Positions 1 to 64,000 of a DNA stretch of 64,000 nucleotides are shown in pieces. This stretch comes from a bacterium (GTDB lineage Bacteria > Zhuqueibacterota > Zhuqueibacteria > Residuimicrobiales > Krinioviventaceae): the NCBI GenBank assembly GCA_963675755.2, contig CAXXMD010000003.1, forward strand, positions 1,440,001 to 1,504,000, in the 5' to 3' direction. The position numbers and the translations under genes were made by a program. The notes beneath the pieces were generated by a model. The model was not told the origin of the DNA and searched no databases. It saw only the letters and a list, made by a program, of their open reading frames with translations. The number at the start of each line of letters is the position of its first letter. Positions within the stretch are counted from its first letter, which is position 1.

Positions 1-251
1 CCGGCTTTACGCAATGCCATTGTGGGCGGAATAACACCGCACGAACACAGGGGAAGCGGTATTCCAAACAATGCGGCTTTGACAACCGATCCCATCGAAC
101 TTTTGCCCAAATGCTTTGCTATCTGTTCCGCTGAAATAAACTCTTTGAGCAGGCCTGCTGCAAGAAATCCGAAAATTAAATACGGTCCCATTTCCGCAAG
201 CAAATCAAAAGAGCTTTTTAATATGCCATATACAAATTCAAAAACTATCAT
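1..251 (-). CDS. Permease, DUF318 / SO_0444-like Cu/Zn efflux family (N-terminal part; runs off window)
   Basis: Manual translation from ATG at 251: MIVFEFVYGILKSSFDLLAEMGPYLIFGFLAAGLLKEF...KAALFGIPLPLCSCGVIP, containing the family PLPLCSCGV motif. Confidence 0.8.
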   Translation of the reverse strand, partial: MIVFEFVYGILKSSFDLLAEMGPYLIFGFLAAGLLKEFISAEQIAKHLGKSSMGSVVKAALFGIPLPLCSCGVIPPTMALRKA

Positions 252-255
252 TTTA

Positions 256-1215
256 TTACAATCCTACTTGTTTTATTGCTTCTTTTAACGTTTCTGCCGA
301 ACGTTGTAATCCCTTTAATTCGGAATCATCAAGCGGCAGTTTGATGCGTTCAACTACACCATTACGGTCCAGCTTTGTGGGTACGCTCAAGCACACATCA
401 CCAATACCATAGTAATCATCAATCAAACTTGAAACGGTCATGATCGAATTCTGGTCACGCACAATACTCTCTAATATAGTCAAAGTTGCCATTCCAATTG
501 CGTGATATGTGGCGCCTTTTTTCTCAATCAAGTGATATGCGGCGGTCCTTACTTGTTCAAATATCTCATTACGTGGTATACCTCCGCATTGTTTACTGCA
601 ATTGTTACAGAAATCATCCAGTTTTACACCACTGATCTGAGCCAAACTCCATACCGCCACTTCGCTGTCTCCATGTTCACCAATAATATATGCATGCACA
701 TTTCGTGAATCCACTCTACAATGCTGGCTGAGCAGATAACGAAAACGGGCGCTGTCAAGCGAGGTGCCGGACCCAATTACGCGGTTTACCGGATAATCCG
801 AGAACTTAACTGCTGCATAGGTCAACACATCAACAGGATTTGACACAACGATCAATATAGCATCCTTTGTGTATTGGGTAATCGAAGGGATAATTTTGCT
901 ATAAATATCCACATTCTTTTTGGTAAGATCCAAACGGGTTTCACCCGGTTTCTGTGCTGCGCCTGCGGTTATTACCACTACATCCGCGCTTGCACAATCC
1001 TCATAGTCGCCCGCATATACATGCGCGGGACGTACATAGGGTAATCCATGACTCATATCTTCGGCCTGGCCCTCAGCCAAACCCCTATTTTGATCTATCA
1101 ACACAATTTCAGATGCCAGTCCACGCATCAATAATGCATAGGCAAAGGTGGAACCCACCTGGCCGGCTCCGACGATACAAACTTTGAGTGAATGTTTACT
1201 GATATCGTTTTTCAT
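256..1215 (-). CDS. ldh: L-lactate dehydrogenase
   Basis: GAGQVG Rossmann motif, AQKPGETRLDL substrate loop (Gln is LDH-type), NPVD, GEHGDS. Confidence 0.95.
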   Translation of the reverse strand: MKNDISKHSLKVCIVGAGQVGSTFAYALLMRGLASEIVLIDQNRGLAEGQAEDMSHGLPYVRPAHVYAGDYEDCASADVVVITAGAAQKPGETRLDLTKKNVDIYSKIIPSITQYTKDAILIVVSNPVDVLTYAAVKFSDYPVNRVIGSGTSLDSARFRYLLSQHCRVDSRNVHAYIIGEHGDSEVAVWSLAQISGVKLDDFCNNCSKQCGGIPRNEIFEQVRTAAYHLIEKKGATYHAIGMATLTILESIVRDQNSIMTVSSLIDDYYGIGDVCLSVPTKLDRNGVVERIKLPLDDSELKGLQRSAETLKEAIKQVGL

Positions 1216-1358
1216 TATATTTTACCTTTCCATTTATTCGATCCAGAACCATTACAACAACATTTAAAAGCGCATTAATCCATTGATTTTATGAACGAAA
1301 TGCTTGATAGTTTCAAAAAATTCATTAATTTAAATGTTGGTTTTTTAGAGGTAATACA

Positions 1359-1979
1359 ATGGTACGACTGCATGTAAATCCAATCAATCCGCAAAAGAGA
1401 CACATCGAAAGCACTGCTGAAGTGCTTCGCGAAGGAGGTCTCATTATCTATCCCACAGATACGGTATATGGTCTGGGATGCGATCTCTATAACAAAAAAG
1501 CTGTTGAACGTATTTACCAGATCAAGGGGATGAAAAAAAAGAAAACCCTTAGCTTTATTTGTCCCGATTTGAAAGACATTTCCCGTTACGCCCACGTATC
1601 CACCCCGGCGTACAAGATCATGCGGCGTCTGTTACCGGGTCCGTATACGTTTATTTTACCGGCAACCCGGGAAGTACCCAAAATCCTGCTGGAAAACAGA
1701 AAAACCATCGGTATCCGTGTTCCGGATAACACTATCTGCCACGACTTGCTCGACGCTTTTGGCGGTCCCATTATCAGTACCAGTGCGGCATTGCCGGATC
1801 AGCCCTATCAGAACGATCCTGATGATATTGAAGACCATTTTCAACATTTTGTAGATATATTTCTGGATGCTGGTGAAGGGGGACTTGATCCCTCAACAAT
1901 ATTGGATATGAATGGAGACACCTTTGAGGTCATCCGCGAGGGAAAAGGATATGACAGCGAGGTATTTCGCTCGCTGTAA
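1359..1979 (+). CDS. Sua5/YciO/YrdC family threonylcarbamoyl-AMP synthase
   Basis: YPTDTVYGLGC, LLPGPYTFIL, IGIRVP and STSA motifs. Confidence 0.9.
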   Translation: MVRLHVNPINPQKRHIESTAEVLREGGLIIYPTDTVYGLGCDLYNKKAVERIYQIKGMKKKKTLSFICPDLKDISRYAHVSTPAYKIMRRLLPGPYTFILPATREVPKILLENRKTIGIRVPDNTICHDLLDAFGGPIISTSAALPDQPYQNDPDDIEDHFQHFVDIFLDAGEGGLDPSTILDMNGDTFEVIREGKGYDSEVFRSL

Positions 1980-2459
1980 CTAGACCTCTACAATTTCTGC
2001 AGTATTGCTTTGGGTGTCCCACAATGCCAGGGTACATTTACCGGTCAACCAACCACATAATTCACCCGGATTCACAACCAGGGTATCTTTTTCTTTACTC
2101 ACTTCAATTTCATGAATATGTCCGTACAATACCAGATCATATTTCTCAGATTTGCGCAAATCATCCATTACTATAGGTGCATGGAGCATAAGTACTTTGC
2201 GTCCGTCAAGGGTGATTTCGTGCGGTGGATCAAAAATGATCCCTTTGAACATAGAGCTGAGCCCCAGGCGTTCACCATCATTGTTACCGAACACAATAGT
2301 TAGCGGAGCATCCAGGTTTTTCAAAGCCTTGTTCACAAAGGGTGCAACCAGATCTCCGGCATGCAGCACATGGTCTACTTTTTTCTTATTACAAAATTCA
2401 ACTGCCCGATGGAGTGCGTCCATATTATCGTGACTGTCGGACATGAGCGCTACTTTCAT
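1980..2459 (-). CDS. Metallophosphoesterase (YfcE/MJ0936 family)
   Basis: SDSH, HAGD, GNND, GHIH and NPGE motifs. Confidence 0.9.
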   Translation of the reverse strand: MKVALMSDSHDNMDALHRAVEFCNKKKVDHVLHAGDLVAPFVNKALKNLDAPLTIVFGNNDGERLGLSSMFKGIIFDPPHEITLDGRKVLMLHAPIVMDDLRKSEKYDLVLYGHIHEIEVSKEKDTLVVNPGELCGWLTGKCTLALWDTQSNTAEIVEV

Positions 2460-2657
2460 ATCAATTTCCTCAGGTTTATTCTTTTCTTACTGCATACAAC
2501 AACACAGTACCGTGGAATCTTTCAATAAAATATTGGAATAGTAAATATAATATTTATATTACAGAAATGAAAAAATAATTTCCATTTTAACGGTTTGATA
2601 TCATTAACCATAGATAAAAGCCAATAAAGAACATTGGCTACATAAAGATTTTTATAA

Positions 2658-2690
2658 TTAGCCACGGATTGACACAGATCAACACGGATT
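2658..2690 (+). repeat. GxxExxY-associated 10-bp-period repeat, forward copy
   Basis: TTAGCCACGGATTGACACAGATCAACACGGATT: three CAC(G/A)GAT units at 10-bp spacing. Confidence 0.85.
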
Positions 2691-2758
2691 CTATTAACGA
2701 TTTATTGTTGCTCTTTCTAGAAAGATTTTGATTTAACAAATAATAATTGGGGGATTAA

Positions 2759-3121
2759 ATGGAACATAAAGAAATTACAGAATCCATTATTGGCTCAGCT
2801 TTTGAAGTTTATAATACGCTTGGATTCGGGTTCCTTGAAAAAGTTTATCAAAAAGCAATGCAGGTTGAATTGATTAAAAGAGGTCATCAGGCAGAAACCG
2901 AACACCCTGTCAAAGTATTTTATAAAAACATAACTGTAGGTGAGTATTTTGTAGATTTATTTGTTGATAATCTGGTTATTGTCGAATTCAAAATTGCTGC
3001 TATCTATAATTCTAAAGATGAGAGCCAATTATTAAATCTTTTAAAAGCAACAGGAATCAAAGTAGGATTACTCATCAATTTTGGAAAAACAGAAGTAGAA
3101 TTCAAAAGATTTGTATATTAA
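2759..3121 (+). CDS. GxxExxY protein (PD-(D/E)xK nuclease-like)
   Basis: GFLEKVY motif, D..E-x-K core (VDLFVDNLVIVEFK), GLLINFG C-terminal motif; 120 aa. Confidence 0.93.
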   Translation: MEHKEITESIIGSAFEVYNTLGFGFLEKVYQKAMQVELIKRGHQAETEHPVKVFYKNITVGEYFVDLFVDNLVIVEFKIAAIYNSKDESQLLNLLKATGIKVGLLINFGKTEVEFKRFVY

Positions 3122-3184
3122 ATCTGTATCATTCTGCTTGTCTGTATTTGATGAATGTAGGTCTGTAACCCTAAAAATTTTTTT

Positions 3185-3216
3185 TTAGCTACGGATTAAC
3201 ACGGATCTTTACAGAT
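3185..3216 (+). repeat. GxxExxY-associated repeat, forward copy
   Basis: TTAGCTACGGATTAACACGGATCTTTACAGAT. Confidence 0.85.
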
Positions 3217-3364
3217 AAAAACATAACATATTCCTTGGAATTTTTGTTGCTTGTTTTTATTAACGACCACAAATTGAATATCACTTGAATCTTTTTTATC
3301 TCGTGTGGTAGAGAATATCTGGTTTTCTATAAGTTCAAGTAATTTCAGGATTAAATTGTTTTTT

Positions 3365-3396
3365 ATCCGTGTTAATCCGTGAAAATCTGTGGCTAA
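3365..3396 (-). repeat. GxxExxY-associated repeat, reverse copy
   Basis: ATCCGTGTTAATCCGTGAAAATCTGTGGCTAA is the reverse complement of TTAGCCACAGATTTTCACGGATTAACACGGAT. Confidence 0.85.
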
Positions 3397-3502
3397 AAAT
3401 TTTTTAAATTAATAATACCTCAAGATCATTGTATTAAATTCATTTTAATGATATAAAGAGAATAATTATAACATCTTGATAAATAAACCCAGGAGAGCAA
3501 GC

Positions 3503-5716
3503 ATGAAATATTTCTACGCTATACTTTTGATACTGTTCACAGCATTTTCACTATACGCAATAGTACCGGGATCGGTAACAGACGATCCCTTTATTCAGGA
3601 AGTCCATATACCGTTTCCACTGGATAATGATGCCGCCAACGACGTTCGTTCGGTTGCAGTCGATACAGATGGCAAGATCTGGGCCGCAACCCGGGAAGGC
3701 ATCTATTCTCTCGAGTCAGGTACCTGGAAGTCCTGGTCTACTGGAGAAAACAAGGGGCCCGCTTATGATATTTCTGTCGCAAAAGACGGCTCTCTCTGGA
3801 TCGGTGCCTGGAACGGTGCATATCTTTTAAAAAATGACAACCTCTCCAAAATTGAGGGCATCGACTCGCCGGTTAGCGTGATTCGTGCATACGACGAGGT
3901 TATCGCATTAGGACCCAAAGGCCAGTGGAAAATCACCGGCAACAGCGCAAAGGCACTGAATTGGGATATAGCCCTGTCAGCAAGGGACATGATCAAAGAT
4001 GTGAATAAAGGATACTGGATCAGCACAGATGTCGGCTTGTTTTACAAAACAGAGTCCGATACAAAATTCATTCAAAATGTTGAAAACCTGGTGGGTAACG
4101 CCCTGACTTCTCTTGCCTGGTCGCAAGACAAAACCTTGTGGATTGGCGGACTGGGTGGTATTACCCTCTATCGTAATGGCAAACGTGTAGGTCACCTGAC
4201 CCACAAAGAAGGATTGATCAGTATTGACGTATACTGTCTTGAAAGCGCACCGGATGGCGCCATGTGGGTGGGCACTAAACAGGGTATTGCCCGATACAAC
4301 AATCTGGAGTGGTCCATGCGTTACAGCCGAAGATGGCTGTTGGACAATGAAGTTCGGGATATTGCTTTTGATGGGGCAGGTAATGCCTGGGTTGCCACTG
4401 CCGGTGGTGTGAGTAAAATTGAACGCCGTACAATAACCATGGCACAAAAAGCCGACTATTACCAGCGTATTCTGGAAGATCGTCATATACGTCCCCCCTA
4501 TATTGTAGAAAAAATTAACCTGATGTCTCCCGGAGATACCACCAAATGGGAACCCCGCGATGATGACAATGACGGACAGTACACCAGCATGTACCTGGCC
4601 ATGGAAAGCTACCGCTACCAGGTTACCAATAACCCAAAAGCCAAAGACAATGCTAAAAAAGCATTTGATGCTTTGAAATATTTACAAACCGTAACCGAGA
4701 CAGATGGTTTTTTTGCACGCACAGTGGTTCCTGTTGAATGGAACCGCATGATGGATCCCAACCATGTCTTTACTCCGCAGGAACAGGCGGACAGGCTGGT
4801 AGACAATGCCCGCCAGAAATATGTTCCGGAATTGTGGCGGTTGTCCAGTGACGGCAAATGGTACTGGAAAGGCGATACAAGCAGCGATGAAGTAACCGGC
4901 CACATGTATGGCTATTTCATTTATTATGATCTCATTGCAAAATATGATAAAAAAGAAAAGAAACGCGTTGCCGACCATGTCTGCAAAATTGTGGACTATA
5001 TCATTGATGGCGGTTACAATTTTATCGATATTGACGGCACCCATACCAAATGGGGTGTATGGGCACCTGATAAACTGAACGGTTCTCCTGATTGGTCTAC
5101 GGAGCAATATATCAACTCTACCGAACTGCTTTCTTATCTCAAACTGGCATATGTCGTCAGTGGTGACCAAAAATATCAGGACAAATATCTGGAGCTGATC
5201 CACAAACACGGCTACCTGGAAAATGCCCGTCACGCACGTTCAACCAATCCTACATTCATCACCCATATTGACGATGAGCTGTTGGCTCTGGCTTATCCCG
5301 TATTGCTAATGTATGAAAAAGATCCCGAGATCCTCAAAGTCTATCGTCAGAGCGTAAACCGCTGGCACCGCACCAATGAAGCGGACAACAGCCCGTATTT
5401 CAACTTTACCTACGCGGCGCTGACCGGTTACGATCCCAATCTTGACAAATCCATTGCCTACCTGCGTGACGTATCGCTCGACCTGGTGGGCTGGGATATG
5501 GATCTGAGCAAGCGTGAAGATCTGAACATCATCCGTTACCCCGAGTTTGAGAACCAGATGATTGACCGCATGGTCCCCCCCAGTGAATTGATGGTTCTGC
5601 GCTGGGACCGGAATCCCTGGTACGCCAAACGCGGCTATGGCGGCCGTATTGAAAGCGACGGCGTTTTCTGGCTGCTGCCCTACTGGATGGGCCGCTATTA
5701 CGGATTGATCAAGTAG
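3503..5716 (+). CDS. Secreted protein: N-terminal two-component-regulator-type beta-propeller plus uncharacterised helical C-terminal domain
   Basis: Signal peptide MKYFYAILLILF; repeated D.DG.(I/L)W.(A/G)T..G propeller motifs; start placed at ATG 3503 after AGGAG. Confidence 0.7.
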   Translation: MKYFYAILLILFTAFSLYAIVPGSVTDDPFIQEVHIPFPLDNDAANDVRSVAVDTDGKIWAATREGIYSLESGTWKSWSTGENKGPAYDISVAKDGSLWIGAWNGAYLLKNDNLSKIEGIDSPVSVIRAYDEVIALGPKGQWKITGNSAKALNWDIALSARDMIKDVNKGYWISTDVGLFYKTESDTKFIQNVENLVGNALTSLAWSQDKTLWIGGLGGITLYRNGKRVGHLTHKEGLISIDVYCLESAPDGAMWVGTKQGIARYNNLEWSMRYSRRWLLDNEVRDIAFDGAGNAWVATAGGVSKIERRTITMAQKADYYQRILEDRHIRPPYIVEKINLMSPGDTTKWEPRDDDNDGQYTSMYLAMESYRYQVTNNPKAKDNAKKAFDALKYLQTVTETDGFFARTVVPVEWNRMMDPNHVFTPQEQADRLVDNARQKYVPELWRLSSDGKWYWKGDTSSDEVTGHMYGYFIYYDLIAKYDKKEKKRVADHVCKIVDYIIDGGYNFIDIDGTHTKWGVWAPDKLNGSPDWSTEQYINSTELLSYLKLAYVVSGDQKYQDKYLELIHKHGYLENARHARSTNPTFITHIDDELLALAYPVLLMYEKDPEILKVYRQSVNRWHRTNEADNSPYFNFTYAALTGYDPNLDKSIAYLRDVSLDLVGWDMDLSKREDLNIIRYPEFENQMIDRMVPPSELMVLRWDRNPWYAKRGYGGRIESDGVFWLLPYWMGRYYGLIK

Positions 5717-5734
5717 TTATTATTTCTTTTTTTC

Positions 5735-5811
5735 ATCCGTGTCGATCTGTGAGGATCTGTGGCTATTATAAAATTGTTTTCAGCCACGGATTGTCACAGA
5801 TCATCACGGAT
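5735..5811. repeat. Inverted pair (reverse + forward) of GxxExxY-associated repeats forming a hairpin
   Basis: ATCCGTGTCGATCTGTGAGGATCTGTGGCT, an AT-rich spacer, then AGCCACGGATTGTCACAGATCATCACGGAT. Confidence 0.85.
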
Positions 5812-5888
5812 AATACCTAAAACAACCTCCTTTGTAGCCTCTGCTGCTTTAGTATTTTTTATCCTTTTTCACACTTTTTTAAATGACA

Positions 5889-6110
5889 TGATCACCGGGT
5901 GTCTATATTCCAGACGGAATGATACCACCGGACATGTATCCGGTTCTCCGGGGCGAATGTCCCGATGTTAACTCCGCCCGGACCCTGAGTTCGAACGAGT
6001 CCGCTGTCTCTTAGCGGACGAGTGAGAGTATCGAAGGGCCGGGAGGAAAAACAATATGAATATGATCTCCAGGTATGAATTCTTGCCGGCACTCTGGTAC
6101 CGGACGATCA
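5889..6110. repeat. 222-bp structured element, copy 1 (candidate ncRNA or MITE)
   Basis: Ungapped match to 8183-8404 (22 mismatches by hand count); imperfectly complementary ends; nested hairpins. Confidence 0.9.
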
Positions 6111-6200
6111 AGGTACAACTATCAGACACCTGACAAGGCCTTCGCTTAAATCATCAACCCTAACAAAACCATAATCTATCAATTAGCATTCAAACCTAAA

Positions 6201-6276
6201 TGCCCCGTTAGGGACAAAATATTTATAGAACTGTAAAAATGAGAATTCGCATGCCGTCAGGTATGCAATATCGTAG
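6201..6276. repeat. REP-like hairpin doublet
   Basis: TGCCCCGTTAGGGACA...GCATGCCGTCAGGTATGC: two hairpins with CCGTYAGG cores, each followed by AATAT..TAGA. Confidence 0.55.
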
Positions 6277-6449
6277 AGTTTTATCATATATAAAAACCGT
6301 GAAATCCTGTTTTTTTTCATATTGACTATTATATTCTCAATCATTAATTTTTAAAAATGGTGGGATTAAAACAACTTTTCATGGGTCTCTAATTCTCTTA
6401 AATCATTAAATTTTAATACCGTACTATTTTTATAAACAAAAGGATTTCC

Positions 6450-8117
6450 ATGACAAAACCTATTTTTCTTGTTATTTGCCTGCTTGTCTTATCGGTCAAT
6501 CTCTATGCAATAGATACTTTTCAATTAAAACAGATTTTACCTCGCAGTCAATGGAGCGAATATTCCCCGGACAAACCCCATCGTGCTGTAATCATGGACG
6601 ATGAAGGGAATACATTTGTAGCTAGTCAAAAATTAGGGCCCTTGCATATAATCCTTCAAAAATTAGATCCTGAGGGAAATCCTATATGGGCTGACCCCAA
6701 TTCAGGATTGGCATTGGTAGATACAATGATAGGATACGATGCTGCTTTTGCGCCCGCTTTAGCGAGCGATGGCCACGGAGGGCTATTTGTTTTTTATGCC
6801 TATGGAAAATCAAGCTATTATGAAGGAGAGTTTTATCATTCTTTTACAACATATTTACAACATTTAAATGAAAATGGCGTTAAAAGCTGGGGGAACCGTG
6901 GAATTTCAATACATGATTCCACCTATTCTTATGTTCGTGATATAGCACCTGATGGAAAGGGTGGTGTTTATTTAATGTATACAATTTCGAGTGATAATAG
7001 TTGTATTTACGGAGGAACATCATTACAACATGTTGATAATACAGGCACACTTTTATTTTCAAAACCAGGTAAAGTATTGATGCCATGCGATTCATCAAGT
7101 GTTACAAATTTGACTTCGGATGGATTAAATGGTTCTTATATATACAATAATGGAAGTTACCTTCAACAAATAGATATAAATGGGGAGTTTATTTTTCCAG
7201 AGCTTTTTATAGATATGGGGATTTATCTAAGGAGAAAATGGCTGTTTCCTGTTAATGATGGATTAATCTTTGTTGGAAATGAAAGTACAAGAAATCCACG
7301 GAAATTAAAAATTCAAAAAATAGATAAACAGGGTAATTTACTTTTAGGGGCCAATGGAGCAAGTTATACCTGGCCGGATTCGATAGATTTTTACCCTGTA
7401 ATCACTCTGAAAAATGACAGCAGCCTTTCTGTTTTTTCAGGAATCTATGGTCAGAATATATATTTTGATGATGAAATTCATTTTAACGCACCTAATAAAG
7501 TAATTCAATTTGATCAACTCCAGCCTTGGAACATCTTTGCTACTTATTCAAGGAAATTTGGAAATTTAATTCTTTATGTTGCAGAAGACTTTACAAAAGG
7601 ACGAGATATATTGAAATTACAAAAAATAGATGATAATGGCCAAATCCCGTGGGGCATTGATGGTGTTACAATATGCGAAACAAATGATTTTCTTCTTTTT
7701 ACACACTCTATCATTCAAATTAACGAAGATGCTGGAAAAGCAATAATTTTTTTAGAATTAGGTGAAGGAATTCATATAGCAACTGTCGATTTGGAAACAG
7801 GTACATGGATTGCTGAGCAGCAAGAGAATAACCATATCGTGCCCGTTACCTATAATATTTCCAGTTATCCTAATCCATTTACCAATTTAATTCAAATTGA
7901 CATCCAACCTTTTAAAACAACGAATGATATAAAATCCGTCAAGATTTTTAATATTCTCGGAAAGGAGGTCAAAGACATTACACCAAAACAAATTTCAACA
8001 CACACATTTTCATGGGATGGAACAGATGATTCCGGTCAGCGGGCGGCTGCCGGTATCTATTTTGTTCAAATTACCGCAAAACAAACATTCACTCAAAAGA
8101 TACTGAAACTGAAATAA
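6450..8117 (+). CDS. Secreted protein with C-terminal FlgD-Ig/T9SS type A-like sorting domain
   Basis: Signal peptide; SDG.GG repeats; C-terminal YPNPF...IFNILGKEV...WDGTD..G..AAAGIYFV..TQKILKLK. Confidence 0.85.
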   Translation: MTKPIFLVICLLVLSVNLYAIDTFQLKQILPRSQWSEYSPDKPHRAVIMDDEGNTFVASQKLGPLHIILQKLDPEGNPIWADPNSGLALVDTMIGYDAAFAPALASDGHGGLFVFYAYGKSSYYEGEFYHSFTTYLQHLNENGVKSWGNRGISIHDSTYSYVRDIAPDGKGGVYLMYTISSDNSCIYGGTSLQHVDNTGTLLFSKPGKVLMPCDSSSVTNLTSDGLNGSYIYNNGSYLQQIDINGEFIFPELFIDMGIYLRRKWLFPVNDGLIFVGNESTRNPRKLKIQKIDKQGNLLLGANGASYTWPDSIDFYPVITLKNDSSLSVFSGIYGQNIYFDDEIHFNAPNKVIQFDQLQPWNIFATYSRKFGNLILYVAEDFTKGRDILKLQKIDDNGQIPWGIDGVTICETNDFLLFTHSIIQINEDAGKAIIFLELGEGIHIATVDLETGTWIAEQQENNHIVPVTYNISSYPNPFTNLIQIDIQPFKTTNDIKSVKIFNILGKEVKDITPKQISTHTFSWDGTDDSGQRAAAGIYFVQITAKQTFTQKILKLK

Positions 8118-8182
8118 TTCTTATTAGAGGGATTATAAGGTTTAAAATATTATATTGCTTTTTTTATTACCAATCACAAATA

Positions 8183-8404
8183 TGATCACCGGGAGTATTT
8201 ATGCCTAGCGGAATGATACTACCGGACATGTATCCGGTTCTCCGGGACGAATGTCCCGATGTTAACTCCGCCCGGACCCTGAGTTCGAACGAGTCCGCTG
8301 TCTCTTAGCGGACGAGAGAGAGTATCGAAGGGCCGGAAGTAAAAACAATATGAATATGATCTCCAGGAATGAATTACACCCGACACTATAGTACCGGGTG
8401 ATCA
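8183..8404. repeat. 222-bp structured element, copy 2
   Basis: Direct repeat of 5889-6110; bounded by perfect 8-bp inverted ends TGATCACC...GGTGATCA. Confidence 0.9.
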
Positions 8405-8414
8405 AAACTTTTGT

Positions 8415-8472
8415 TTGACTCTCTAACCACAAATGTGTATATTTACTTTAACGTTAACTTTAAGGTTAAAGT
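8415..8472 (+). promoter_or_regulatory. Sigma70 promoter and two overlapping LacI-type operators upstream of the LacI-family gene
   Basis: TTGACT-N17-TATATT (8415-8443); near-palindromes ACTTTAACGTTAACTT (8445-8460) and ACTTTAAGGTTAAAGT (8457-8472). Confidence 0.65.
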
Positions 8473-8476
8473 ATAA

Positions 8477-9475
8477 ATGCCCACAACTCAAAAAGACATT
8501 GCTGCAAAACTCAATGTATCCATTATGACGGTTTCCAAAGCGCTCAAAGGACACCCGGATATCAGCGCGAAAACGCGCAAACGGGTGGAAGACACAGCGC
8601 GCGAAATGAACTATACCGTCAATGTGGTGGCACGCAGTCTGGTGCAAAAACGCACCCATACCATTGGTGTGATTGTGCCGGATATATCAGAGTTGTATTA
8701 CGCGGAAATTGTCCGGGGCATAGAGATGGTATTCAGACAGCACCAATACAACATACTCTTGATTGACTCTGAAAACGATCCCGATATCGAGCTGGATGCC
8801 ATACAGACCCTGCTCGAAAAACGGGTCGACGGTTTGATCTTTGGTCCGACTGAAAAAACATCCCGTTACATCGATTTATTAAAAACCGTTTCCATTCCCT
8901 ATATCCTGATTAATAATACACCCAAAGCATTACATTGTGATTCTATCAGCATTGACCGCAGACACGGTTCCATGCTTTCTGTATCTCATCTCCTCTCAAG
9001 TGGATATGAGGATATCTATTTTCTTTACACATTCAAGCATCTTGAACAATCCCAGCACAGTATCAACGGTTGTTATGATGCTTTTGACCAATTCAACCTC
9101 CCCCGGGAAGCATTAAAACTGGTATACTGTGAAAATCGAGACCTTGAAACCTTTTACAACAAAACCTTGGAATCGGTACAATATAACAATAAAAAAACCG
9201 GCGTTTATGCCTGGGACGATGAAATGGCTGTGGGCGTGTATCGCGCGCTTGTGGAAAAAGGCTTTTCCATTCCGGACCAGGTGGGTCTGGTAGGATTTGA
9301 CGATATTCGGATCTCAAAATACCTGCCCAAATCCTTAACCACCATCTTTTGTCCCAAATTCGAAATGGGAAAAAAATGCGCAGAACGCCTGCTGCAGCAG
9401 CTTTTATCAGAGCAGCCCTTAGAAACTGAAAAGATAATGATGGCTTTAAAATTGATTAAAAGAGAAACAACCTGA
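8477..9475 (+). CDS. LacI family transcriptional regulator
   Basis: TQKDIAAKLNVSIMTVSKAL HTH; periplasmic-binding-protein-like domain with VGFDDI. Confidence 0.95.
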   Translation: MPTTQKDIAAKLNVSIMTVSKALKGHPDISAKTRKRVEDTAREMNYTVNVVARSLVQKRTHTIGVIVPDISELYYAEIVRGIEMVFRQHQYNILLIDSENDPDIELDAIQTLLEKRVDGLIFGPTEKTSRYIDLLKTVSIPYILINNTPKALHCDSISIDRRHGSMLSVSHLLSSGYEDIYFLYTFKHLEQSQHSINGCYDAFDQFNLPREALKLVYCENRDLETFYNKTLESVQYNNKKTGVYAWDDEMAVGVYRALVEKGFSIPDQVGLVGFDDIRISKYLPKSLTTIFCPKFEMGKKCAERLLQQLLSEQPLETEKIMMALKLIKRETT

Positions 9476-9581
9476 TCTTTTACATTTGGCAGCGTTTTTG
9501 TCCTGACAATAAATCTTGTGGGGAACAATCAAAACACGAGTTTTGTTATTTGATAATAATCCCAACAAACAGGACAAACGC

Positions 9582-10124
9582 ATGACACATGACCAGGAAC
9601 TTGAAACCCTGAAATACCCCATCGGCCAGTTTGAATATACGGATACAGATTCCGACAATTCCATTCAAACCTGGATTCAGGAAATTGAAATGCTGCCCAA
9701 CCGGCTGCAACACATTGTGAGTGATCTGTCGGAAAACCAACTGGACACTCCATACCGACCGGAGGGTTGGATGGTCAGACAGGTTGTTCATCATCTGAGC
9801 GACAGCCACATGAACGGCTATATACGGTTCAAATGGACCCTGACAGAAAATGAAACAACCATCAAACCGTATGAGCAAAAATCATGGTCAGAAACTGCTG
9901 AAAACATTGGCTTTCCCATCAGTGAAGAACTGGCGCTGTTGAGCCTGCTTCACCAAAAATGGGTGGTGCTATTAAAAGAACTGACACCCGATGATTTTCA
10001 ACGTAAATTCATGCACCCGGAATCGGGCTGGTATGAATTAAAAAAAGCCCTTGCTTTGTATGCCTGGCATGGTAACCACCATCTGGCCCAGATTGAAGCA
10101 TTAATACAACGCAAGGGATGGTAA
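9582..10124 (+). CDS. bstA: YfiT/BstA family bacillithiol S-transferase (DinB superfamily)
   Basis: LKYPIG, LDTPYRPEGW..RQVVHHLSDSH and YAWHGNHH motifs. Confidence 0.85.
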   Translation: MTHDQELETLKYPIGQFEYTDTDSDNSIQTWIQEIEMLPNRLQHIVSDLSENQLDTPYRPEGWMVRQVVHHLSDSHMNGYIRFKWTLTENETTIKPYEQKSWSETAENIGFPISEELALLSLLHQKWVVLLKELTPDDFQRKFMHPESGWYELKKALALYAWHGNHHLAQIEALIQRKGW

Positions 10125-10221
10125 AACACTTGGCAACACATCTTTTGTTTACATAGCGTGGTTACGTTCCGCCACGATATAGAAAGCATTCAAACCTATT
10201 CCATTCACAAAGGAAAACGCT

Positions 10222-12939
10222 ATGAAGAAATTTGTCCTGTTATTCGTTTTTTTGTTCTTTATGAATTTATCTGCCGCAGAGTATTTCACCATGCCACCCA
10301 ATGACCGTCAACGGGTCAACATTGACAAAAACTGGGGCTTTTTCAGGGGAGACATTAACGGCGAGGAAGAAACCCACCAGGTCAACAAACGCCCCTGGAT
10401 TGGTGTGGACCTTCCCCATGAAATGAGTATAACCGGTGAATACTCGCCGGAAAACAATACTACCCAAGCTTTTCAGCCCATGGAGATTGGCTGGTACCGC
10501 AAAGCGTTGATGCTGCCCGAATATTATGAACACAAAAAAATCTATGTGGTTTTTGACGGTGTTTACCGCGAGAGCGATGTCTGGCTCAACTATGCGCATA
10601 TTGGTCACCATCAATCCGGTTACACCAGCTTTGCCTATGATATAACAGATTATGTCCGTACCGGCAATCGCACCCCCAACAGCCTGCGCGTACGTGTAGA
10701 CGCCCGTCGCCACGAACAGGATACCTATGAAGGCAGCGGTATATATCGCCATGTATGGATCGTTTCCACAAACAAACTCCATATCGACAATTGGGGTACT
10801 TTTGTATACGCCACAGATATTTCAGAGAAACAATCCACCATCAACATTAAAGCTAAAGTCTTGAATGACTATCCGGAATCCAAACGATTCAAGCTGGTTA
10901 CCCAAATTGTAGATAATAAAGGTATAATCGTTGGAACTGTCAGCACCGATTGTTCTATGACTGCCGGGGAGGTAAAAGAGTATGAACAAACGGTGCGGGT
11001 TGAAAACTGTAACCTGTGGGATGTTGACAATCCCTATCAGTATAAAGCATACACCATGATCCAGACTGCAGACGAAACCCTTGATGTATATGAAACCCCG
11101 TTCGGTATTCGGAACATTGAATTTACCAACAATAATGGATTTTTCATCAACGGTCGTCACGAAAAATTGCAGGGCTTTTGCGCCCATTACGACTTTGCGG
11201 GACTTGGTAACGCCCTGCCGGACCGCATCCACTTTAACCTGATGGCCATTATGAAACAAGCCGGATTCAACTTTTACCGGTCCAGTCACAATCCCGCCAC
11301 CCCCGAACGACTGGATGTTAGCGATGAAATGGGGATCATGGTTTGGGACGAAATTGAACGCAAACTTGAAAGTCCCGAAATTGAACTGCCACTGGTCAAA
11401 GCAACCATTACGCGCGACCGTAACCATCCTTCAGTCATTGTCTGGTCATTAGAGAATGAATCTCCGCTTGAAAGCACGCATTATGGCGCCAATATCATCA
11501 AAGTGGGTACCGACCTTGCCAACCAACTTGATCCCACACGCGAAACCACTTTTGCTGCATCAATGCCGGTGAACATGCGTAATTATGGAGAAAACGCAGG
11601 TGTTGCCAGTTACAATTACCATGTGGAACGCGCAGACCAGGACCATATTGCATTTCCGCACTGGAAGATTGGATTGATCAGCGAGTATTCCGCGGTTCGT
11701 GCCATGCGTGGTGTTTATGGCACCGAGTATGTTCCAAACGAAACAGACAGTTATTTTAAATTCTATACCGAAGAGATCAAAGACATGTATGACATGTGCG
11801 CCAGCATTGAAAATTACTGGTTGCGCATCGAGTCCCGCGATTACCTGGGCGGTGGATGCGTCTGGAGCGGATACGATGCACGTGGTGAAGGTTTTGAATA
11901 CCCCTTTATCTCGCGCGGAGACGGTGTGCTGGACATGTGTTTCGAGCCCAAAGACCACTATTACTTTTTCAAATCCCGTTATACCGAGGAACCCATGGTC
12001 CACGTCATGCCGCACTGGAACTGGCAGAAAAAAGGACAAATTGTGGATGTATGGGGTTATTCCAATTGTGATCAGGTGGAACTTGTATTGAACGGAAAAT
12101 CCCTGGGAACTCGCGGCAAACCCAAAGCGATGAAAAAATGGAACCCGGGTGAAAAACAGGACATACCCGCAGCGCACAGGCAATGGAGTGTTCCCTATGA
12201 ACCGGGCACACTGATTGCCATTGGCAAAAACAACGGCAAAGAAGTTTGTCGTCAAGTTGTTAAAACGGCTGGCGAACCCGCCAAAATCCAGTTAACACGT
12301 TCTATGGAAGCCTTTCTGCCGGCTAATGAGATCCCCGCGTTGATTGCGGATGGCAGAGATGTAGTGGTTGTGAGAGCAGCAATTACAGACAAAGACGGCA
12401 ATGTGGTTCCTTATGCCGGTAACGATGTTCAGTTTTTTGTAGAAGGAGATGAAGAGATTATAGCCGTAGGTAGTGGAGACATAACCACGCTAGAGCCCAA
12501 TCATTCAACCCATCGCAAAGCCTGTAACGGTTATTGTGTTGCCATCATCCAATCCACCACAACAGCGGGTCAATTCAAAGTCCGTGCTGCTTCAGCGGGA
12601 CTCGAATCCGGTGAGGTTACAGTCACTTCGGTTGCACCCCAGGCCCACAGTATAGAACTGGTCCCCAAACCCTGTCACATACTTCCGGATGCCAGCACAG
12701 ATGTAACTGTTAAAATTTTAGACAAATTTGGTGATCAGATATCAACGGCATCAAATTCAGTGGAAATTAATATACTGGGCAATGCCCGTTTTGAAAACGG
12801 CAAAACCAATATGAAAATCAACACCCAAAACGGAGCCGCAACAATTAAAATTAAAGCCGGTTCACAACCGGGCGAAATCACCCTGCAAGCAAGCGCCAAA
12901 GACCTCATTCCCACACAAGTAAGACTCTTTATAGACTAG
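10222..12939 (+). CDS. Glycoside hydrolase family 2 (beta-galactosidase-like), secreted
   Basis: GWYRK, FDGVY, SGIYRHV, RSSHNP and RDRNHPSVIVWSLENE motifs; DUF4982/Ig-like C-terminus. Confidence 0.92.
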   Translation: MKKFVLLFVFLFFMNLSAAEYFTMPPNDRQRVNIDKNWGFFRGDINGEEETHQVNKRPWIGVDLPHEMSITGEYSPENNTTQAFQPMEIGWYRKALMLPEYYEHKKIYVVFDGVYRESDVWLNYAHIGHHQSGYTSFAYDITDYVRTGNRTPNSLRVRVDARRHEQDTYEGSGIYRHVWIVSTNKLHIDNWGTFVYATDISEKQSTINIKAKVLNDYPESKRFKLVTQIVDNKGIIVGTVSTDCSMTAGEVKEYEQTVRVENCNLWDVDNPYQYKAYTMIQTADETLDVYETPFGIRNIEFTNNNGFFINGRHEKLQGFCAHYDFAGLGNALPDRIHFNLMAIMKQAGFNFYRSSHNPATPERLDVSDEMGIMVWDEIERKLESPEIELPLVKATITRDRNHPSVIVWSLENESPLESTHYGANIIKVGTDLANQLDPTRETTFAASMPVNMRNYGENAGVASYNYHVERADQDHIAFPHWKIGLISEYSAVRAMRGVYGTEYVPNETDSYFKFYTEEIKDMYDMCASIENYWLRIESRDYLGGGCVWSGYDARGEGFEYPFISRGDGVLDMCFEPKDHYYFFKSRYTEEPMVHVMPHWNWQKKGQIVDVWGYSNCDQVELVLNGKSLGTRGKPKAMKKWNPGEKQDIPAAHRQWSVPYEPGTLIAIGKNNGKEVCRQVVKTAGEPAKIQLTRSMEAFLPANEIPALIADGRDVVVVRAAITDKDGNVVPYAGNDVQFFVEGDEEIIAVGSGDITTLEPNHSTHRKACNGYCVAIIQSTTTAGQFKVRAASAGLESGEVTVTSVAPQAHSIELVPKPCHILPDASTDVTVKILDKFGDQISTASNSVEINILGNARFENGKTNMKINTQNGAATIKIKAGSQPGEITLQASAKDLIPTQVRLFID

Positions 12940-12949
12940 TTTCCCATTC

Positions 12950-12979
12950 AAGCCCTGCAAAGTTTTTTGCAGGGCTTTT
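12950..12979 (+). terminator. Rho-independent terminator
   Basis: AAGCCCTGCAAA...TTTGCAGGGCTT followed by a T run, after the GH2 stop. Confidence 0.75.
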
Positions 12980-12989
12980 AAAATTTTAT

Positions 12990-13038
12990 GCAAACGTTTG
13001 CCTTTTTTCTTGAATATTGTCTTTTTTGGTTGTATAAT
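12990..13038 (+). promoter_or_regulatory. LacI-type operator and sigma70 promoter of nagB
   Basis: Perfect palindrome GCAAACGTTTGC (12990-13001); TTGAAT-N17-TATAAT (13010-13038). Confidence 0.65.
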
Positions 13039-13105
13039 TTAATAACGAATATATTATTCGTTTGTAAAACATCCGTTAAAATTCCATCAGGAAAGGTAAG
13101 GCTCT

Positions 13106-13852
13106 ATGTTACTTGTTATTAAAGAAAATTATAAAGAAATGTGTATAGAGGGGGCAAGAGAAATTGCAAATATAGTAAGAAGAAAACCGGACTGTGTTCT
13201 GGGTTTTGCGACAGGCAGTACCCCCCTGGGCCTTTACAAGGAACTGATCCGGATGTATAATGAAGAAGGCCTAGACTTTTCCAAAGTCGTTACCTTTAAT
13301 CTTGATGAATATGTGGGCCTGCCTCCATCACATAACCAGAGTTACCATTATTTCATGTGGGAAAACCTCTTTAAACATATCAATGTGGACCCCCGTTATG
13401 TGCACATTCCCATGGGTATGGCAGAAGATATTGATGTGTTTTGCGAATGGTATGAAAAAAAGATAAATGAATTTGGCGGTATTGATCTGCAAATCCTTGG
13501 TATTGGTGCCAACGGACATATTGCTTTTAACGAGCCGGGCTCGTCACTGGGTTCCCGTACGCGTATCAAAACCCTGAGTGATAAAACAATCCAGGATAAC
13601 GCACGCTTTTTCGAAAACAAGGAAGAAGTTCCCAAATACGCCATTACCATGGGTGTAGGTACCATCATGGAAGCCAAAGAATTGTTATTGCTTGCAAGCG
13701 GAGAAGGCAAAGCAGACGCAATACACGCCACTGCTGAAGGCCCCATTATGGCAAAATACCCCGCCACAATCGTTCAATTACACCAGTACGCCACCGTTTT
13801 GATTGATAAGGCAGCTGCTTCAAAACTGGAAGGCGATTATTCAGGATTTTAA
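13106..13852 (+). CDS. nagB: Glucosamine-6-phosphate deaminase
   Basis: GFATGSTP, TFNLDEY, LGIGANGHIAFNEPG and AITMGVGTI motifs. Confidence 0.96.
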   Translation: MLLVIKENYKEMCIEGAREIANIVRRKPDCVLGFATGSTPLGLYKELIRMYNEEGLDFSKVVTFNLDEYVGLPPSHNQSYHYFMWENLFKHINVDPRYVHIPMGMAEDIDVFCEWYEKKINEFGGIDLQILGIGANGHIAFNEPGSSLGSRTRIKTLSDKTIQDNARFFENKEEVPKYAITMGVGTIMEAKELLLLASGEGKADAIHATAEGPIMAKYPATIVQLHQYATVLIDKAAASKLEGDYSGF

Positions 13853-13876
13853 GCGTTTATAGTGCCCCAATATAAA

Positions 13877-13912
13877 CCCGGCATCCGTCGGTTGACAGAT
13901 GCCGGGCATTTT
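13877..13912 (+). terminator. Rho-independent terminator
   Basis: CCCGGCATC...GATGCCGGG followed by a T-rich tail. Confidence 0.7.
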
Positions 13913-14131
13913 CTTTCTTTAGCATCCCTGCTTTTCTCTTTACCCAAGAGACAAACATCCCTAAGTATCTTTTCATTATCAGAACGCTTGTTCAGGCAAT
14001 CATATATTGCGATTAATCTGAGCGCAGGTGCTTTACATAACATTTTTTAAAAAAATGATTGTTATTCATATAATTTTTTTTTATACTAAAAAAACAACTT
14101 TTATTCCAAAATTGACATTCAAGGGGATGTA

Positions 14132-15325
14132 ATGAAGAAAAAAACGTTTTTCCCGCTCTTATTCCTGTTATTGTTTTACACCACATCTTTTGCTTATATT
14201 TATCAAGGTAATTGGCGCTTTTACCAGGATGACGCTACAGAAAGCGCAGCAACTGCCATCGCCGCTGAAAACACATCCATTACCGTTGCACCCGGTCAGG
14301 TTATACGTTTGCGGGTAGAGTTGTATAATGATGATGGAGATGATTATTGGAATGACAACTTTGATCTGCGATACAGCACTTCAAACGATCCGTCATCCGG
14401 GACCTGGAACACGTTGAGCAGTTCGGAAGCTTTTGATTTTTATGATTCCTCCTTTCTGACAAACAATGCTACAGTCTCTGCTAATTTACTGACCACAACC
14501 AGCGGATTCACACATGCTACCGGTGGAATTGTCAAAGAGGACAATCCAAAGTTTATACAATCATTTTTAATAGCCGAGTCATTTGAAAATGTGTTCAGTA
14601 TTCAGGCAACTTCTAATGCGGTGGATGCTACAACCTATTACTTTGCGGTTCATATGGCCAACGACCCTCTTATGGGAGGATACGCAACAATACCTTCTGT
14701 CACGTATGATGCCTCTCTGCCGGTGAGTCTGGCATCCTTTACCGCGCAGCAAAAGAAAAATACTGTACTACTGAATTGGCGGACTGCCAGCGAAGTAGAC
14801 CACCAGGGCTTTATTGTTGAACGTAAGGTGAACGGTTCATCCTGGATGCAGATTACATCCTATGTAACAAACACCGATTTACTTGCACGTGGTGATGTGA
14901 GCAGCGGCGCCGATTACGAATTTACAGATACCGATGTCCGTTCAGGAGATAAACTGAGTTACCGACTGCTCGATGTGGATGTAAACGGAGTAACAACTAT
15001 AAATAAACCTGTTTCCATCACCATTGAAGATTCGGTTGTACCGGAAAAAACCGCATTACTGCCGGCATATCCCAATCCCTTTAATCCCGATACCCGCTTC
15101 CAATACCAATTAAAAGACGAAACCCATGTAGACCTGTACATTGCCGATCTGTTGGGTCGCACGGTCCGCACTCTGGTATCCAACTCCCGCCAGGAAGCCG
15201 GACTATATAATCTCCAGTGGAACGGAGTTGACGACCTGGGTACCCCGCAATCCAGCGGAATATACTTAATCGTTCTGCAAGCCGGTAATCAAACCCAAAT
15301 TCAAAAAATAACGCTATTAAAATAA
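14132..15325 (+). CDS. Secreted protein with FlgD-Ig/T9SS-like C-terminal domain
   Basis: Signal peptide; LPVSLASFTA linker; AYPNPFNP...WNGVDD.G...SSGIYL. Confidence 0.85.
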   Translation: MKKKTFFPLLFLLLFYTTSFAYIYQGNWRFYQDDATESAATAIAAENTSITVAPGQVIRLRVELYNDDGDDYWNDNFDLRYSTSNDPSSGTWNTLSSSEAFDFYDSSFLTNNATVSANLLTTTSGFTHATGGIVKEDNPKFIQSFLIAESFENVFSIQATSNAVDATTYYFAVHMANDPLMGGYATIPSVTYDASLPVSLASFTAQQKKNTVLLNWRTASEVDHQGFIVERKVNGSSWMQITSYVTNTDLLARGDVSSGADYEFTDTDVRSGDKLSYRLLDVDVNGVTTINKPVSITIEDSVVPEKTALLPAYPNPFNPDTRFQYQLKDETHVDLYIADLLGRTVRTLVSNSRQEAGLYNLQWNGVDDLGTPQSSGIYLIVLQAGNQTQIQKITLLK

Positions 15326-15456
15326 AAACTCTGGCCCGACACGGATGACGTGCCGGGCTTTTTTCTGTCCGATCTTGAATGAATCACATTCCAACCGCAT
15401 TGCAAATGCAAAGCATTTGTAAAATTCAGAATAAATGCTAAATTCATCTTTATTGT

Positions 15457-17037
15457 ATGGATCATAAAAAACAGGTGACGTTGAAATTGATGGGGAATTT
15501 CCAATACAAAAATTCTTATATCTTTATCCTTTTTTCCATTTTTTCCGGTACCCTGTATGCATTGTCTTCATGGTACCCGGTTTTGGGTTATTCAATCTGG
15601 CTCACTCAAATTCCATTTATCATTGCGGTATTACAATGCCCGACAAAACGCTGGAAACTCGGATTGAGTTATGGAACAGCCTATGGCATTATATTTTTCT
15701 TGTGGGTCCCGGATATTGTACAAAACATTTCCGGCAGCACATTCCTGCTGCCCGGGTTGAGTTATGTTTTTATATCCCTGTACATAATACTGTTTCCTCT
15801 TTTATTCACCCTTTTTGTCGGCCTTGGCCGAAAACGATTTTCTTTTAATCAGATACATTGGATATGGCTGGTTCCTGCCTTGTGGGTCATTACAGAATGG
15901 AGCAATACAATCCTCATAACGCATTTCCCCTGGGCTCCGTTTTTCATTGGCTACCGTCAGGCCAACAACCTGTTGGCATTGCAGGTTGTATCCATTTCCG
16001 GTATTATGGGACTTTCATTCCTTATCATACTCATTAACACCCTGTTTGCTTTTTTCTTTATCCGCAAGCAATACAGGTGGCCCATTGCTGCTATTAGTGT
16101 ATTTATTGTATTGCATGTATACGGCATGGTATCCCTGCAGCAATTCAATTCTGACAAATCAGCCAAAACTGTCAAAACCGCTCTGATTGTGGAAAATGTC
16201 AACAGCAGTACCGGATGGAACGACGCTACCGGTGACTCTTTATCACAGATGCTGTTTGTTCTGAACCGACAAGCTGTGCAGGATTCTCCCAAACTTTCTC
16301 TCTGGACCGAGACTGCGCTGCCCTGGGTATTACAGCCAGATGATCAATTTATTCCTCTGGTATTGCAAACAACATGGCCGGCCCAATGCACCCACATCTT
16401 GGGGATCAATACCGAGGGTAAAAAACGCACCGGTAATGTTTACAATTCCGCGCTTTGTATAGAACCTGACGGCAGGATTAGCGACATGTATCACAAACAG
16501 AACCTCTTGTGGTTCATTGAACAACCTGTCAAACTATTACCCTTTGCCGCGCGCTTGCAGCAGGAACGCTATCGTACGAGTGTTTATGATAATGTGGAAG
16601 CGGGTACACGTCCCGGTGTTATGCGAACAGGTGAAGGATTGGCAGGGGTACGTATCTGTAATGAATGGATCATCCCCGGAGCAATCCGGTCCGCTGTTCA
16701 GCAGGGAGCGGATCTATTGCTCAATATGAGTAATAACGGCTATATGGAGCACCCCTTTTTGCCACAGATTCAATGGATTGAAACCCGAACCCGCGCGGTT
16801 GAAAACCGCCGCGATGTAGCCATTGCTTGTAATTATGGGTTCAGCGGCCACATTGCCGCCTCAGGCAAGATCGTTCACAAACAACGTTCGCGGCAGGGTG
16901 CATATATTCCGGTCAATTTAGAGATCCATACCACGCAAACCCTGTATACAAAACTCGGGGACTGGTTTCCACTGCTCTGCGCGTTTGCGTGCGTGGTGTT
17001 TGCAGGGATTGTGTTTATCAGGAAAAACAAAATTTGA
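15457..17037 (+). CDS. lnt: Apolipoprotein N-acyltransferase
   Basis: Multiple TM segments plus a nitrilase-fold domain with E (WTETA), K (YHKQNL), C (ICNE) triad; RAVENRR; TLYTKLGDW. Confidence 0.85.
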   Translation: MDHKKQVTLKLMGNFQYKNSYIFILFSIFSGTLYALSSWYPVLGYSIWLTQIPFIIAVLQCPTKRWKLGLSYGTAYGIIFFLWVPDIVQNISGSTFLLPGLSYVFISLYIILFPLLFTLFVGLGRKRFSFNQIHWIWLVPALWVITEWSNTILITHFPWAPFFIGYRQANNLLALQVVSISGIMGLSFLIILINTLFAFFFIRKQYRWPIAAISVFIVLHVYGMVSLQQFNSDKSAKTVKTALIVENVNSSTGWNDATGDSLSQMLFVLNRQAVQDSPKLSLWTETALPWVLQPDDQFIPLVLQTTWPAQCTHILGINTEGKKRTGNVYNSALCIEPDGRISDMYHKQNLLWFIEQPVKLLPFAARLQQERYRTSVYDNVEAGTRPGVMRTGEGLAGVRICNEWIIPGAIRSAVQQGADLLLNMSNNGYMEHPFLPQIQWIETRTRAVENRRDVAIACNYGFSGHIAASGKIVHKQRSRQGAYIPVNLEIHTTQTLYTKLGDWFPLLCAFACVVFAGIVFIRKNKI

Positions 17038-17092
17038 TCAATATGATATATATCCTCCCGGATGTCTGGACCTCCGGGAGGTGTTAAAAATT

Positions 17093-17845
17093 CTACTGCA
17101 GCCCCGCAAAAGAGTAATTGGTAAAGTGCCTGACCGGGTCATTGATCTTGATGGGCTCTCGCACCAGAAACGGTTCACCGTAAATGGCGCCAATCTTGTT
17201 TCCCCAGTATTGTCCCCGCGCGATAATGGATTGTAAAAACTGCGGTGAGCTGATATAGGTGGCATCCTTCGAGTTGAAGGGCTTGTCCGGATTGTGAAAC
17301 TGCGAGTTGTAGGACTGTATAGCCTTGACCTTGTCTTCAAAGCTGTCAGACACATCCACAATAAACGACGGTTCAAAGTCGTACATTTCCATATAATAGA
17401 TCAGCTTGGCGGGACGGAAATGCTTTTGTCCCGTATCTATATTTTTAAGTCCTGCCAGAAACGCGGCTTCCTTGACCAGCACCGAGGTGTTGCCGTGATC
17501 GGGATGGCGGGTCTCCCAGTACGGCACAAACAGGATGTCCGGCTGGTGCTCGCGGATCTGCTCGATCACCTTGATGCGGTTCTCCTCTGTATTAAACACG
17601 CCACCGTCGGGGATGTCCAGCATTTTGTTCACCGAAAGGCCCAGTATCCTGGCCGAATTTTCATTCTCCTGCTTGCGGATCTCGGGCGTGCCGCGGGTGC
17701 CCAGCTCTGCTTTGGTGAGCGAAACCACACCGGTTTTATAGCCCATCCGTTTCAGTTTAATCAGGGTGCCGGCGCACATAAGTTCGATATCGTCAGGGTG
17801 CGCGCCAAAGGCCATTACATCTATTTTTTCATTGGGGGTATTCAT
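17093..17845 (-). CDS. bshB1: Bacillithiol biosynthesis deacetylase BshB1
   Basis: GAHPDDIEL, RHPDH and GEPF motifs (PIG-L family); directly downstream of bshC. Confidence 0.9.
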   Translation of the reverse strand: MNTPNEKIDVMAFGAHPDDIELMCAGTLIKLKRMGYKTGVVSLTKAELGTRGTPEIRKQENENSARILGLSVNKMLDIPDGGVFNTEENRIKVIEQIREHQPDILFVPYWETRHPDHGNTSVLVKEAAFLAGLKNIDTGQKHFRPAKLIYYMEMYDFEPSFIVDVSDSFEDKVKAIQSYNSQFHNPDKPFNSKDATYISSPQFLQSIIARGQYWGNKIGAIYGEPFLVREPIKINDPVRHFTNYSFAGLQ

Positions 17846-17847
17846 TT

Positions 17848-19455
17848 TTATAATTCTATTCCTTTATGTTCAAATTTGGCAATTTCTATTTCATCATATA
17901 TCCGTCTTAGCAGCGGTGTATCATATTTTACCAGAAAGGGCAATATGTTGATTTTGCGCTCCTGTAGCCCGCCCTCCGGCATCAGGTGGTTCACAATCGA
18001 TTCCAGTTGATTGCGTATCACCTGCTCGCGCTGTTCCACAGCTTTGAGAACCCGGCCCTCCAGCGAGGCAATCTGTTTTTCCATGTTACCGCTGGTCTTT
18101 TCAAAAGCTGATTGCAGCGTGGCTTCTATCTCTTTTGCAGCTGTTCCCAGTGATGCAAGCTGCTCCCCGAGTTGGGACTGTAATACCGCAAACTGTTCCT
18201 GAATATCTACAGGTACACGAGACTGCATTACATCCCGGATAACTCCTTCAGGGTCGGCAATGACCTGTTCAGCGGTCAATCCAAACGCATCCAGATGTTT
18301 TTGAATTTTTGGTTCAATCAGGGTAAACGCCGCACGGGGATACACCACCGGCATGTTCATATCCATAGCATCGTAAATGCCCTTTAATTGCGCCCAATAG
18401 GCAATCTCTCCCGGTCCGCCCACATAGACAACCGTGGGAAACAGAATATCCTGCGCAATAGGACGTGTAGAGACTTTGGGACTGAGCTTTTCCGACTGCG
18501 CTATTAACTCGTCTAGGGTGTATTTCCGGTTATCACCCAGGCTGATGAATTCGTCTCCCTCTCGCTGCAAACCATGTCTGCCGTTATCGAGTAAAAACAG
18601 ATTGGGTCTGCCGGATTGAACGGTGATCTGGGTATGATACCCCGCTTTTTCCAATTGATCGTTGGTTTCCTGCATGACAGGATTACAAACATCCTCTCGC
18701 AGCTCTTTTTCAAACAGATCGGTTAAAAAGGGTTTAACGCGTGAATCTGACGAGTCAAACAGCACAATGCCATATTCCGCAAACAATGCCTGGTACCAGC
18801 GCGCAAAGGCAATATGCAGATACTCACCGGGCGTATAAGCCGATTTCAGTTTTTGCATCCAGTTTGCTTTAAACTCGGTATCGGGCAAGTCGGCATCCAA
18901 CGTTTCCAACAATTGCAGGATATTATCATTCAGTTTAATCTGAGCAACGGGTACACGATCCGGCAACGTTTCCGGTTCAAAGGTGAGCGATTTCACCGCA
19001 TTGCTTTTATCGATATAGGTTGTGCTCTTGATCTCTTCAAAATCGTGGTCTTCTGACACCAGGTAAAATACGGGTACCACGGGGCGGCCCAGCCGCTGCG
19101 TCAGGGTGTTTGCCAGTTTAATTGCGGTCAAAGATTTGTGTATGGTAAACAGCGGTCCACCAAAAAGTCCTGCCTGCTGCCCGGATACCACAGCAAGGGT
19201 ATCGGGTTGTCTCAGCAGCTCAATGTTTTGAAAGGTAGCGTCTGCGGCGTTAAAATTCCGGTTCTGGTCGATTAATATGTCAGCCAGTTCATTTCGATGC
19301 GGACGATTAACAATCTGCAAACGATTCGCAATATTTTTAAAACTGGAACAGTCCTGAAAGTGCCCGTTAAAAAAAGGACCTGTATTTTCAAAAGCGCTGA
19401 AATAATCCCGGGTAAGCTTTGAAAGTCCGGGTATATTTTCAAGTTTCAGCTTCAT
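17848..19455 (-). CDS. bshC: Bacillithiol biosynthesis cysteine-adding enzyme BshC
   Basis: SGQQAGLFGGPL, SEDHDFEE, YVGGPGEIAYWAQL and LQER motifs. Confidence 0.95.
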   Translation of the reverse strand: MKLKLENIPGLSKLTRDYFSAFENTGPFFNGHFQDCSSFKNIANRLQIVNRPHRNELADILIDQNRNFNAADATFQNIELLRQPDTLAVVSGQQAGLFGGPLFTIHKSLTAIKLANTLTQRLGRPVVPVFYLVSEDHDFEEIKSTTYIDKSNAVKSLTFEPETLPDRVPVAQIKLNDNILQLLETLDADLPDTEFKANWMQKLKSAYTPGEYLHIAFARWYQALFAEYGIVLFDSSDSRVKPFLTDLFEKELREDVCNPVMQETNDQLEKAGYHTQITVQSGRPNLFLLDNGRHGLQREGDEFISLGDNRKYTLDELIAQSEKLSPKVSTRPIAQDILFPTVVYVGGPGEIAYWAQLKGIYDAMDMNMPVVYPRAAFTLIEPKIQKHLDAFGLTAEQVIADPEGVIRDVMQSRVPVDIQEQFAVLQSQLGEQLASLGTAAKEIEATLQSAFEKTSGNMEKQIASLEGRVLKAVEQREQVIRNQLESIVNHLMPEGGLQERKINILPFLVKYDTPLLRRIYDEIEIAKFEHKGIEL

Positions 19456-20183
19456 CTCTTTTCTCCGATCATGATCAATCGCGGAGAGTTGCGGGTAAAG
19501 GGATTCTGTTCATAATCTCCATATATCGCTATACATTCCAATCCAGAGCGTTCAAAAAACTGCAGTAACTCAATCAACCGGTAAGCACGAACGGATTCGT
19601 GGTATTCACGAACATCCCCATTGTCTTTTACGGTTATCTTTTTTTCAAACCGGTTTGTGTGTAAATTAAAGCTCCGCTCCTGGATTATCGTCATATTATT
19701 GCGAACCTGGGTGTCACTGTTAATATTGGGCAATGCCTGCATCATGTTGAGATAATCGAAGAGAAACACGCCACCCGGTTTTAATGCCCGGGCAATACCA
19801 CGGATAACCTGCTCGTTTTCTGCATCATTGTCAAAATATCCAAAACTGGTAAACAGGCTTAGAATAATATCAAACGCATTCTCAAAAGGAATGTCCCGCA
19901 TGTCTCCCCTCACCAGGGGAAAGCTGCGATCGTTTTCCCGGTTCTTGTCCAGCGCCAAAGTCAGTAACTCGGTAGACAGATCCAGTCCAACCACATCCAG
20001 ACCCTGCTGAGCGCAAACGGCGCTGTTGCGCCCATAACCGCAAGCAAGATCCAGCACTCGCTGGCCCGGCTGCATATCCAAAACATTCATAGCAAATTTG
20101 ATAATTTTTTTGGCCTCATTCTCATTCCGGTGCGGATAGATGGTCAAATAGTCGTGTCCAAAGGTCTTTTTATACCAGCTCAT
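19452..20183 (-). CDS. Class I SAM-dependent methyltransferase (candidate NmbA-like)
   Basis: VLDLACGYGR and LFTSFGYF motifs; stop overlaps the bshC start; start placed at MSWYKK. Confidence 0.85.
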   Translation of the reverse strand: MSWYKKTFGHDYLTIYPHRNENEAKKIIKFAMNVLDMQPGQRVLDLACGYGRNSAVCAQQGLDVVGLDLSTELLTLALDKNRENDRSFPLVRGDMRDIPFENAFDIILSLFTSFGYFDNDAENEQVIRGIARALKPGGVFLFDYLNMMQALPNINSDTQVRNNMTIIQERSFNLHTNRFEKKITVKDNGDVREYHESVRAYRLIELLQFFERSGLECIAIYGDYEQNPFTRNSPRLIMIGEKR

Positions 20184-20354
20184 AAATAATATCAGATTGT
20201 TTAACATGTTTAATTTCAATTTCTTATAATCTAAAAATAAATATCAATTTATAAAAGGTTAATTTTCTGTTAACAGATACCTGTAACAGAATAAAGAGTT
20301 GTAACATTTCATAAAAAATTTGTAAATTATAGGCTTTAGAAAGGAGTTGTAATT

Positions 20355-21056
20355 TTGAGCCATATAGAATTGGTATTATTTGATTTGGACGGCACCTTGT
20401 GTGACACCGCTCCCGATGTCCATGACAGTGTCAATATGGCCCTTGAAAAAATGGATCTTCCTCCGGTCTCACTCGACCAGACAATGAAGGCCATAGGGCC
20501 CGGCCCCGGTATCTTTTCCCGAATTATATTAGGAGAAAAGAACCTTGACCGTTATGATGAATATATTCATATTTTTCGTCCCATTTATCATGACCGTTGC
20601 TTGACCAAAACCCGTTTGTTTGACGGTATTGATGATCTGATTGACGGTCTGCACGACCGCAGTATCAAAGTGGGTATGGTAACCAATAAACCCTTACCCG
20701 GTACAACAATCATTTTAAAGGGACTGGACCGGTTTAACCGGTTCGATACCATTATCTGCGCGGATATGGTAGAACACCCCAAGCCTGATCCGGATATGGT
20801 TTACAAGGCATGTCAGGAAATCGGGGTGCTCCCAGAACAGGCCATGCTTATTGGAGATACAGACAATGACATCCTCTCGGCCAATAACGCCGGGGCATAT
20901 AGCTGTCTGGCCGGCTGGGGGTACTCGAGCGAAATGGACAAACTTGAAATGATCAGCGATTTCAGGGTTGAAAATCCTCTGCAAGTGCTGGATATTGTAG
21001 ATCGTTCAGACATTCCAAAAAAAAGTAAAATTGAATTATTCAACCAACAGGATTAA
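20355..21056 (+). CDS. HAD family hydrolase (phosphoglycolate phosphatase-like)
   Basis: FDLDGTL, TNK, KPDP and IGDTDND motifs. Confidence 0.9.
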   Translation: MSHIELVLFDLDGTLCDTAPDVHDSVNMALEKMDLPPVSLDQTMKAIGPGPGIFSRIILGEKNLDRYDEYIHIFRPIYHDRCLTKTRLFDGIDDLIDGLHDRSIKVGMVTNKPLPGTTIILKGLDRFNRFDTIICADMVEHPKPDPDMVYKACQEIGVLPEQAMLIGDTDNDILSANNAGAYSCLAGWGYSSEMDKLEMISDFRVENPLQVLDIVDRSDIPKKSKIELFNQQD

Positions 21057-21058
21057 CC

Positions 21059-21556
21059 ATGGATGCACATGAACATGTATACCTTCCCACATATAAAGGT
21101 TGCTTTATCTGCGGCGAGCACGATCATAATCCTTCCACTCTCAATGTGCGCTTTCGGGTGACAGACGAAGGTGTTGAAGTACCTTTTACTACTACTTATC
21201 GTCAGGCGGGTTACCAGGGTGTTGTCCATGGAGGTGTAATCTCGGCGCTGCTGGATGAAACCATTGGCTGGGCCGTAGCTGTGGAAACCAAAAAATATTT
21301 CATGACTGGTGAGCTGAATGTTCGCTTTGTTCGTCCCTTGCCTGTGGATCTTGATATTTTGGTAAAAGGACGCTTTGTGGAAAACAAGAAACGGTTTTCC
21401 ACCGCCGAAGGTGAAATTGTGGACAAGGAAGGTACCATTTATGCCAAAGCCACGGGTAAATTTTTTCCAATGCCCGAAGAGTTTACTAAAAACGTCAAAG
21501 ACTATTTGACATTTCAGGAAAATGATCTCGACATCCTCACCGGAGAACATAAATAA
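21059..21556 (+). CDS. PaaI family thioesterase
   Basis: CFICG and GVVHGGVISALLDE hot-dog motif. Confidence 0.9.
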   Translation: MDAHEHVYLPTYKGCFICGEHDHNPSTLNVRFRVTDEGVEVPFTTTYRQAGYQGVVHGGVISALLDETIGWAVAVETKKYFMTGELNVRFVRPLPVDLDILVKGRFVENKKRFSTAEGEIVDKEGTIYAKATGKFFPMPEEFTKNVKDYLTFQENDLDILTGEHK

Positions 21557-21574
21557 AAAAAGTAGAATCCCCAA

Positions 21575-21607
21575 AAATCGTGGCAGAGATCTTCTCTGTC
21601 ACGATTT
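21575..21607. repeat. Dispersed REP-like palindrome (CGTGACAGAR-N5-YTCTGTCACG family)
   Basis: AAATCGTGGCAGAGATCTTCTCTGTCACGATTT. Confidence 0.75.
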
Positions 21608-21782
21608 TCTTCTCTCGAATATACGAATACTCACAAATATAGCGAATTCTTCATTATCAATAAAACATCTATTAACCAACAGAGTCTGGTAGATAATATA
21701 AAAGCAATTATCATTAATCAAAATATCATTTTGTAATTAATCAGATTTGCCTTAAATTCTCTTTTCATAAAAGGAGATCATC

Positions 21783-23267
21783 ATGCCGGAATGGGCCGCT
21801 AACCGCATCGGATATCAATGTTTTGTAGACAGTTTTGCCATTGGCAATCAATCCATTCATGACAAAGCTTCGCTTTACCCGGAAACCGTTTACGGAGAAA
21901 AAACCCGTCTGCTGGACTGGGGAGAAGAATTTGACCGATACAGTTACGGTTACAGCTTTTACGGAGGTGACCTGCCCGGTGTAAGCCAGAATGTCTCCGT
22001 GTATTTATCCACTCTGGGCATTGATCTGCTTTACCTTACCCCCATATTCAAAGCCAATACCAACCATAAATACGATACCATGGACTATCGTCAGATAGAC
22101 CCGCAATTTGGTTCGCTAGAGGATTTTAAATCACTGGTTCATAACTGTCATAACCACAACATACGCCTTATCATAGACGGTGTGTTTAACCATACCAGTA
22201 AAGAGCATCCCTGGTTTTTAAAAGCACAAGAGGGAGAACAGCCCTTTACAAAATATTATAAAAAGAACAAAGAAGGTTATTACCTGTTCTGGTCCGGCAT
22301 AGACACACTGCCGCTGCTCAGTCATGACAGTGAGGATATACGTAAAGAACTTTACGAGTCTCCGGAAAGCGTAATCAGCTATTGGCTTGAACAGGGTGCA
22401 GACGGCTGGCGTCTGGATGTTGCTGAAGAACTGGGCCACGATGTTATCCGCAATATAAAATCCGCCATGAGTGAACGTCATCCTGAAAAACTCTTGATCG
22501 GCGAGGTCATGGAGACCTATGGCAAGAGCTGGCTGGGTAACGACTTGCTGGATGGTGTGATGAATTATGTGTTTCTGGGTACCACTGTCAATTTTCTTAC
22601 GGATAAAATTGACGGGATCAATTATATGGACGAGCTGGTCAAAATGTATAATGAATACCCCAAGCCACAACTCTTTACCAGTTGGAATCTCATTAGCAGT
22701 CACGATACCAACCGCATGCTGTACCAGGTAGACGGAAACGAAAATCTGTTCAAAATGGCTGTCACTTTGCAATTTACATATCCCGGTACACCCATGATCT
22801 ATTATGGTGACGAATTGGGTATCATACCAGGCAAAAAGGATGAAAGCAACCGACAGGGTATGGACTGGTCTGGTGCGGACTGGGTTACCCTAAAAGCCCC
22901 TGAACCGTGGAAACACATTCAAAGTATGGACTGGCAGCGAGCAAACCACTATAACAGCATCCATTTTTTTTACAAGCACATGATCTGGCTGCGTAGAAAT
23001 AATCCGGCATTGATTGACGGAGAGTTTATCCCTCTCTATTCCGATGAATTTACTCTGGCTTTTCTCAGACGCAAAGACAACAATCTGGTGGCAGTAATCG
23101 TCAACAAGGGTGCTTCCCGTAATATAAAAATCTCTGTTCCTGATGAAATACGTCAAATGGCTAAAGTACTGAAAAACGAGCATGGGCCGTTAAATCAACT
23201 CGATCTCACCCGTGATTCAGTTGAAATCCAGCTATATAAAGAAAATACCTGCATATTTTCAGGCTAG
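21783..23267 (+). CDS. GH13 alpha-amylase family (neopullulanase/maltodextrin glucosidase-like)
   Basis: NHKYDT.DY, DGVFNH, GWRLDVA, GEV, SHDT and YYGDE motifs. Confidence 0.92.
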   Translation: MPEWAANRIGYQCFVDSFAIGNQSIHDKASLYPETVYGEKTRLLDWGEEFDRYSYGYSFYGGDLPGVSQNVSVYLSTLGIDLLYLTPIFKANTNHKYDTMDYRQIDPQFGSLEDFKSLVHNCHNHNIRLIIDGVFNHTSKEHPWFLKAQEGEQPFTKYYKKNKEGYYLFWSGIDTLPLLSHDSEDIRKELYESPESVISYWLEQGADGWRLDVAEELGHDVIRNIKSAMSERHPEKLLIGEVMETYGKSWLGNDLLDGVMNYVFLGTTVNFLTDKIDGINYMDELVKMYNEYPKPQLFTSWNLISSHDTNRMLYQVDGNENLFKMAVTLQFTYPGTPMIYYGDELGIIPGKKDESNRQGMDWSGADWVTLKAPEPWKHIQSMDWQRANHYNSIHFFYKHMIWLRRNNPALIDGEFIPLYSDEFTLAFLRRKDNNLVAVIVNKGASRNIKISVPDEIRQMAKVLKNEHGPLNQLDLTRDSVEIQLYKENTCIFSG

Positions 23268-23377
23268 AGCTTTTTTTATCAAACTGAGAAAAAATCAAAC
23301 TAACCAATAGTTAATATTGATTTTAATTCTGATAAATCGTATATTTTCAGGTAGTTTGTCTGTAAAGGAAAAAACTG

Positions 23378-23899
23378 ATGAAAAAAATATTTTTAATTCT
23401 GGTTTTCCTGGTTTCCGGTTTTGCCGCGGCACAAGACAATCCATTCAAACAACTTGACTTTCTAATCGGGCACTGGCAGGGTACAGGCAGCGGTTTTGGA
23501 AATGAAACCTCTGTGATCCGGTCAGAATTCAACCGGATTATGAATAATACATTTATTGAAGTAAAAAACGATTCTAAATTCAAACCAACGGATAATAATC
23601 CCGAGGGAGAACACCATACAGACTGGGGTATGCTCAGCTTTGATAAGAGTAGAAAAAAGATCATTTTTCGCCAGTTTAACAATGAAGGTTTTGTAAATCA
23701 ATATATACTTGTTGATTCTTTATCAAATGACACAACCCTGGTATTTTTGACAGAATCGATTGAAAATTTTATGCCGGGTGGTAAAGCCAGATGGATCATT
23801 AATCGTAAATCTGAAAACACTATTGAAACATTATTTGATGTTTCTTTCCCTGGTAAAGAATACACCTGTTTCGGAACAAACCAATTAAGCAAAAAGTAA
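23378..23899 (+). CDS. Secreted hypothetical protein (beta-barrel-like)
   Basis: Signal peptide; LDFLIGHWQG motif; RBS AAGGA. Confidence 0.7.
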   Translation: MKKIFLILVFLVSGFAAAQDNPFKQLDFLIGHWQGTGSGFGNETSVIRSEFNRIMNNTFIEVKNDSKFKPTDNNPEGEHHTDWGMLSFDKSRKKIIFRQFNNEGFVNQYILVDSLSNDTTLVFLTESIENFMPGGKARWIINRKSENTIETLFDVSFPGKEYTCFGTNQLSKK

Positions 23900-24067
23900 C
23901 ATAACAAACCAAGATTACTGATATTTTAGCAACTGTAAAACATTGCAAAAATATGTTTTGAAACTTGATTTTTGTAAAATATTTCCCCTATATTAAGTAT
24001 AATATATACATACAAATGAAATGTATTAATATTTATAATATTCCTATTAATTATTCGGAGTGTAACT

Positions 24068-25489
24068 ATGAGTGAAGAAAAAAAAGATCAGACTCCTGCG
24101 AAATCAGGTGGTGGTCTTGACCGTCGTGATTTTTTACAGGGTCTGGCAACTGCTCCTGTATTGGGTGCATTTGGACTGGCTCTGGGAAATCAAATGCATT
24201 TTGACAAAAAACAAAAAGAAAAAGTTCAGGCAAACCAAATGGAAGCTGCTGACCTGCCAAAAACCAACGTTGCATTGCTTGGTGCCGGCTCACAAGGTCA
24301 GGTGTTGATGAATGCCATGTTGAAACTGCCGTATGTAAACTTTGTTGCAGTTTGTGATATTTGGGAAGAATTCAATTTGATTCGTGCCACCAGAACATTA
24401 AAAGCATACAAACATGATGTACGCAGCTATACCGATTACAAAGAAATGCTGGCAAAAGAAAAAGACAATCTGGATGCCGTTGTAGTAGCTACTCCGGATT
24501 TCTGGCATGCAACACATGCTATTGCCTGTCTTGAAGCAGGATTAGATGTTTACTGTGAAAAAGAAATGTCTAACACCCTTGAAGGCGCCCGCAGCATGGT
24601 TGAAGCTGCCCGCCGTACAGGAAAAAAATTACAGATTGGGCATCAACGTCGCAGCCATCCCCGTTATCGTCATTGTTACGATAAAATTATCTCAGAGGCT
24701 GAAATGCTGGGACGTATTGTTACTGTCAACGGTCAATGGAACCGTTCCGTAACACCACCACTGGGTTACCCGAAACGCGCGGCCATGCCCAAAGAAAGAT
24801 TAAAAAAATACGGTTTCGAATCCATGGAACAATTCCGCAACTGGCGCTGGTACAAAGGCCTGGGTGGCGGAGCGATTGTAGATTTGGGTTCTCACCAGAT
24901 TGATATTTACAGCTGGTTCCTGCAAGCGAATCCCAAAGCTGTTATGGCAAGCGGTGGTAATGATTATTATCCTACTGATGTTTGTGAATGGTACGATACC
25001 GTAATGGTAGTATATGAATATGATACTCCAAAAGGTCCTGCCCGTGCATACTATCAGACCCAAACTACAAACGGCAGCCAGGGTTACTATGAAAAATTTA
25101 TGGGTGACGAAGGTACCCTGATTATTTCCGAATCCGAAGCCAACAACAAAGGCGCGGTATATCGCGAATCAACTGCTCCGGCATGGGATCAATGGGTAGA
25201 AAAAGGTTATATCTCTGCTCCCAAGATCAATACCCCAGGTGCAGAACCCGATGTTGTACTGGATGTTCGTGAAACAGCAACACCAGATGAACACAAAATC
25301 CCGGTTGATTTTAACGATCTGTATCATCGCCCGCACCTGGACAATTTTTTCCAGGCTGTACATGGCCAGGCCGAACTCAACTGCCCGCCTGAAATTGGTT
25401 ACGAAACCGCAGTTGCAGTTCTCAAAGTAAATGAAGCCATTAAAGCCCAGAAACGATTGGAATTCAAACCTGAAGAATTTCATGTCTAA
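24068..25489 (+). CDS. Gfo/Idh/MocA family oxidoreductase, Tat-exported
   Basis: DRRDFL Tat motif, GAGSQG, ATPDFWH, YCEKEM, DLGSHQID. Confidence 0.92.
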   Translation: MSEEKKDQTPAKSGGGLDRRDFLQGLATAPVLGAFGLALGNQMHFDKKQKEKVQANQMEAADLPKTNVALLGAGSQGQVLMNAMLKLPYVNFVAVCDIWEEFNLIRATRTLKAYKHDVRSYTDYKEMLAKEKDNLDAVVVATPDFWHATHAIACLEAGLDVYCEKEMSNTLEGARSMVEAARRTGKKLQIGHQRRSHPRYRHCYDKIISEAEMLGRIVTVNGQWNRSVTPPLGYPKRAAMPKERLKKYGFESMEQFRNWRWYKGLGGGAIVDLGSHQIDIYSWFLQANPKAVMASGGNDYYPTDVCEWYDTVMVVYEYDTPKGPARAYYQTQTTNGSQGYYEKFMGDEGTLIISESEANNKGAVYRESTAPAWDQWVEKGYISAPKINTPGAEPDVVLDVRETATPDEHKIPVDFNDLYHRPHLDNFFQAVHGQAELNCPPEIGYETAVAVLKVNEAIKAQKRLEFKPEEFHV

Positions 25490-25538
25490 GTCCTGAAATC
25501 GCGATGAACCGTATTAAACCGAAAGGAAAATCACAGTA

Positions 25539-26024
25539 ATGAGTTTAGATAAAAATAATAAACTGCAAATGACCGCCCTTACCATTTTAAGGGTTTTGGT
25601 CGGCTGGCATTTTCTGTATGAAGGAATTGCCAAATTAATGAAAGACGGCTGGTCAGCTGCCGGATTTCTGGGACAAGCCAAGGGTGCTTTTGCTCCAATT
25701 TTTCATTGGATTGCCGATACCCCTGCTGTTTTGGATATTGTAAACCAGATGAACATTTGGGGCTTGATTGCAATCGGATTGGGTCTGATCATGGGTGCGT
25801 TTACCTCAATAGCCAGTATTGCGGGTATGATGCTCATTTTATTGTATTATGTATGTAATCCACCATTTACCGGATTATTTTACTCACTGCCATCTGAAGG
25901 TAATTACCTGATTGTGAATAAAAACCTGGTAGAATTTGGCGCCTTGTTTGTTCTTGCTGTTACATCCAGTGGAAAATTTTTAGGATTAGATCTGATTATA
26001 AGTAAACTCTTGAAACGGAAATAA
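25539..26024 (+). CDS. DoxX family membrane protein
   Basis: LRVLVGWHFLYEGIAK, IVNKNLVE and GLD motifs. Confidence 0.88.
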   Translation: MSLDKNNKLQMTALTILRVLVGWHFLYEGIAKLMKDGWSAAGFLGQAKGAFAPIFHWIADTPAVLDIVNQMNIWGLIAIGLGLIMGAFTSIASIAGMMLILLYYVCNPPFTGLFYSLPSEGNYLIVNKNLVEFGALFVLAVTSSGKFLGLDLIISKLLKRK

Positions 26025-26052
26025 TCTTTTTTTTGCACTGTTTTTAATATTA

Positions 26053-26081
26053 ACGCCCCCTGAATCTATTACAGGGGGCGT
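26053..26081 (+). terminator. Probable terminator hairpin
   Basis: ACGCCCCCTG...CAGGGGGCGT. Confidence 0.6.
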
Positions 26082-26083
26082 AT

Positions 26084-26752
26084 TTGTTTAAACCTGTTTG
26101 GAGGGTACTGGTGCAATATAATAAAATTATCCAAATCGCTTTAATTTTATGTCTGTCACTTTTATGGGATCCTCACTCTTCTTTTGCCCAATACGGTCAT
26201 ACTGAACTGAAAATTCAAAACATCATGTCTCCTGTGCAGGTTACACCAAATCCACGAAAACAATTGTTATTGGACAAGCAAGATAATGTACTGCTTGCCA
26301 GCAAGATCATTGGTGTTGCTGCGGGGAGCACGCTTGGGGTGTTGAATGTTTACTGGAACGAAAATAACAAATTGAATAAAAAACTTCCCGCCTGGAAAAG
26401 TGTCTTGTACACTGTTCCGGTGTGCCTGGTGGGCTCGTATGTGGGTTATCAAACCTCCGAATGGGCGGCACAACAGTTTATGGATAAAAAACTAAACATG
26501 GGTGAGTCTCTGTTTTACGGCGTTGTTTATGGTGCAATTGACGGGGCAGCGGTTCTCTCGTCCAGTTTGTTTACTGCATTTATCATTGGCCACTATACCG
26601 ATACCATCCGTTTTAATTTTCAAAACCAGAGCTGGATGCCGGTCAAGATTTTAGGTATTTCCCTGGGTGGCGGATTGGTATATGGCAGTCTCATTGGCGG
26701 CGTTGCCGGTCTTGCAGCCGGACCGACTATTCATTTATATGTTCAGTTCTAA
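26084..26752 (+). CDS. Hypothetical membrane protein (glycine-rich helices)
   Basis: 222-aa ORF with GxxxG-rich hydrophobic segments; start uncertain. Confidence 0.6.
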   Translation: MFKPVWRVLVQYNKIIQIALILCLSLLWDPHSSFAQYGHTELKIQNIMSPVQVTPNPRKQLLLDKQDNVLLASKIIGVAAGSTLGVLNVYWNENNKLNKKLPAWKSVLYTVPVCLVGSYVGYQTSEWAAQQFMDKKLNMGESLFYGVVYGAIDGAAVLSSSLFTAFIIGHYTDTIRFNFQNQSWMPVKILGISLGGGLVYGSLIGGVAGLAAGPTIHLYVQF

Positions 26753-26866
26753 ATCGGTTTGTTATCCTTACTATTTTCATAATATTATTGACTTTGATAT
26801 GCTTTTCGTTAAATTGTAATACTAGCCTGAAATCAATGTAAAAATAACTTTAGAGGATGGGAAACA

Positions 26867-27655
26867 ATGAAAAACTCGATCATTTGGATTTTATTTTCGT
26901 TTATTGTTATTACAACTTTTTCCTGCCAGAAAGCAGAAACACCGGCAGAACCGCAATGGACCAGCATTTTTAATGGCAAAGACCTGAGCGGCTGGAAAGT
27001 AAAGTTGAAAGGTTTTGAACTCGGTGTTAATGACAAGAACACCTTTCGCGTTCAAGATGGTGTGCTCAAAGTATCGTACGATCAGTATGAAACCTTTAAC
27101 GAGAATTTTGGACACATTTTTTATGACAAATACCTGAGCAATTATCGTGTACGATTTGAGTATCGTTTTGTGGGTGAGCAAACTCCCGGCGGTCCCGGAT
27201 GGGCATATCGCAACAGCGGAATCATGCTGCATGGTCAAAAACCCGAGACTATGGGTATAAATCAGAATTTTCCCGTCTCTATTGAAGCACAATTGTTAGG
27301 CGGTAACGGTACCGATGACCGCACCACTGGTAACCTCTGTACACCCGGTACCAATGTGGTACTAGGCGGCGAACTGATACTGAACCATTGTACCAATTCC
27401 AGCTCTAAAACCTATCATGGCGACCAGTGGGTTAAAATGGAATGTGAAGTACACGGAGCAGGGATCATCAAACATTATGTTAACGATGAACTGGTATTGC
27501 AATACGAACAGTCCCAATATGATCCACGGGACGAGGACGCACAAAAACTCATCACAAGCGATGATCTGTTGATCTCCGGTGGATACTTTTCGCTTCAGGC
27601 CGAGAGCCACGGTGTCGAGTTTCGTAATATCGAGATAATGATACTGGATGAATGA
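26867..27655 (+). CDS. DUF1080 / 3-keto-disaccharide hydrolase family lipoprotein
   Basis: Lipobox FSC; IFNGKDLSGW, NSGIM and LQAESHGVEFRNI motifs. Confidence 0.9.
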   Translation: MKNSIIWILFSFIVITTFSCQKAETPAEPQWTSIFNGKDLSGWKVKLKGFELGVNDKNTFRVQDGVLKVSYDQYETFNENFGHIFYDKYLSNYRVRFEYRFVGEQTPGGPGWAYRNSGIMLHGQKPETMGINQNFPVSIEAQLLGGNGTDDRTTGNLCTPGTNVVLGGELILNHCTNSSSKTYHGDQWVKMECEVHGAGIIKHYVNDELVLQYEQSQYDPRDEDAQKLITSDDLLISGGYFSLQAESHGVEFRNIEIMILDE

Positions 27656-27687
27656 TCCCTTATCTTTACTCTATTTATTAATAAACG

Positions 27688-27716
27688 ATCGTGACAGAGT
27701 TTAACTCTGTCACGAT
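27688..27716. repeat. Dispersed REP-like palindrome
   Basis: ATCGTGACAGAGTTTAACTCTGTCACGAT. Confidence 0.75.
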
Positions 27717-27723
27717 TTTATTT

Positions 27724-27756
27724 TTAGCCACAGATAAACACAGATTCACGCTGATT
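27724..27756 (+). repeat. Solo GxxExxY-associated repeat
   Basis: TTAGCCACAGATAAACACAGATTCACGCTGATT. Confidence 0.75.
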
Positions 27757-27855
27757 ATAGAACAATGGGTTGAATAATAATATAAACTTGATGATTTGTA
27801 ATGATCGGTGATATTACTATTATTCAGCTCGTACTTTAAAAAAGGGAAAGCTATT

Positions 27856-29103
27856 TTGAACTATAAAAAATATTTTGTTTTCATGTTTTTGCTATTTGTA
27901 CTATTGATTGATTTTACACTTGCACAGGATTTAACAGAAAAAAATCTCATTGCAGACATCCAAAACCAAATTCTGGTTCCGGGTGACTCGCATGAAGACC
28001 TCTGGCTGGGACCTTCTATAATATACAATTATAATGACCAATCACCTGAATTTCGTTTTTTTGTTAATGTAACGGATCGCCGCGGTGGAGACTCTTCACA
28101 GGAAGAGTTGTGTTTTGTGTCAAGGACCAAACCGGAAAGCACAAAAGATTTTAACAACTGGCATACCTCCTGGGAAAAAGTATCTTTCCCTGATGCGTTA
28201 AAATCCCGTTCAGATAATGAGGGATACGACTTTATTCCCAGTTTTAACTGGAAGTATCACAAAGCATCCGGTAAATGGCTGGGCATTGGTCATTTGCTTC
28301 GTCACAAAGACGGCAAGCTTTCAAAGCACCGGAAATATCTCGAGATCACCTGGTCGGTTTACGATCCCGAAACCAATGTTTTCTCTCCATGGAAATCCTT
28401 TCAGGTTGATGTAGATGGTGTGGATAAACCCTGTGTGGGTTACGGACAGCGTATAGATCTTGACAACGGGGATATCATTTTACCTCACTCGGTGATCTTG
28501 ACTCCTGAAATTGATAAACCCAAATACTGGTGCAGTTCAACATTGTTGGGCTTTGACGGAAAAGAACTGACCATTAAAAAAAGAGGTGAGGTGTTCACAC
28601 ACAATACCCATGATTATGGATTTGTGGAGCCCAGCGGGACCCGTTACAAGGGAGTAAACTATATGACGCTCCGCGCCAATGATGGCAACGCTCATGTAAG
28701 CACCAGTAAAGATGGCTTACATTGGAGTGATCCCATTCCCTGGAAATGGGATGATGGCTCTGCTATGCCCACCCGGCAAACCATGACCAAATTTGTTACC
28801 CACAATAAAGCATTGTACCTGGTTTATACCCGCATAACTCCGGACAACCAGGATGTTTTTCGCAGTCGGGCCCCGTTGTTCATGGCTCAAATTGATCCTG
28901 AAAAACTTTGTCTGATTCGTTCTACCGAACGTATAATTTTCGAGAACAATGGCTTTCCCATTGGCAATTTTAATGTATTTGATTACTCTCCGGAAGAAAC
29001 CTGGATCCGTGTTGCAGAATGGGACCGCACAGGTAAAAATGTGGACTGTAACATTCTACTGGCAAGAATAATCTGGAGTGAAAAAAACACCCTTTTGGAA
29101 TAA
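27856..29103 (+). CDS. Sialidase-like (BNR/Asp-box) beta-propeller protein
   Basis: Asp-box STSKDGLHWS, GFVEPS, RSRAPLFMAQIDP; signal peptide; TTG start after GGGAAAG. Confidence 0.7.
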   Translation: MNYKKYFVFMFLLFVLLIDFTLAQDLTEKNLIADIQNQILVPGDSHEDLWLGPSIIYNYNDQSPEFRFFVNVTDRRGGDSSQEELCFVSRTKPESTKDFNNWHTSWEKVSFPDALKSRSDNEGYDFIPSFNWKYHKASGKWLGIGHLLRHKDGKLSKHRKYLEITWSVYDPETNVFSPWKSFQVDVDGVDKPCVGYGQRIDLDNGDIILPHSVILTPEIDKPKYWCSSTLLGFDGKELTIKKRGEVFTHNTHDYGFVEPSGTRYKGVNYMTLRANDGNAHVSTSKDGLHWSDPIPWKWDDGSAMPTRQTMTKFVTHNKALYLVYTRITPDNQDVFRSRAPLFMAQIDPEKLCLIRSTERIIFENNGFPIGNFNVFDYSPEETWIRVAEWDRTGKNVDCNILLARIIWSEKNTLLE

Positions 29104-29133
29104 TAAAATATATACAATCCTTTTGCTTTGATG

Positions 29134-29162
29134 ATCGTGATGGAGGTAAACTCTGTCACGAT
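29134..29162. repeat. Dispersed REP-like palindrome
   Basis: ATCGTGATGGAGGTAAACTCTGTCACGAT. Confidence 0.7.
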
Positions 29163-29243
29163 TTTTTTATATTACAACGGAAACAAATCCTTTCCTAATA
29201 TTGTTATAAACCTGGAAATAATAATCCATTGTGGGAGTAACAT

Positions 29244-30182
29244 ATGCAAGTCAGATTTCTAATATTGTTATCCTTTTCACTGCTGCTTTTTTCATGCAGT
29301 TATCAACCGGTAAAGCAAGATACTGATCCCCCGGAAGTAAAAGCCCGGGTTGATTTTAACCGGCATACTGAAGGTGAAACGTATGGCAATGCCGATGTAA
29401 AACGGGATTTTGGATCGTTAAAATCGTGGGGTACCTATTGGCCGTTTCAGCGGGCACAGATTATTCAGGATAAAGATCCTGCCAGAGATAAAGTCTTGAT
29501 GGTGAAATATCCACATCGCCAGGTTCGGTCTTTGCGCTCAGGTGCTTCATGGTTCTGGAAACCCATTGAACCCACCTATGAAGCATTCTTGAGTTATTGG
29601 GTTTATTTTCCGGATACACTCGAATTCCGTGCCGGTGGTAAATTGCATGGTCTGGTTGGCGGAAAGGCCAATACCGGTGGCAACAAACCCACGGGTACAG
29701 ATGGATGGAGCTGCCGTATGCACTGGGGACCTGAAGACCAGATCAAGCTCTATGTATATCACAAAGACCAGATAAGCAAATGGGGAGATGTTTACTATTT
29801 CCAGCACAATCCCAAACCGCATGATGTAAGTGCCGGTGTAATGCCCAAAGTGGATAAAGAAGATTATATACATTTAACCAAAGGCGAGTGGCACCATATC
29901 TCAGTAAGGGTGGTAGTAAACAATATTGGTGCAAAGAATGGTATTGCACAGGCCTGGTACGATGGCAAGCTGGTTGTAGATCTACGGGGATTCGAATTCA
30001 GAGCATCTACGGTTCCTACAGACAAGCTATTGATCGATGGTGCGTATTTTTCTACGTTTTATGGTGGGCGTGACGAGCGTTATATGCCCGTCAAAGACGA
30101 GGTGATTTTATTTGACGACTTTGTGTTATCGGAAACCCAGATATGTCCTGAAGGGTTAGAGTGTGATTTCATACCGGAATGA
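29244..30182 (+). CDS. Polysaccharide lyase, PL14-like lipoprotein
   Basis: Lipobox FSC; GGKLHGL.GG, GWSCRMHW and FSTFYGG motifs. Confidence 0.8.
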   Translation: MQVRFLILLSFSLLLFSCSYQPVKQDTDPPEVKARVDFNRHTEGETYGNADVKRDFGSLKSWGTYWPFQRAQIIQDKDPARDKVLMVKYPHRQVRSLRSGASWFWKPIEPTYEAFLSYWVYFPDTLEFRAGGKLHGLVGGKANTGGNKPTGTDGWSCRMHWGPEDQIKLYVYHKDQISKWGDVYYFQHNPKPHDVSAGVMPKVDKEDYIHLTKGEWHHISVRVVVNNIGAKNGIAQAWYDGKLVVDLRGFEFRASTVPTDKLLIDGAYFSTFYGGRDERYMPVKDEVILFDDFVLSETQICPEGLECDFIPE

Positions 30183-30191
30183 TTTTTTTAA

Positions 30192-30222
30192 GAACGAGAC
30201 GGAGATAATCTCCGTCTCGTTC
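30192..30222. repeat. REP-like palindrome / bidirectional terminator between convergent genes
   Basis: GAACGAGACGGAGATAATCTCCGTCTCGTTC. Confidence 0.7.
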
Positions 30223-30238
30223 ATTATATTTATAATTA

Positions 30239-32248
30239 TTATAATCTCCACTTGATCTGTACAGCCCGCCCTTTTTCAGGTAAAACCTGTGGATAACTTT
30301 TACCTTGATAGGTTATTGTCGTTTTGCCGCCTTTTTGTGTAGGATCAGTTATCCACAAATTATTCTCATCCCAAATCATTATACAGGACTTTTCCACACA
30401 AGGGTATAATTTACTGCAAAAAGCAGGATCATACACCGCTGCCATATAAGTTCCATCAGAAAATTTGAGGATTTGGGCGGTTTCATCGTTTTGCAGCACT
30501 TGCCAGTCCGGCTTAGTTATCCACATTTTCATAGACGCTACATCTGTATTGGGGATAACTATATATCCTGATGCCTGAGGATTATCACCATGTAAAAGCT
30601 GCAGTTTAAACACATCTCCCGTGACTTTGGTAGAATCATACTGGATATTGATTCTACCCCAAGATCCGTCTACCTCGCCCGCGTGAATTGACAAATTTCC
30701 ATTAACTGGAATATAACCAATGCCATTATGCAGCACACAATCCATTTGTTCAACGATTATTTCAGAATTGACCGGTCGGTTTATTTTCCCATTTACTGCA
30801 TATACCAAATCGTCTTTGAGCCAGTTTTGTTCAAGGGTAGTAACCGGATTGGATAAATTATCTGCTTTTAGACCGCCAAGTAAACAAATCATTTTTCCAT
30901 CATGAAAAGCCCATAATTTATTAACAGACAATTCTCCGTTTTTACCTTTACGCAGGTACTGCATTGCAGTTACCCCGTCTTTTTCTCTACCAACACCTCC
31001 GCAAAAATCTGTTTGTATTTGCTTTGTACTGTCATCCACTACTGTTAATCCGGGTAAATGCTGCCAATCCCAAAGGGGTTGAATGTTACTATACTCTTTA
31101 CCGGACTGTAAAACATAATGGTCCCCGCAATTCAGATAGGGTTTGCCCAAAAGATTTTCACTGTTGGTAGTCTCGGTTAAAAGTGTGCGGGTAGAAACGG
31201 TTTTTAAAAATATACTACTCTTTGGTAAATGATAAACACTAAAATCCGCATCCGGAAAATGCTTATATCCGTATACTGCAGGAATACAGGTTTTACACGC
31301 GGTAATCAGTCTATCCAATTCTGTTTCATTTTTAGAATCTACTATTTTCCACATTTCCACTAAATTTAAAAAATAGGGTACGTGCAAACTGCCTTTCCGG
31401 CTTGCAGCCCGGTCCATAGTAGATGGGACCGTATCTAATCCCCGGCACATCCATTGCACTCCATTCAATATATAATTTGTAATGATCTGCTTTTTATCGT
31501 CCGGTATATCCCAGTCTGTTCCCTGTACCTGCCAGCCAAGTTTAACAATAACATCCAAATATGAAAATCCGTAATGAAATGTCTGTAAACGTTCATGATG
31601 CTGAAAAAAGCTCCAATCCTGTTGAATCCCTTCCGGCTTTGTATTCACTATTTCTCCCTCGATAGTAGAAAGTGCGAATTTTATCTGTTCTTCATTATTT
31701 GTCATACAGCCATGATGCAATGCCAGTTCAGAACTCCATATCAGGTTAGCTCCAGTCTTGTATATTTTCAGTTGATTCAGTACTTCCAGACATGCTTTAC
31801 GTTGCTCCCCTTTTAGGTCATCACCCAAAAAGATCACAATATCCCGCATGTTACGTGGAACACCGATCCGGTTGTGCCACCAGTTCTCGCATTGGTAACG
31901 TTGATCCGTCCAGTGCTTCAAGGCCAGCAACATCTTTTCAAGATATTCCTGGCGTTTTTCCTCAGGTAAACTGTTTTTTGCAAATGCTAAAGAGGTAAGC
32001 AAAATCCTGTGTAAATGATGGGCAGGTTTCCAATCCGATCGAGACTGATCTGTGTAATCGATATCCGGCCAGGTTCCATCAGGTAATAGAGTATTCATAT
32101 ATCCTGCAATTAACTGATTATCTGGAGTTGCACTATTATTTAACTGCAGCTCTCTGTATCGTTCAATCACAAGGTCTTTACTGTCTGTAGCATACAAGCT
32201 TACAGTAACCATAAAAAAAAGAATTATACTTTTCAGGCTGATTTGCAT
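30239..32248 (-). CDS. Polysaccharide lyase family 8 (chondroitin/hyaluronate lyase-like)
   Basis: DGTWPDIDY, NWWHNRIGVP, TGANLIW, GIQQDWSFFQH and WDWQHLPG motifs. Confidence 0.88.
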   Translation of the reverse strand: MQISLKSIILFFMVTVSLYATDSKDLVIERYRELQLNNSATPDNQLIAGYMNTLLPDGTWPDIDYTDQSRSDWKPAHHLHRILLTSLAFAKNSLPEEKRQEYLEKMLLALKHWTDQRYQCENWWHNRIGVPRNMRDIVIFLGDDLKGEQRKACLEVLNQLKIYKTGANLIWSSELALHHGCMTNNEEQIKFALSTIEGEIVNTKPEGIQQDWSFFQHHERLQTFHYGFSYLDVIVKLGWQVQGTDWDIPDDKKQIITNYILNGVQWMCRGLDTVPSTMDRAASRKGSLHVPYFLNLVEMWKIVDSKNETELDRLITACKTCIPAVYGYKHFPDADFSVYHLPKSSIFLKTVSTRTLLTETTNSENLLGKPYLNCGDHYVLQSGKEYSNIQPLWDWQHLPGLTVVDDSTKQIQTDFCGGVGREKDGVTAMQYLRKGKNGELSVNKLWAFHDGKMICLLGGLKADNLSNPVTTLEQNWLKDDLVYAVNGKINRPVNSEIIVEQMDCVLHNGIGYIPVNGNLSIHAGEVDGSWGRINIQYDSTKVTGDVFKLQLLHGDNPQASGYIVIPNTDVASMKMWITKPDWQVLQNDETAQILKFSDGTYMAAVYDPAFCSKLYPCVEKSCIMIWDENNLWITDPTQKGGKTTITYQGKSYPQVLPEKGRAVQIKWRL

Positions 32249-32355
32249 TAAAATCTCCTATCTGTTCGCGAATGAAAAAGATAAGAGAATATTGGCAGGA
32301 ATTCAATCCTTTTATTCAACAGTCCGGTTATGTATGGACTGTCATTTTCGTTACA

Positions 32356-32616
32356 CTACCATTTTTTGCCGTGACAGGAAAAGCAGGATACTCCCACATC
32401 TCCCCCTTTGAGATCAGAACCATGACAGGAGACACAGTTCTGTGGAGGATTCGATAGTCCGGTTTTATGCTTAACTCCATCTTTGTTTACTGTATGGTCC
32501 GAAGGCGCGTTACCACTGGATACCGGGTCTTTACCACAAGCCGTCAGAAACAGAAAAACAATCATTATCATATACAGTTTTTTTATCATGTTAAACATCC
32601 TCATTTTGTAAACCAT
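32356..32616 (-). CDS. Small diheme c-type cytochrome lipoprotein
   Basis: Lipobox LTAC; two CxxCH motifs (CVSCH, CFSCH); true start probably 32589 or 32598. Confidence 0.75.
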   Translation of the reverse strand: MVYKMRMFNMIKKLYMIMIVFLFLTACGKDPVSSGNAPSDHTVNKDGVKHKTGLSNPPQNCVSCHGSDLKGGDVGVSCFSCHGKKW

Positions 32617-32770
32617 ATGTATTAAAAGAAATTAATACAGGGATGTTCCTGTGTAATGATCCTGATAACTGAAACTGCATTAAAATGCAACTATATAAAA
32701 ATGAATAAAGAAAAAAGGTGTGTAAAGGAAAAACCCTGCATGATAAAAATATATCATGCAGGTAAACTTT

Positions 32771-33532
32771 TTATTCGGGATTACGCCAATACTCGCTGCC
32801 GTCACGTTTGCGTTGCAAAAACTTGTAATCTACCAGGTAGCGGCGCAGAGAAATTGGATCATGAAAGAGGCTGCCCAAAATTTCATTAACCTCTTTTTCA
32901 CGATAGATTTTACCGGAATTGAACTGCTGAGAAATATAATGAAAAACAATCAGTCTGGATTCCTGCTTGCGGGGAATGAGTTCAAGAAAACCGGATCCAT
33001 CCGGTTTGAAAAATCGTTTTCTGATCTTTTCCTCTTCCTGGGGATTAATCAGCAGTTTTTCCTGCAAAATTGATTTTTCTACAGGGATTTCCATATAATC
33101 CTCCTTGCTTTTATCTCTTTTTTCGAGCAGGTCCATAATAGATAAAAAGAGTTTAGCTTCTTTTTTCCGTTTTCTAAGCTGAAACCGGTGGTTACGGATG
33201 GTCGACGCAGATTTACCGCCCAGTTTCAGTGCGATCTGTTTGTCTGTAAATCCGTCATAGATTAGTTCAAGCAATTCCTGTTGGATATCAGAAAGACCGG
33301 TGTGTTCCTTGCCCAACCCTAGCAATTGGTGAAAAACTTCACCATGCGCCTGCTCTACATGATGCCTGACAGCCCGCTTTGCCGTTAGCCATTTTTCATT
33401 TACCGGGTAAACCATTCCTTTTTCAAAAACAACTGAGCAAAACAAGCACTGATACGTTTTGGTTGTATTGTTAAGAATATAGCCGTTTTTTAAATCGGTT
33501 ATGTCTAAATTTTCAATTAATTTATCTATCAT
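32771..33532 (-). CDS. DUF2087 domain protein with central HTH
   Basis: C-terminal YREKEVNEIL...DPISLRRYLVDYKFLQRKRDGSEYW; CLFC; STIRNHRF. Confidence 0.85.
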   Translation of the reverse strand: MIDKLIENLDITDLKNGYILNNTTKTYQCLFCSVVFEKGMVYPVNEKWLTAKRAVRHHVEQAHGEVFHQLLGLGKEHTGLSDIQQELLELIYDGFTDKQIALKLGGKSASTIRNHRFQLRKRKKEAKLFLSIMDLLEKRDKSKEDYMEIPVEKSILQEKLLINPQEEEKIRKRFFKPDGSGFLELIPRKQESRLIVFHYISQQFNSGKIYREKEVNEILGSLFHDPISLRRYLVDYKFLQRKRDGSEYWRNPE

Positions 33533-33662
33533 ATTATAAACAATATATAATATTATCTATTTAAATCCAAACAAAATTTATATTATTGAAAAATAATCTT
33601 GTTGAAATTCAATTGAATTTTATTTATGTTTGATAAAAGACAAAAATCAATCGGCAGGTGTT

Positions 33663-35015
33663 ATGAAAAGACGACAATTTATCAAATCCCTAAGTGTTCC
33701 CGCTGCGGCGGCATTAACCGTTCCTGGTAGTGAAAAGCTATTAGCAGATACCAGTAATGACAATCAAACTGTAACATTGACCAGGCAAATCCCGGTAAAA
33801 TATGATGTGGATATTGCCGTCATTGGCGGTGGTATTGCCGGGGTATCGGCAGCTTGCGCTGCGGCCAAATCCGGTGCCAGCGTTCTACTTGTTGAGCGTT
33901 TTGCCGTAACCGGTGGCATGCTTACCACAGGTGGTGTTGCAAACTTTTGCGGTCAGATGGAAAAACAGGGTGAGGTCTTTGAAACAATTCTCACCAATCT
34001 GCGTCAATTTAACGCCTTGGGAAACGAGACTAAAAAAAGCGTTTTTCATTACGAAATTCTTGCAATAGTATTGCAGGAAATGCTGCTAAAGCGCAATGTA
34101 AAACTGCTGCTTCACACCCGATTTATAGATGTAAATGTAAACGCTAAAGGGCAAATAAAAGAATGCATCATCTGCGGAAAAAGCGGTATACAAGCCATTC
34201 GGGCAAAACAGTTTATCGATTGCTCAGGTGAAGCAGACGTTGCACGCTATGCGGGATTTGAGACGATTAAAGGCGGTCCCAGCGGATACCAGCTGCCCAT
34301 GTCTATGATGTATTTTGTCCGTCATGTAAAACCCGAATTAGCAGAACCGCACCTACCCGACGGCTGGTTGAATCCTGTGCGTACCAAAGACGATTTGCCC
34401 ATGACCAGCATCTGGCCCGACGGTCCCGGTGGAAATTCTATCAAGATCAAGGTCCCCATGTTTGATTCCACAGATACAGAATCCATGACTGCTGCCGAAA
34501 TACAGGGGCGCCGGCGCATGATGGAGGTAATGGATTATCATCAACGGGTAGAAAACAAACCCTGGCGCCTTGATCATTGCAGCCCCATTATTGGTACTCG
34601 TGAAGGCTGTCGTATCAAGGGTGATTATGTGCTGAACGTGGATGACCTGCGTGCTGGTCGTGCGTTTGACGATGGTGTGGCGCGTGGTACTTTTTATCTG
34701 GACGGTCATAAACCCGATGATGACAAACGTACCTACATACTCCCAAAAGACGAATTAGAGGTACCTCCCTATCAGATCCCTTTGCGCAGCCTTATTGCTC
34801 AAGACGGATCAAATCTGATGATGGCAGGACGGTGTTTTTCAGCTGATCAGTTAGCACTGTCATCCGCAAGAGTCAGTACTTCCGGTTCTATGATGGGCCA
34901 GGCTGCCGGCATTACTGCTGCCCTGTGCGTACAGAAAAATTGCAATCCCCGCGATATTGACCCTCTAGATGTCATAAAAATTGTTACCGCTCGCGGAGCA
35001 GATTTAGCGGTATAA
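33663..35015 (+). CDS. FAD-dependent oxidoreductase, Tat-exported
   Basis: KRRQF Tat motif; GGGIAG; IDCSGEAD; YQIPLRSL; AGRCFSAD. Confidence 0.9.
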   Translation: MKRRQFIKSLSVPAAAALTVPGSEKLLADTSNDNQTVTLTRQIPVKYDVDIAVIGGGIAGVSAACAAAKSGASVLLVERFAVTGGMLTTGGVANFCGQMEKQGEVFETILTNLRQFNALGNETKKSVFHYEILAIVLQEMLLKRNVKLLLHTRFIDVNVNAKGQIKECIICGKSGIQAIRAKQFIDCSGEADVARYAGFETIKGGPSGYQLPMSMMYFVRHVKPELAEPHLPDGWLNPVRTKDDLPMTSIWPDGPGGNSIKIKVPMFDSTDTESMTAAEIQGRRRMMEVMDYHQRVENKPWRLDHCSPIIGTREGCRIKGDYVLNVDDLRAGRAFDDGVARGTFYLDGHKPDDDKRTYILPKDELEVPPYQIPLRSLIAQDGSNLMMAGRCFSADQLALSSARVSTSGSMMGQAAGITAALCVQKNCNPRDIDPLDVIKIVTARGADLAV

Positions 35016-35033
35016 GAGAATTTTCATCTTGCA

Positions 35034-35064
35034 TTGTGAGGCAGAATTAATTTCTGTCTCACAA
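35034..35064. repeat. Dispersed REP-like palindrome (variant)
   Basis: TTGTGAGGCAGAATTAATTTCTGTCTCACAA. Confidence 0.6.
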
Positions 35065-35150
35065 AATACTACACCATTTTCAGGAACCCTTTCCGTCTTT
35101 AAAAGTTTAAACCATTATAATTCCATATTATTTACAATCAGGGGAAAAAA

Positions 35151-35660
35151 ATGAAAAACACAATAATTCTTTGTATAGGTACATGTTTACTCGTTTCTAC
35201 CATGGCTTTTTCTGCTCCATTTTCAAAATCATCTAAACTCATAGATGGAAAAAGCGATCTCCGTTTTAGTATTAATGATGATTACAAGGATATAAACCTG
35301 GGTACTTCGGTTGCTTATTTTATCAATAACCAGGTCGCTTTGGGTGGTATAGTAAATATTGATTACTATACCAGAAAAAATTGGGATTATACATTTTATG
35401 GTTTGGGGCCAATCCTCTATTTTTTCTGGGAACGAACACCCAACAAAACTTATCCCTATATCAGTGGCAGTATAACTGTTAACGGTAATTCTAATAACGA
35501 TAATTCATCTACAAACCTAAGCCTTTCCGCGGGTATTGCATATATGCTCAACTCTGCAATAGCCCTGTCTCCGGAATTGTATTTTTCAAATGTTTCTTCA
35601 GATGGATCAGGTGACACAGTTTTTGGAATTCAAATGGGAATTACCGGCTTTTTGAAATAA
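35151..35660 (+). CDS. Outer-membrane beta-barrel protein
   Basis: Signal peptide; alternating amphipathic strands; aromatic residue near the C-terminus. Confidence 0.7.
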   Translation: MKNTIILCIGTCLLVSTMAFSAPFSKSSKLIDGKSDLRFSINDDYKDINLGTSVAYFINNQVALGGIVNIDYYTRKNWDYTFYGLGPILYFFWERTPNKTYPYISGSITVNGNSNNDNSSTNLSLSAGIAYMLNSAIALSPELYFSNVSSDGSGDTVFGIQMGITGFLK

Positions 35661-35680
35661 AAACATCCTTTACCCCTTTC

Positions 35681-35722
35681 AAACCGTGGATGAATTATTT
35701 AACCCATTTCATCCACGGTTTT
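35681..35722 (+). terminator. Terminator hairpin
   Basis: AAACCGTGGATGAA...TTCATCCACGGTTTT. Confidence 0.7.
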
Positions 35723-35822
35723 TCTCTATCCCTTTCTGTTTATATTTCTCTCTTTTTTATTTTTCTGTTGCATCCTTTACTTGTAACAATTATACTATAA
35801 TTATTCGTAGAGGAGATAAAAC

Positions 35823-37100
35823 ATGAAACGTTCTTACATACTTTTAATTACTGCTTTAGCTCTGGGACTCACATGGGCGTTACGCGGTCACTTTGGTCAT
35901 GAATACGGCGCCGCCTGGGCCGGTAGTATTGGCGCAATGGCACTGATCATCGCCAGCCGACGTAAAGACTGGCTGCAAAACCTTCCCGCTATTGCCCTGT
36001 TGGCAGGACTTGGCTGGGGTGTTGGCGGTATGATGAGTTACGGCATTGTAGTAGGTTACGGTCGCAGCACAGACTTTTTCAATGCCTGGTACGGTCTGGT
36101 TATGTTGGGCGTGATTGGTGGTTTGTACGGATATATAGGTGGTGGTCTGTTAGGGTTAGGACTGGAAACCCGTAAAGACCACAAGCCCAACTGGGCAACG
36201 TTGATCACTGAAATGGTAGCTATCGGATTGTTGGTATGGGCCATCATTATTTATCAGTTTGAATGGAATATGACTCCTCCCCGTTCAGAAGCATGGGCTA
36301 TGACTCTGGGTGCCGCTCTTGCACTGGCATGGTATTGTCAGCGTAATGGTTTTGGTAACACGTTGGTAGTAGCCGGGTATTCTGCTTTAGGTGCTGGCTT
36401 TGGTTTTGCCTTTGGCAACTTTTTGCAGGTGCTTGGTGCTACATCCGGGATTTCCTTTAACTGGTGGAACGTTATGGAATTTTCACTGGGCTTTTTCGGA
36501 GGTTTGGGTATGGCCTATGGTGTAACCCGACGACAATGGCCGGAAATTCCACCGCTTTCAAAACGGGTTAACATGTGGGCACTAATTGGCATGGTTGGTA
36601 TTCTTCCGGGTATTAATGTTATTCATGCTTTTCACTGGAACCGCCTGGAAAACATGGCAGAACATTTACAGAAAACAGATATTAGCGGCTTTGTTATGGG
36701 TCAACGCATTCTGGGATGGGATATTGTTGTCATCTCTACCATAATAGCGGTTATCCTTTGGAAACGCTATGAAAAACAGACCGAGAAAAATCCCGAATAT
36801 CTCTTTACAATGTTTTTAATTACTTCAATAGCATATATACTAATGAGTCATATTGTTACCGGTTTTTTCTATGGGATGACAGGCTTGAACCATTATTTGT
36901 ATTGGGTTGTCTTGTTCATCACGCTGTTGATTTGGAAAATCAAAGGCAGTTCTAAAATATATGAATTTGAACATTATCCCAAAGAATCAGCTCTGCGCTG
37001 GGGAATTATAATTCCGGTGATAATCGCTATCATTGCCATACTTGCACTGATAGCCATCTCTGTTCATGGAGAGCTTCCCGGTTCACATAACCGGTTTTAA
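35823..37100 (+). CDS. Polytopic membrane protein of unknown function
   Basis: Many Gly-rich TM segments; RG.FGHE.GAAWAG N-terminal motif; RBS GAGGAG. Confidence 0.75.
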   Translation: MKRSYILLITALALGLTWALRGHFGHEYGAAWAGSIGAMALIIASRRKDWLQNLPAIALLAGLGWGVGGMMSYGIVVGYGRSTDFFNAWYGLVMLGVIGGLYGYIGGGLLGLGLETRKDHKPNWATLITEMVAIGLLVWAIIIYQFEWNMTPPRSEAWAMTLGAALALAWYCQRNGFGNTLVVAGYSALGAGFGFAFGNFLQVLGATSGISFNWWNVMEFSLGFFGGLGMAYGVTRRQWPEIPPLSKRVNMWALIGMVGILPGINVIHAFHWNRLENMAEHLQKTDISGFVMGQRILGWDIVVISTIIAVILWKRYEKQTEKNPEYLFTMFLITSIAYILMSHIVTGFFYGMTGLNHYLYWVVLFITLLIWKIKGSSKIYEFEHYPKESALRWGIIIPVIIAIIAILALIAISVHGELPGSHNRF

Positions 37101-37220
37101 AATATAAAAATCAGAATATATTGATAAACTTTGAGTGAATGATTTGCCTTTATATGAAGAGTTGAATATCCTTATCATATAAAGGCTGCGCACTCTTGCA
37201 TTTCAACAAGAGGATTTCAA

Positions 37221-38603
37221 ATGGACCGCAGACACTTTATGAAAACTATGGGTGCGGGTCTGGCGATGTCTACCATTCCTGCAATTGCTAAAGCAGCATC
37301 TACTCCTCCAATTAATCGACCCAATATCATTTTCATCATGGCAGATGACCTGGGCTATGGCGATCTGGGTTGCTATGGACAGAAAATGATTCAAACCCCC
37401 AATATTGACAAACTCGCGCAACAGGGCACACGGTTTACCCAGGCGTATGCCGGATCAACAGTATGTGCACCTTCGCGCTGCAGTCTAATGACCGGAAAGC
37501 ATAATGGCCATAACCGTGTCAGAGACAATTTACCTCACGGTGTATTTTTACAGCCGGATGATTTTACCATAGCGGAATTAATGAAACAGGCAGGTTATCG
37601 TACCGGTGGAATCGGCAAGTGGAGCCTGGGGAATCCCGGTTCATGGGGTGTTGCCAACATGCAGGGTTTTGATGATTTCCTGGGCCACCTCAACCAGGAC
37701 CAGGCGCATTTCTACTATCCCGATTACTTGTGGGAGAACGATCAGGTTCGCCTGCTTTTTGGTAACCGAGCTGAAGCCAAAAAAGAGTATACACACGATC
37801 TGTTTACCGAACATGCACTATCTTTTATAGACATACATCAGCAGCACCCGTTTTATCTATACCTGGCTTATACCATTCCGCACTATTCAGATTATCCCGA
37901 CGATACGCCGGAACATTACATCGTTCCCGATGACGCACCTTATACAAACAAAGACTGGCCGCAGATTGAGAAAAACTATGCTGCCATGATCTCACGTATG
38001 GATAAAGATGTGGGTAAAATAATGGAACAGATCAAATCCCTGGGTCTTGAAGAAAACACCCTGATCATATTCACCAGCGATAATGGTCCCTATAACGGCA
38101 GCAGTCTGCACGATGCAGAATTTTTCAGCAGCAACGGTCCACTCAAAGGATATAAACGCGACATGTACGAAGGTGGAATCCGCATCCCCTTTATTGCACG
38201 TTGGAAAAACAAAGTGCCTGCAGGTAAAACATCGGACCAGGTCTTTGCCTTTTGGGATATGCTGCCAACCTTTGCGGAGGTGGTAGGAATTGATCCGCCC
38301 CAAAATATGGACGGCTTTAGCGTACTCCCGGCCCTGCTTGGTAAAGAACAAAAACAACAACACAAATATCTATATTGGGATTATGGTCACGTTCGGGATA
38401 ATTTCATGCAGGCCGTACGTTCAGGAAAATGGAAAGGTATACGACAAAGCGCCCATGCACCACTCGAGTTGTACGATCTGGATAAAGATCTGGGTGAGGA
38501 AAACAACATCGCCTCACAACACCCGGATGTGGTTAAACAGCTTGAAGGATATATGAAAGAAGCGTTGGTGCCGAGTAAGGATTATCCGATTAAAACGCTA
38601 TAA
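37221..38603 (+). CDS. Arylsulfatase (formylglycine-dependent), Tat-exported
   Basis: DRRHF; PNIIFIMADDLG; CAPSR; FTSDNG; YEGGIRIP. Confidence 0.95.
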   Translation: MDRRHFMKTMGAGLAMSTIPAIAKAASTPPINRPNIIFIMADDLGYGDLGCYGQKMIQTPNIDKLAQQGTRFTQAYAGSTVCAPSRCSLMTGKHNGHNRVRDNLPHGVFLQPDDFTIAELMKQAGYRTGGIGKWSLGNPGSWGVANMQGFDDFLGHLNQDQAHFYYPDYLWENDQVRLLFGNRAEAKKEYTHDLFTEHALSFIDIHQQHPFYLYLAYTIPHYSDYPDDTPEHYIVPDDAPYTNKDWPQIEKNYAAMISRMDKDVGKIMEQIKSLGLEENTLIIFTSDNGPYNGSSLHDAEFFSSNGPLKGYKRDMYEGGIRIPFIARWKNKVPAGKTSDQVFAFWDMLPTFAEVVGIDPPQNMDGFSVLPALLGKEQKQQHKYLYWDYGHVRDNFMQAVRSGKWKGIRQSAHAPLELYDLDKDLGEENNIASQHPDVVKQLEGYMKEALVPSKDYPIKTL

Positions 38604-38966
38604 ACGACGGGATATCTTGTTCATGATCCACCATTTGGTATCTATCTTCATCAGTGTGAAATAGACAAGGTATCCAAATTTCTGGTTTTCAATGGTCAAT
38701 TTAACTGATGCTAAATGACCGTCAATATCAATTGAATGAAAATTAGTACTCCATTTCAATTTTTTATCCGCAAATTTAGGATCATACCAGGAAAGATAGG
38801 TGCGCTTGTCTGCAACCTGAAGGTCCCCTTCTTCATCAAGGTAAAATAATTTCCACTGGTCATGCAGGATCTGATCAAATTTATCGGGATCAGATTCTTC
38901 ATGCCCCTTGTGATAAAACGATAATATCACATCCTTTATCAGATCACTTTCAATATCCGGATGCAT
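38598..38966 (-). CDS. NTF2-like / lumazine-binding family protein
   Basis: SIDIDGHLASVK...TLMKIDTKWWIMNK. Confidence 0.75.
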   Translation of the reverse strand: MHPDIESDLIKDVILSFYHKGHEESDPDKFDQILHDQWKLFYLDEEGDLQVADKRTYLSWYDPKFADKKLKWSTNFHSIDIDGHLASVKLTIENQKFGYLVYFTLMKIDTKWWIMNKISRRL

Positions 38967-39043
38967 AACAACACCTCACATCTACTAATCTACACTAATT
39001 CTAAATACAAAATAAAAGTGTTTTTCGCAGAAACAGAATACGC

Positions 39044-40387
39044 TTAATTCGTCTGATTTATATAGGGCAACAGTTCCGTTTCACTGGACAAGGATGCATT
39101 CTTGTATTCATTTATTACTATTGCCCGCTTGCCCGATTGTGCCTGAGGAATCACATCCAGATATTCCAGTTTTATATTTGCATTGTATCCCAACAATTCC
39201 TTGTATCGCTTTATCAACAATTCAGAATGATTGAATGCGGGTTTTACCTTCAACTTGACAACATATGTATTTTTACTTTTTTGTATAAACTGAAATTGCA
39301 AGATTCCGCTTTGCAATACAAAGCTTTGATCCACAACCTGATACAATGAAGAGTAATTTATACTTTTTCCACTTGTTGAATATACTGTATCTACTATTCT
39401 ACCATGAATAGATTGGATTTGAGGAATTTCTGAATTGGAATCTTTGCACAATTCCGCGCTGTCTCCCACTTCGTATCTTATTAATGGCATGGCATAAGAA
39501 AACAGATCTGTTACTACTACTCGTCCGGGTTCTCCCGGCTTAACAGGCTCATCAGAATTGAATTTCAATAATTCAAAATAATGGGATACATGATTGACGG
39601 AATAATTCGCATCATGTTTATTTTGGTGTGCAATAATCCCCAGCTCTTGCGAAGAATAGCGGTCTAAAAGCGTACATCCAAAAACAGCTGTTGCTTTTTT
39701 CCTGACCTGGGGTGTCAATTTTTCTGCACTACATACAATTCCCTTTAAATGGAATTGATCCGGGGTATCTCCCATGTTTTTACAATATTCAGCTATATAT
39801 AACAACGGAGTGGGATAACAGACCAAAAACTGGATTTTGGGATCCATTAGATTTTTACGCTGTTCAGCAAGCCACTTTTCATCAATGGTGGTTGGATTAA
39901 TATCCAGAACATTATTGTAAAACTGTTTCCAACGGGATCTTGTCTGAGGTTTAATGTGTGCGTATTTCATACCCAGTTCATATCCGGCCCAATTATTGAA
40001 AAACAAAACTTCTGCAAGTCTCTTTTTATATTTTTCCTGTGTCATATAATATGTAAAAGGCACTCCTGATGAACCGCTTGTTGCGCGTGTAACCAGATCA
40101 GACCGATTGAACAAAGTTGAAAACATATCTTCACCTTGTTCTTTTAATACTTTTTTATCAATCACCGGAAATTCATTCAAAGAGCTAAAATTGGCAAATT
40201 GTTTATAAAACGGTGTGGTTGTACACGCATGATCAAGTATGGCCTCAAGACGATGTTGATTTACTTTTTTGAATGAAACAGGATCATCAAATGCATTTTT
40301 TAATTCATTCAAGTGGTTTCTTATATTTGCACCCCGAATAAAATCAAGCGTCCAGAATGCTCTACTTCGCAAAGCTCTATTAAACAT
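39044..40387 (-). CDS. Phenylacetate-CoA ligase-like / CapK-like adenylate-forming protein
   Basis: TSGSSG, DRYSSQELG, VTDLFSYAMPLIRYEVGD and SGKR motifs. Confidence 0.85.
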   Translation of the reverse strand: MFNRALRSRAFWTLDFIRGANIRNHLNELKNAFDDPVSFKKVNQHRLEAILDHACTTTPFYKQFANFSSLNEFPVIDKKVLKEQGEDMFSTLFNRSDLVTRATSGSSGVPFTYYMTQEKYKKRLAEVLFFNNWAGYELGMKYAHIKPQTRSRWKQFYNNVLDINPTTIDEKWLAEQRKNLMDPKIQFLVCYPTPLLYIAEYCKNMGDTPDQFHLKGIVCSAEKLTPQVRKKATAVFGCTLLDRYSSQELGIIAHQNKHDANYSVNHVSHYFELLKFNSDEPVKPGEPGRVVVTDLFSYAMPLIRYEVGDSAELCKDSNSEIPQIQSIHGRIVDTVYSTSGKSINYSSLYQVVDQSFVLQSGILQFQFIQKSKNTYVVKLKVKPAFNHSELLIKRYKELLGYNANIKLEYLDVIPQAQSGKRAIVINEYKNASLSSETELLPYINQTN

Positions 40388-40537
40388 GTAGTATTTCCTT
40401 AATATGAGTACGGATAGTAATATAGAATACACACCATATTCGTTAATTATTTCTGAAAATACATTTTATATTACAATTAGCAGTAAAATGCAAAGTGGTT
40501 AATAAAGTAGATTCCCCGAAAACAATAAAAAATAGAT

Positions 40538-41074
40538 TTAGTATAAATCAACTTTTTCTTTAAAAGTCAGGTATTTATTTTCTTGGTTTATTAAAGCTGA
40601 CCATTGTTTTATGATTTCCAAATCAACTTGAAGTTTCTTTGAAACCATGACTGCCTGATCTAGCGTTTGAAGATCATTCCAATAATAATATGCACATAAT
40701 CTATCTCTAACACAATCTGTTGGAGTTAATAATTTCAACTCACCGGTTTCGAATATCATTATATTATAATTAAATATAGCTTCATCACCAATGGACAATG
40801 GTCCTGGTGGAAATTCTACAAAATAGGTTGAATTTTGATGTTTAAAATATCTATTTTCTTTAATAAAATTTAACTTTTTCATTACCTTTTCTAATTGATC
40901 AGTATTTGTAGAAAAATTCTCTATAAAATCAAGATCAAAAGATTGATATCTGTTTTCTGTGTAAATTGAAACACATGCACCTCCGGATAAAATACATTCT
41001 ATTTCATTTTCTCTCAAATGAGATTGAACAAAAGCTGCAAACTCTCCCAATGTCATGTTTTCAATTTTCTTCAT
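40538..41074 (-). CDS. Putative nucleotidyltransferase (DNA pol-beta-like; AbiEii/MenT-like)
   Basis: SGGAC...SFDLDF (GG-xn-DxD) motif; start overlaps the stop of the upstream wHTH gene. Confidence 0.6.
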   Translation of the reverse strand: MKKIENMTLGEFAAFVQSHLRENEIECILSGGACVSIYTENRYQSFDLDFIENFSTNTDQLEKVMKKLNFIKENRYFKHQNSTYFVEFPPGPLSIGDEAIFNYNIMIFETGELKLLTPTDCVRDRLCAYYYWNDLQTLDQAVMVSKKLQVDLEIIKQWSALINQENKYLTFKEKVDLY

Positions 41075-41400
41075 AATGGTTTATCCTTACGACGAGGACG
41101 TTTACGAACCATCAACAAAGATTCCCTTTCCTGCTCAGGATAAAATTCTAAGGACTTTTCAAAAAGAATTTCAAGTTCTTTTAAAAATGGATATCTGGGA
41201 TTCATCGCATATAATCTGGTTTTACCAACAGTGCGACTAAACAAGATACCTCCGGTTTCAAGACGTTCCAATTGCTTTTGGATTTGATTTACATCCGTAT
41301 GAAAATATCGTGCAATTTCTCTTGCATAACCTTCCTTACGAAAAACCAAATACAACAGAATTCGCTCTCTATTTTTAGACCCCAATAATACTTCTAGCAT
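41071..41400 (-). CDS. Winged-helix (ArsR-like) DNA-binding protein
   Basis: GYAREIARYF...IQKQLERLE.GGIL.SRTVGKTRLY. Confidence 0.85.
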   Translation of the reverse strand: MLEVLLGSKNRERILLYLVFRKEGYAREIARYFHTDVNQIQKQLERLETGGILFSRTVGKTRLYAMNPRYPFLKELEILFEKSLEFYPEQERESLLMVRKRPRRKDKPL

Positions 41401-41403
41401 ATC

Positions 41404-41442
41404 GACCTACTATATAGGTTATATGACCTATTATGTAGGTCA
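41404..41442. promoter_or_regulatory. Tandem palindromic operator upstream of the wHTH gene
   Basis: GACCTACTATATAGGTT and TGACCTATTATGTAGGTCA (ACCTA-N5-TAGGT twice). Confidence 0.7.
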
Positions 41443-41483
41443 ATATAAACCATTTTTTTCCTTTTTACAAGTTATTTATCAAA

Positions 41484-41512
41484 AGCGTGACAGAAATAAT
41501 TTCTGTCACGCT
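41484..41512. repeat. Dispersed REP-like palindrome
   Basis: AGCGTGACAGAAATAATTTCTGTCACGCT. Confidence 0.75.
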
Positions 41513-41520
41513 CTGCATGT

Positions 41521-43545
41521 TTATATTTGTTGTTTTAGAACCTGTAACGCTTCTTTTGCGGATTCAATGAGAGGTTGTGCGGATAGTGGATTATCTACTG
41601 CCTGTTTCATCCAGGTGTCAGGCGCTACACGACCAATACGGCACATGCGTTCCATTTCAACACCCAGCTGTTTTCCCACAAGATATTGTTCTATCTGATA
41701 CATGATCATATGTCCCAAAGCATAATCCGGGGTGTATAATCCATATGCAACCAGATGTGAATAGATAGCCAGAATTTCACTGTCCTTAACACCAATTAAC
41801 GGAGCAAAATAGTTGTTCCAAACTTCTTTGGCAATATCAATAACTGCCACTTTAAATTCCGCAGGTGATGCCTGAGGATGATCGTACAACCATCGCCATG
41901 CGCGCATATCTACCAGACTCACTGCAGATATCTCACATGTGGACCAGTAGGTATCAAGCGCTTTTAGATATCTGGTAGTGGGATCATTTTGAGCAGCACC
42001 CAACAATTCCAAATCGCGTGACTGGAACACAAAAGCAAATGCTTCTGTAAAAGCGGTATTAGGTACACCAAAAAGCATATACTGATCCATTTTGTTCAAA
42101 GACAATACCTGTTCTACATTGTGACCCAGTTCATGTATTGCAATATTGTATCCCTTGTATTTCATTCCGGTTTCAGGTATGCGTGTTCTTAAATGCGCGT
42201 TATCGTCTTTACGCATAGCTCCGGAAGCATGTCCTGCTCCACGTGAAGGATCAACGGTAATTTTGCTTGCCAGATATTCGGCAGTCTCTTTATTAAAATC
42301 AAGGTTTTGTAGGATATTTGGCAAGTCCTCCTGAAACGCGGCTACAGAAGGATATTTTTCACCAACCATTCTGTCCAACTCGGCCTGATCAATACTGCTT
42401 CTTGCCTTAAATCCATCGTACCAGATATCAAAAGGCTGCAGATCTCTACCCAATCTGGTTTTAATAAACGCTGCTGTTTCTTTAGCAATGGGTGCCGTAA
42501 GAACAGATTGTAATAACGCCTCTACTTTTTCTTCAGGAATTTCACGATAACGATTAAAACGCCGATCAATCTGTGTTGGGTAATTGGGATAATAGGGATC
42601 AGCCTTTTGCTGGGCGTGGAAAACATTTAACCAATGTTGATAACGTGTATCGGGTTCTGGTATTGCTGTTTGTTTGTTACCTTTTTTATATAGAGTATTG
42701 GTAAACGGATTCCAGTCCATAGCATCGCTGTTGATGATCTGTTTAGGAATATCCTGACGGATGATATGCAGCATTACATTGTAAATCATCTCTTGTTTTG
42801 GCAGCCCGTCTTTTTGACCATAATGAGATTTCAACTCGTCTCGTAATCCCCAATGGCTGATCAGTTTCAAACCTGTGGGAAACAAGCGTTCATTTTTATC
42901 ATTCACCAAACTGTTCATAACAATATTATAATTTGCAATATAATCGTCCACCTGAACAGATGCGCTTGCAAGAGACTGGTTAACCTCAGCGGGTACCCGG
43001 GTTTCGGTTAATTCTGCCAGGCGGGCCATGGCCCACTCTTTTCGGTCCCAATGATCACCCTGCTCAAGTTTGGTATTCAGATCCTTTTGTTCAAAATTCA
43101 AAAGTACAACAAACGCCAGTTTGGTTTTAAACAAATCATCTTCTAAATGAGCAAAAGGATCATATTCAGCGAATAGATAATCAACAGGTAATACCTCTCC
43201 TACTTCAAGGGTAATTGGCTTTGACCAATAGCGATTGATTTCATGATTATGCCCCCAGAGTACTTCCATATTGTTCTGAAAACGCTGAAAGGTTTGATCA
43301 AGTTTTTCATTATCAGAAATAAAATTATTTACACAGAATTCTTTAAACGCTTCCGGGGTGCCATCCTGCTCCATCCATAGAACCGCGGTCTGTTGAACAC
43401 CTGTTTCTGCACGCTGCTGTTGATCTGCACCATGTGTTTTTACTATAGCATCAACTGTATTTTGAATTTGGGTTTTGTTCACTATTCCTCCCCATGAGTG
43501 GATAGATAATGACAAGATAAACAGTACGAAAAAAAGACGTTTCAT
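41521..43545 (-). CDS. Secreted zincin-like (HEXXH) protein
   Basis: Signal peptide; IHELGH followed by FTEAFA (gluzincin-like third ligand); YALGH. Confidence 0.65.
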   Translation of the reverse strand: MKRLFFVLFILSLSIHSWGGIVNKTQIQNTVDAIVKTHGADQQQRAETGVQQTAVLWMEQDGTPEAFKEFCVNNFISDNEKLDQTFQRFQNNMEVLWGHNHEINRYWSKPITLEVGEVLPVDYLFAEYDPFAHLEDDLFKTKLAFVVLLNFEQKDLNTKLEQGDHWDRKEWAMARLAELTETRVPAEVNQSLASASVQVDDYIANYNIVMNSLVNDKNERLFPTGLKLISHWGLRDELKSHYGQKDGLPKQEMIYNVMLHIIRQDIPKQIINSDAMDWNPFTNTLYKKGNKQTAIPEPDTRYQHWLNVFHAQQKADPYYPNYPTQIDRRFNRYREIPEEKVEALLQSVLTAPIAKETAAFIKTRLGRDLQPFDIWYDGFKARSSIDQAELDRMVGEKYPSVAAFQEDLPNILQNLDFNKETAEYLASKITVDPSRGAGHASGAMRKDDNAHLRTRIPETGMKYKGYNIAIHELGHNVEQVLSLNKMDQYMLFGVPNTAFTEAFAFVFQSRDLELLGAAQNDPTTRYLKALDTYWSTCEISAVSLVDMRAWRWLYDHPQASPAEFKVAVIDIAKEVWNNYFAPLIGVKDSEILAIYSHLVAYGLYTPDYALGHMIMYQIEQYLVGKQLGVEMERMCRIGRVAPDTWMKQAVDNPLSAQPLIESAKEALQVLKQQI

Positions 43546-43847
43546 TGGACCTCCGTTTTTGCAAAATATATCAACTTTTTACACCACATTCAACAATATT
43601 ACAAAAATAGATATTCAACAGAATTTAATTTAAAACTGTATTCTTTTTGCTTGCGAAAATAGTCGCAAACCAATATCTTGTAAAAATTATTCTAAATTAG
43701 TTAAAATTGTATACCCGTTTAGATTATATTTGTTTCACTGCCTGTATAGAATATTCTAATAATCGTTCCTTCAAAATCGCAATTATTATTCGGATCCATA
43801 TCCAAATATTTCATTCTTAATTAATTTTCAAAAGCGGAGGTCCAGAA

Positions 43848-44555
43848 ATGTCTGCATTTACAGCGGAAATCATCGGTACAGCGATTTTAATTTTATTGGG
43901 TGGTGGTGTTTGTGCCAATGTATTGTTAAACAATACCAAAGGAAACAAGGCCGGTTGGATTGTGGTAACCTTTGGTTGGGGAATGGGAGTTTTTACAGCT
44001 GTTTTTACGGTTTCCTCATTCAGCGGAGCGCACATAAATCCCGCGGTAACAATAGGTTTGGCTGCAGCCGGTAAATTCTCATGGGCACTGGTACCGCAAT
44101 ATATTCTGGCCCAAATGATTGGTGCTATGATTGGTGCTACTCTGGTTTGGATCCATTACCGTCAACATTTTGCAAACACTGAAGAAAAAGAGCTCAAACT
44201 CTATGTATTTGTTACAACGCCTCAATACCGCAACTATTTTGATAATTTTATATCAGAAGTTATTGGAACATTTCTTTTGGTGTTTGCGGTAATTTATATT
44301 GCCGCACCGGATGTTGGCTTGGGTGCTCTCAGTGCGCTTCCGGTTGCTCTGTTGGTTTTTGCAATTGGTTTGTCTTTGGGTGGAACAACAGGATATGCTA
44401 TAAATCCTGCTCGTGATCTGGGCCCCCGTATTATGCATGCCATATTGCCCATACCCAACAAAGCAAAGAGTGACTGGGCATATGCCTGGGTACCTATTGC
44501 AGGTCCTGTTACCGGTGCTTTGCTTGCGGCATTTGCATATAATTTATTGAAATGA
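43848..44555 (+). CDS. glpF: MIP family channel (glycerol uptake facilitator-like)
   Basis: SGAHINPAVT and TGYAINPARD NPA boxes. Confidence 0.9.
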   Translation: MSAFTAEIIGTAILILLGGGVCANVLLNNTKGNKAGWIVVTFGWGMGVFTAVFTVSSFSGAHINPAVTIGLAAAGKFSWALVPQYILAQMIGAMIGATLVWIHYRQHFANTEEKELKLYVFVTTPQYRNYFDNFISEVIGTFLLVFAVIYIAAPDVGLGALSALPVALLVFAIGLSLGGTTGYAINPARDLGPRIMHAILPIPNKAKSDWAYAWVPIAGPVTGALLAAFAYNLLK

Positions 44556-44592
44556 TCTTTTTAAAAAAGTCTAATACTTGATCGAGTTTATA

Positions 44593-44628
44593 AAAAAAAA
44601 GCCGGATAGTTAATATCCGGCTTTTTTT
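44593..44628. terminator. Bidirectional terminator
   Basis: A run-GCCGGATA...TATCCGGC-T run between convergent genes. Confidence 0.8.
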
Positions 44629-44637
44629 ATAACAAAT

Positions 44638-45984
44638 CTATTTTTCAAGAAAAGGCAAGACTTCTCCATCCCTCTCCAGGTTACCTTTATTATAATTGTT
44701 AATAAATATACTTCGTTTGCCTGATCGCATAGGCGGTATTGAATCCACATACTCGATGGTAAAATTTGCTTCTTTACCAAACAGATTTTTATACCGCTGT
44801 AAAAGATGCGCTTCTGTTTCTTTGTTATAGTTTGGTTTGGGTTGCAGCTTTATACGATATCCATCCCGTGTTTCCTGAATAAACTGGTATTGAAAGATTT
44901 TGTCCGGAAGGGTTTCGTCCTTGTCAATCACACCATACAATGCAGAATGGTTGACACTCTCTCCTTTTGGAGTATAAACCGCCTCTACAATTCGCCCGTT
45001 TATAGCTTTTATCTGCATTATCGGAGTATCCGTTTTTTCATACAATTGAGCACTGTCTCCCACTTCAAATCGCACAAGCGGCATAGCATAGGAGAACATA
45101 TCTGTGGCTACAATTCTACCGGATTCTCCGGGCTCTACGGGTTCATCCTTGTCAAATTTCAAAATTTCAATAAAATGTGAAGTAAAATTTACAGAATAAC
45201 TTTCCTGATCTCGGTTTTGATGAGCTATTACACCCAATTCCTGAGATGAATATCGATCCAATACTGTGCAGCCTAAAATCCGTTGTGCACGTTCTTTAAC
45301 AGATAATGTGAGTTTTTCGGCACTGCAAATCACACCTTTTAAATGAAACATGTCAGGTGTGTCACCTTTAGATTCACAATATTGTACGATATATGAAAGA
45401 TTAATAGGATAACATACCAAAAATTTAACTCGGGGATTTTTTAAATTATTTCGCTGTGTTTCAAGCCATTGTTCATCAATTCTGCTGGGATCAATATACA
45501 ACGTGTTATTGAAAAACCGTTGTTTTTTAGGCAGATACTGTGGACGAATATGCCCATAACGCATACCCAGTTTGTATCCCGCCCATCCGTTGAAAAATAA
45601 CAGTTCCGCAACTCGCTTATTGTATTTTTCCCGGGTCATGTAATAGGTAAAAGGAATACCATATGATCCGCTTGTGGTTCGTGTTACCAAGTCATTTTTG
45701 TTATACAAGGAAGAAAAAAGATTATCATAATTGGCTTTGAGTTCATTCTTGGTAATTACCGGAAAATCATGTATAGAATTAAAACCGGAAAATTGATTAT
45801 AAAATTTTGTGGTTGAGCAGGCGTGAGTAAGTAGATTTTCTAATCGTTGTTGATTGATTTTTTCAAAAGACAGCGGATCTTTAAAAGCTTGTTCCATTTC
45901 TGCTAAATGATTATAAACACCTCGCCCTTTGAGTCTATCAATAAACCAAAAAGCATTGCTTCTTAAATCCTCGTCCCATGACAT
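44638..45984 (-). CDS. Phenylacetate-CoA ligase-like / CapK-like protein (paralog of 39044-40387)
   Basis: TTSGSYG, DRYSSQELG and YAMPLVRFEVGD motifs. Confidence 0.85.
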   Translation of the reverse strand: MSWDEDLRSNAFWFIDRLKGRGVYNHLAEMEQAFKDPLSFEKINQQRLENLLTHACSTTKFYNQFSGFNSIHDFPVITKNELKANYDNLFSSLYNKNDLVTRTTSGSYGIPFTYYMTREKYNKRVAELLFFNGWAGYKLGMRYGHIRPQYLPKKQRFFNNTLYIDPSRIDEQWLETQRNNLKNPRVKFLVCYPINLSYIVQYCESKGDTPDMFHLKGVICSAEKLTLSVKERAQRILGCTVLDRYSSQELGVIAHQNRDQESYSVNFTSHFIEILKFDKDEPVEPGESGRIVATDMFSYAMPLVRFEVGDSAQLYEKTDTPIMQIKAINGRIVEAVYTPKGESVNHSALYGVIDKDETLPDKIFQYQFIQETRDGYRIKLQPKPNYNKETEAHLLQRYKNLFGKEANFTIEYVDSIPPMRSGKRSIFINNYNKGNLERDGEVLPFLEK

Positions 45985-46017
45985 TTTTTGCTCCTTAATA
46001 TTCCGGAATAGAGTAAT

Positions 46018-47241
46018 TTATCTATTCGATTCTAATACTTGGACAAACACATCGCCAAGTTTATTTCTCGAAAATTCATTTTCTGCCAATTTTCTTGCAT
46101 TCACACCCATTTTTTTTCTATCATTTGAATTTACAAATTTTTCTACTGTATTTGCAAAATCATTGGCATCATCGGGTTTACAGACCATTCCACACTGATG
46201 TTCCTTGATCATATCCGCAAGCCAACCCGGATAATTGTTTAACACCGGTATTCCACTGGATATATAATCAAAAAATTTGTTGGGTGACGTTCCATAATAA
46301 AATTCAGGTATATTGGCCAGGATCATCATTCCCACATCAAACTGTGGCAGTAATTCAGCAAGATCTGTTTTCACTGTCCTGCCTACCCAGGAAATATAAT
46401 CCGTCAATTCTTCATCTTTTGAACGTTGAATCAATCTTTCTTTTTGGTTTCCGGTACCAATAAAAACAAAATGTGCTCCTTTGAACTGCCGGCGTTTCAA
46501 TTCAGCAATTCCATCCAATACCGCATCAAGTCCATTAGCTCGTCCGTGCGCTCCTGAAAAAACAAATTTCACATCTCCGGGATTACCATAAGGCAATTCC
46601 TTTTTTTGTCCTTCAAGGGGCTTGAATAAATCGAGATCACAACAATTTGGAATTATACTAATTTTCTCTTCCGGATACCCTGTTCTTGCAATTCCTTCTT
46701 TCATCCCCGGAGAAAGCGCAACAATATGTTTCGATGCGTTGTAAATGGAATGTTCCATATTGATCAAATAGCGTCTGGCAAGCGGATTTTTTACCGCTCC
46801 CAGAGCAAAAATCAATTCCGGCCACAGGTCTCTTACTTCAAATACAAATGGTACACCCAATTTTTTTGCCGCTTTTTTAGCCGGTAACCCTACGGTCAAA
46901 GGTGTAGAGGTTGCAAAAATAAGATCGGGTTTACATTCCATAATTTTTTTATAGGTTGCATTCGCAAAACTAAAAAACGCCTTTGCTCTCTGTACAAGAT
47001 TATAATAATTTGATGAAGGTGAATCAATCAACTTGACCGTTATTCCATCAATTTCAACCGTATCTTTACCATCAACAATATTTAGCTGCGTATCAATGTG
47101 ACTGAAATCTTTATGATTTGCCGAAGTGATCATGGTAACTTTGTGACCAGCTTGTATGAGTTTTAGTGCCCATTCATATGATCGCGTTCCCGCACCACCT
47201 GCCGGAGTATGAAAATACTGATGTATATATGCAACGTGCAT
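46018..47241 (-). CDS. Glycosyltransferase family 4 (WbuB-like)
   Basis: QYF.TP, TSTPL, VFEVRDLWPE and SPNKFFDY motifs. Confidence 0.92.
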   Translation of the reverse strand: MHVAYIHQYFHTPAGGAGTRSYEWALKLIQAGHKVTMITSANHKDFSHIDTQLNIVDGKDTVEIDGITVKLIDSPSSNYYNLVQRAKAFFSFANATYKKIMECKPDLIFATSTPLTVGLPAKKAAKKLGVPFVFEVRDLWPELIFALGAVKNPLARRYLINMEHSIYNASKHIVALSPGMKEGIARTGYPEEKISIIPNCCDLDLFKPLEGQKKELPYGNPGDVKFVFSGAHGRANGLDAVLDGIAELKRRQFKGAHFVFIGTGNQKERLIQRSKDEELTDYISWVGRTVKTDLAELLPQFDVGMMILANIPEFYYGTSPNKFFDYISSGIPVLNNYPGWLADMIKEHQCGMVCKPDDANDFANTVEKFVNSNDRKKMGVNARKLAENEFSRNKLGDVFVQVLESNR

Positions 47242-47335
47242 ATTTCCGCCCTGATTTTTTTAATTGTATGAGACCTAGTAAACAACTAAATATAATATAA
47301 AATTTCATAAACTGTATATAAATAAATAATTATTT

Positions 47336-48535
47336 TCATCCTGGATTTTCATACCAAATAACACCTAATCCCTTATCATCCTGTCTTTCTTCACATGTCA
47401 AAACATCCATATCACCATCTTTATCCAGATCAATTAATTCTATACGGTCATATTTTATTCCTTTTGGACCGCTTATCTCATTGGGTATCCATTGATCATC
47501 ACCTTTTTTCAACCACATTACACCCGAGCGATTTTCCTGAGCATGTTCACATGTGAATACCAAATCCATTTGCCCGTCTTTATCAAAATCTGCGGCAGAG
47601 ACTGCTTTTGCAGAACCCGTATTTTCCGGAAACGATATTTTTTGTTCTGCCCAGATATTACTACCCAGGTTCTTGTATATAATAATCTGATCTGGTTTTG
47701 CTGCTGCTAAAATTTCCTTTTGCTTATCATTATCTATATCCACTATATCAATAAACATTACCTCTACATCAGAAGCTCCAATCAAATGATCTCGCCAAAG
47801 GTTTTTCAGTTTTTGTGAATCATTTGGTCTTTCCAACCAGCGAATGCCTCTCCGCTCTCCCCTGCGATCCGATATCAAAATATCCTCATCTCCATCTCCA
47901 TCCATATCCCGGGAGATAATAGACATTACCCATCCAACCGGTGTAATTGGGTGCCATTTATAATCGTCAAGGTTACGCGGATTCTCTGGAGCTTCGAGCC
48001 ACCCAAGTTCTGCATTTTCATTTTTTCCAGCACATATCAAATCAATTCCATTTACATCATCCACTTGCATGGGCATACAAAACATCCATTGCATTCTGTT
48101 TTCAGTAACGGGTATGCTTTTATACTTCCATTTCAAGCTGTCCAGATATTGTTCTTTATTTTTCGGTGCCCAGTGAACATACACGCGTTTATTTTTACCT
48201 TCACAACAGGAAATAACATCTGTATTACCATCAGAATCCAAATCAACAAACACCGCATCTTCTACGGACCCGGTACGCCCTACCTGAACCGATGGCCAGG
48301 GCATTTTTACTTTTTCTTTGCCAGGATTCAAATATACTTTGGTAATTCCTCCTTCTTCCCAGCCCGTCGTAATGTCCATTAATCCATCGCTATTTACATC
48401 ATCTAAACGTACCCCATCTGCTCCTCTTGATTCATTATCAACGATATGACATTGCCAGGCAGTTCCATAAGGATACTTTTTTTCACACGAGAATAATACG
48501 ATGAGAATCAGTAAAAAAAGTATATATTTTTTCAT
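47336..48535 (-). CDS. FG-GAP/VCBS repeat lipoprotein
   Basis: Lipobox FSC; multiple D.D.DG..D repeats. Confidence 0.85.
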   Translation of the reverse strand: MKKYILFLLILIVLFSCEKKYPYGTAWQCHIVDNESRGADGVRLDDVNSDGLMDITTGWEEGGITKVYLNPGKEKVKMPWPSVQVGRTGSVEDAVFVDLDSDGNTDVISCCEGKNKRVYVHWAPKNKEQYLDSLKWKYKSIPVTENRMQWMFCMPMQVDDVNGIDLICAGKNENAELGWLEAPENPRNLDDYKWHPITPVGWVMSIISRDMDGDGDEDILISDRRGERRGIRWLERPNDSQKLKNLWRDHLIGASDVEVMFIDIVDIDNDKQKEILAAAKPDQIIIYKNLGSNIWAEQKISFPENTGSAKAVSAADFDKDGQMDLVFTCEHAQENRSGVMWLKKGDDQWIPNEISGPKGIKYDRIELIDLDKDGDMDVLTCEERQDDKGLGVIWYENPG

Positions 48536-48691
48536 ATCAACTCCAATTCATAAATCTGACATTTTCTATATTTATTTGTCTAAACAAGAGTTATAAAAAT
48601 ACAAAACTTTTCAATTATATAAACATATAAAATTATGACAAAGGTATGGTAATTATAGGATAGAAATTCTCAAAAATACTGTTTTAATAAA

Positions 48692-49951
48692 CTAGACCAA
48701 ATCTACAATCGAGCCAAAATCCGGATCAAATAATCGTTTATAAAATCGGGCAGCATATCTATCAGTCATACCCGCAATATAATCACAAAGCATTCTAATC
48801 TTTTTTACATTGTCCAATATATCGGCATGAATCACTCTTTCCATATCATCCGGTAGCAAGAGAAATTCTGTTTTTTTCTCAATATAATTATTTAAAAGCG
48901 CTTCAAAAATACGCTCTAACATAAAGTGGCCCTTGTACTCGAGCTGGCTGATTTGTGGAGAATCAAAAACGATATCTTTGGAAATTCTTTTATATACATT
49001 ACACTCTTTTTGAACCGCCGGATCAATCACCAGATCAAATTTATATCTATTGGTTCTATCACTCATAAAACCTTTTTTTTCCTGCAAGTGACAAGCTTTA
49101 ATAAACTCGCCAATTTTCATACCAAAGCGACTTTCAATACTTCCTGAACGGATTATCTCTTTTACACTCTTTACTATTTCTTTTTCATCCGGATCTGACA
49201 GTTGTTGATCATTTTCCCATTTCTCAATTTTTTCAAGGGTAATAAATCCGGTTTTTATACTGTCAACCATATCGTTCAATGAATACGAAGTATCATCAGA
49301 CCAATCCATAATCTGGCATTCTATGCTGCGGAATTTATTTATTCGTGAAACGATCTCTTCGGGAAAGGTTGAATGATCAAAAACAAAATCCAATATCTCC
49401 TGCTGGTCTGTATAAAGAAAATGATTTTTGGGTTTCTTTTTTTCATTAAACAATTCTTTATACTTTAATATACTATCTATAAATGCGCGGGTGGGTTTCA
49501 TACCTTTGCGATGACCATGGCTGGAATATATAGTATCAGTTAAAAAACGCAAAGTTTGTGCGTTTCCTTCAAAACCACCATACGGTCGCATTAGCAAATT
49601 TAATTTGCTTTCTCCCGCATGACCAAATGGCGGATGCCCCAGGTCATGTGCCAGGCATGCTGCTTCTACCAAATCCGCATCTATATAAAAAGTATCATCA
49701 AGATATTGACTGGAATGTTTTAATGAATTACAGATGGATCTACCAATTTGAGCAACCTCGATCGAGTGTGTCAAACGAGTTCTATAAAAATCATATTCTC
49801 CGGAAAAGAAAACCTGGGTTTTAGCCTGCAGCCTTCTAAAAGCAAAACTGTGGATAATTCTGTCACGATCAATTTGAAAAGGGGTACGATAATCAATATC
49901 ACGGTTTTCAAAGGTCTCTATATCAAATTCGTTGTAAAATTTATTATCCAT
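48692..49951 (-). CDS. dgt: Deoxyguanosinetriphosphate triphosphohydrolase (dGTPase)
   Basis: RRLQAKTQV, RTRLTHSIEV, HDLGHPPFGHAGE, FEGNAQ and DYIAGMTD motifs. Confidence 0.95.
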   Translation of the reverse strand: MDNKFYNEFDIETFENRDIDYRTPFQIDRDRIIHSFAFRRLQAKTQVFFSGEYDFYRTRLTHSIEVAQIGRSICNSLKHSSQYLDDTFYIDADLVEAACLAHDLGHPPFGHAGESKLNLLMRPYGGFEGNAQTLRFLTDTIYSSHGHRKGMKPTRAFIDSILKYKELFNEKKKPKNHFLYTDQQEILDFVFDHSTFPEEIVSRINKFRSIECQIMDWSDDTSYSLNDMVDSIKTGFITLEKIEKWENDQQLSDPDEKEIVKSVKEIIRSGSIESRFGMKIGEFIKACHLQEKKGFMSDRTNRYKFDLVIDPAVQKECNVYKRISKDIVFDSPQISQLEYKGHFMLERIFEALLNNYIEKKTEFLLLPDDMERVIHADILDNVKKIRMLCDYIAGMTDRYAARFYKRLFDPDFGSIVDLV

Positions 49952-50350
49952 AACTATATATTTTTCTTTAATTTAAATTATCTATTAACTTATCAACACT
50001 AAAAATATGGATAACTCTTGATTATCCCCAATAACAAGTGTATAGTATGTGAATTACTCAACAACAACTCACACAGACAAAAAAACTTTTACACATTGGT
50101 TAGTAAAGCAAGAATGATCCACAATCCATTCACATCAAAATGTGAATAAATATTGTATTTTCCAACTATTTTTTAAGGATATACGCCCTGTTTTAAAAGT
50201 TATCAACATATCCACGTTACCTACTATAACTAATCTTTTATAATATATATATATATTATATATAATATGGAATGATCTTTTTAAAGGAAAGATATGTTTA
50301 AGAAAGGATAGTATATAAATCAAGATATAGAATAAAAAAATATATGTTTT
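49849..50350. other. oriC: Chromosomal replication origin oriC
   Basis: Exact or near DnaA boxes at 49849 (TGTGGATAA), 49944, 49990, 50006, 50022, 50048, 50087, 50115, 50141, 50200 and 50208, then trio-like TACTATAACTAA and an AT-only tract. Confidence 0.85.
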
Positions 50351-50401
50351 AATCAAGGTATAGATATAAAAAAACCCTATCTAACAGACAGGGTTTAAAA
50401 G

Positions 50402-50474
50402 TGGCGCCTCCCAGAATCGAACTGGGGACACAGGGATTTTCAGTCCCTTGCTCTACCGACTGAGCTAAAGCGCC
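50402..50474 (-). tRNA. tRNA-Phe (GAA)
   Basis: Reverse complement GGCGCTTTAGCTCAGTCGGTAGAGCAAGGGACTGAAAATCCCTGTGTCCCCAGTTCGATTCTGGGAGGCGCCA folds as a cloverleaf; CCA not encoded. Confidence 0.97.
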
Positions 50475-50759
50475 ACAAAGACAGACATCAAGTTAGCAAA
50501 TTTTTTTAAAAAGTCAAGTAAAAAGATACATATACCCGAAAAAGAATTATTCTTTATTTTTTAACTTGTTATTAAATAGAAATTTAACGACTTGTAATAT
50601 AAGACTGGTCTCTTTTAAATTCCTTGCAAAAGATGTAAATTTTGTTTAATTTGACCCGTACTAATTGCCTCTATCTCTCTCAGATATTTTTTTAATTAGT
50701 ACCATAATTTAAATATTTATATAATTTTTCAATTGTCTCATGATCTTATGGAGGAAGTA

Positions 50760-53700
50760 ATGTCAAGAAAAATGGTAACATTAGACGGTAACGAAGCTGC
50801 CGCCTATGTGGCCCATAAGGTGAATGAAGTTATAGCAATATATCCAATTACTCCATCTTCTCCGATGGGTGAATGGTCTGATGCTTTTTCAGCCGCCGGG
50901 CAAAAGAACATCTGGGGTACTGTCCCCCAGGTTGTAGAAATGCAGAGTGAAGGTGGTGCTTCAGGTGCTGTTCATGGTGCATTGCAGACTGGTGCTTTAA
51001 CCACTACATTCACTGCGTCTCAGGGATTGCTGCTCATGATCCCAAATATGTTCAAAATTGCCGGTGAATTAACATCAACCGTATTTCACGTTTCAGCCCG
51101 TACAGTTGCTACTCATGCGCTTTCAATTTTTGGTGATCATAGTGATATTTTGGCCACTCGCTCAACTGGTTGGGCTTTGCTGGCTTCTAATTCAATTCAG
51201 GAAATTATGGATTTTGCATTAATATCGCAGGCAGCAACTCTGGATACACGTGTTCCTTTTATTCACTTTTTTGATGGTTTTAGATCATCTCATGAAGTTC
51301 AAAAAGTAGAACAATTAACAGTTGATGATATCAAAGCCATGATCGATGATGATAAAGTATTGGAACATCGTTCACGTGGTTTAACTCCTGATAATCCTGT
51401 TATTCGTGGTACTGCACAAAACCCGGATGTTTTCTTTCAGGCGCGCGAAACTGTAAATCCATTTTATAATGTTTGTCCTGAAAAAGTTCAAAATGCTATG
51501 GATAAATTTGCAAAAATCGTTGGTCGTCAATATAATCTTTTCGATTATGTTGGAGATCCAGATGCTGAACGCGTAATAATTCTTATGGGTTCAGGTGCAG
51601 AAGCAGCACAGGAAGCTGTAGAATATATGAATTCTCAAGGTGAAAAAGTGGGTATGATCAAAGTAAGATTGTATCGTCCTTTCTCAGCTGAACATTTTAT
51701 TAGAGCAATTCCTGCTTCTGTAAAAACACTGGGTGTTCTTGATCGTACAAAAGAACCCGGTTCAACTGGTGAACCTCTTTATAATGATGTACTTACAGTG
51801 CTTGGTGAAATGAACCAGGATGGTAAATTACCTTTTGCTTTACCAAAGGTTATTGGCGGACGTTATGGTCTTTCTTCAAAAGAATTTACTCCTGCTATGG
51901 TAAAAGGTATTTTTGACAATCTGGCTCAAGATAAACCAAAAAATCATTTTACTGTTGGTATTAATGAAGATTTAACCCATTCAAGTCTCGATTATGATCC
52001 AACATACTCTACTGAAAGTGATGATGTAGTTAGAGCTATTTTCTACGGTTTGGGTTCAGATGGTACTGTTGGTGCTAACAAAAACTCTATCAAAATTATT
52101 GGTGAAGAAACAGACAATTTTGCACAGGGTTATTTTGTATATGATTCTAAAAAAGCCGGTTCGGTTACTGTATCTCACTTGCGATTCGGACCCAAAGAAA
52201 TTCATTCCACTTATTTAATCGATCAAGCTAACTTTGTAGCATGCCACCAACAATTTTTTATTGAAAAATTCAATGTTGTTGAAAAAGCAGCCGACGGTGC
52301 AACATTTTTGTTAAACTCTTTGGCTAGCCCTGAAGAAGTTTGGAACACTCTTGCGAAACCCATTCAGAAAACAATTATTGATAAAAAAATGAAATTGTAT
52401 GTAATTGACGCATATGATGTTGCCAAGAAAACCGGTATGGGTGTAAGAATCAATACTATCATGCAGACCTGTTTCTTTGCTATCTCTGGTGTTCTTCCCA
52501 AAGATGAAGCTATTGAATACATCAAGGGCGCAATCAAGAAAACATACAGTAAAAAAGGTGACCAGATTGTACAGATGAACTATAAAGCTGTTGATGAAAC
52601 ACTTGCTCATCTGCATGAAGTAAAAATTACGGATTCAGTAACAAGCGATAAAGATATGCCACAACTGATTCCTGATGATGCACCTGAATTTGTGAAAAAT
52701 GTAGTTTCTAAAATTATTGTAAATAAAGGTGATGATGTTCCAACAAGTGCTTTCCCTGTAGATGGTACTTTTGAAAGTGGCACTACTCAATTTGATAAAC
52801 GCAATATTGCACTTGATATTCCGGAATGGGATCCTGAAACCTGTATTCAATGTAACAAATGTGCTATGGTTTGTCCTCATGCTGCAATCAGACCCAAAGT
52901 TTATGATCCTAAAAACTTGTCTGGTGCTCCGGAAAAATTCAAATCTGTTAAAGCACGTGGTAAAGATTTTCCTGAAGACTGGGTATTTACACTCCAGGTT
53001 GCTCCTGAAGATTGTACCGGTTGTACCCTTTGTGTTGAAGTTTGTCCTGCAAAGAACAAAAAAGAAGTTGGTAAAAAAGCAATCAACATGGTTCCACAAC
53101 CACCTATCCGTGAAGCTGAACGTGAAAACTATAAATTCTTCCTTGATATCCCAGAACCGGATAGAAGAGAAGTTAAAGTTGGAACTGTTAAAGGTTCACA
53201 ATTACTTCGTCCATTATTTGAATATTCTGGTGCTTGTGCTGGCTGTGGTGAAACACCATATGTAAAACTGCTTTCACAATTATTTGGTGATCGTAGTGTT
53301 ATTGCTAATGCAACCGGTTGTTCTTCAATTTACGGTGGTAACTTGCCAACCTTCCCCTATACAAAAGATCAAAATGGTCGTGGACCCGCATGGTCAAATT
53401 CATTATTTGAAGACAATGCTGAATTTGGTATGGGTTTTAGAATGACCCTTGATAAACAAAATGAATTTGCTCGTGAATTGGTTCAAACCCTTTCAGCAGA
53501 AATTGGTGATACATTAGCAAAAGAATTATTGGAAGCTGATCAAGCTGATGAATCCGGAATTCATGATCAACGTGAACGTGTAAAAAAATTAAAAGAAAAA
53601 CTAGCTGGTAATTCTTCTCAGGAAGCAAAGCATTTGCTTTCACTTGCAGATAAACTGGTTAAAAAGAGTGTTTGGATTTTAGGTGGAGACGGATGGGCCT

Positions 53701-54329
53701 ATGATATTGGTTATGGCGGTTTAGACCATGTATTGGCTTCTGGTCGTAACATCAACATCTTGGTAATGGACACCGAAGTTTATTCAAATACAGGTGGCCA
53801 GATGTCAAAATCTACTCCTCTTGGAGCAGTAGCAAAATTTGCAGCTGCTGGTAAACCTTTGCCGAAAAAAGATGCTGGTATGATCTTTATGACATATGGA
53901 AATATTTATGTAGCACGTGTTGCTATGGGTTATAATGATCTCCAGGTTGTAAAAGCAATGATGGAAGCAGATGCATATGATGGTCCAAGTATCATTTTTG
54001 CATATTCTCATTGTATTGCTCATGGTATCAATATGGCAAAAGGAATGGAAGAGCAAAAAGCTGCGGTTGAAAGCGGTCATTACCAGTTATTCCGTTTCAA
54101 TCCAGAAAACGCTGCTGAAGGTAAAAATCCATTAATATTGGATTCCAAACCTCCAAAAATTACTTTTGAAGATTTTGCTTACCGTGAAAATCGCTTTAAA
54201 ATGCTGACTAAATCACAACCCGAACGTGCAAAAATGCTGTTAGGTCTTGCTCAGGAAGATATTACCAAACGCATTAAAATCTATCAGGAATGGGCAGCAA
54301 TGGATTATAGTAACGGTAATGAAGAATAA
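50760..54329 (+). CDS. nifJ: Pyruvate:ferredoxin (flavodoxin) oxidoreductase
   Basis: YPITPSS, MQSEGGA, two ferredoxin motifs (CIQCNKC, CTGCTLC), GACAGCGETPY, GGDGWAYDIG. Confidence 0.97.
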   Translation: MSRKMVTLDGNEAAAYVAHKVNEVIAIYPITPSSPMGEWSDAFSAAGQKNIWGTVPQVVEMQSEGGASGAVHGALQTGALTTTFTASQGLLLMIPNMFKIAGELTSTVFHVSARTVATHALSIFGDHSDILATRSTGWALLASNSIQEIMDFALISQAATLDTRVPFIHFFDGFRSSHEVQKVEQLTVDDIKAMIDDDKVLEHRSRGLTPDNPVIRGTAQNPDVFFQARETVNPFYNVCPEKVQNAMDKFAKIVGRQYNLFDYVGDPDAERVIILMGSGAEAAQEAVEYMNSQGEKVGMIKVRLYRPFSAEHFIRAIPASVKTLGVLDRTKEPGSTGEPLYNDVLTVLGEMNQDGKLPFALPKVIGGRYGLSSKEFTPAMVKGIFDNLAQDKPKNHFTVGINEDLTHSSLDYDPTYSTESDDVVRAIFYGLGSDGTVGANKNSIKIIGEETDNFAQGYFVYDSKKAGSVTVSHLRFGPKEIHSTYLIDQANFVACHQQFFIEKFNVVEKAADGATFLLNSLASPEEVWNTLAKPIQKTIIDKKMKLYVIDAYDVAKKTGMGVRINTIMQTCFFAISGVLPKDEAIEYIKGAIKKTYSKKGDQIVQMNYKAVDETLAHLHEVKITDSVTSDKDMPQLIPDDAPEFVKNVVSKIIVNKGDDVPTSAFPVDGTFESGTTQFDKRNIALDIPEWDPETCIQCNKCAMVCPHAAIRPKVYDPKNLSGAPEKFKSVKARGKDFPEDWVFTLQVAPEDCTGCTLCVEVCPAKNKKEVGKKAINMVPQPPIREAERENYKFFLDIPEPDRREVKVGTVKGSQLLRPLFEYSGACAGCGETPYVKLLSQLFGDRSVIANATGCSSIYGGNLPTFPYTKDQNGRGPAWSNSLFEDNAEFGMGFRMTLDKQNEFARELVQTLSAEIGDTLAKELLEADQADESGIHDQRERVKKLKEKLAGNSSQEAKHLLSLADKLVKKSVWILGGDGWAYDIGYGGLDHVLASGRNINILVMDTEVYSNTGGQMSKSTPLGAVAKFAAAGKPLPKKDAGMIFMTYGNIYVARVAMGYNDLQVVKAMMEADAYDGPSIIFAYSHCIAHGINMAKGMEEQKAAVESGHYQLFRFNPENAAEGKNPLILDSKPPKITFEDFAYRENRFKMLTKSQPERAKMLLGLAQEDITKRIKIYQEWAAMDYSNGNEE

Positions 54330-54404
54330 TAGAATTGTTTAGATTGCAGCGCATTAAGCGCTGCATGTCTTTTTAAACACGAAATTTCGAAAGGATAGCG
54401 AAAT

Positions 54405-55409
54405 ATGGATTTAACAACCAAATATATGGGATTAACTTTAAAAAATCCTCTTGTACCATCTGCTTCTCCGCTATCAAAAGATTTGGATAATATAAAGAAA
54501 CTTGAAGATGCTGGTGCGTCTGCAATCGTTTTATACTCTTTATTTGAAGAACAGATCAATTTTGAAGCGAGCGAAATGGACTACTTTTTAACAAGAGGAA
54601 CTCACAGTTTTGCTGAAGCTTTATCTTATTTTCCTGAATCTGATGATTATTACAGAGGACCTGAAGAATATCTTGAACACATTCAGGCTGTAAAAAAATC
54701 AACCAATATTCCTGTAATTGCCAGTTTAAATGGTGTATCAACAGGTGGTTGGATTGACTATGCTAAAAAAATGCAGGATGCAGGTGCAGATGCGCTTGAA
54801 TTAAATATTTACTTTTTAGCAACTGATTCCGGTATGGAATGTCGTCAGATTGAAAATCAATATAATATTATTTTGAAAGCAGTTAAAGCTAATGTTAATA
54901 TTCCAGTTGCTGTTAAAATAGGCTCAAATTTTAGTTCTATTCCTAGAACTGCTCTTGAATTACAAGATAATGGTGCAGACGCATTGGTTATGTTTAATCG
55001 TTTTTATCAACCAGATCTGGATCTTGATGAATTGGAAGTAAAACCAGGTGTTGTTCTTTCTTCATCAAATGATCTTCGTGTACCATTGAGATGGATTGCT
55101 ATTTTAAGAGATAAAATGGACATTTCTCTTGCCGGCACCACTGGTGTTCATACTGCCCTGGATGCTTTAAAATTAATTGCAGCTGGTGCAGATGTAACTC
55201 AAATGTGTGCTTCATTGTTGGTTAATGGACCTTCTTATTTGGGAACCATTTTAGCTGATATGGAAAAATGGCTCGATGAAAAAGAATATGCTTCTCTTGA
55301 TATTCTACGTGGCAGCATGAGTCAAAAAGCTGTTGCTGATCCTGGCGCTTTTGAAAGAGCAAATTATATGAAAGCCCTGAACGAATTCAAAAATCAATAC
55401 GTTCGTTAA
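54405..55409 (+). CDS. Dihydroorotate dehydrogenase-like protein
   Basis: LKNPLVPSASPL, SLFEEQ, ADALELN and FNRFYQPD motifs. Confidence 0.9.
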   Translation: MDLTTKYMGLTLKNPLVPSASPLSKDLDNIKKLEDAGASAIVLYSLFEEQINFEASEMDYFLTRGTHSFAEALSYFPESDDYYRGPEEYLEHIQAVKKSTNIPVIASLNGVSTGGWIDYAKKMQDAGADALELNIYFLATDSGMECRQIENQYNIILKAVKANVNIPVAVKIGSNFSSIPRTALELQDNGADALVMFNRFYQPDLDLDELEVKPGVVLSSSNDLRVPLRWIAILRDKMDISLAGTTGVHTALDALKLIAAGADVTQMCASLLVNGPSYLGTILADMEKWLDEKEYASLDILRGSMSQKAVADPGAFERANYMKALNEFKNQYVR

Positions 55410-55430
55410 TTCATTATTCATATTTATTTT

Positions 55431-55469
55431 AAAAACCGGATTATTTTTAAAATAATCCGGTTTTTTTTT
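55431..55469 (+). terminator. Rho-independent terminator
   Basis: AAAAACCGGATTATTTT...AAAATAATCCGGTTTTTTTT. Confidence 0.8.
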
Positions 55470-55564
55470 GATTGCTCCTTTTTCAATAAAAAGACTTGCA
55501 TTTTACCCAAAAAATTATTAATTATATGAGTTTTAATTTAGAACCTTAAATTGGAGAAGTCTTA

Positions 55565-55708
55565 ATGAAACGCACTTATCAACCGAGCCGTAGAAAACGT
55601 GCAAACAAACATGGTTTTCGGGAAAGAATGAGCAGTAAAAACGGACGCCTGGTATTAAAGAGAAGAAGAGCCAAAGGCAGAAAACGTTTAACCGTCAGTG
55701 ATGAATAG
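55565..55708 (+). CDS. rpmH: 50S ribosomal protein L34
   Basis: Manual translation [47 protein letters not shown] (too short for the ORF track). Confidence 0.97.
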
Positions 55709-55722
55709 TCGTAATAAATTTT

Positions 55723-56103
55723 GTGAAGAAAAGTCTCCCGAAAAAGATTATATTAAAAAAGAATAAATCCTTTAATAAAGTGTTTAAAAAGGGAGACAAA
55801 TTTTCTTCACAATTTTTTATGGCTTATTTAATTCCTTCTGATTCTTTACATGTTGGATTTGCTGCTCAACGAGGATACAAGAATAAACCACAACGAAATC
55901 GGTTAAAACGAATTACCCGTGAATTGTGGAGATTAAACTATAAAGAATTTAATTTTAGTTTTGATATGGTACTTGTAACTAAAATATCTGTTTTAAATAC
56001 AGAACATGATATTTTTAAAAATGATTTTAAAATCTTGTTAAATAAAATCCAACATAATTCATCTAGTTTGAATTGTGAAAAAAACAACATTAAAACATGT
56101 TAA
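55723..56103 (+). CDS. rnpA: Ribonuclease P protein component
   Basis: [10 protein letters not shown] (RNR motif); position after rpmH. Confidence 0.9.
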
Positions 56104-56327
56104 AAACAATCAACACAATTATAGTAAAGATATCAGTTTTATTAATTCGTTTTTATAAAATTGCTATATCACCTCTTTTTCCCAATACTTGTAGATTTTA
56201 TCCATCCTGTTCAACGTATTCAATTCAAGCATTTGAAAAGTATGGCTTTTTCAAAGGATTAATAAAATCCATTTGGAGAATTTTAAGGTGTAATCCATTT
56301 AATCCGGGCGGACATGATCCGGCATAA
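56097..56327 (+). CDS. yidD: Membrane protein insertion efficiency factor
   Basis: [10 protein letters not shown] and [12 protein letters not shown] motifs. Confidence 0.95.
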
Positions 56328-56356
56328 TATATAATATAACAGACAAGAGTTTTTTC

Positions 56357-58138
56357 ATGAATATGGATAAAAAAACAATTTTTGCATTTTTAATGATTGG
56401 TATGGTACTCGTTCTAGTTAATACTCCTTTTTATCAAAAAACCTTTAATCCTAAAGGGTACGAAGCCAAACAAAGAATGTTAAAACAAAGACAAGCCCAA
56501 AAAATGGGTACAGTCGCAGATACTACTGTTATTACTCCGGATTCTACTGAAATTATAATAAGACAGACTAAAATTGATCAGGAACCAGCTAAAGCAGAAC
56601 CTTTGCCTTCTATTTATTCTGTGAATGATACTATCCCTGAAGAAATAGTAACTGTTGAAACAGATTATTTTTCTGCACAATTTAGTTCAAAAGGTGCTGT
56701 TTTAACACACTGGGCTTTAAAAACATTTAAAGATTATAATGATGACAATGTAGAATTGTTACCCGATTTTACTGACGAAACTTTGGGAATTTTATTTGCT
56801 ACCAAAGAAGGGGACACCCTTAATACTTCTCATATTAATTATAAAATAAATGGTAGTAATTCTATTTCTTTATCAGGGAATCAATCAAAATCTGTTAAAT
56901 TTATCCTGGATTTTGGAGATTCTAAACAATTAATCAAAGAATATATATTTTATAATAATACATATCATATGGATTTAAAAGTTCATATGGTGAATATGGA
57001 TCAAATGATTGCCGGGAAAGCCTATATTATCACAGCACCAGATGGTATGCCCAGTACAGAAAAACGTATCAAAGATGATATGCAATATGCTAAAGCCGGT
57101 TATGCATCAGGCGGTGAAGTAAACAAGAAATTTAAACCCAATGAAAAATTAAATAAAGAATCAGCAGCAATCGATTGGTTGGGTGTTAGAACCAAATATT
57201 TTACATTTACTATCATTCCTGAAAGCGTCAAGGGTGAAGCTGCATTAATATCCGGTCAGGAAATACCAGTTCCTAATTCCAAAACCAAAGCAAAATGGAA
57301 AAAGTTTTCTGTTTCTCTTGTAATGCCATTTTTTAATCAAACCAATACAGTAGATACTTATAAAATCTACCTTGGCCCACTCGATAATGATATTTTAAAA
57401 TCATACAATATTCATTTAGAAAAATTTATGGATTTTGGTGCCAAAATTATTCAACCTTTTAGTATTGCCATTCTTTGGAGTTTTAAAAAGCTTCATACTA
57501 TTATTCCTAATTATGGATTTGTGCTCATTCTTTTCTCAATACTTATCAAAATCATTGTATATCCTTTAACTCATAAAAGTTACGAGTCCATGCAAAAAAT
57601 GCAGGCATTACAACCCAAACTTACCGAGTTGAAAGAAAAATATTCAAATGATCCACAAAAATTAAATGCAGCAACCATGAACCTCTATAAAGAACAAAAA
57701 GTGAATCCTCTAGGTGGTTGTTTACCCATGCTGCTTCAAATGCCTCTTTTGTGGGGATTATTTATTGTTTTTAGAACCACAATAGAATTAAGAGGAGAGG
57801 GATTTATCTGGTGGATCAAAGATTTGGCAAGTCCCGATACTATTGCCACTTTACCATTTATGATACCCATGTATGGAGATACTGTTAATATTCTTCCATT
57901 ATTTATGGGAGCTACAATGTTAATTCAGCAAAAAATGACTATCACTGATCCTAAACAAAAAATGATGGTTTATTTTATGCCGCTTTTTCTGACATTGTTA
58001 TTTAATCAATTTCCATCTGGATTGAATTTATACTATGCATTGTTTAATATTTTATCAATAATACAACAAAAGTGGTTGGTACCCAGAAAGATGGCTGCAG
58101 AGGCTGTTGTAACCACACCGAAAAAGAAAAAGATTTAA
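56357..58138 (+). CDS. yidC: Membrane protein insertase YidC
   Basis: Periplasmic domain; NPLGGCLPMLLQMP; WIKDL; PSGLNLYY. Confidence 0.96.
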   Translation: MNMDKKTIFAFLMIGMVLVLVNTPFYQKTFNPKGYEAKQRMLKQRQAQKMGTVADTTVITPDSTEIIIRQTKIDQEPAKAEPLPSIYSVNDTIPEEIVTVETDYFSAQFSSKGAVLTHWALKTFKDYNDDNVELLPDFTDETLGILFATKEGDTLNTSHINYKINGSNSISLSGNQSKSVKFILDFGDSKQLIKEYIFYNNTYHMDLKVHMVNMDQMIAGKAYIITAPDGMPSTEKRIKDDMQYAKAGYASGGEVNKKFKPNEKLNKESAAIDWLGVRTKYFTFTIIPESVKGEAALISGQEIPVPNSKTKAKWKKFSVSLVMPFFNQTNTVDTYKIYLGPLDNDILKSYNIHLEKFMDFGAKIIQPFSIAILWSFKKLHTIIPNYGFVLILFSILIKIIVYPLTHKSYESMQKMQALQPKLTELKEKYSNDPQKLNAATMNLYKEQKVNPLGGCLPMLLQMPLLWGLFIVFRTTIELRGEGFIWWIKDLASPDTIATLPFMIPMYGDTVNILPLFMGATMLIQQKMTITDPKQKMMVYFMPLFLTLLFNQFPSGLNLYYALFNILSIIQQKWLVPRKMAAEAVVTTPKKKKI

Positions 58139-58185
58139 TTATCAAGCCCTGCCTTCAAGCGCAGGGCTTTACTTTTAGAGCATCT

Positions 58186-59553
58186 ATGAATACATATACA
58201 GATACGATTGCGGCAATTTCTACTCCTCGTGGAACCGGTGCAATAGCAATTGTTAGAATTAATGGCAATCACAGTATTGATCTGGTAGAAAAAATTTTTG
58301 TTTCAAAGAATAATAATAAATTATCTCATGCAAAAGCTACATTCGGTTCTATAATTCAAGATAACAATAGTATACTTGATCAGGTTGTCGTGACCTTATT
58401 CAAAGGACCCAATTCATTTACCGGTGAAGATCTGGTTGAAATTAGCTGTCATGGTGGACCTTTGGTTGTTCAATCTTTATTACAAAAAATACTGGACCTT
58501 GGGGCAAGACTTGCTGAACCCGGTGAATTTTCAACCAGGGCTTTTTTAAATGGCAAAATAGATCTTGTTCAGGCCGAATCAATAATTGATGTTATTCATG
58601 CACAGACACAGTCTGCACTTCAATCTTCTATGGTTGAACTAACTGGTCAATTATCTCAAAAATTTAATTATATTGCAGATACTTTAAAAGAAAATACAGC
58701 TCTTTTGGAACTTGAACTTGATTTTTCAGATGAAGATATTGAATTCGCTAAAAGAGACGAATTGCTTAAAAAATTAAAAAATATATCAACTACAATCAAT
58801 AATTTTATATCAACATTCAATTATGGACGAATAATAAGAGATGGAGCTCATATAGTAATTACAGGTAAACCAAATGTTGGTAAATCTAGTTTATTAAACA
58901 AGTTACTGGACCAGGATCGAGCTCTTGTATCTGATATTCCTGGTACAACCCGTGATTCAATTGAAGAATCTTTGAATATTCAGGGGTATTTATTTAAAAT
59001 AACGGATACTGCAGGTCTACGGCAATCTATTGATATTGTTGAGCAGGAGGGAGTTAAACGGACTCATAAGATAATTGAACAAGCAGATATTCTTTTACAC
59101 TTGATTGATATTAATGAAGAGCTTGAAATTTCTCAAGAAGTAAATATTGATAATAATAAATATCATATAATAATTATAAATAAAATCGATACTGTTCAAG
59201 AGTATAATAAAAAAAGTATAATAGATAAATTTAATTCTTTTCCTACAATTTTTACTTCAGTAAAACAGGGGATAGGAATAGCAGAAATAGAACAACAACT
59301 CTTGAGTTTTATCTCAAAAAATGAAATTCCTGAGACACATAATATAATTACCAAAGTTCGTCACAGAGACGCTTTGGTTAAAGCAGTTTCTTTTTTAGAT
59401 CATGCAATTCAATCTTTGGAAAAAAATCTATCTCCTGAATTTATTGCATTAGATCTTCGAGCTGCTCTGGATCAAATAGGTGAGATCACAGGAACGGTTA
59501 CTACCGATGATATTTTGAATGATATCTTTGGTAAATTTTGTATTGGAAAATAA
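58186..59553 (+). CDS. mnmE: tRNA modification GTPase MnmE
   Basis: DTIAAIST, GKPNVGKSS, PGTTRD, DTAG and C-terminal FCIGK motifs. Confidence 0.96.
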   Translation: MNTYTDTIAAISTPRGTGAIAIVRINGNHSIDLVEKIFVSKNNNKLSHAKATFGSIIQDNNSILDQVVVTLFKGPNSFTGEDLVEISCHGGPLVVQSLLQKILDLGARLAEPGEFSTRAFLNGKIDLVQAESIIDVIHAQTQSALQSSMVELTGQLSQKFNYIADTLKENTALLELELDFSDEDIEFAKRDELLKKLKNISTTINNFISTFNYGRIIRDGAHIVITGKPNVGKSSLLNKLLDQDRALVSDIPGTTRDSIEESLNIQGYLFKITDTAGLRQSIDIVEQEGVKRTHKIIEQADILLHLIDINEELEISQEVNIDNNKYHIIIINKIDTVQEYNKKSIIDKFNSFPTIFTSVKQGIGIAEIEQQLLSFISKNEIPETHNIITKVRHRDALVKAVSFLDHAIQSLEKNLSPEFIALDLRAALDQIGEITGTVTTDDILNDIFGKFCIGK

Positions 59554-59578
59554 ATCTCATATACTGAAATAGAAAAAT

Positions 59579-61458
59579 ATGAATACAGATAATTTTGATG
59601 TTATTGTAATTGGTGCCGGCCACGCGGGCTGCGAAGCTGCTTTGGCTTCTTCCAGAATGGGATGTAAAACATTACTCATTACAATGAACTTATTCACCGT
59701 TGCCCAAATGTCTTGTAATCCTGCTATTGGTGGATTAGCCAAGGGACATCTTGTAAGAGAAATTGATGTAATGGGAGGGGAAATTGGTGTTGTTTCTGAT
59801 GATTCAGGTATACAGTTCAAAGTCCTGAATAAATCAAAAGGGCCGGCAGTTTGGTCTCTCAGATCTCAAAATGATCGTTTGGAATATACCATGTTTATGA
59901 AAGCTGCTCTGGAAAACGAACCTAATCTTTTTCTAAGACAGCATGATGTCCAGGGATTAATTGTAGATAAAAATGAAATAAAAGGTATAGTTACTGATAT
60001 AGGAACAAAGATACACGCAAAATCTGTTATACTCTGTTCCGGTACTTTTTTAAAAGGATTGATCCATATAGGTCTTACGCATTATCCCGGAGGACGATCC
60101 GGTGAACTTGCATCTAATCATCTCAGTCAACAATTCCGTGATTTAGGATTTATTGTAGGTAGATTAAAAACCGGTACACCTCCCAGAATAGATGGAAGAA
60201 CTGTCGACTTTGGTATGATGGAAATTCAGGATGGAGATCCGATACCCGTACCATTTTCACATAAACATGATAAAATTGAAACTGAGCAAATACCCTGTTA
60301 TTTAACAAGAACCACACAAACAACTCATGATATTTTAAGATCCGGTCTTGACAGGTCCCCTTTGTTTACCGGTGTCATTCAGGGGATAGGACCCAGATAT
60401 TGTCCATCAATAGAAGATAAAATACATCGTTTTAGTGATAAACCCAATCATCAGATCTTTTTAGAACCGGAAGGTAGAAATACAACTGAATATTATTTAA
60501 ATGGATTTGCTACAAGTCTGCCTGAAGATGTTCAAATTAAAGGTGTACATCCATACCCGGTATGGAAAAAGCAAAAATAACCCGTTTAGGGTATGCTATA
60601 GAATATGATTATTTTCCACCAACCCAGTTGTTACCTACATTAGAAACCAAATTGGTTAAAAACCTGTATTTTGCCGGTCAAATTAATGGTACATCAGGAT
60701 ATGAGGAAGCTGCTGCCCAGGGTATGTTAGCGGGTATTAATGCAGTATTAAAAATTATAAATGAAGAACCGTTTGTTCTCGATCGATCAGAAGCTTATAT
60801 GGGTGTTCTTGTAGATGACCTTGTTACAAAAGAATTAGAAGAACCCTACCGTATGTTTACATCCAGAGCTGAATACAGACTTTTATTAAGGCAGGATAAT
60901 GCTGATATTCGTCTTATGGAATATGGATACAAGTTTGGAATGATTGATTCTGCAACTCATACCGATTTATTAAAAAGAAAAGAAGAAATAGAACAATCCA
61001 TGCTCCAATTAAAACAACGTCCATCCATTGAGGATGCAAATAAAGTTCTGGAACGAAAAGGATCTTCATTAATTAAAGAAGTAGAGACGTTAGAACGATT
61101 ATTAAAACGACCGGAAATATCTATTACAGATTTTGCAGAAATTCATTCTCATCCGGTATTTTCTAATAAAGCCAATAAATTCTGGCAAAAGATACAGGAA
61201 CAGATTGAAATTGAAACAAAATACGAAGGTTTCCTGGAAAGACAAAAAAGTCAAATAGAAAAGATGAAAAACCTTGAAGAAATGAATATACCTGAAGGTA
61301 TTGATTATATTTCTATATTATCCATATCCACTGAAGGAAGAGAAAAACTTGCACGCATACAACCTAAAACCTTGGGACAAGCTTCCAGAATATTGGGTGT
61401 ATCACCCTCTGATATTTCAATTCTTATGGTTTACCTTAGTAAATGGAAAAAAGCATAG
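59579..61458 (+). CDS. mnmG: tRNA uridine-5-carboxymethylaminomethyl modification enzyme MnmG/GidA, split by a 1-nt frameshift near 60550
   Basis: ORF1 has GAGHAG, MSCNPAIGG, GPRYCPSIEDK; ORF2 has GYAIEYDY, AGQINGTSGYEEAAAQG, FTSRAEYRL. Confidence 0.92.
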
Positions 61459-61460
61459 AA

Positions 61461-61476
61461 TGTTCCACGTGGAACA
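61461..61476. other. parS: parS centromere-like site
   Basis: Perfect palindrome TGTTCCACGTGGAACA. Confidence 0.9.
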
Positions 61477-61506
61477 ATTCTATATGATAAATAAATTAAT
61501 TTTGAA

Positions 61507-61522
61507 TGTTCCACGTGGAACA
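61507..61522. other. parS: parS centromere-like site
   Basis: Perfect palindrome TGTTCCACGTGGAACA. Confidence 0.9.
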
Positions 61523-61533
61523 TTGAGGAAAGC

Positions 61534-62172
61534 ATGTTAAAAGAAAATCAGGATGCATTAATCCATTTAAAAGAGCAATTTACCCTCACAGATGAACAAT
61601 TTGAACAATTTACTCAATATACTCTATTATTAGAGCAATATAATATCCATACCAATCTGGTGTCTAAAAATGATATGGTTAAATTGGTCTCCCGGCATAT
61701 TTATGAGTCACTACAGATACTTTCTCTGGATTATGTGAAAAATGCCAAGAGTATAATGGATGTTGGTTCAGGGGGTGGTTTCCCTGGAATTCCGGTTGCT
61801 ATCATGATATCTGATGTGTATATGAATCTTGTTGAATCCAGAAAGAAAAAAGCAGTCTTTTTGCAACAGGTTTGTGATACATTAAAGTTGGATAATACTC
61901 GGGTATTTCCTGAAAGAGTTGAAGATCTAAGTCTGGAAACAGTTTCAGGACCTTTGGATGTTGTTATGGCAAGAGCTGTGGCTTCTTTATCCCGTTTGTG
62001 TGAATGGTGTATGCCTTTTTTAAAAAAAGGCGGTTCTCTTGTTACATACAAGGGGATAGATATAGAAAATGAATTAAAAGAAATAAACCAATATAAAAAT
62101 ATTAATAGAATGCTTGTACCCGGACTGGATGCGAGCGAACAGAGATATTTTATACAGATTATTAAAGATTAA
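61534..62172 (+). CDS. rsmG: 16S rRNA m7G527 methyltransferase RsmG/GidB
   Basis: DVGSGGGFPGIP, VESRKKK and ARAVA motifs; follows mnmG. Confidence 0.95.
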   Translation: MLKENQDALIHLKEQFTLTDEQFEQFTQYTLLLEQYNIHTNLVSKNDMVKLVSRHIYESLQILSLDYVKNAKSIMDVGSGGGFPGIPVAIMISDVYMNLVESRKKKAVFLQQVCDTLKLDNTRVFPERVEDLSLETVSGPLDVVMARAVASLSRLCEWCMPFLKKGGSLVTYKGIDIENELKEINQYKNINRMLVPGLDASEQRYFIQIIKD

Positions 62173-62194
62173 CTGAAATTTATCGGAATTTATT

Positions 62195-64000
62195 GTGACT
62201 GCGAAACAATTGCTCGAGATTGTCTCGTCCAGTAAACCTTTTGTTCGTGTATTGGATAAAATAAATGAACAACGGGATTTTGCTGTTACGGGGACTCCAT
62301 TTATTGCTCAGGCGCTCATAACTGCGTCATTATTTAAAAAGACTTCAAGACCTATAGTATTTCTAATGCCGGATGAAAAGGCCGTTAAACTATTCACCCA
62401 GGACTTGCAATCCCTTCTTGGAGAAGATCAGGCGCTTTTTTTCCCATCATACAATCGTCAAATGTGGAATGAATTGGGTCCTCCCAGTACACTTGTAGGG
62501 CATCGATTACGTGTATTAAAGTCATTGGTATCAAAAGAAAATAAAATTCTGGTGGCTCAACCCGGTGCTTTATTGGAAAAGGTTTCCCACCCTGATATTG
62601 TTATTCCCGAACAGATTCTGTTAAAAACCGGTGATGAAATTGATTTTGATACACTGATCCAAAAACTGGTTAAAATGGGCTATGTACGGGAAGATAGAAT
62701 TGATCGTCCCGGTGAAATGAGTGTAAGAGGTGGGTTAATCGATGTGTTTTTATTTGAGAGTGAAATACCCTATAGAATCGAGTTTTTTGGTGATGAAATA
62801 GATTCTATTCGTAAAATTGATATAGATACTCAAAAATCCACAAAAAGAATAGATAAAATAGATATTTTTCCTTTATATGCTGCCGGAATGTACGGTCCAT
62901 ATGACGACCATCCTGAGGATCATGTGCTGTTTGATGCAGCTTTTTTGGATTATTTGCCTGAGAATGCCCTTATATGCTTTGCTGATTATGCTACTGTTAG
63001 TAACGATCTGGATAACTATGAATCAGATATTAACTATCGAATGCAGGGATTTGCACATGAACACAAGATAGAATCATTAAAATATCACGATTTTTATCTA
63101 GGGTATAAAACACTGTTAAAACAGGCTAATGATTTTATGAATATAGAATTTGCATTGCTTCAGCAAACATTTTCAGAAAATGTGCCTTTTCAGATTAAAA
63201 CCGCACCTTTTTTTGCCGGCAAGTTTGATCTGTTTAAAAGGGAAGTAGATCAGCAAATTTTAACCTGTCCTGTTGAATCTCCTCACTATTTATATTGTTG
63301 TGATTCTGAAAGCCAGGCAAGCCGTATTTCTGACCTGCTTGTTCAGGAAGATATGCCTCAGGAACTAGAAGCAATTATTTTAAATATATCGGAAGGTATG
63401 TTATGGCCTGAAACAGGATTGTATTTATATACCAATAAGGAATTATACAGCAGAAATAAGCTTCCAAAACAGGATAGAATAGACAGTCGCAAAGTATCTT
63501 TACGTGATCTTTCCGCAATGAATTTTGGTGATTATGTAGTTCATGAAGACTATGGAATCGGTATTTTTAGAGGTTTAAAAAAGATAAAAGCGTATGGTAA
63601 AGATCGTGAATGTCTACTTTTGGAATACCAGGATAACGATTCGCTATATGTACCTCTTGAAAAAATGCATAAAGTTCAGAAATATTCGGGTAAAGACAGT
63701 GCTGTGCCGCAGCTTAATAAATTGGGTACTTCTTCATGGGAAAAGCTGAAAAAACGCACAAAACAGAATATCAAAGATGTAGCTGCTCAATTAATTAAAC
63801 TCTATGCGTCCCGCAAGATGCAAAAAGGCCATGCATTTCAGGCAGATACAATATGGCAAAAAGAACTGGAAGCATCATTTGAATTTGAAGAAACCCAGGA
63901 TCAATTGAATGCCATTGAAGAGATAAAAAAGGATATGGAATCCGAAAAAGCCATGGATCGGCTGATTTGTGGAGATGTAGGATTCGGAAAGACAGAAGTT
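62195..64000 (+). CDS. mfd: Transcription-repair coupling factor Mfd (N-terminal part; runs off window)
   Basis: Manual reading from GTG 62195: GEMSVRGGLIDVF, RIEFFGDEIDSIR, GDYVVHEDYGIG, FEFEETQDQ, MDRLICGDVGFGKTEV. Confidence 0.93.
   Translation, partial: MTAKQLLEIVSSSKPFVRVLDKINEQRDFAVTGTPFIAQALITASLFKKTSRPIVFLMPDEKAVKLFTQDLQSLLGEDQALFFPSYNRQMWNELGPPSTLVGHRLRVLKSLVSKENKILVAQPGALLEKVSHPDIVIPEQILLKTGDEIDFDTLIQKLVKMGYVREDRIDRPGEMSVRGGLIDVFLFESEIPYRIEFFGDEIDSIRKIDIDTQKSTKRIDKIDIFPLYAAGMYGPYDDHPEDHVLFDAAFLDYLPENALICFADYATVSNDLDNYESDINYRMQGFAHEHKIESLKYHDFYLGYKTLLKQANDFMNIEFALLQQTFSENVPFQIKTAPFFAGKFDLFKREVDQQILTCPVESPHYLYCCDSESQASRISDLLVQEDMPQELEAIILNISEGMLWPETGLYLYTNKELYSRNKLPKQDRIDSRKVSLRDLSAMNFGDYVVHEDYGIGIFRGLKKIKAYGKDRECLLLEYQDNDSLYVPLEKMHKVQKYSGKDSAVPQLNKLGTSSWEKLKKRTKQNIKDVAAQLIKLYASRKMQKGHAFQADTIWQKELEASFEFEETQDQLNAIEEIKKDMESEKAMDRLICGDVGFGKTEV

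What the first reader, a model, noticed from the sequence alone, without database searches (positions are those of the whole stretch)
2630..5811. GxxExxY nuclease-like gene embedded in an oriented array of 10-bp-period repeats: candidate undescribed mobile or cassette system
Seen: a ~32-bp motif, TTAGC-[CAC(G/A)GAT-N3]x3, occurs at 2658 (forward, F), 3121-3175 (degenerate reverse, R, starting at the GxxExxY stop), 3185 (F), 3365 (R), 5735 (R) and 5782 (F), with a TGGCTA remnant at about 2635. R and F copies meet across short AT-rich linkers and can form hairpins. These junctions separate the GxxExxY gene, a ~150-bp non-coding segment and a large secreted-protein gene. The 10-bp period is about one helical turn. 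Established: GxxExxY proteins are PD-(D/E)xK-like and, to my knowledge, have no assigned function; the D..ExK core is intact here. Inference: the layout parallels RAYT/REP systems, but with a PD-(D/E)xK enzyme. Model A: F..R are terminal inverted repeats of an element mobilised by GxxExxY. Model B: R-linker-F hairpins are attC-like cassette junctions.
Basis: partly seen in the sequence, partly recalled or inferred. Interest (0 to 1): 0.82.

Follow-up and report, generated by a model that had tools for sequence, protein, structure and literature searches.

The report
Nuclease gene flanked by phased repeats
A tiny nuclease gene of unknown function sits between mirror-image arrays of a 7-base motif spaced one DNA turn apart, and the same gene-plus-repeat package recurs across many bacterial phyla, which points to an undescribed kind of selfish or mobile DNA element.

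Summary
The repeats are real: five strong copies of TTAGCC-[CACRGAT-N3]x3 lie at the stated places, against 0 expected by chance. The gene is a bona fide GxxExxY/PF13366 protein.

The pattern extends well beyond the window:
- All 8 GxxExxY paralogs of this genome adjoin phased heptamer arrays, and each paralog has its own heptamer.
- 53 of 63 GxxExxY loci from many phyla, and 32 of 37 metagenome loci, have flanking inverted arrays. Only 21 of 600 control genes do.
- The arms of one element match each other and not those of other elements.
- Heptamers are conserved, while spacers vary.
- Heptamer type tracks protein distance.
- Array counts track gene copy number across 167 genomes (rho 0.50).
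- Gene-less arrays are dispersed and strictly intergenic (0 of 53 inside long ORFs).
- A sister species has the same outer repeats at this site but different cargo.

I found no target duplication, no clean empty site, no adjacent integrase and no RAYT link.

Best reading (about 0.5): a REP/RAYT-like system in which a minimal Cas4-like nuclease recognises phased heptamers. The mobility mechanism is inferred, not shown. Four-helix-bundle (Avd-like) genes show a parallel architecture.

The parts
2658..2691 (+). F1 array: TTAGCC terminus plus three CACRGAT heptamers at 10-nt period, 69 nt upstream of the GxxExxY start codon
   Evidence: 2663-2689, 0 mismatches; nhmmer E 3.8e-10. Homology with the sister species ends inside it at 2675.
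2759..3121 (+). GxxExxY gene (120 aa), a minimal Cas4/RecB-like PD-(D/E)xK nuclease; a GGGGGA Shine-Dalgarno-like run lies just upstream
   Evidence: PF13366 E 3e-37; TIGR04256 E 2e-37; AlphaFold2 pLDDT 96.7; best fold match 4ic1, SSO0001; D66 and K78 invariant, E76 and Q90 nearly so.
3122..3175 (-). R' array, degenerate: four TCTG-type units roughly in 10-nt phase, starting at the stop codon
   Evidence: Read. Not detected. Position matches the R arrays of other paralogs.
3185..3216 (+). F2 array (two mismatches), ortholog of the single F array of the sister species
   Evidence: (E 1.5e-06).
3217..3364 (.). Non-coding remnant between F2 and R2. By eye, its start and its last 27 nt resemble the ends of a 128-aa lipoprotein-like cargo ORF present in the sister species.
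   Evidence: Only the last 27 nt align cleanly; the similarity at the start is my own reading of the two sequences.
3365..3396 (-). R2 array ending in GGCTAA, identical in the sister species
   Evidence: 0 mismatches; E 8.5e-11.
5735..5765 (-). R3 array just after the stop of the Reg_prop gene; one half of a tight R-linker-F pair
   Evidence: (hairpin z -8.7); conserved in the sister species.
5782..5811 (+). F3 array, the other half of the R-linker-F pair (16-nt AT-rich linker, 5766-5781)
27729..27755 (+). Further solitary copy of the same array family
   Evidence: 2 mismatches; genome C3:1467718-1467756, E 0.00025.

Best explanation
The GxxExxY gene and the phased heptamer arrays form one co-evolving genetic unit. 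It is a compact element of about 0.45-0.7 kb: an outer terminus (here TTAGCC), three copies of a 7-nt motif at a 9-10 nt period, the 120-aa nuclease gene, and the same array inverted.

Proposed working (inferred): several protomers of the nuclease bind the heptamers on one face of double-stranded DNA at both ends of its own gene, and also at gene-less arrays elsewhere. Cleavage there promotes copying or exchange of whatever lies between or beside the arrays, by recombination that leaves no target duplication, in the manner of homing or gene conversion. Gene-less arrays (solo, F-short-R, and tight R-linker-F pairs) would be non-autonomous derivatives, like REP/REPIN sequences for RAYT.

The units carry no obvious promoter or terminator. 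They sit co-oriented inside host operons and so probably ride on host transcription.

Shown: the association, the specificity of arm pairing, the conservation of heptamers over spacers, the genome-level co-occurrence, the intergenic dispersal, and the turnover between related species.

Inferred: protein-heptamer binding, cleavage, and the route of spread.
For: 1. In this genome all 8 PF13366 genes have phased heptamer arrays next to the start and/or stop codon. The heptamers differ by paralog: CACGGAT, CACGAAT, CACGAAG, CGCAGAG, CACAGAG, CACAGAT. 6 of the 8 pass the inverted-repeat score.

2. Across taxa, 53 of 63 loci score above the 95th percentile of 600 control genes (21 of 600), and 44 of 63 score above the 99th (5 of 600). 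In a second set from metagenomes the figures are 32 of 37 and 31 of 37.

3. Arms pair specifically. Real upstream/downstream pairs have a median score of 35; mismatched pairs have a median of 18.

4. Arm-to-arm mismatch is 10.8% in heptamers against 29.3% in spacers (11 elements, Fisher p 0.0013). All six heptamers of an element change together.

5. Heptamer distance rises with protein distance (Mantel r 0.21; 2 of 2000 permutations reach it). The closest relatives of the window protein (63-73% identity) carry the same TTAGCC-CACGGAT ends. By their record titles they come from KSB1, Victivallales, Spirochaetales, Planctomycetaceae, Chthoniobacterales and Verrucomicrobia. The paralogs in the same genome are only 31-51% identical.

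6. The CACRRA x3 pattern gives 1921 hits in 167 genomes of the phylum, against about 24 for the reversed control. Counts correlate with PF13366 copy number (Spearman 0.50). 8 of 14 gene-less genomes have no array.

7. There are 53 copies of the CACGGAT family in the genome. 0 of 53 lie inside ORFs of 150 aa or more, which cover 87% of the genome. Homology between copies mostly stops at the array or array pair, 35-95 nt.

8. Turnover between close relatives:
- The sister species has the same F and R at the window's site but a different cargo (the same form appears in contigs of runs X3/X4).
- Only 3 GxxExxY loci are at shared positions between the two species, which have 8 and 5 copies.
- In another genus, one intergenic site holds a gene-bearing unit, unrelated arrays, or a mini F-18nt-R unit of another heptamer type.

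9. The catalytic D, E and K are conserved. The fold is closest to Cas4 SSO0001, lambda-type exonucleases and RecB-type domains. About 59 of the 150 best database hits are two-domain fusions, which suggests a dimeric working unit.
Against: - No target-site duplication. Direct repeats at element ends are no commoner than with permuted partners, for k = 3-8, in 54 elements.
- No clean filled-versus-empty pair. Every comparison showed replacement or mosaic change.
- No evidence of excised circles. Only assembled contigs were available.
- Gene copies within a genome are old (31-51% identity), so there is no sign of recent bursts. Some units are stably inherited at one site across five Pontiella/Kiritimatiellales genomes.
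- A 120-aa PD-(D/E)xK core has no separate DNA-binding domain. To my knowledge there is no precedent for such a protein as the sole enzyme of a mobile element.
- PF05635 genes, which are not nucleases, have a parallel layout (22 of 29). The arrays may therefore serve a purpose that needs no nuclease.
- The co-occurrence is imperfect. One genome has 47 arrays and no detected gene (85% complete). 22 of 153 gene-bearing genomes have no CACRRA array, although other heptamer classes were not counted.
- Co-variation of protein and heptamer could partly reflect shared descent.
Confidence: 0.5

Rival explanations
1. RNA-level device. In the read-through operon transcript, the upstream and downstream arrays pair into a long imperfect stem. 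The stem is cut (for example by RNase III) or insulates the inserted ORF, as in the ORF-bearing intervening sequences of 23S rRNA. The repeats exist to make the insertion harmless and to control translation of the small gene.
For: The gene is co-oriented with its neighbours in 39 of the 42 loci whose flanking genes share one orientation. Units sit inside pheS-pheT, atpA-atpG, E2-E3 and def operons. F arrays often end 7-13 nt before the start codon. PF05635 genes, whose family name comes from 23S rRNA intervening sequences, have the same layout. The R-linker-F pair folds strongly.
Against: Differences between the arms show no G-U bias: 44 transitions compatible with wobble on the sense strand against 53 on the antisense strand, plus 138 transversions. 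Spacers mismatch at 29%, which would leave 7-bp helices broken by 3x3 loops. A stem does not require all units to share one sequence, nor a 9-10 nt period. Solo arrays, and gene-less pairs between unrelated genes, are common.
Confidence: 0.17
2. Hitch-hiking cargo. The arrays are moved or maintained by some other, unlinked host or element factor. GxxExxY genes, four-helix-bundle genes and occasional other ORFs are merely cargo that has become trapped between arrays.
For: Cargo between the same F and R differs between sister species: a nuclease gene in one, a lipoprotein-like ORF in the other. Large host genes are bracketed by array pairs. One genome has 47 arrays with no GxxExxY gene detected. 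A non-nuclease family shows the same layout.
Against: The same heptamer type travels with the same protein subfamily across several phyla. Several heptamer types coexist in one genome, each beside its own paralog. That is hard to explain with one host factor. The 4 Y1_Tnp genes have no array within 1 kb. Integrases are distant.
Confidence: 0.15
3. Pure autoregulation. The arrays are operators through which the small protein represses its own gene (and perhaps read-through into neighbours), with no role in movement. Dispersed arrays form a small regulon or are decaying relics.
For: The 9-10 nt phasing of direct repeats is typical of cooperative binding on one DNA face. The F arrays abut the ribosome-binding region.
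Against: This does not explain the inverted copy downstream of the stop codon, the many gene-less arrays confined to intergenic DNA, the turnover between species, or the conserved nuclease residues.
Confidence: 0.1
4. Integron-like cassettes. R-linker-F hairpins are attC-like sites recombined by a tyrosine recombinase.
For: The R-linker-F junctions are imperfect palindromes of 85-98 nt with strong hairpin potential. Cargo differs between the same outer repeats in two species.
Against: No integrase is nearby. The 4 PF00589 genes lie tens of kb or more from every array cluster I compared. The arrays are dispersed. Single units sit inside operons in other phyla. The arms are built of direct heptamers rather than the attC R/L boxes (the attC anatomy is recalled, not tested).
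Confidence: 0.03

Closest known systems
REP / REPIN sequences with their RAYT (TnpA-REP, Y1 HUH) enzyme
   Same: A single small enzyme gene is flanked by inverted copies of a short repeat. That repeat is also dispersed, as singlets and inverted doublets, in intergenic DNA of the same genome. Repeat type co-varies with the enzyme lineage, and the enzyme is often inherited stably. One locus (L024) even shows the gene flanked by two F-loop-R doublets.
   Different: The enzyme is a PD-(D/E)xK nuclease, not a Y1 HUH protein. The genome's own Y1_Tnp genes are unrelated to the arrays. Each repeat is an array of three direct heptamers at helical period, not a small palindrome. Several paralogs with distinct repeats coexist in one genome.
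Insertion sequences and MITEs with terminal inverted repeats carrying multiple subterminal transposase-binding sites
   Same: Inverted ends of 30-40 nt are built from repeated short sites. Gene-less short derivatives (F-18 to 255 nt-R) exist. Adjacent units form abutted end pairs.
   Different: No known transposase family is present. No target duplication. No near-identical copies. At about 0.45-0.55 kb the compact units are shorter than any autonomous insertion sequence I can recall (this size comparison is from memory, not from a call).
ORF-bearing intervening sequences of 23S rRNA and other PF05635 (four-helix-bundle, Avd-like) genes
   Same: A gene of about 120 aa lies between inverted repeats, in many copies per genome in the same organisms (150 of 167 genomes). 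22 of 29 loci have flanking inverted arrays.
   Different: The protein fold is different (the protein matches PHROG 'Avd protein of DGR'). The repeat unit is 7-8 nt and contiguous. The window's element is not in an rRNA gene. That such elements are excised from rRNA at the RNA level is recalled, not tested here.
Cas4 / RecB / lambda-exonuclease branch of PD-(D/E)xK nucleases
   Same: Best fold matches are 4ic1 (SSO0001), LHK-Exo, AdnAB, MGME1 and lambda exonuclease. The acidic-acidic-lysine core plus a following conserved Gln is conserved.
   Different: Only the 120-aa core is present. There is no cysteine cluster and no extra domains. TM-score is only 0.58 and identity 14%. There is no link to CRISPR here. 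No PDB relative is detectable by sequence.
Free-standing homing endonuclease genes
   Same: A small nuclease gene sits in intergenic DNA without a target duplication, with a patchy cross-phylum distribution. Spread by cleavage of a cognate site followed by copying is possible.
   Different: None of the classical homing families is present. The putative target would be the element's own flanking arrays. No intron or intein context. Cleavage is untested.
Integron attC cassettes
   Same: Imperfect palindromic junctions lie between unrelated cargo genes.
   Different: No IntI, no attI/Pc platform, dispersed rather than arrayed.

Membership tests
GxxExxY / PF13366 PDDEXK_3 | Match to the family profile above the curated cut-off | tested here: met
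   PF13366 128 bits (cut-off 22); TIGR04256 128.1 bits (cut-off 35).
GxxExxY / PF13366 PDDEXK_3 | GxxExxY motif and D...ExK catalytic core | tested here: met
   G24, E27, Y30, D66, E76 and K78 are present. G24, E27, Y30, D66 and K78 are invariant and E76 nearly so in 58 sequences.
REP/RAYT system | Enzyme is a Y1 HUH transposase (PF01797) | tested here: not met
   The enzyme is PD-(D/E)xK. The 4 PF01797 genes of the genome have no array within 1 kb.
REP/RAYT system | Enzyme gene flanked by inverted copies of a repeat that is dispersed in intergenic DNA | tested here: met
REP/RAYT system | Repeat is a short imperfect palindrome with a conserved 5' tetranucleotide (recalled definition) | tested here: not met
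   A single array is three direct heptamers with no internal palindrome.
TIR transposon / MITE | Terminal inverted repeats | tested here: met
   Arms are 84% identical over the aligned parts in 44 elements.
TIR transposon / MITE | Target-site duplication | tested here: not met
   No excess of direct repeats at the ends of 54 elements, k = 3-8.
TIR transposon / MITE | Transposase of a known family | tested here: not met
   The only ORF is PF13366. It has no hit in PHROGs or PADLOC.
Integron cassette / attC | Adjacent IntI tyrosine recombinase and a single cassette platform | tested here: not met
   The 4 PF00589 genes lie at C2:549682, C2:2254394, C3:604557 and C3:3502359. None is near the window's arrays at C3:1442652-1445820.
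Integron cassette / attC | attC fold with R/L boxes and extrahelical bases | not tested
   Only generic hairpin potential was computed.
Cas4 family | RecB-type nuclease core | tested here: met
   Best fold hit 4ic1, E 2.4e-4, probability 1.00.
Cas4 family | Four-cysteine iron-sulfur cluster module and cas gene neighbourhood (recalled definition) | tested here: not met
   The 120-aa protein has no cysteine (sequence). Its neighbours are a metallophosphoesterase and a Reg_prop protein.
Homing endonuclease gene | Cleaves the gene-less allele and is copied into it | not testable with these tools
   Needs a biochemical or genetic assay.

The most novel reading that the evidence does not exclude
GxxExxY units are a new class of autonomous mobile element, and the smallest I know of (about 0.45-0.55 kb; size comparison recalled). 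Their only protein is a 120-aa Cas4-like nuclease. It reads a 7-nt word repeated once per helical turn in its own ends and spreads, without target duplication, by cutting cognate arrays and being copied into them. Because the heptamer changes in step with the protein across tens of thousands of lineages, the family would hold a natural, readable protein-DNA recognition code. The four-helix-bundle/Avd-like genes would be a second, independent case of the same way of life.
Probability: 0.35. Interest if true: 0.92.

Novelty: new variant of a known kind. Interest (0 to 1): 0.8.

Why it matters
PF13366/GxxExxY is a very large family with no assigned function. It has 40,894 clusters at 50% identity with E<=0.001 and 18,958 with E<=1e-10. 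It occurs in 153 of 167 genomes of this phylum, at up to 14 copies per genome.

The link shown here gives the family its first concrete, testable hypothesis: the protein binds and cuts phased 7-nt words. It also predicts the substrate for each member from its own flanks.

The link would explain a class of intergenic repeats that clutter many environmental and gut bacterial genomes, Bacteroides among them. It would also explain why intergenic regions inside conserved operons differ between close relatives.

If the enzyme-repeat pairing is real, it is a second, mechanistically distinct counterpart to REP/RAYT. It could also be a source of compact, sequence-programmable nucleases.

The parallel layout around Avd-like four-helix-bundle genes hints at a broader principle: small nucleic-acid-binding proteins encoded between arrays of their own sites.

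Tried and rejected
Literature. Searches for 'GxxExxY' (3 papers), 'PDDEXK_3' (1 paper), the family accessions and names (26 papers) and RAYT/REPIN/nuclease/heptamer (15 papers) found no description of repeats around these genes.
- I read one passage of PMC8934634, which only mentions a GxxExxY domain next to a reverse transcriptase.
- I read one table row of PMC3424549, which lists PF13366 as 'Unknown'.
- All other papers were seen only as search listings.
- A search for 9-nt words of the repeat returned only primer-type hits and is useless.
The supplement of PMC3424549 may hold genomic-context notes on PF13366 that I could not see.

Rfam: only a tRNA in the window; nothing at the repeats.

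PDB by sequence: no relative. The best hits had E 0.027 and 0.46 and are not credible.

Homodimer prediction: no verdict.

Sequencing runs: no RNA holder listed, and only assembled contigs, so expression, RNA ends and excised circles could not be examined. Laying contigs only re-found the sister-species form in X3/X4. A part without cover in X5 says nothing.

Phage collection: no match at E<=1e-5. Plasmid collection: 7 records, mostly very large replicons, so there is no sign that phages or plasmids are the usual carriers.

Clean empty sites were sought in G001 for four G000 loci and in three other genera. Only mosaics or replacements were found. One search was swamped by an unrelated repeat. 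The loci were not analysed further.

The strict triple-heptamer test (18 of 65 triple, 42 of 65 double) undercounts degenerate arrays. I replaced it with the alignment score.

The window's own element scores 21, below the threshold of 23. Its proximal R' is degenerate, and the intact R2 lies outside the 220-nt flank used.

Rows dropped:
- 4 of 67 gene hits for flanks shorter than 120 nt.
- 1 of 30 PF05635 loci.
- 5 of 52 metagenome loci left out as partial matches, and 10 of the remaining 47 for short flanks.

Several metagenome loci are duplicates of one another or of L024: L142/L143; L152/L154/L155; L174/L176, with L175 a near-copy (same flanks, one base different in the aligned arm); L178/L179; L181/L182; and L151 = L024. 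The Pontiella, L018/L033, L068/L071 and G000/G001 loci are orthologous sets. The counts are therefore not all independent.

Tallies include the unpublished genomes G158 and G162. Without them the Spearman coefficient is 0.4955. No locus from them was read.

Full report
WHAT IS IN THE WINDOW

The pattern CACRGAT-N3 repeated three times matches at 2663(+), 3365(-), 5735(-) and 5785(+) without mismatch, at 3190(+) with two mismatches, and at a further place, 27729(+). Shuffles of the window give none.

Each forward (F) copy is preceded by TTAGCC or a close variant. Each reverse (R) copy is followed by GGCTAA. AT-rich DNA lies outside.

The ORF at 2759-3121 is a full-length PF13366/TIGR04256 GxxExxY protein.

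The sequence just after its stop codon (3122-3175) holds four TCTG-type units roughly in 10-nt phase. That is a degenerate R copy, too weak to be called on its own.

The R-linker-F junction at 5726-5820 has strong hairpin potential (z -8.7). The junction at 3121-3221 does not (z -2.0). The 'TGGCTA remnant' is not supported.

THE REPEAT FAMILY IN THE GENOME

The window lies in a 6.48-Mb genome.
- There are 25 exact copies of the triple heptamer.
- A profile search finds 53 copies with E<0.05, at 23 loci.
- None of the 53 lies inside an ORF of 150 aa or more, although such ORFs cover 87% of the genome.
- Neighbouring copies form 12 tight R-then-F pairs, with 2-10 nt between profile envelopes in 11 of them. 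They also form 8 F-then-R pairs 96-2452 nt apart.
- Between loci, homology usually ends at the array or array pair, 35-95 nt.

A blind scan for any 7-mer repeated three times at 9-11 nt gave 103 raw hits, against 11 in a shuffled genome. After merging, more than half belonged to one class, C-(A/G)-C-R-R-A-N.

THE LINK TO GxxExxY GENES

The genome has eight PF13366 genes. One is frameshifted. Reading their flanks shows phased heptamer arrays beside every one. Usually there is an F array 10-70 nt before the start codon and an R array just after the stop.

The heptamer differs from paralog to paralog: CACGGAT in the window; CACGAAT; CACGAAG (period 9); CGCAGAG; CACAGAG/CACAAAG; and CACAGAT with an extra module. 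One locus has R-type arrays on both sides. One has different heptamers at its two ends.

I then fetched 26 loci of relatives from public genomes, 5 from the sister species and 29 from other members of the phylum. For each I scored the best local alignment between the 220 nt upstream and the reverse complement of the 220 nt downstream.
- 53 of 63 testable loci exceed the 95th percentile of 600 ordinary genes of this genome (21 of 600).
- 44 of 63 exceed the 99th percentile (5 of 600).
- Upstream flanks paired with other loci's downstream flanks score like the controls: median 18 against 35.
- The window's own unit scores 21, because its near R copy is degenerate.
- A second set from metagenomes gives 32 of 37 and 31 of 37. 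Several of those loci are duplicates.

By their record titles, the organisms include KSB1, Victivallales, Spirochaetales, Planctomycetaceae, Verrucomicrobia, Kiritimatiellae, Bacteroidota, Acidobacteria and a gammaproteobacterium. A cultured Bacteroides finegoldii record shows the same layout between radA and its neighbour.

WHAT KIND OF CONSTRAINT ACTS ON THE REPEATS

In 44 elements the two arms are about 84% identical. Their differences are 44 transitions that a sense-strand RNA stem would tolerate as G-U, 53 that only the antisense strand would tolerate, and 138 transversions. There is therefore no signature of selection for pairing in RNA.

In the 11 elements where the register could be set without gaps, arm-to-arm mismatch is 10.8% in heptamers and 29.3% in spacers (p 0.0013). 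The register was chosen from one arm, so the test is only partly independent.

The 9-10 nt period, the identity of all units within an element and the free spacers are what one expects of several copies of one protein reading one face of duplex DNA. That is an inference.

Heptamer distance rises with protein distance (Mantel r 0.21; 2 of 2000 permutations). Shared descent contributes to this figure.

More telling is the comparison of relatives and paralogs. The window protein's nearest relatives (63-73% identity) come from several phyla and keep the same TTAGCC-CACGGAT ends. Its paralogs in the same cell (31-51% identity) have other heptamers. So the specificity determinant appears to travel with the unit, and the unit holds only this gene.

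GENOME-LEVEL CO-OCCURRENCE

Across 167 genomes of the phylum:
- PF13366 is present in 153.
- The pattern CACRRA x3 at period 9-10 occurs 1921 times, against about 24 for the reversed control.
- Array count and gene count correlate (Spearman 0.50; 0.4955 without two unpublished genomes).
- 8 of 14 genomes without the gene have no array.

There are exceptions. One 85%-complete genome has 47 arrays and no detected gene. 22 gene-bearing genomes have no array of this particular class. Related genomes are not independent, so the p-values overstate the case.

TURNOVER

The sister species G001 is 92-93% identical in the flanks. It has the same F start and the same R at the window's site, but between them a 128-aa lipoprotein-like ORF instead of the nuclease gene. 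Homology breaks at 2675, inside F1, and resumes at 3338, 27 nt inside R2.

The window's F2...R2 segment looks like a deleted remnant of that cargo. The block F1-gene-R' looks like an addition placed exactly against the outer end of F2 (my reading). Contigs of two public runs show the G001-type form. They may be the same organism as G001 and are not independent support.

G000 has eight GxxExxY genes and G001 has five. Only three are at shared positions. One of those is broken by a stop codon in G001, and another aligns only in part.
- Where G001 has a CACAAAG-type unit, G000 keeps only its F array followed by a mini F-25nt-R unit of another type.
- At another site the whole intergenic region is replaced.

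In a different genus, one intergenic site holds a gene-bearing CACGAAG unit, unrelated periodic arrays, or a mini CAGGAT unit, in three species.

By contrast, five Pontiella/Kiritimatiellales genomes keep a unit at one site, after def.

I found no clean empty site, and no excess of direct repeats at the ends of 54 elements.

CONTEXT OF INSERTION

Of 57 loci with a neighbour ORF on each side, 42 have co-oriented neighbours. In 39 of those 42 the GxxExxY gene points the same way (neighbours were taken as the longest ORF, which is a rough call).

Pfam confirms units between pheS and pheT, atpA and atpG, the E2 and E3 genes of a 2-oxoacid dehydrogenase, FlpD and folD, and def and an acetyltransferase.

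Many units leave only 7-13 nt between the F array and the start codon, and 3-20 nt between the stop codon and the R array. They seem to live on host read-through transcription.

THE PROTEIN

AlphaFold2 with 58 sequences gives a confident alpha-alpha-beta-beta-beta-alpha-beta-beta fold (pLDDT 96.7).

The best matches among solved structures are Cas4 SSO0001 (4ic1, E 2.4e-4, TM 0.58), lambda-type and alkaline exonucleases, the AdnAB nuclease domain and MGME1, with Hjc-type resolvases further down. No solved relative is detectable by sequence.

Conservation across the 58 sequences:
- Invariant: G24, E27, Y30, D66, K78 and F108.
- Nearly invariant: E76, Q90, N107 and R117.

The family has 40,894 clusters at 50% identity with E<=0.001. 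About 59 of the 150 best hits are two-domain fusions of 240-295 aa, which hints at a dimeric unit. A homodimer prediction gave no verdict.

The family is absent from PADLOC and PHROGs and was not found in the phage collection.

A SECOND FAMILY WITH THE SAME LAYOUT

PF05635 genes encode a four-helix bundle. The copy in this genome matches the PHROG 'Avd protein of DGR'. They occur in 150 of 167 genomes.

22 of 29 loci have flanking inverted arrays above the control threshold. Here the arrays are contiguous 7-8 nt units such as the AGCTATCA type.

This widens the phenomenon and cuts both ways. It suggests a general way of life for small nucleic-acid-binding proteins. It also shows that a nuclease is not required for the layout.

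INTERPRETATION

The association is solid. The mechanism is not.

I favour (about 0.5) a REP/RAYT-like relationship, in which the nuclease recognises the phased heptamers and promotes TSD-less copying or exchange at arrays.

The rivals are:
- an RNA stem or processing device (0.17);
- arrays moved by another factor, with the genes as cargo (0.15);
- pure autoregulation (0.1);
- integron-like cassettes (0.03). No integrase is nearby.

The genome's Y1_Tnp genes are not associated with the arrays.

Statements about RAYT/REP biology, 23S rRNA intervening sequences, Avd, Cas4 cysteine clusters, attC anatomy and the sizes of insertion sequences are recalled, not taken from a call.

NOVELTY

My literature searches found nothing on repeats around GxxExxY genes. 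The one systematic survey I could open lists the family's function as unknown. The library lacks most subscription journals, and supplements were closed, so prior description cannot be excluded.

I rate this a new variant of a known kind: an enzyme with cognate dispersed repeats. There is a substantial chance that it is a categorically new mobile element.

Noticed in passing
window 5888-6294 and 8181-8365 (also L055 9176-9233 and 12044-12449): Another repeat of about 200-400 nt, unrelated to the heptamer arrays, occurs twice in the window. In the sister species two copies bracket an extra 2.8 kb that carries a 320-aa ORF and a 571-aa membrane-protein-like ORF. Rfam finds nothing there.
   Followed up: partly
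G000 C3:33536-33850 (L016) and 29 loci L106-L135: Four-helix-bundle PF05635 (Avd-like) genes are flanked by inverted arrays of contiguous 7-8 nt repeats (AGCTATCA type and others): 22 of 29 above the control threshold.
   Followed up: partly
G000 C3:110824-111063, 112910-113146, 115421-115684, 115795-116013 (L002): A hairpin-rich module of about 200 nt, made of several short perfect palindromes in series, follows F arrays and is repeated four times. It translates into spurious ORFs. Its nature is unknown.
   Followed up: no
G000 C3:640254-641783 and C2:1962992-1963932: ORFs that resemble RHS/YD-repeat C-terminal tips, with small downstream ORFs, lie between or beside R-linker-F pairs that share the same linker. 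They may be orphan toxin-immunity modules duplicated together with the arrays. This is judged by eye only.
   Followed up: no
L055 6127-6513 (G001) and G000 C2:41900-42410: Small lipoprotein-like ORFs occupy, in one species, intergenic sites where the other species has a GxxExxY unit. They may be a second kind of variable intergenic cargo.
   Followed up: no
proteins P0001-P0043 and others: About 59 of the 150 best-scoring database relatives are tandem two-domain GxxExxY proteins of 240-295 aa.
   Followed up: no
G000 C3:2628049-2628330 (L014) and G001 L059: One GxxExxY copy in G000 is frameshifted near its start, and the G001 ortholog of another carries an in-frame stop. Their arrays are still intact.
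   Followed up: partly
G000 C3:1104190-1104270 and C3:105370-105440: Arrays of other heptamer classes (CACAGAG/CACAAAG types) are nested inside the short F...R segments of the CACGGAT family, so different array families pile up at the same intergenic spots.
   Followed up: no
window 50402-50474 (-): A tRNA gene, the only Rfam match in the window.
   Followed up: no
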